DNA of 13,462 nt from Armatimonadota bacterium (GCA_043814095.1 JBDRKI010000033.1:1-13462); one strand, 5' to 3'; positions 1 through 13,462 are shown, counted from the first letter of the stretch. Program-made: numbers and translations. Notes: a model not told the origin generated them from the letters alone.

Positions 1-141
1 GTGTTCCTCAGACCGGAGATTTGCCGCCCGCTTCCTTCAGATTCCACCTCACGATGGACACCCTTGCGTTAAGCTAACTGCTAATGCTATCTTCGCAGTT
101 CGAGACTTTCACTCTATAGACAGTACCCATGTCGGGCACAC
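1..141 (-). mobile_element. Group IIC intron, 5' end (5' splice site and start of domain I); remainder lies beyond the window start
   Basis: Minus strand from 141 reads GTGTGCCCGACATGGGTACTGTCTATAGAGTGAAAGTCTCGAACTGCGAAG...GTTAGCTTAACGCAAGGGTGTCCATCGTGAGGTGGAATCTGAAGGAAGCGGGCGGCAAATCTCCGGTCTGAGGAACAC. It starts with the GUGYG consensus and, from memory, closely follows the 5' part of the Oceanobacillus iheyensis IIC intron. It begins 1 nt after the U-tract of a terminator hairpin, the hallmark class C target. Confidence 0.93.
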
Positions 142-142
142 T

Positions 143-172
143 AAAAAAACCTCCGGATCTCTCCGGAGGTTT
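143..172 (-). terminator. Rho-independent terminator of the 922-aa gene; also the intron target site
   Basis: Perfect 11-bp inverted repeat 147-157/162-172. Minus strand reads AAACCTCCGGA-GAGA-TCCGGAGGTTT, with a T7 tract (149-143), 24 nt after the stop codon. Confidence 0.92.
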
Positions 173-196
173 GTAAGTGTGAGTGGCCTTTATATT

Positions 197-2965
197 TTAT
201 GCTTTTTTGTTCTTATTATCTTCGGGTTTAATTCTGCTTGCCAGTCTCTGTACAGGCTTTTTATTGGCATATGCAGCGCCTTCTTTTTCCTGATCGTCTT
301 TTTGAACGTCTTCTTTGCTGAGCCTGTTTTCTTTTGAGTATGCTTTGAACTCTATCTTACCTGAACCTTCGTCTTCATTTGCCGCACCGGAAAAATCTGC
401 CTTCTGGTTAAATTTAGCTTCCTGCATATTTACAGGTTTGTCCTGAGCTACACCCTGGGTTTCAGCTGTTTTCTTCTGACCGGCTTCTTTAACCAGTGTA
501 TTTTCCCCAATCAGCTTATCTTTCGCGGATGCCTGTTCTTCATTATTTTCCTTAATCTCAAATATACCCGCATCAGCCGCTTTAGTCTTCTTATCTTCTG
601 ACTCTATGCCTTTAACCACAGCGGTATCTTTACCCTGTTCCTTATCGCCTTTTTCCTCTGTTTTTTCCTGGTAAGCCATCTTAGCCTGTACCGCGTTCTC
701 ATCTTGGTCTAATTTACTTAAGTGCTCTTCTTTATTTTCTTTGAGCTCGTTGACTCTTTTTGCCTGAAAACCAAGAGCGCTTGTCATATCAAGAGACTGC
801 TGTCCCACCATTTCAACCAGCCTTGTACCTATATTCATTGCAACCTGGTCTGCTTCAGATTTCTTCTGTGCTATCTCCTGGTTATATACGGCAATCTGCT
901 GTTCTCTCTGCCTGGCCTCTGCCTCTACTTTTTTCTGAACATCATTAACATTATTATCAGCTCTTGTGCCTTCCTTGTTTAAAGCCACACCGGCCAACTG
1001 CATTCCGGTTCCTGCATATACCATACTCTGACCCGCCGCAGCCGTAGCGGGATTTGACATCATAGCGGTACCCGCGCTGATTAATGCCTGTCCTGCGCTC
1101 TCAAGCTTATTACCTTCACTGTGTTTATCATTAGCGTAATTAGTCATCTCGGGTATAATCTGCTGATTCTGCAAGTCAGCTATCTTTTTCTGGTTTGCCT
1201 GTTCAACTTCATTTGCTTTATGCAGTGTTTCCAGATTTTTTGCTGCATCTTTAGCAGTGCCAAATATATTTTCTACTCCTGATTTAATGCCTTCATTGGT
1301 TTCTATATCATTTTCAAGCTTAAACATTCTTTCTTCTTCTACCCCTATCTCTTCATCCATTATAGCGGCATCGCTTTCTTTCTGCCCTTTTATGTCGCTG
1401 GCTGTTTCTTTAAGCTGGAATTTATCTGCACCTTCAGAGTCAAACTCTGCTGTTACGGATTCGTCCATGCCGAGTGAACCGATATCAAAACCTTCAGCTA
1501 TATTTTCACTGTTCTGGTTATTAAAGGGACTGAATTTTTCTTTTTTAAGAATATCTCCCATGCCGGCCTGTTCTTTAATATCGCCTTCTTTTTCGCCTTT
1601 TCCAAACTGGGCTAATTTCTTATCGAATTCTTTTACGTTTTTAACTCCGCCCTTGCCTTCTTCATCACCGAGCAGAAGATCAATAGGATCATTCTCATCT
1701 GTATAATTCATTGAGGATCTCTGTTCAACGATCTTTTTCATCTGTTCGTCATGCTTTTTATTAAAGACTTTATCGTTATTTAATCCTCTGTCTTTGTGAT
1801 TCTTTACGGCTTCATCATAAGATTTATTAACTGCGCCGCTGTTATCAACATAGAGTCCCGTTGAAGGCTTTACATTGCTCTGTTTGAATTCCTGGAGTTT
1901 TTCGCCGTCTTTACTCTCTGCTGCGGGAGCTGCTTGTCCTGCTTTCGCTTTGGCTTCATTGGCTGCTTTAAGCTGTTCTGTTGCGTCTTCCATCTGCTTT
2001 AAGCTTTCTTCCAATTTTTTGCCGTTAAAAAGGAAGCTGTTTGCAAATATTTCATCAGCATCCATATATTCATCAATCTGCATCTCAGCATCTACTGCTT
2101 TATTGCTGTTGTCTAAATCGGCAATTACCTTTGCCGCTTTTTCATCATCTATCTCTTCGGGATTAATCTCTTCTTTGCCTGAAAACTCAGCCAGAGGGTC
2201 TTTGGAATCCATGTTTTTCGCGATCAGCTTATTTATCTCGTCTTCGCTTACATCCTCGCCTCTTGCTTCTGCCATTTCTTTATGTTTGGCGACAATGATT
2301 TCTTTTATTTCTTTATACTTCTTGGAAGCTTCAACTATATTGCTTTTAAGATTATCCTGTCTGTCTTCTTTAATCTGTTCATGCGCGGCTTCGCTTACCT
2401 GTTTGTTAATTTTCTGGATTTCTTCTTTTGATTTTAAGCTGCCGTCTTCGTTAAATACTATTTCCATGAATCTTTCAGGATTGGTATTGGTTGCCCATAA
2501 ATCAAAACACCCGCATTCATCCTTAACAAACTGTACGGCTTCTTTATACTTTGCGATATCTTCTTCGGACATGCCTTTTACCTGGTCATCAACTTCTTCT
2601 AAGTTATTTTTGCCTTCAACTAATTCTTTAATATCGCCTTTTATTGTAAGCTTCTTTAAATTAACAAGATCCTGTACCGCATCATAATCTTCATCAATTG
2701 TTCTTTTTACTCCGTCATAACCGTTAGCTAACTCATCATTAATTTTTGCAAGTTCGTCTTCTGATACCAGCTCTCCGTCAGATTTCTTAACCAAAAATTC
2801 AAAGTATTCCGGATCTGATTCTTTTACTTTTTTCAGTTCTGAAAATTTTTCCAGATCCAGTACTTTACCTGATTCGGAAGCACCTGTTCCTTGTTCAAAT
2901 CCAACCTGTGATAATGCTTTAGAATTGAGATCTTCATTAATATTAAAATTAATATCTTTAGACAT
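197..2965 (-). CDS. Large acidic coiled-coil hypothetical protein (~922 aa) with one Gly/Ala-rich hydrophobic segment
   Basis: Long open frame, E/K/D/Q/N-rich. Start moved to ATG 2965 (MSKDINF) because GGAGGTG (2978-2972) lies 6 nt upstream. Has its own promoter and terminator. No signal peptide or recognisable enzyme motif. Confidence 0.85.
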   Translation of the reverse strand: MSKDINFNINEDLNSKALSQVGFEQGTGASESGKVLDLEKFSELKKVKESDPEYFEFLVKKSDGELVSEDELAKINDELANGYDGVKRTIDEDYDAVQDLVNLKKLTIKGDIKELVEGKNNLEEVDDQVKGMSEEDIAKYKEAVQFVKDECGCFDLWATNTNPERFMEIVFNEDGSLKSKEEIQKINKQVSEAAHEQIKEDRQDNLKSNIVEASKKYKEIKEIIVAKHKEMAEARGEDVSEDEINKLIAKNMDSKDPLAEFSGKEEINPEEIDDEKAAKVIADLDNSNKAVDAEMQIDEYMDADEIFANSFLFNGKKLEESLKQMEDATEQLKAANEAKAKAGQAAPAAESKDGEKLQEFKQSNVKPSTGLYVDNSGAVNKSYDEAVKNHKDRGLNNDKVFNKKHDEQMKKIVEQRSSMNYTDENDPIDLLLGDEEGKGGVKNVKEFDKKLAQFGKGEKEGDIKEQAGMGDILKKEKFSPFNNQNSENIAEGFDIGSLGMDESVTAEFDSEGADKFQLKETASDIKGQKESDAAIMDEEIGVEEERMFKLENDIETNEGIKSGVENIFGTAKDAAKNLETLHKANEVEQANQKKIADLQNQQIIPEMTNYANDKHSEGNKLESAGQALISAGTAMMSNPATAAAGQSMVYAGTGMQLAGVALNKEGTRADNNVNDVQKKVEAEARQREQQIAVYNQEIAQKKSEADQVAMNIGTRLVEMVGQQSLDMTSALGFQAKRVNELKENKEEHLSKLDQDENAVQAKMAYQEKTEEKGDKEQGKDTAVVKGIESEDKKTKAADAGIFEIKENNEEQASAKDKLIGENTLVKEAGQKKTAETQGVAQDKPVNMQEAKFNQKADFSGAANEDEGSGKIEFKAYSKENRLSKEDVQKDDQEKEGAAYANKKPVQRLASRIKPEDNKNKKA

Positions 2966-3017
2966 AAACCACACCTCCGCCCCCCTCAATATAGAGAGGG
3001 ATTCGTTCTTGGTTATT

Positions 3018-3046
3018 ATTATAATGGGGAAAGGGGTAAAAGTAAA
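3018..3046 (-). promoter_or_regulatory. Putative sigma70 promoter of the 922-aa gene
   Basis: Minus strand TTTACT (3046-3041), 17-nt spacer, perfect TATAAT (3023-3018). Confidence 0.6.
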
Positions 3047-3051
3047 CGAGT

Positions 3052-3098
3052 TTTTGTTACAATTTTGTTAACTTTTTGTTAACAAATTGTTAACATTT
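3052..3098 (-). promoter_or_regulatory. Four 11-bp-period direct repeats (TTAACA x3, GTAACA); candidate OmpR/PhoB-family binding array
   Basis: Plus-strand TTGTTA cores with the G at 3056, 3067, 3078 and 3089 (exact 11-bp period), just upstream of the -35. Confidence 0.7.
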
Positions 3099-3127
3099 CA
3101 GCCCTTTTCCATATATAACTATATAGC

Positions 3128-3153
3128 AGAAAGCGGCTTTTTAGCCGCTTTCT
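3128..3153 (-). terminator. Stem-loop, probable terminator of the M64-SYLF-ETF-QO transcript
   Basis: Perfect 11-bp inverted repeat AGAAAGCGGCT (3128-3138) / AGCCGCTTTCT (3143-3153), 4-nt loop, ~50 nt after the ETF-QO stop. The U-tail is short. Confidence 0.65.
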
Positions 3154-3205
3154 TATATTAAATAATTAATAAAAATTCAACAAACACCTAGAAACCCTTA
3201 TTTTA

Positions 3206-4879
3206 TCACATATTTTTATACCCGGGTCCGCCCCCGCCTTCGGGAGGAGACCATTCTATCTGGTTATATGGATCTTTAATTTCACAGGTTTTACAGTGCA
3301 GGCAGTTTGAAGGGTTCATTTTTAGCTGTTTTTTGCCGTTTTCTTCTTCTATCTCATAAACCTCAGCAGGGCAGAATTTTGTGCATGGATTACCGTATTC
3401 TTCAACACACTTTCCGTTGCATATGCTTAGATCTTCAATTTTAAGATGACAGGGCTGATCTTCTTCATGTTTTACTCCTGAAGAATATACCTCTGTAAGG
3501 CGGTCAAAAGTGAGCTCCCCGTCAGGCTTAAACACTCCATTTTTACTTCTATCTATATACTGGGTTAACTTCTTCATATGAAGATAGTCTTCTTCTGTTT
3601 TAAACCTGTCAATAAGGCCCCTTCCTCCGGTAACAGTCTGCAAACCTATATGCATCATACCCGCAATAAGTCCCTGACTGAAACTCTGGTGAAAATTCCT
3701 TACAGAATAAAGTTCTTTCCATATCCAGCTTGATTTTATCCTGTGATCATAAAGAGATAATTTTTTGTCTGAAAAGTCGCCTGATTTTATCGCTTCAAAA
3801 AGAGTCTGAGCGGCGATAATTCCTGATTTTATCGCAAGGTGTATCCCTTTTAATTTTTTAGCGTTAAGAAGACCAGCTCCCTCGCCTGTAATAATAAAGC
3901 CGTCGCCCGAAAGTTTGCCTATTGAATAATAGCCGCCCTCAGATATCGTCTTTGCTCCGTATTCTATGAGCTTCCCGCCTTCAAGTGTTTTCTTTATCAA
4001 TGGATGTTTTTTAAACTTCTGGAGCTCTTCCTGGATATTAAGCTTAGGATTCTCATAATCAAGCCCGATAGCCAATCCCAGCGCTACCGTATTATCCTTT
4101 ATATGGTAAAGAAAACTGCCTCCGAAAGTTTTAAAATCAAGAGGATATCCGAATGTATGAATAATATTACCTTTTGAAAAATTTTCAGGTTTTACTTCCC
4201 ATAATTCCTTAACACCTGTTACATAATTCTGGGGTGAACACCCTTTATTCAGATTAAATTTATCCATTAACTTCTGAGTTACATATCCGCGGGAGCCCTC
4301 TCCCAGTACCAGCGCTTTTACGCCTATCTCAGCACCGGGCATATGGTTGCCCTTCGGAGTGCCTTCCTTATCTAATCCCTTATCACCAGTTTTAATGCCT
4401 ATTATTTTACCTTCTTCGGAGTAGATAACTTCTTTTACCGGTTCTGAAGTTAAAACCTCTACCCCTTCTGCTTCGCATTTTTTCGCAAGCCATTTTACAA
4501 AATCAGTTAATGAAATAATATAGTTGCCGTGATTATCCATGCCGGGAGGAGGTACAGGGAACCTGAACTGTCCTTTTTTAGTTAAAAAATACATACCGTC
4601 TTTTTTAACTTCTGTTTTAACCGGGATATCCGAACCCCTCCAGTGCAGCATTAATTCATCAAGCACCCCGGGCTCCATAACAGCCCCTGAAAGTATATGA
4701 TCACCAACAGCTTCACCTTTTTCAAAAACGCCTATCATTAAATCAGGAATCTGGTTATCCGGATTTTCCTGGTTATGCTTGTTTATTAGCTGTTTAAGAT
4801 AATATGCCGCGCTTAAATTAGCAGGACCTGCGCCCGCAAACAAAACATCAAAGGAAATTTCAAATTGAGGTTCAGACAT
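3206..4879 (-). CDS. Electron transfer flavoprotein:quinone oxidoreductase (ETF-QO; FAD and 4Fe-4S)
   Basis: N-terminal FAD-binding DVLFAGAGPA and EKGEAVGDHILSGAV; internal LGEGSRG, GAKTISEGG and KGIHLAIKSG; C-terminal ferredoxin-like CTKFCPAEVYE...NCLHCKTCEIKDP...WSPPEGGGGPGY. 557 aa. RBS GAGGGGG at 4890-4884. Confidence 0.95.
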   Translation of the reverse strand: MSEPQFEISFDVLFAGAGPANLSAAYYLKQLINKHNQENPDNQIPDLMIGVFEKGEAVGDHILSGAVMEPGVLDELMLHWRGSDIPVKTEVKKDGMYFLTKKGQFRFPVPPPGMDNHGNYIISLTDFVKWLAKKCEAEGVEVLTSEPVKEVIYSEEGKIIGIKTGDKGLDKEGTPKGNHMPGAEIGVKALVLGEGSRGYVTQKLMDKFNLNKGCSPQNYVTGVKELWEVKPENFSKGNIIHTFGYPLDFKTFGGSFLYHIKDNTVALGLAIGLDYENPKLNIQEELQKFKKHPLIKKTLEGGKLIEYGAKTISEGGYYSIGKLSGDGFIITGEGAGLLNAKKLKGIHLAIKSGIIAAQTLFEAIKSGDFSDKKLSLYDHRIKSSWIWKELYSVRNFHQSFSQGLIAGMMHIGLQTVTGGRGLIDRFKTEEDYLHMKKLTQYIDRSKNGVFKPDGELTFDRLTEVYSSGVKHEEDQPCHLKIEDLSICNGKCVEEYGNPCTKFCPAEVYEIEEENGKKQLKMNPSNCLHCKTCEIKDPYNQIEWSPPEGGGGPGYKNM

Positions 4880-4940
4880 ATTTCCCCCTCTTTTAATTAT
4901 CTAACCTTATTCTTTTTTCCAACTTCAACTATTGAAAAAA

Positions 4941-5663
4941 TTATTTCTTAGTATACTTTTCAATAACCTGTATAAGCTGTTCACCTGCAACGGTGGGTTT
5001 TACAACATTTTCCACTATTATCTGTTTTGTGTCATAAGGCTTGCCGTAAACAGCTTCATTTGCGGCCGAATTAGGCCATATTGTGGTTCCCTGCAGTTTA
5101 AGCCCTATATAGGCGCCGCGTGATCTTGAGTATGAATAAATTATGCTTTTTGCCTGAAGGTCAGCGCCTATATCCGCGTCTCTTCCGGCCGGCCCTATGG
5201 CTATGCCGCCGTCAACACCCAGCTTGAACCTGCTTTGGAGAAGGCCTTCCACGCTGTTCTTATCCATAACAAGAAGAACTATGTCAACTTCATGAACACC
5301 GGCCTGGAAACCTATACTTGCACCCCCTATTTTTAAAAACGCGGGGGCACTCCATTTATTTGTTTCCGGGTTTTTATAAAGGATAACTCCCTTACCGGAC
5401 ATCCCGCCGATAATAAGGCCGCCGCCCTGGGTTTTAGGGAATATCGCGATTGCCTGAGCCGCATAAACCAGCCCTCTGGGTATCCCCATCTCAACTACAT
5501 TGTTAATCTGCTGGAAAACTTTTTCAGCGTCTAAAATTGTCTGCTCTTCCGGAACGATTTTCAACTGCTGCTCCTGCTGTTTAACTGTTTCTTCGGCATA
5601 AGATACCGCGCAGAAACTGAAAACCATTAACGCAACCAGAAGTCCTAAAAATACTTTTTTCAT
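4941..5663 (-). CDS. Secreted lipid-binding SYLF (Ysc84/DUF500) domain protein, ~240 aa
   Basis: Motifs IP..L...AQAIAIFP, GGLIIGGMSGKGV, WSAPAF, GGASIGFQAG, IYSYSRSRGAYIG and AANEAVYG. Signal peptide MKKVFLGLLVALMVFSFCAVSYA. Start set at ATG 5663, with GGAGGA (5673-5668) upstream. Confidence 0.9.
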   Translation of the reverse strand: MKKVFLGLLVALMVFSFCAVSYAEETVKQQEQQLKIVPEEQTILDAEKVFQQINNVVEMGIPRGLVYAAQAIAIFPKTQGGGLIIGGMSGKGVILYKNPETNKWSAPAFLKIGGASIGFQAGVHEVDIVLLVMDKNSVEGLLQSRFKLGVDGGIAIGPAGRDADIGADLQAKSIIYSYSRSRGAYIGLKLQGTTIWPNSAANEAVYGKPYDTKQIIVENVVKPTVAGEQLIQVIEKYTKK

Positions 5664-5679
5664 GAAATCCTCCTCTTTA

Positions 5680-7155
5680 TTATTCACTGTAAAATTTTAT
5701 CCTTTCAATTACTGCCTGCCGGCAGACTTTGCAGAAAGGCTTCGCTCCTTTAGAAAACATTATACAGTCCAGCTCAGGCCTGTACATTTCTTTACTGCAG
5801 TAGCCCGCTCCTTCAAACACTCCTGTTTTACCGTAATTCGCGCAGCCTGAAAGGTAATCGTCAACTTTTACCGCATGCTCCCTGCTGAGCTTTTCCGACA
5901 GCTGTTCATATTTTTCTACTTCAGCAGCCTCAGCACCTTCCCTTTTCATTTTTGCGATTTTCTTGTTCAGTTCCTGTCTTTTTTTCTGGTAAGCAAGATC
6001 CATCTTATCAAATTCCGCTTTCTCCCAGAAAGAAGGAACTGCAATGCCCGAAGAACATAAATTTCCCCATTTTACATTATCCTTATCAAGAAGAGCTGTG
6101 ATATTGGGTTCAACCGGTTCATATCCTTTGGGATAAAAATCATTATATTCTACGGCTGATGTATAATACTCATCCGCGAGCCCCGCGAACGAATGGCCGA
6201 ACTCGTGCAGGAAAACATAATCAGTCCAGTAATTGTCAACTATCGTTGACGCGTATAAATTGTAAATGGCTCCCCCGCCGTACCTGTCCTGGTTAACAAG
6301 CATATAGAGGGTGTCATAGGGAGCGGTTCCGGCTACATTTCTCATGGCCTTATTATCTTCTGTCATAAGGTAGCGTTCTGACCCGAAAAAATCATACCCG
6401 CTGTTAAATGATGTCCTTTTAAATGCCCCGTGAGATGATTCATCACATCCCGGATCCTTAGAAGGAAGAAATACCCCCCTTACATTAAAACTGTCTTTGT
6501 ATTTATCATAAGGCGCCTGCGCCCAGAAGACCTTAAGGAGCCTGTTAACATCATCAATAAATTTCTGCCTTTGATCTTTTGTATATCCTTCGGCAAGGAA
6601 TAATAAATCAACTTTTTTATGGTTATCCCCGGAGATCTGAAAATCTATAACCTCAACGTCTTCCTGTCTTTCTTCCTTTATTATTGTTGTTGAGGAAGGA
6701 TCAATAACACAGCTAAAAACTTCATCAAACTCATTCTTCTTATCCCTTCTTTCTATTGCAAGTTTAATCTTATTCTTCGGATAAGGCATAATTACAGACT
6801 CACTGAAAGTCTTTTTGGCCCCGTTAATAGCGTCGTCTGTGGTAATATACTCCCTGAATATAGAGTCAAAGCCGCGGGAGAATATCATTTTGTTTGTATC
6901 AAGATCATATACCTTAACAAAATATGCGCCGTTATTCATATAATCAACAAGGTTGTTTACGGAACCCGCCCACTGCCCTTCCGTATAAACATTATCGAGC
7001 GAATATATATCTGTAGTGCTGTCGCCTGTATGGTAAAGATCTATCCTCATGGTTTTATCAACAAAATAATCATCAAAATTTACATCAGCGGCATATACGG
7101 AATTTAAAGATAAAACCGTGACAAGTAAAAATACAACCAAAATCATTTTTCTCAT
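5680..7155 (-). CDS. Secreted peptidase M64 family (IgA-peptidase-like) zinc metallopeptidase with N-terminal domain
   Basis: Signal peptide; N-domain FDDYFVDKTMRIDLYHTG; VDLLFLAEGYT; YGGGAIYN; zinc motif HEFGHSFAGLADEY; EPNIT; C-terminal GVFEGAGY...YRP..DCIM...FCKVC. RBS GGGAGA. Confidence 0.93.
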   Translation of the reverse strand: MRKMILVVFLLVTVLSLNSVYAADVNFDDYFVDKTMRIDLYHTGDSTTDIYSLDNVYTEGQWAGSVNNLVDYMNNGAYFVKVYDLDTNKMIFSRGFDSIFREYITTDDAINGAKKTFSESVIMPYPKNKIKLAIERRDKKNEFDEVFSCVIDPSSTTIIKEERQEDVEVIDFQISGDNHKKVDLLFLAEGYTKDQRQKFIDDVNRLLKVFWAQAPYDKYKDSFNVRGVFLPSKDPGCDESSHGAFKRTSFNSGYDFFGSERYLMTEDNKAMRNVAGTAPYDTLYMLVNQDRYGGGAIYNLYASTIVDNYWTDYVFLHEFGHSFAGLADEYYTSAVEYNDFYPKGYEPVEPNITALLDKDNVKWGNLCSSGIAVPSFWEKAEFDKMDLAYQKKRQELNKKIAKMKREGAEAAEVEKYEQLSEKLSREHAVKVDDYLSGCANYGKTGVFEGAGYCSKEMYRPELDCIMFSKGAKPFCKVCRQAVIERIKFYSE

Positions 7156-7207
7156 AATAATTCTCCCTGCTCTTTTCCCATACTGTTTGTTTTTGAATTA
7201 TTACATG

Positions 7208-7274
7208 GTTCAACAAAGCCATGTTTCTTTCCTTTGAATGCCAAGTTAAAGGAAAAATCAATAAAATACATAAT
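7208..7274. promoter_or_regulatory. Divergent promoter region with back-to-back AAAGGAAA elements (possible SigH-like promoters)
   Basis: Minus: AAAGGAAAG (7235-7227)-N12-GTTGAAC (7214-7208). Plus: AAAGGAAAA (7248-7256)-N11-ACATAAT (7268-7274). Both resemble the B. subtilis SigH consensus RNAGGAWWW-N11/12-RNNGAAT with mismatches. Confidence 0.3.
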
Positions 7275-7311
7275 TTATTATTTATTACTTTAATTAAAAG
7301 AAAGCGTTTAC

Positions 7312-7728
7312 ATGAATAAAAAAACTCAAAAAGGCATAGTCCTTATAACGATACTGGTATTTTTATCGGTATTATTTGTGCTTGGTTTTACCATAACGGG
7401 ATACATGGGCACTGATTACAGATTTGCCGGCATGCAGGCAGATTCACTGCAGGCATTTTATCTTGCAAGAGGCGCAATAGATTATGCCGAAGATGAGTAT
7501 GTGGCATGGAATTTTGATGAAACAGAAGTTGTAGAAATAGAAAAAGAGATAAAAGGAACAGGAAAATTCACGCTCACCGCCACACCTCATTCCAGGGATA
7601 AAGACACAAACGAAGTTGCAAGCGTAAAAGTCATAACAACGGGAACCTGCGTTAAAAGCACGATAACGCTTGCAGCAATAATAATCCCCGGGGAAGACCC
7701 TGAAGTCTATATTTTTTCTCTGAGGTAG
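7312..7728 (+). CDS. PilX/GspK-like minor (pseudo)pilin, cassette 1
   Basis: Basic leader then QKG^IVLITILVFLSVLFVLG: class III signal lacking Glu+5, typical of PilX/GspK. Also the PilX N-terminal motif QAFYLARGAIDYA. Confidence 0.8.
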   Translation: MNKKTQKGIVLITILVFLSVLFVLGFTITGYMGTDYRFAGMQADSLQAFYLARGAIDYAEDEYVAWNFDETEVVEIEKEIKGTGKFTLTATPHSRDKDTNEVASVKVITTGTCVKSTITLAAIIIPGEDPEVYIFSLR

Positions 7729-7732
7729 AAGC

Positions 7733-8314
7733 TTGCAAAAAAACAGTAAAAACATAAAAAAGAAAAACAAAGGACTGACGCTTGTAGAGCTTATGATTGT
7801 ATGCGGCGTATTTCTGCTTCTTATTGTTTTGTCCGGGGATCTTTTTATGAAGGGATGGAAATACACCCGTTTTGCCATGCCCAAAACAGACCAGCTCCGT
7901 GAAGCAAGAAGAATAGTAACAGATATGGGGATGGATATTATGACAAGCGCTAATATTGCTATGAGCGGCATAGACGGTGAAGACGGTTTTGCAACTTACA
8001 CAGATGAAATCGCGCTTATAAAAAAGTTCTATAACGACACAATAGAAGGCGAACCCGTATATATGGGCTACAGGATTACAAAGAATTCCGAAGATGATTT
8101 ACATACCCTTACAAAATACACATACGGGCAGCCTTATGATCCCAATAAATTAAAAATTACAAACTCTAAAACATTAAGTGAAAGGATTAAATATTTTAAA
8201 ATAATACCCGACAAAGAAAATAATCTATATACAATAGAATTGAAAGTCGCTTCAGCCAACCCAGACCAGGAAGTTGTAAGCTTAACAACCACATTTGAGG
8301 GATTAAAACAGTAA
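7733..8314 (+). CDS. PilW/GspJ-like prepilin-type N-terminal cleavage/methylation protein, cassette 1
   Basis: KKKNKG^LTLVELMIVCGVFLLLIVL with Glu+5; GspJ-like QLREARRIVTDMGMDI helix. TTG start with GAGG upstream. Confidence 0.82.
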   Translation: MQKNSKNIKKKNKGLTLVELMIVCGVFLLLIVLSGDLFMKGWKYTRFAMPKTDQLREARRIVTDMGMDIMTSANIAMSGIDGEDGFATYTDEIALIKKFYNDTIEGEPVYMGYRITKNSEDDLHTLTKYTYGQPYDPNKLKITNSKTLSERIKYFKIIPDKENNLYTIELKVASANPDQEVVSLTTTFEGLKQ

Positions 8315-9448
8315 ATGCACTCTTTAAAAAAGAAACAAAAAAAAGAACCGGCAAAGAAAAATAAAAAAGTAAAAAAACCGCTATGGGAGCGTATCCCGAA
8401 TTTCAAGAAGATAAGCCCCGTGACAGTCTCTATATTCGCGCGCCAGCTCGCGGTTCTGTTCAGATCCGGTATAACCATGGTAAGGGCATTAAAGATTTTA
8501 CATGACCAGGCAGAAGATAAAAGATTTAAGGAAATACTCGGGGAGATCTATGTTGATATATGTAAAGGACATACCTTAGCTTATGCTTTCGGCAGGCACC
8601 TTGAGGCTTTCCCCATACATTATGTGGCAATGATACATGCCGGAGAGACCAGCGGGGATCTTGTCAGGATACTCAATAAAATAGCCAGGGACATGGAGAA
8701 AGAAGTCCAGCTGGGAAAGAAGATAAAATCAGCCATGGTATACCCGTTTTTTGTTGTTCTTTCTTCTGTGGCATCCATAATATTTATGATAAAATACATA
8801 ATACCGTTATTCATACCCATGTTTGACCAGGCCAAAAAGACCCTGCCTCTGCCTACACAGTTTCTTATTTACTTATCCAAAACAAGCAACAACCTCAAGG
8901 GGATAATTATAATCCTGGTATCCATGATTATAATATTCCTAATAACAAGGGCATATCTCAAAACAAAGCATGGCAGGCTTGTATCAAGCATTATACTCTT
9001 AAACCTGCCTGTTATAGGCAAGACGGTTAAAATGATATGTATTATAAGGTTCTGCAGGACATTTTCCATGCTTTACGCATCAGGGGTCCCGCTTATACAA
9101 AACTTAAAAACATCAAAAGGGGTTATAGGAAACGAATTTTTATCTGATGAACTGGATAAAGTTATGGAAAACGTACATGCCGTTGACAGCTTCACCATGG
9201 CTTTTGAACAGAGCAGGATATTCCCTAAGATAATAATAGGCATGCTTTCAGTTGGTGAAAGCTCCGGCAAAGTAGCTGAAATTTTAACTAAAATATCAAA
9301 TTTCTATGATGAAGAAATAGAGCATACATTAAACTCTCTTGTGGGAATAATTGAACCCATACTTATAATTTTTCTAGGGGGAGTAACCTCCCTTATAATG
9401 ATAAGCGTATTACTACCTTTATATAATGTACTTTTCAGTTTCGGGTAA
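8315..9448 (+). CDS. pilC: Type IV pilus / T2SS inner-membrane platform protein (PilC/GspF family), cassette 1
   Basis: FARQLAVLFRSGI, MIHAGETSGDL, KIKSAMVYP, LPLPTQ, RFCRTFSMLYASGVP, VGESSG and IIEPILIIFLGG: two T2SSF repeats and three TM segments. ATG directly follows the upstream TAA. Confidence 0.93.
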   Translation: MHSLKKKQKKEPAKKNKKVKKPLWERIPNFKKISPVTVSIFARQLAVLFRSGITMVRALKILHDQAEDKRFKEILGEIYVDICKGHTLAYAFGRHLEAFPIHYVAMIHAGETSGDLVRILNKIARDMEKEVQLGKKIKSAMVYPFFVVLSSVASIIFMIKYIIPLFIPMFDQAKKTLPLPTQFLIYLSKTSNNLKGIIIILVSMIIIFLITRAYLKTKHGRLVSSIILLNLPVIGKTVKMICIIRFCRTFSMLYASGVPLIQNLKTSKGVIGNEFLSDELDKVMENVHAVDSFTMAFEQSRIFPKIIIGMLSVGESSGKVAEILTKISNFYDEEIEHTLNSLVGIIEPILIIFLGGVTSLIMISVLLPLYNVLFSFG

Positions 9449-9460
9449 AAAGGTAAAAAG

Positions 9461-9525
9461 TTTACAAAAATTTAACAAATTGTTAACATTTTGTTAATAC
9501 CTTTGATAGGCTTACATGTTATAAT
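9461..9525 (+). promoter_or_regulatory. Four 11-bp-period TTAACA-like repeats plus extended -10 promoter upstream of the 339-aa gene
   Basis: TTTACA 9461, TTAACA 9472, TTAACA 9483, TTAATA 9494, then TGtTATAAT at 9517-9525. Confidence 0.72.
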
Positions 9526-9560
9526 GGTAATATAAATTTCAATAGATTACGGGATATCCT

Positions 9561-10580
9561 ATGTTAGACAAAAAAACTAAAATAATCATTATAATTCTGG
9601 CTGTAATACTGGCTATAGCAGTATTTGCATATATCCAGGGCCAGTCAGATGTTAACAAAAAAGACGATTCTTCCACAGGAACTTCAGAAGAATCATCCGA
9701 ATCCACAGAAGATGAGAATGCTCCCTTTAAAAAAATGGTTAGGATATACAAAAGAACGATTGGCGGCACACGGAGCGTTCCTCTTGCGGGCGGACCGATT
9801 ATAAGTATAAATATATCAAATCCGCAAAATGCAGGAACATACGTAATTATAGCAAAAGGCGTCTTTGAAGCCACCGGCGGCAGCTTTAATTACGGTAACT
9901 ATATTCTCCCGTACAACTACATAAAAGTGGACGGAAAAACAAGTACAGGTGATGCGGTATTCAATCCCGCAAATACCGATCAGCCCCAGGACGATGGCGA
10001 ATTATTTACCGCAACCTACATGGCAACAATACACCTTACAGAAGGCCTGCATACCTTTGAATGGATAATGGGAACAGAAGCAACGGGCCCGGATAATAAA
10101 GAATATGGCTGCACGGCAAATGCTGTAGGAAAACAGTGTTACATGATTGTGGAATTTTACCCTGATAAAAAAATAGGAGCTGACAATGCTAACGCGAAGA
10201 AAATAGATATACTTGAAAAACATATGCGGGACGGTAAGAATACAGCTGTTGCCGGCTTTAATATGGAGCATGACAGAGGCGTATATGCTGTGGTTTATGC
10301 AAACGCAGACCCCAATGCTGCGTCCATAAACAACCGTGAGGATATCATTTATATTGACAACAAAAACAATGAGATCGGACCAACCTTAAATGAATTTAGC
10401 CAGGGAAGCAATTTTAAAAGAAATATGAATCAACTGGGATTTACAGAAATTACAAGAGTAGACTATCATAATATTTTATGGAACAATAGACACTTTAAAG
10501 AAGCTGTTATAAACAGACCTACTATGGTTGTAAAACTATACCCTAAGGACTTGGTAAAGGAAAAGACTCCTATTGAATAA
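9561..10580 (+). CDS. Membrane-anchored hypothetical protein with Ser/Glu linker and one or two beta-rich domains (candidate adhesin/pilus accessory)
   Basis: N-terminal KKTK followed by a 17-residue hydrophobic helix, then low-complexity DDSSTGTSEESSESTEDE, then beta-strand-patterned regions ending MIVEFYPD and MVVKLYPKD. Overlaps the next gene by 8 nt. Confidence 0.8.
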   Translation: MLDKKTKIIIIILAVILAIAVFAYIQGQSDVNKKDDSSTGTSEESSESTEDENAPFKKMVRIYKRTIGGTRSVPLAGGPIISINISNPQNAGTYVIIAKGVFEATGGSFNYGNYILPYNYIKVDGKTSTGDAVFNPANTDQPQDDGELFTATYMATIHLTEGLHTFEWIMGTEATGPDNKEYGCTANAVGKQCYMIVEFYPDKKIGADNANAKKIDILEKHMRDGKNTAVAGFNMEHDRGVYAVVYANADPNAASINNREDIIYIDNKNNEIGPTLNEFSQGSNFKRNMNQLGFTEITRVDYHNILWNNRHFKEAVINRPTMVVKLYPKDLVKEKTPIE

Positions 10581-11424
10581 AAAGCCGTCTAAAAAAGAAG
10601 GGTTCACATTTATTGAACTCAACATAGCGATTGTAATCCTGCTTATGGGGATACTCTTCGTAGGCTCTTTATTTACATTAAGCTTCAAAAACCATGTAAA
10701 ATCCCAGACAAAGACAACAGCCACATCCCTTGCCCAGCAAAAACTAGCAGAAGCGGCTTCCTTAATAAGGGCAGATAAAACAATATCTGAAACAAAAGGC
10801 ATTTTCAAAGATTATCCCGACTACCAGTATGAGATATCAAAAAAGGGTTTTGACTGGTCTGACCAGCTCCAGCTTCTAACGGTAAAAGTCTGCCGTTATA
10901 TAAACGGTAATCCTTCAACAAGCTCTAAATTATCACAGATAGTTCCCAGGCCTCCTCAGAAATTCAGACTGTACGGGGAACGCTGCCCTAAAGATGTAAT
11001 ACTTGAAGGAAACATAGATGAAGATAACTATATTGTTTCCATAGAAACAAATATACCTGACCCCGGCATATACATAATAAATATATGCGGAACTTTCTTA
11101 ATCCCTACTGACAGATTCATAGATTCCAAAATAACGGCAACCAGCCAGATCTGGTATTATAAAGAAGACGGTGAAAAAACCAAGCTCGGTGAGTCTTCAA
11201 TAAATAATTTTGCAAAAAGACCGGGCGATGACGAATATTCCAATTACCTTAATCCCAACTTTACAGTCATAACAGAACTTGACCCGGGTAAATATACATT
11301 TAAATGGCTGGCATCGGCTCTGCCTTCGGATGAAGAAGTAATATGCTATAAAAATGCCGCAATGATGACCATAGAGTTCCTGCCTGAAGATATGGCAGAG
11401 CTAAAAGAACTTGGCGATCAATAA
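10573..11424 (+). CDS. PilV/GspI-like minor pilin fused to a ~145-aa C-terminal beta-rich domain
   Basis: KKEG^FTFIELNIAIVILLMG with Glu+5; GspI-like core ATSLAQQKLAE...GIFKDYPDYQYEI...LLTVKV; extra domain after a PRPP linker. TTG start. Confidence 0.82.
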   Translation: MNKKPSKKEGFTFIELNIAIVILLMGILFVGSLFTLSFKNHVKSQTKTTATSLAQQKLAEAASLIRADKTISETKGIFKDYPDYQYEISKKGFDWSDQLQLLTVKVCRYINGNPSTSSKLSQIVPRPPQKFRLYGERCPKDVILEGNIDEDNYIVSIETNIPDPGIYIINICGTFLIPTDRFIDSKITATSQIWYYKEDGEKTKLGESSINNFAKRPGDDEYSNYLNPNFTVITELDPGKYTFKWLASALPSDEEVICYKNAAMMTIEFLPEDMAELKELGDQ

Positions 11425-11537
11425 AATACCCATCTATTACCTTTTTTATGCCTCTCTTATTAATCTTTATACACAAAGGATAATTCTTCTATTAAAAGAA
11501 ACAATATTATATATTTTATTTGCTTCTTGGAGTATTA

Positions 11538-11942
11538 ATGAGCAAGGAAAACCGTAAGGGTTTTGCCCTTATTACTGTATTATGTTTTATATCCATACTC
11601 TTTCTGCTTGGAGTGGCCATGACAGGCTATGCGGGAAGCGATCTTCATTTCGCTAATATGCAGAAAAACTCCATACAGGCGCTTTATCTTGCATTATCAG
11701 GTATAGAATACGCTTCGGCGGAATGCGGAAGCTGGAATTTCTCCGGATCTGCGCCTATCGTAAAAACAGAAAAAGTGCCTGATGCGGGAGAATTTACCGT
11801 CTCTGCGAAAGCATTCAAAATAAATAATGTTATTCAATCCATAGATGTAACTTCTGTAGGACAGGCAGGCAAAAACAAAAGAACGGTATACGCGGAGCTT
11901 TCCCCGGGCGGCAGTATTCAAAAAATATACCCGCAGAGGTAA
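11538..11942 (+). CDS. PilX/GspK-like minor (pseudo)pilin, cassette 2 (~134 aa)
   Basis: RKG^FALITVLCFISILFLLG (no Glu+5) and QALYLALSGIEYA. Paralog of 7312-7728. Start at ATG 11538 with GGAG at 11529-11532. Confidence 0.82.
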   Translation: MSKENRKGFALITVLCFISILFLLGVAMTGYAGSDLHFANMQKNSIQALYLALSGIEYASAECGSWNFSGSAPIVKTEKVPDAGEFTVSAKAFKINNVIQSIDVTSVGQAGKNKRTVYAELSPGGSIQKIYPQR

Positions 11943-11945
11943 TAA

Positions 11946-12458
11946 ATGAGGAAAAAGACAAAAGGATTCTCTCTTGTTGAAATGCTTCTTGTATGCGGCA
12001 TCTTCCTTATGGTCATAGTCCTTGCGGGGGATCTTTTCGTAAACGGATGGATATATACAAGGCGCGCCATACCAAGAACAGACCAGTTAAGAACTTCAAG
12101 AAGAGTTGTAAATGATATAACGGATAATATCATGATGAGTAAGGAAATCTACTCCGTAGATCCGCTTGTTTTAGCAAAAAGTTACCGCGATACCAGCGCA
12201 AATATAATTACTGAAATTATAGGGTATATTCCGGAGAAGCAGACTAATATCCTGAGTAACATGTATCAGGTTAATTACAGGAAACCCTATATACCCTCAA
12301 ATCCACAAATTATATCTTCAAAGCTGCTGGGGAAGAATATAAGAAAGTGCGAGATAACCACTGATAACTCAATATATAACATAGATCTGGTAATATTTTC
12401 ACCCAGCCCTGAAGAAGATGATATTACCCTTAAAACAAAAGTTATGAGGAAAATGTAA
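11946..12458 (+). CDS. PilW/GspJ-like prepilin-type protein, cassette 2
   Basis: KKTKG^FSLVEMLLVCGIFLMVIVL with Glu+5. Paralog of 7733-8314. Confidence 0.85.
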   Translation: MRKKTKGFSLVEMLLVCGIFLMVIVLAGDLFVNGWIYTRRAIPRTDQLRTSRRVVNDITDNIMMSKEIYSVDPLVLAKSYRDTSANIITEIIGYIPEKQTNILSNMYQVNYRKPYIPSNPQIISSKLLGKNIRKCEITTDNSIYNIDLVIFSPSPEEDDITLKTKVMRKM

Positions 12459-12461
12459 AAA

Positions 12462-13462
12462 ATGAGTCCTTTAAAGAAAAAAGAAAAAAAACTGAGTTTA
12501 TCCGAGCGGTTTTTAAAATACCAGAAGGTTAATCCCGTATCCATAGCTATCTTTACAAGACAGTTCGCCATTTTATTTATGTCGGGAATACCGATATCAA
12601 AATCCTTATGGATTTTATACGAACAGACTTCTGATCCTAAACTGAAATCCATTCTGGGGGAAGTCTATATAGATGTCTGCAAGCACGGATATCCCCTTTC
12701 TGCCGCTTTCGCGAAACACCCCGACGCCTTTCCTGTCCATTATACCGCAATGATAAAGTCCGGAGAAACAGGGGGGAAACTTGAACAAATTTTAAACCGG
12801 ATGGCCAATAACCAGGAAAAAGAAGTTGAATTTATGAAAAAAATCAAGGCAGCTATGGTTTATCCTGTTGTAATTATAATTGCATCTCTCTTAGCCGTAA
12901 TTTTTATGATAAAATATATTATACCTCTCTTTACGCCTTTCTTCGCGCAAAGCAAAAAAGCTCTGCCTGTTTCCACGCAGATTATTATAGGTTTTTCTAA
13001 AATAATGAATAATTTCTTGGGTATAATGATATTTTTAATTGTTACAGCCCTTATCATTTACTTATTTAGGATGTATATAAAAACCAAAAACGGCAGATTG
13101 CGGTTCAGCATATTTGTATTAAACCTTCCTGTTCTCGGGAAAGCCGTTAAAATGATATCTATTGTAAGATTCTGCAGAATTTTTTCAATGCTTTACGGCA
13201 CGGGGATACCGCTACTTACAAACATGGAAGCATCAAAAGCGGTTTTAAATAACGCATTCCTGGATATAGAGATGGAAAAAATAATAAAAAAAATTCCCGA
13301 AGCTCCAAGCTTCACGGATGTATTTCACCAGAGCGGTATATTTCCCAGAACCATAACAAGCATGATTATGGCCGGAGAGCAGTCCGGTACGGTTTCACAG
13401 TCCCTTGCTAAAATATCAAACTTTTACGATGAAGAAATTGAAAATACTTTAAACACATTAAT
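12462..13462 (+). CDS. pilC: Second PilC/GspF-family platform protein, partial (runs off the window; missing from the ORF track)
   Basis: Manual translation from ATG 12462 is open to the window end: MSPLKKKEKKLSLSERFLKYQKVNPVSIAIFTRQFAILFMSGIP...MIKSGETGGKL...KIKAAMVYP...RFCRIFSMLYGTGIP...AGEQSG...KISNFYDEEIENTLNTL. Colinear with 8315-9448. Confidence 0.93.
   Translation, partial: MSPLKKKEKKLSLSERFLKYQKVNPVSIAIFTRQFAILFMSGIPISKSLWILYEQTSDPKLKSILGEVYIDVCKHGYPLSAAFAKHPDAFPVHYTAMIKSGETGGKLEQILNRMANNQEKEVEFMKKIKAAMVYPVVIIIASLLAVIFMIKYIIPLFTPFFAQSKKALPVSTQIIIGFSKIMNNFLGIMIFLIVTALIIYLFRMYIKTKNGRLRFSIFVLNLPVLGKAVKMISIVRFCRIFSMLYGTGIPLLTNMEASKAVLNNAFLDIEMEKIIKKIPEAPSFTDVFHQSGIFPRTITSMIMAGEQSGTVSQSLAKISNFYDEEIENTLNTL

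Follow-up and report, generated by a model that had tools for sequence, protein, structure and literature searches.

Two tandem minor-pilin cassettes with adjacent platform paralogs in an Armatimonadota bacterium: candidate modules of a type IV filament system

The type IV filament systems studied as models have either a single platform protein for each motor or one platform that all their minor-pilin sets share. In Streptococcus sanguinis a single pil locus encodes one platform and one ATPase, in competence pili comGB lies after comGA, the ATPase gene, and the three minor-pilin clusters of Myxococcus, like the minor-pilin sets of Synechocystis, share a single PilC platform. Research on type IV filaments has yet to settle how the platform passes pilins on to the growing filament, and how a cell selects one tip complex over another. 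PilA, PilB and PilC of S. sanguinis are described as a three-pilin "rudimentary" tip set in which PilA, a small Glu5-less, GspI-like tip initiator, is combined with modular pilins bearing binding heads (PMC9934059). Several alternative core minor-pilin sets, which would specialise the filaments, are reported for Synechocystis (10.64898/2026.02.12.705559). In Nanosynbacter TM7x, the T4P-1 and T4P-2 platform paralogs are described as paired with their own PilB (PMC11623550), and PilB-PilC pairs are also reported in archaea (PMC4371748). As for the platform itself, it is reported that Tyr-Pro and Glu-Pro pairs (the Y168/E370 pairs) line the channel of PulF, that the N-domain is non-essential in PulF, and that ComGB has no N-domain and carries Gln-Pro in TMS3 (PMC10790770).

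The window analysed here is a stretch of 13,462 nucleotides that makes up a whole contig (C33) of the genome. ORF calling showed two K-J-F cassettes, with all genes on the plus strand. The first consists of K1 (7312-7728, 138 aa), J1 (7733-8314, 193 aa) and F1 (8315-9448, 377 aa), and runs on past F1 into X (9561-10580, 339 aa) and I (10573-11424, 283 aa), so that the unit is K-J-F-X-I. The second consists of the paralogs K2 (11538-11942, counted from the ATG at 11538 of an ORF open from the TTG at 11520), J2 (11946-12458, 170 aa) and F2 (12462-13460), the last of which is cut by the contig end at 13462 after 333 residues. The gaps within the cassettes are 4, 0, 3 and 3 nt, and there is no frameshift, which agrees with the preliminary description of a K-like, J-like and PilC/F order that occurs twice with tight coupling and intact frames. 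F2 stops about 44 residues short of its end, and its TMS3 is missing from the assembly. A continuation of F2 was sought at the other contig ends and none was found. The 3' neighbourhood of F2 is unassembled. In searches of the contig, including those with Pfam and NCBIfam, neither a T2SSE ATPase nor a prepilin peptidase, a secretin or a major pilin was found, as the preliminary description had also noted.

K1 is a small minor pilin with nine paralogs within the genome. Glu at mature position 5 is absent in K1 (KG/IVLIT, where the slash marks the cleavage site), in K2 (KG/FALIT) and in all nine aligned paralogs. The GspK model NF037980, whose cut-off is 130 bits, matched K1 (21.6) and K2 (20.0) weakly and only over its first 55 positions. 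The GspK body (~300 aa with an inserted alpha-domain) is absent from K1, and the real GspK of this genome (301 aa) is encoded on another contig, C5. The AF2 model of K1 (pLDDT 89.8) has one long helix and a five-strand sheet. Its best PDB matches were to S. sanguinis PilA 7o5y (prob 0.99-1.0, TM 0.39-0.51), followed by an XcpGHIJK model and ComZ. K1 is likely the cap or the initiator of the tip complex. The earlier label "PilX/K-like" is kept in function only, for the missing Glu5; a GspK body is not present, and the fold is nearer to the small GspI-like PilA of S. sanguinis.

The prepilin cleavage sites of J and I are canonical and followed by Glu5; the signals of J1 (KG/LTLVE) and J2 (KG/FSLVE) are of class III, and that of I is G/FTFIE. 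J1, J2 and I all carry the Pfam N_methyl domain (J1 3.2e-5, J2 3.1e-5). No match of J to a GspJ or PilW family was found in NCBIfam or Pfam at E <= 0.01, and the matches of a J profile to PDB sequences were confined to N-terminal pilin helices. In the AF2 model (pLDDT 85.5), the head of J1 models as a GspJ fold. The ten best PDB rows in Foldseek were all EpsI:EpsJ, XcpVWX or XcpGHIJK chains, and GspJ 3ci0_J and XcpW 3nje came next (prob 1.00, E from 5.3e-4, TM 0.41-0.56). I is a modular pilin whose C-terminal head is beta-rich; it has paralogs on three other contigs (C95, C113 and C28) and a weak N-terminal match to PilV TIGR02523 (23.2 bits, cut-off 52.2). X has an N-terminal membrane helix and no prepilin motif. 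The helix is followed by an acidic Ser-rich linker and by a domain in common with the I head; BLASTP aligned X 80-202 to I 154-272 with 27% identity at E 5e-5. No firm family was found for X in Pfam or NCBIfam, and its leads in the protein atlas, all below 0.9, were of carbohydrate-binding or lectin type. It is probable that the I head is a binding head.

The predicted complex of K, J and I scored 0.79, and the best of three controls scored 0.31. Of 157 solved complexes 116 reach the complex-score mark, as do 2 of 215 mismatched pairs; these counts apply only roughly here, as our prediction used our own alignments and three chains. The K+J+I runs agreed in at least 84% of contacts, with a partner pLDDT of at least 78. 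The low-error contacts of K1 were mostly with I residues 15-58 and 93-125, and I is thus the predicted principal partner of K1. The model is consistent with the formation of a tip complex by K, J and I. The pass may also stem from likeness to the solved GspIJK and XcpVWX complexes, or from generic packing of hydrophobic N-terminal helices.

On the basis of its sequence, F1 is a member of the PilC/GspF family with no named equivalog. F1 has two T2SSF (PF00482) domains (1.6e-54), and so does F2 (3.3e-42), where the contig end truncates the second one. F1 is below the NCBIfam equivalog cut-offs for GspF (TIGR02120, 303.9 bits with a cut-off of 424) and PilC (272.6 bits with a cut-off of 700); its nearest outside homologue is 54% identical and the next at most 38%. 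The channel pairs are kept in F1, as AMVYPFF (Tyr-Pro, TMS1) and GIIEPIL (Glu-Pro, TMS3), and Tyr-Pro is kept in F2 as AMVYPVV. F1 aligned to positions 56-396 of the 401 positions of the GspF model. The cytoplasmic N-domain is absent from F1 and F2, and PF28597, which is present on generic PilC matches, is missing in both. Before the Cyto1 column there are 28 residues in F1 (Lys-rich) and 18 in F2, versus 59 in the PilB-linked PilC on contig C69 and 43 in the GspF on C5. Some cassette F proteins of relatives retain the N-domain, thus its loss is not a defining trait.

Identity between the two cassettes was 52/134 (39%) for K, 67/169 (40%) for J and 178/332 (54%) for F. It was concentrated at the N-terminus, with 33/65 in the first 65 columns versus 19/69 in the remainder for K, and 35/58 versus 32/111 for J. 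These values are close to the hand counts of 34/62 and 36/60 from which conserved N-terminal helices and diverged heads had been proposed. The two cassettes of this contig and the two of contig C102 are the two closest cassette pairs of the genome in K, J and F alike, and this indicates whole-cassette duplication. Co-divergence of the platform with its pilins was thus seen in these two recent pairs; beyond them, no co-divergence of K or J with F could be resolved (Mantel p 0.23 and 0.63).

It may be considered that such copies are redundant or decaying paralogs with no distinct role, left as a residue of repeated duplication. The heads are highly diverged, and the branches of cassette F proteins (0.47-2.3) are longer than those in the canonical PilC clade (0.04-0.34). 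However, the frames are intact, and pN between the cassettes (0.27-0.39) is well under a saturated pS (0.76-0.78). The F1 and F2 branches in the platform tree are equal in length (0.47 and 0.48). In addition, Tyr-Pro is present in all 12 F proteins of the genome, Glu-Pro is present in 10 of the 11 whose sequence extends to TMS3, the sister of F1/F2 in the tree is an orthologous J-linked F from the only relative of the same order, and the family is spread across the phylum. Both copies look constrained, and we consider decay very improbable.

The genome has 12 platform genes, five PilB/GspE-type ATPase genes (one of them TAG-interrupted) and eight PilT-like ATPases, together with one prepilin peptidase (PilD), 3-4 secretins and one PilM-N-O-P-Q locus. 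This count agrees with the earlier proposal that the remaining machinery is encoded elsewhere, and shows that it is scarcer than the platforms. Seven F genes adjoin K-J pairs, and 10 of the 12 lie on eight contigs with no T2SSE match over the cut-off. According to the generic definition of Denise et al., a complete type IV filament system has an ATPase and a major pilin in the locus of the platform; C33, which breaks off within F2 on the 3' side, showed neither a T2SSE match nor a major-pilin-type match.

These counts can be read in another way, as parallel systems that are dispersed but complete, each platform having a private ATPase and only the peptidase being shared, which would be ordinary multi-locus type IV pili, multiplied. 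The 13 ATPase-family genes are about as many as the 12 platforms, but in the systems that have been studied PilT-family ATPases drive retraction. Of the five PilB-type genes, the one on C47, which adjoins three pilin-like genes, and those on C75 and C119 have no F neighbour, but these three, one of them TAG-interrupted, stand against 10 orphan platforms, and there is a single PilM-N-O-P-Q locus and a single PilD. Type IVa pili are reported to be encoded in multiple loci (PMC6668835), and in most of 40 relatives the T2SSE matches number at least half of the T2SSF matches. We consider private motors unlikely.

Both C102 cassettes abut large RHS/DUF6531 proteins, the C115 and C48 cassettes have pilins with NHL and DUF5122 propeller heads, and the C112 cassette has TPR and BNR/PEGA proteins as neighbours. 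The cassettes could be T2S-like pseudopilus modules for the export or display of particular cargo (at this locus the lectin-like X and I heads, at the sister cassettes RHS-repeat proteins, beta-propeller pilins and TPR/BNR proteins) rather than alternative tips of surface pili. The T2SS GspJ fold of J and the complete T2SS with its own full-length GspK on C5 are in line with this. On the other hand, GspC/L/M, a GspG-type major pseudopilin and a secretin are found in no cassette, and the neighbours vary between cassettes. Moreover, few PilW-type structures are solved, so the GspJ match does not separate T2SS from type IV pili. A role in cargo export seems to us quite improbable.

K-J sets are widespread in the phylum. 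A platform gene was adjacent at 8 of the 15 flanked K-J loci of relatives and F was absent at 7 of the 15, and an ATPase-family gene was within the flank at one of the eight F-bearing loci. In our genome, contig C123 also has a K-J-I set with no F. As K-J(-I) sets without F exist both there and at the seven relative loci, a dedicated platform is not required for such sets. The earlier proposal that a platform paralog accompanies its K-J set is supported by the whole-cassette duplications. It had also been considered that the arrangement may be standard in the lineage; it is common across the lineage and not special to this genome, but among the papers searched we found no description of it.

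We favour the reading that these are two modular tip-priming cassettes, each with a dedicated platform, which rely on machinery from other loci, and we give it an even chance of being right. An old tandem duplication would have produced two cassette copies of a type IV filament system, either a pilus or a T2S pseudopilus. K would be the Glu5-less cap or initiator and J the GspJ-fold subunit, to which the first cassette adds I and the putative membrane-anchored relative of its head, X. The minor pilins would assemble in the membrane into a filament-starting complex that becomes the filament tip, and each F may be the platform for the pilins of its own cassette. As the cassettes encode neither a motor nor a peptidase, and lack alignment proteins, a secretin and a major pilin, they would use genes on other contigs: the single peptidase, the few PilB/GspE-type ATPases, which several platforms would share, and the PilMNOPQ/secretin genes. 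The earlier proposal that tip specificity is selected at the platform is speculative. In the same vein, the platform could be the exchangeable part, beside the minor pilins, so that few PilB-type motors and one PilMNOPQ/PilD set serve about ten N-domain-less platforms, perhaps via mixed trimers, and each platform docks its own K-J-I and decides the tip or adhesin; this we regard as doubtful. Twelve platforms versus five assembly-type motors, with seven of the platforms beside priming sets, would provide a natural experiment on platform-pilin specificity and motor sharing, provided that expression and partners can be measured. Tools that call a system only where a pilin and a platform occur along with an ATPase would miss such cassettes, and their frequency in uncultured phyla may be underestimated.

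Compared with known systems, the cassettes resemble the GspI-J-K, XcpV-W-X and PilV-W-X priming complexes of T2SS and type IVa pili in their co-encoded minor pilins, the modelled GspJ fold of J and the one Glu5-less subunit, and the model sets K mainly against I, as in the order given for HIJK (PMC9934059). They differ from these in that K has 138 aa and lacks the alpha-domain body of GspK, a gene for an H/FimU adapter is absent, no family-model cut-off is reached, and the set adjoins its own platform gene away from any ATPase. The small Glu5-less initiator candidate with modular pilins is also found in PilA-B-C of S. sanguinis, whose PilA is the best structural match of K1, but here the set is multiplied, and each copy has a platform paralog and no ATPase. 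F1 lacks the N-domain as ComGB does, but keeps Glu-Pro in TMS3 and scores far higher on the GspF and PilC models than on the ComGB model. As with the TM7x and archaeal pairs, a single genome has multiple platform paralogs that go with differing pilin sets; there an assembly ATPase adjoins each platform, while here none is on the contig for 10 of 12. Synechocystis and Myxococcus have several minor-pilin sets per genome, as here, but in our genome most sets bring their own platform.

The genome under study (2.50 Mb, 129 contigs, 99% complete, 1.4% contaminated) carries in this window, which spans all 13,462 bases of contig C33, eight plus-strand genes, which fill the sequence from 7312 to the contig end. 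The first cassette consists of the ORFs K1 (7312-7728), encoding a minor pilin without Glu5, J1 (7733-8314), a GspJ-fold minor pilin, F1 (8315-9448), a PilC/GspF platform protein, X (9561-10580), a membrane-anchored protein, and I (10573-11424), a modular pilin with a beta-rich head. It is followed by K2 (11538-11942), J2 (11946-12458) and F2 (12462-13460), the last of which is cut by the contig end. These ORFs confirmed the repeated, tightly packed K-J-F order of the preliminary description, as the internal gaps of each triplet were 0-4 nt. AT-rich spacers of about 110 nt lie between F1 and X and between I and K2, and the end of X overlaps the start of I by 8 nt. Comparison of this contig end with the other contigs of the genome gave no matching continuation. 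Promoter-like sites (26, against 23.0 ± 5.6 in shuffles) and terminator-like sites (7, against 4.9 ± 2.2) in the window were not informative. In the regions upstream of the K genes, no 8-mer was common to more than four of nine, and the shared 8-mers were AT-rich. A search for sequencing runs containing this genome gave no RNA run and three DNA runs, with word shares of 0.06-0.10.

The rest of the window holds four unrelated minus-strand genes (197-7155) for a 930-aa protein, an ETF-ubiquinone oxidoreductase, a SYLF/Ysc84 lipoprotein and an M64 peptidase. The 930-aa ORF (197-2989, minus strand) has no Pfam or NCBIfam match and lies downstream of the other three, and these genes read divergently from the cassettes. 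Positions 1-149 are a dispersed repeat located at contig ends, with a 96% identical reverse-strand copy at the end of C83 and shorter matches on C38 and C23.

The two cassettes of the window share 52 of 134 residues in K (33 within the first 65 columns), 67 of 169 in J (35 of 58 at the N-terminus) and 178 of 332 in F, and the identities counted by hand in the preliminary description were near these computed values. Between the cassettes, pS was 0.76-0.78 and pN was 0.27-0.39; the dN/dS check was reduced to pN against pS because synonymous sites were saturated (pS above 0.75). These values indicate that the duplication is old and that both copies are under constraint. Duplicated genes of this kind may also be read as redundant paralogs, which we consider very improbable for copies that both appear constrained.

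The J1, J2 and I proteins have a canonical prepilin site with Glu5. The sites of K1 (G/IVLIT) and K2 (G/FALIT) both lack it. The AF2 model of J1 (pLDDT 85.5) was compared with the PDB, and its ten best matches were chains of EpsI:EpsJ, XcpVWX or XcpGHIJK entries, followed by GspJ (3ci0_J) and XcpW (3nje), with E from 5.3e-4, probability 1.00 and TM 0.41-0.56. With J1 matching such entries, the cassettes could be cargo-specific pseudopilus modules; we regard this reading as distinctly unlikely. The K1 model (pLDDT 89.8) showed a long helix and a five-strand sheet, and its best matches were four chains of Streptococcus sanguinis PilA (7o5y; probability 0.99-1.0, TM 0.39-0.51, E 0.02-0.1), with an XcpGHIJK model and ComZ next. 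Sequence profiles of K and J searched against PDB sequences matched the N-terminal helices and nothing else.

The consulted portion of PMC9934059 describes S. sanguinis PilA as a Glu5-less, GspI-like pilin that starts a three-pilin tip complex with modular adhesive pilins. K1, known here from sequence and model, resembles it in lacking Glu5 and in having it as closest structural match. The GspK NCBIfam match of K extended over 55 positions at the N-terminus and scored 21.6 bits, where the cut-off is 130, and the true GspK of the genome (301 aa) lies in the type II secretion system (T2SS) locus on contig C5. Since K has a PilA-like fold, lacks Glu5 and matches GspK only partially and below the cut-off, it would act like a cap or initiator, yet it is not a GspK. 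The X protein has a membrane helix and lacks a prepilin site; some 125 of its residues form a domain that recurs in the head of I (27% identity, E 5e-5), and a protein atlas gave only weak leads for X, all below 0.9 and of lectin or carbohydrate-binding type.

A three-chain model, in which K1 was scored as the partner of J1 and I, was built from our own small alignments with chains containing the hydrophobic N-terminal helices. It scored 0.79, against 0.31 for the best of three controls, although this pass may mirror likeness, because like complexes have already been solved. Among 157 solved complexes 116 attained the mark used, as did 2 of 215 mismatched pairs. The runs agreed in at least 84% of contacts, with a partner pLDDT of at least 78, and swapping I lowered the score to 0.31. 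The low-error contacts of K were mostly with I, which fits the HIJK order in the same portion of PMC9934059, where K is bound via I.

Each of F1 and F2 has two T2SSF domains (Pfam), and their alignment to the GspF and PilC models starts at about model position 56. PulF was reported, in the section of PMC10790770 consulted, to have three membrane segments, Cyto1 and Cyto2, and an N-domain that is dispensable, with Tyr-Pro (TMS1) and Glu-Pro (TMS3) pairs lining the channel. F1 keeps both pairs; F2 keeps Tyr-Pro, and its TMS3 lies beyond the contig end. Only 28 and 18 residues precede Cyto1 in F1 and F2, and the N-domain is thus absent from both, as it is from six of the seven K-J-linked F proteins of the genome.

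These seven F genes were found with phmmer and Pfam. Besides the two of the window (C33a and C33b), they occur on C115 as K-J-F-pilin with NHL repeats, on C48 as K-J-F with a convergent propeller pilin, on C28 as K-J-I-F, and twice on C102 (C102a and C102b) as K-J-I-F, each adjoining an RHS/DUF6531 protein. The two C102 cassettes are divergent (L014:9024-13823, minus; L014:16860-19907, plus); their RHS-repeat/DUF6531 proteins have 1599 aa and, at the contig end, at least 1016 aa, and in one of the two a gene for a TPR protein separates the RHS gene from the cassette. Two further K/J sets had no adjoining platform gene. One is K-J-I-I' on C123, an order established from the overlap of its 3' end with the heads of C113 and C95; the other, on C44, combines K- and J-like genes with further pilin-like genes, and the examined flank contains no F. 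The overlap of the 3' end of C123 (K-J) with the 5' end of C113 and the 3' end of C95 is an assembly fork, due to a duplicated region or strain variation; C113 and C95 each carry their own version of an I-like pilin, with a mandelate racemase/enolase-type gene after it.

Among the seven cassettes, only the C33a/C33b and C102a/C102b pairs stand out in K, J and F together, and this joint closeness points to whole-cassette duplications. The expected co-divergence of platform and pilins held for these two pairs and was lost beyond them, as the Mantel test of K or J with F over the seven cassettes was not significant (p 0.23 and 0.63). The idea that tip specificity is selected at the platform was weakened, because K-J-I sets without their own platform exist.

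The genome has 24 T2SSF domain matches in 12 genes (two each on C33 and C102, one each on C69, C83, C112, C5, C115, C48, C124 and C28), and the rest of the filament machinery is rarer. Against these 12 platforms stand five PilB/GspE-type ATPases, on C69 (578 aa), C5 (478 aa), C47 (563 aa), C119 (407 aa) and C75 (with an in-frame TAG), and one prepilin peptidase, on C60, which bears out the view that the machinery is scarcer and encoded on other contigs. PilT-like ATPases number eight, and secretin genes lie on C60 (two) and C5 (one), with a further weak match on C20. An ATPase stands beside a platform gene only on C69 (PilB-PilT-PilC, two glycosyltransferase-like genes and a PilA-type pilin, in that order) and on C5 (a complete T2SS); none of the eight contigs with the remaining ten platform genes had a T2SSE match above the cut-off. 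The C60 locus has PilA-like, PilD, PilM, three small genes and two PilQ genes. The cassette platforms might instead pair one-to-one with scattered ATPases, a reading that we consider unlikely.

Some of these genes stand alone. The orphan ATPase of C47 (L027:3700-7639) has a pilin-like gene and two unknown genes before it and a set of histidine kinase and response regulator genes after it, and that contig has no platform gene. On C75 (18894-20045; L026:6429-8060), one in-frame TAG splits the PilB-type gene into ORFs of 310 and 177 aa; the explanation may be a pseudogene, read-through or an error in sequencing. Two PilT-like genes adjoin the split gene. A lone full-length PilC (C83:4461-5774) is flanked by queA and gmk, and neither a pilin nor an ATPase is encoded close by.

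The best-supported explanation is a modular tip-priming cassette, to which we give an even chance. A K-J-I initiation complex with a probable binding head would be joined to a dedicated, N-domain-less platform, and the cassette would draw its motor, peptidase, alignment proteins, secretin and major pilin from loci elsewhere.

In a quick maximum-likelihood tree of 34 F proteins, the PilB-linked PilCs grouped tightly in one clade (support 100, branches 0.04-0.34), and a separate clade held the GspE-linked GspFs (support 100). All K-J-linked F proteins fell outside both, on long branches and in several groups. This tree did not show one clade of cassette F genes, and a single origin is not demonstrated because its backbone lacks resolution. 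F1 and F2 were sisters with equal branches (0.47 and 0.48), and their next relative (support 99) was a J-linked, N-domain-less F of the only same-order genome.

T2SSF was present in all 40 relatives searched, with 2 to 57 domain matches, and T2SSE matches mostly numbered at least half of these, the exceptions being the present genome, G008 and G014. The K-family profile matched in 83 of 201 genomes of the phylum, a tally including one match in a genome flagged unpublished (G127), and in every sampled family except f12 (0/114) and f20 (0/3). Twenty loci were fetched with flanks of up to 8 kb, and 15 had a K-J or J set. F adjoined eight of these 15 (F-K-J-I order in five, K-J-(I)-F in three), with an ATPase-family gene within the flank in one of the eight; seven had no F. 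Some F proteins of these loci keep the N-domain. This spread among relatives shows that the lineage often carries the arrangement, which is therefore no special feature of this genome. As a check on the phylum label Armatimonadota, exact matching of three housekeeping proteins returned no names, and the GlnS homologues, at 70-74%, bore labels from many phyla, so that neither check was informative.

A contig scan with F1, F2 and protein P0002 gave seven loci at 32-36% identity, six from Verrucomicrobiota and one from Moorella, and the F model re-found the F gene in five. The four Verrucomicrobiota genes among these were all lone, with no ATPase or pilin match in the flanks; three such loci (L081, L084, L085) hold a lone PilC of 404-410 aa. 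The Moorella locus is PilB-PilT-PilC, then pilins.

Taken together, the feature holds up as real, and it represents a conserved variant within a type of system already known. As a natural experiment, the cassettes allow platform-pilin specificity and the sharing of motors to be tested, which makes them of moderate interest. Our literature search found no description of platform paralogs inside minor-pilin operons without ATPases. Archaeal PilC paralogs reportedly come as PilB-PilC pairs. In Nanosynbacter TM7x, according to the excerpt consulted, each PilC has its own PilB (PMC11623550). Denise et al. (2019) reported T2SS in Armatimonadetes, and their models, in the available part of the article, demand ATPase, platform and major pilin together (PMC6668835). 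In Synechocystis, as stated in the accessible part of that report, several core minor-pilin complexes serve specialised filaments (10.64898/2026.02.12.705559).
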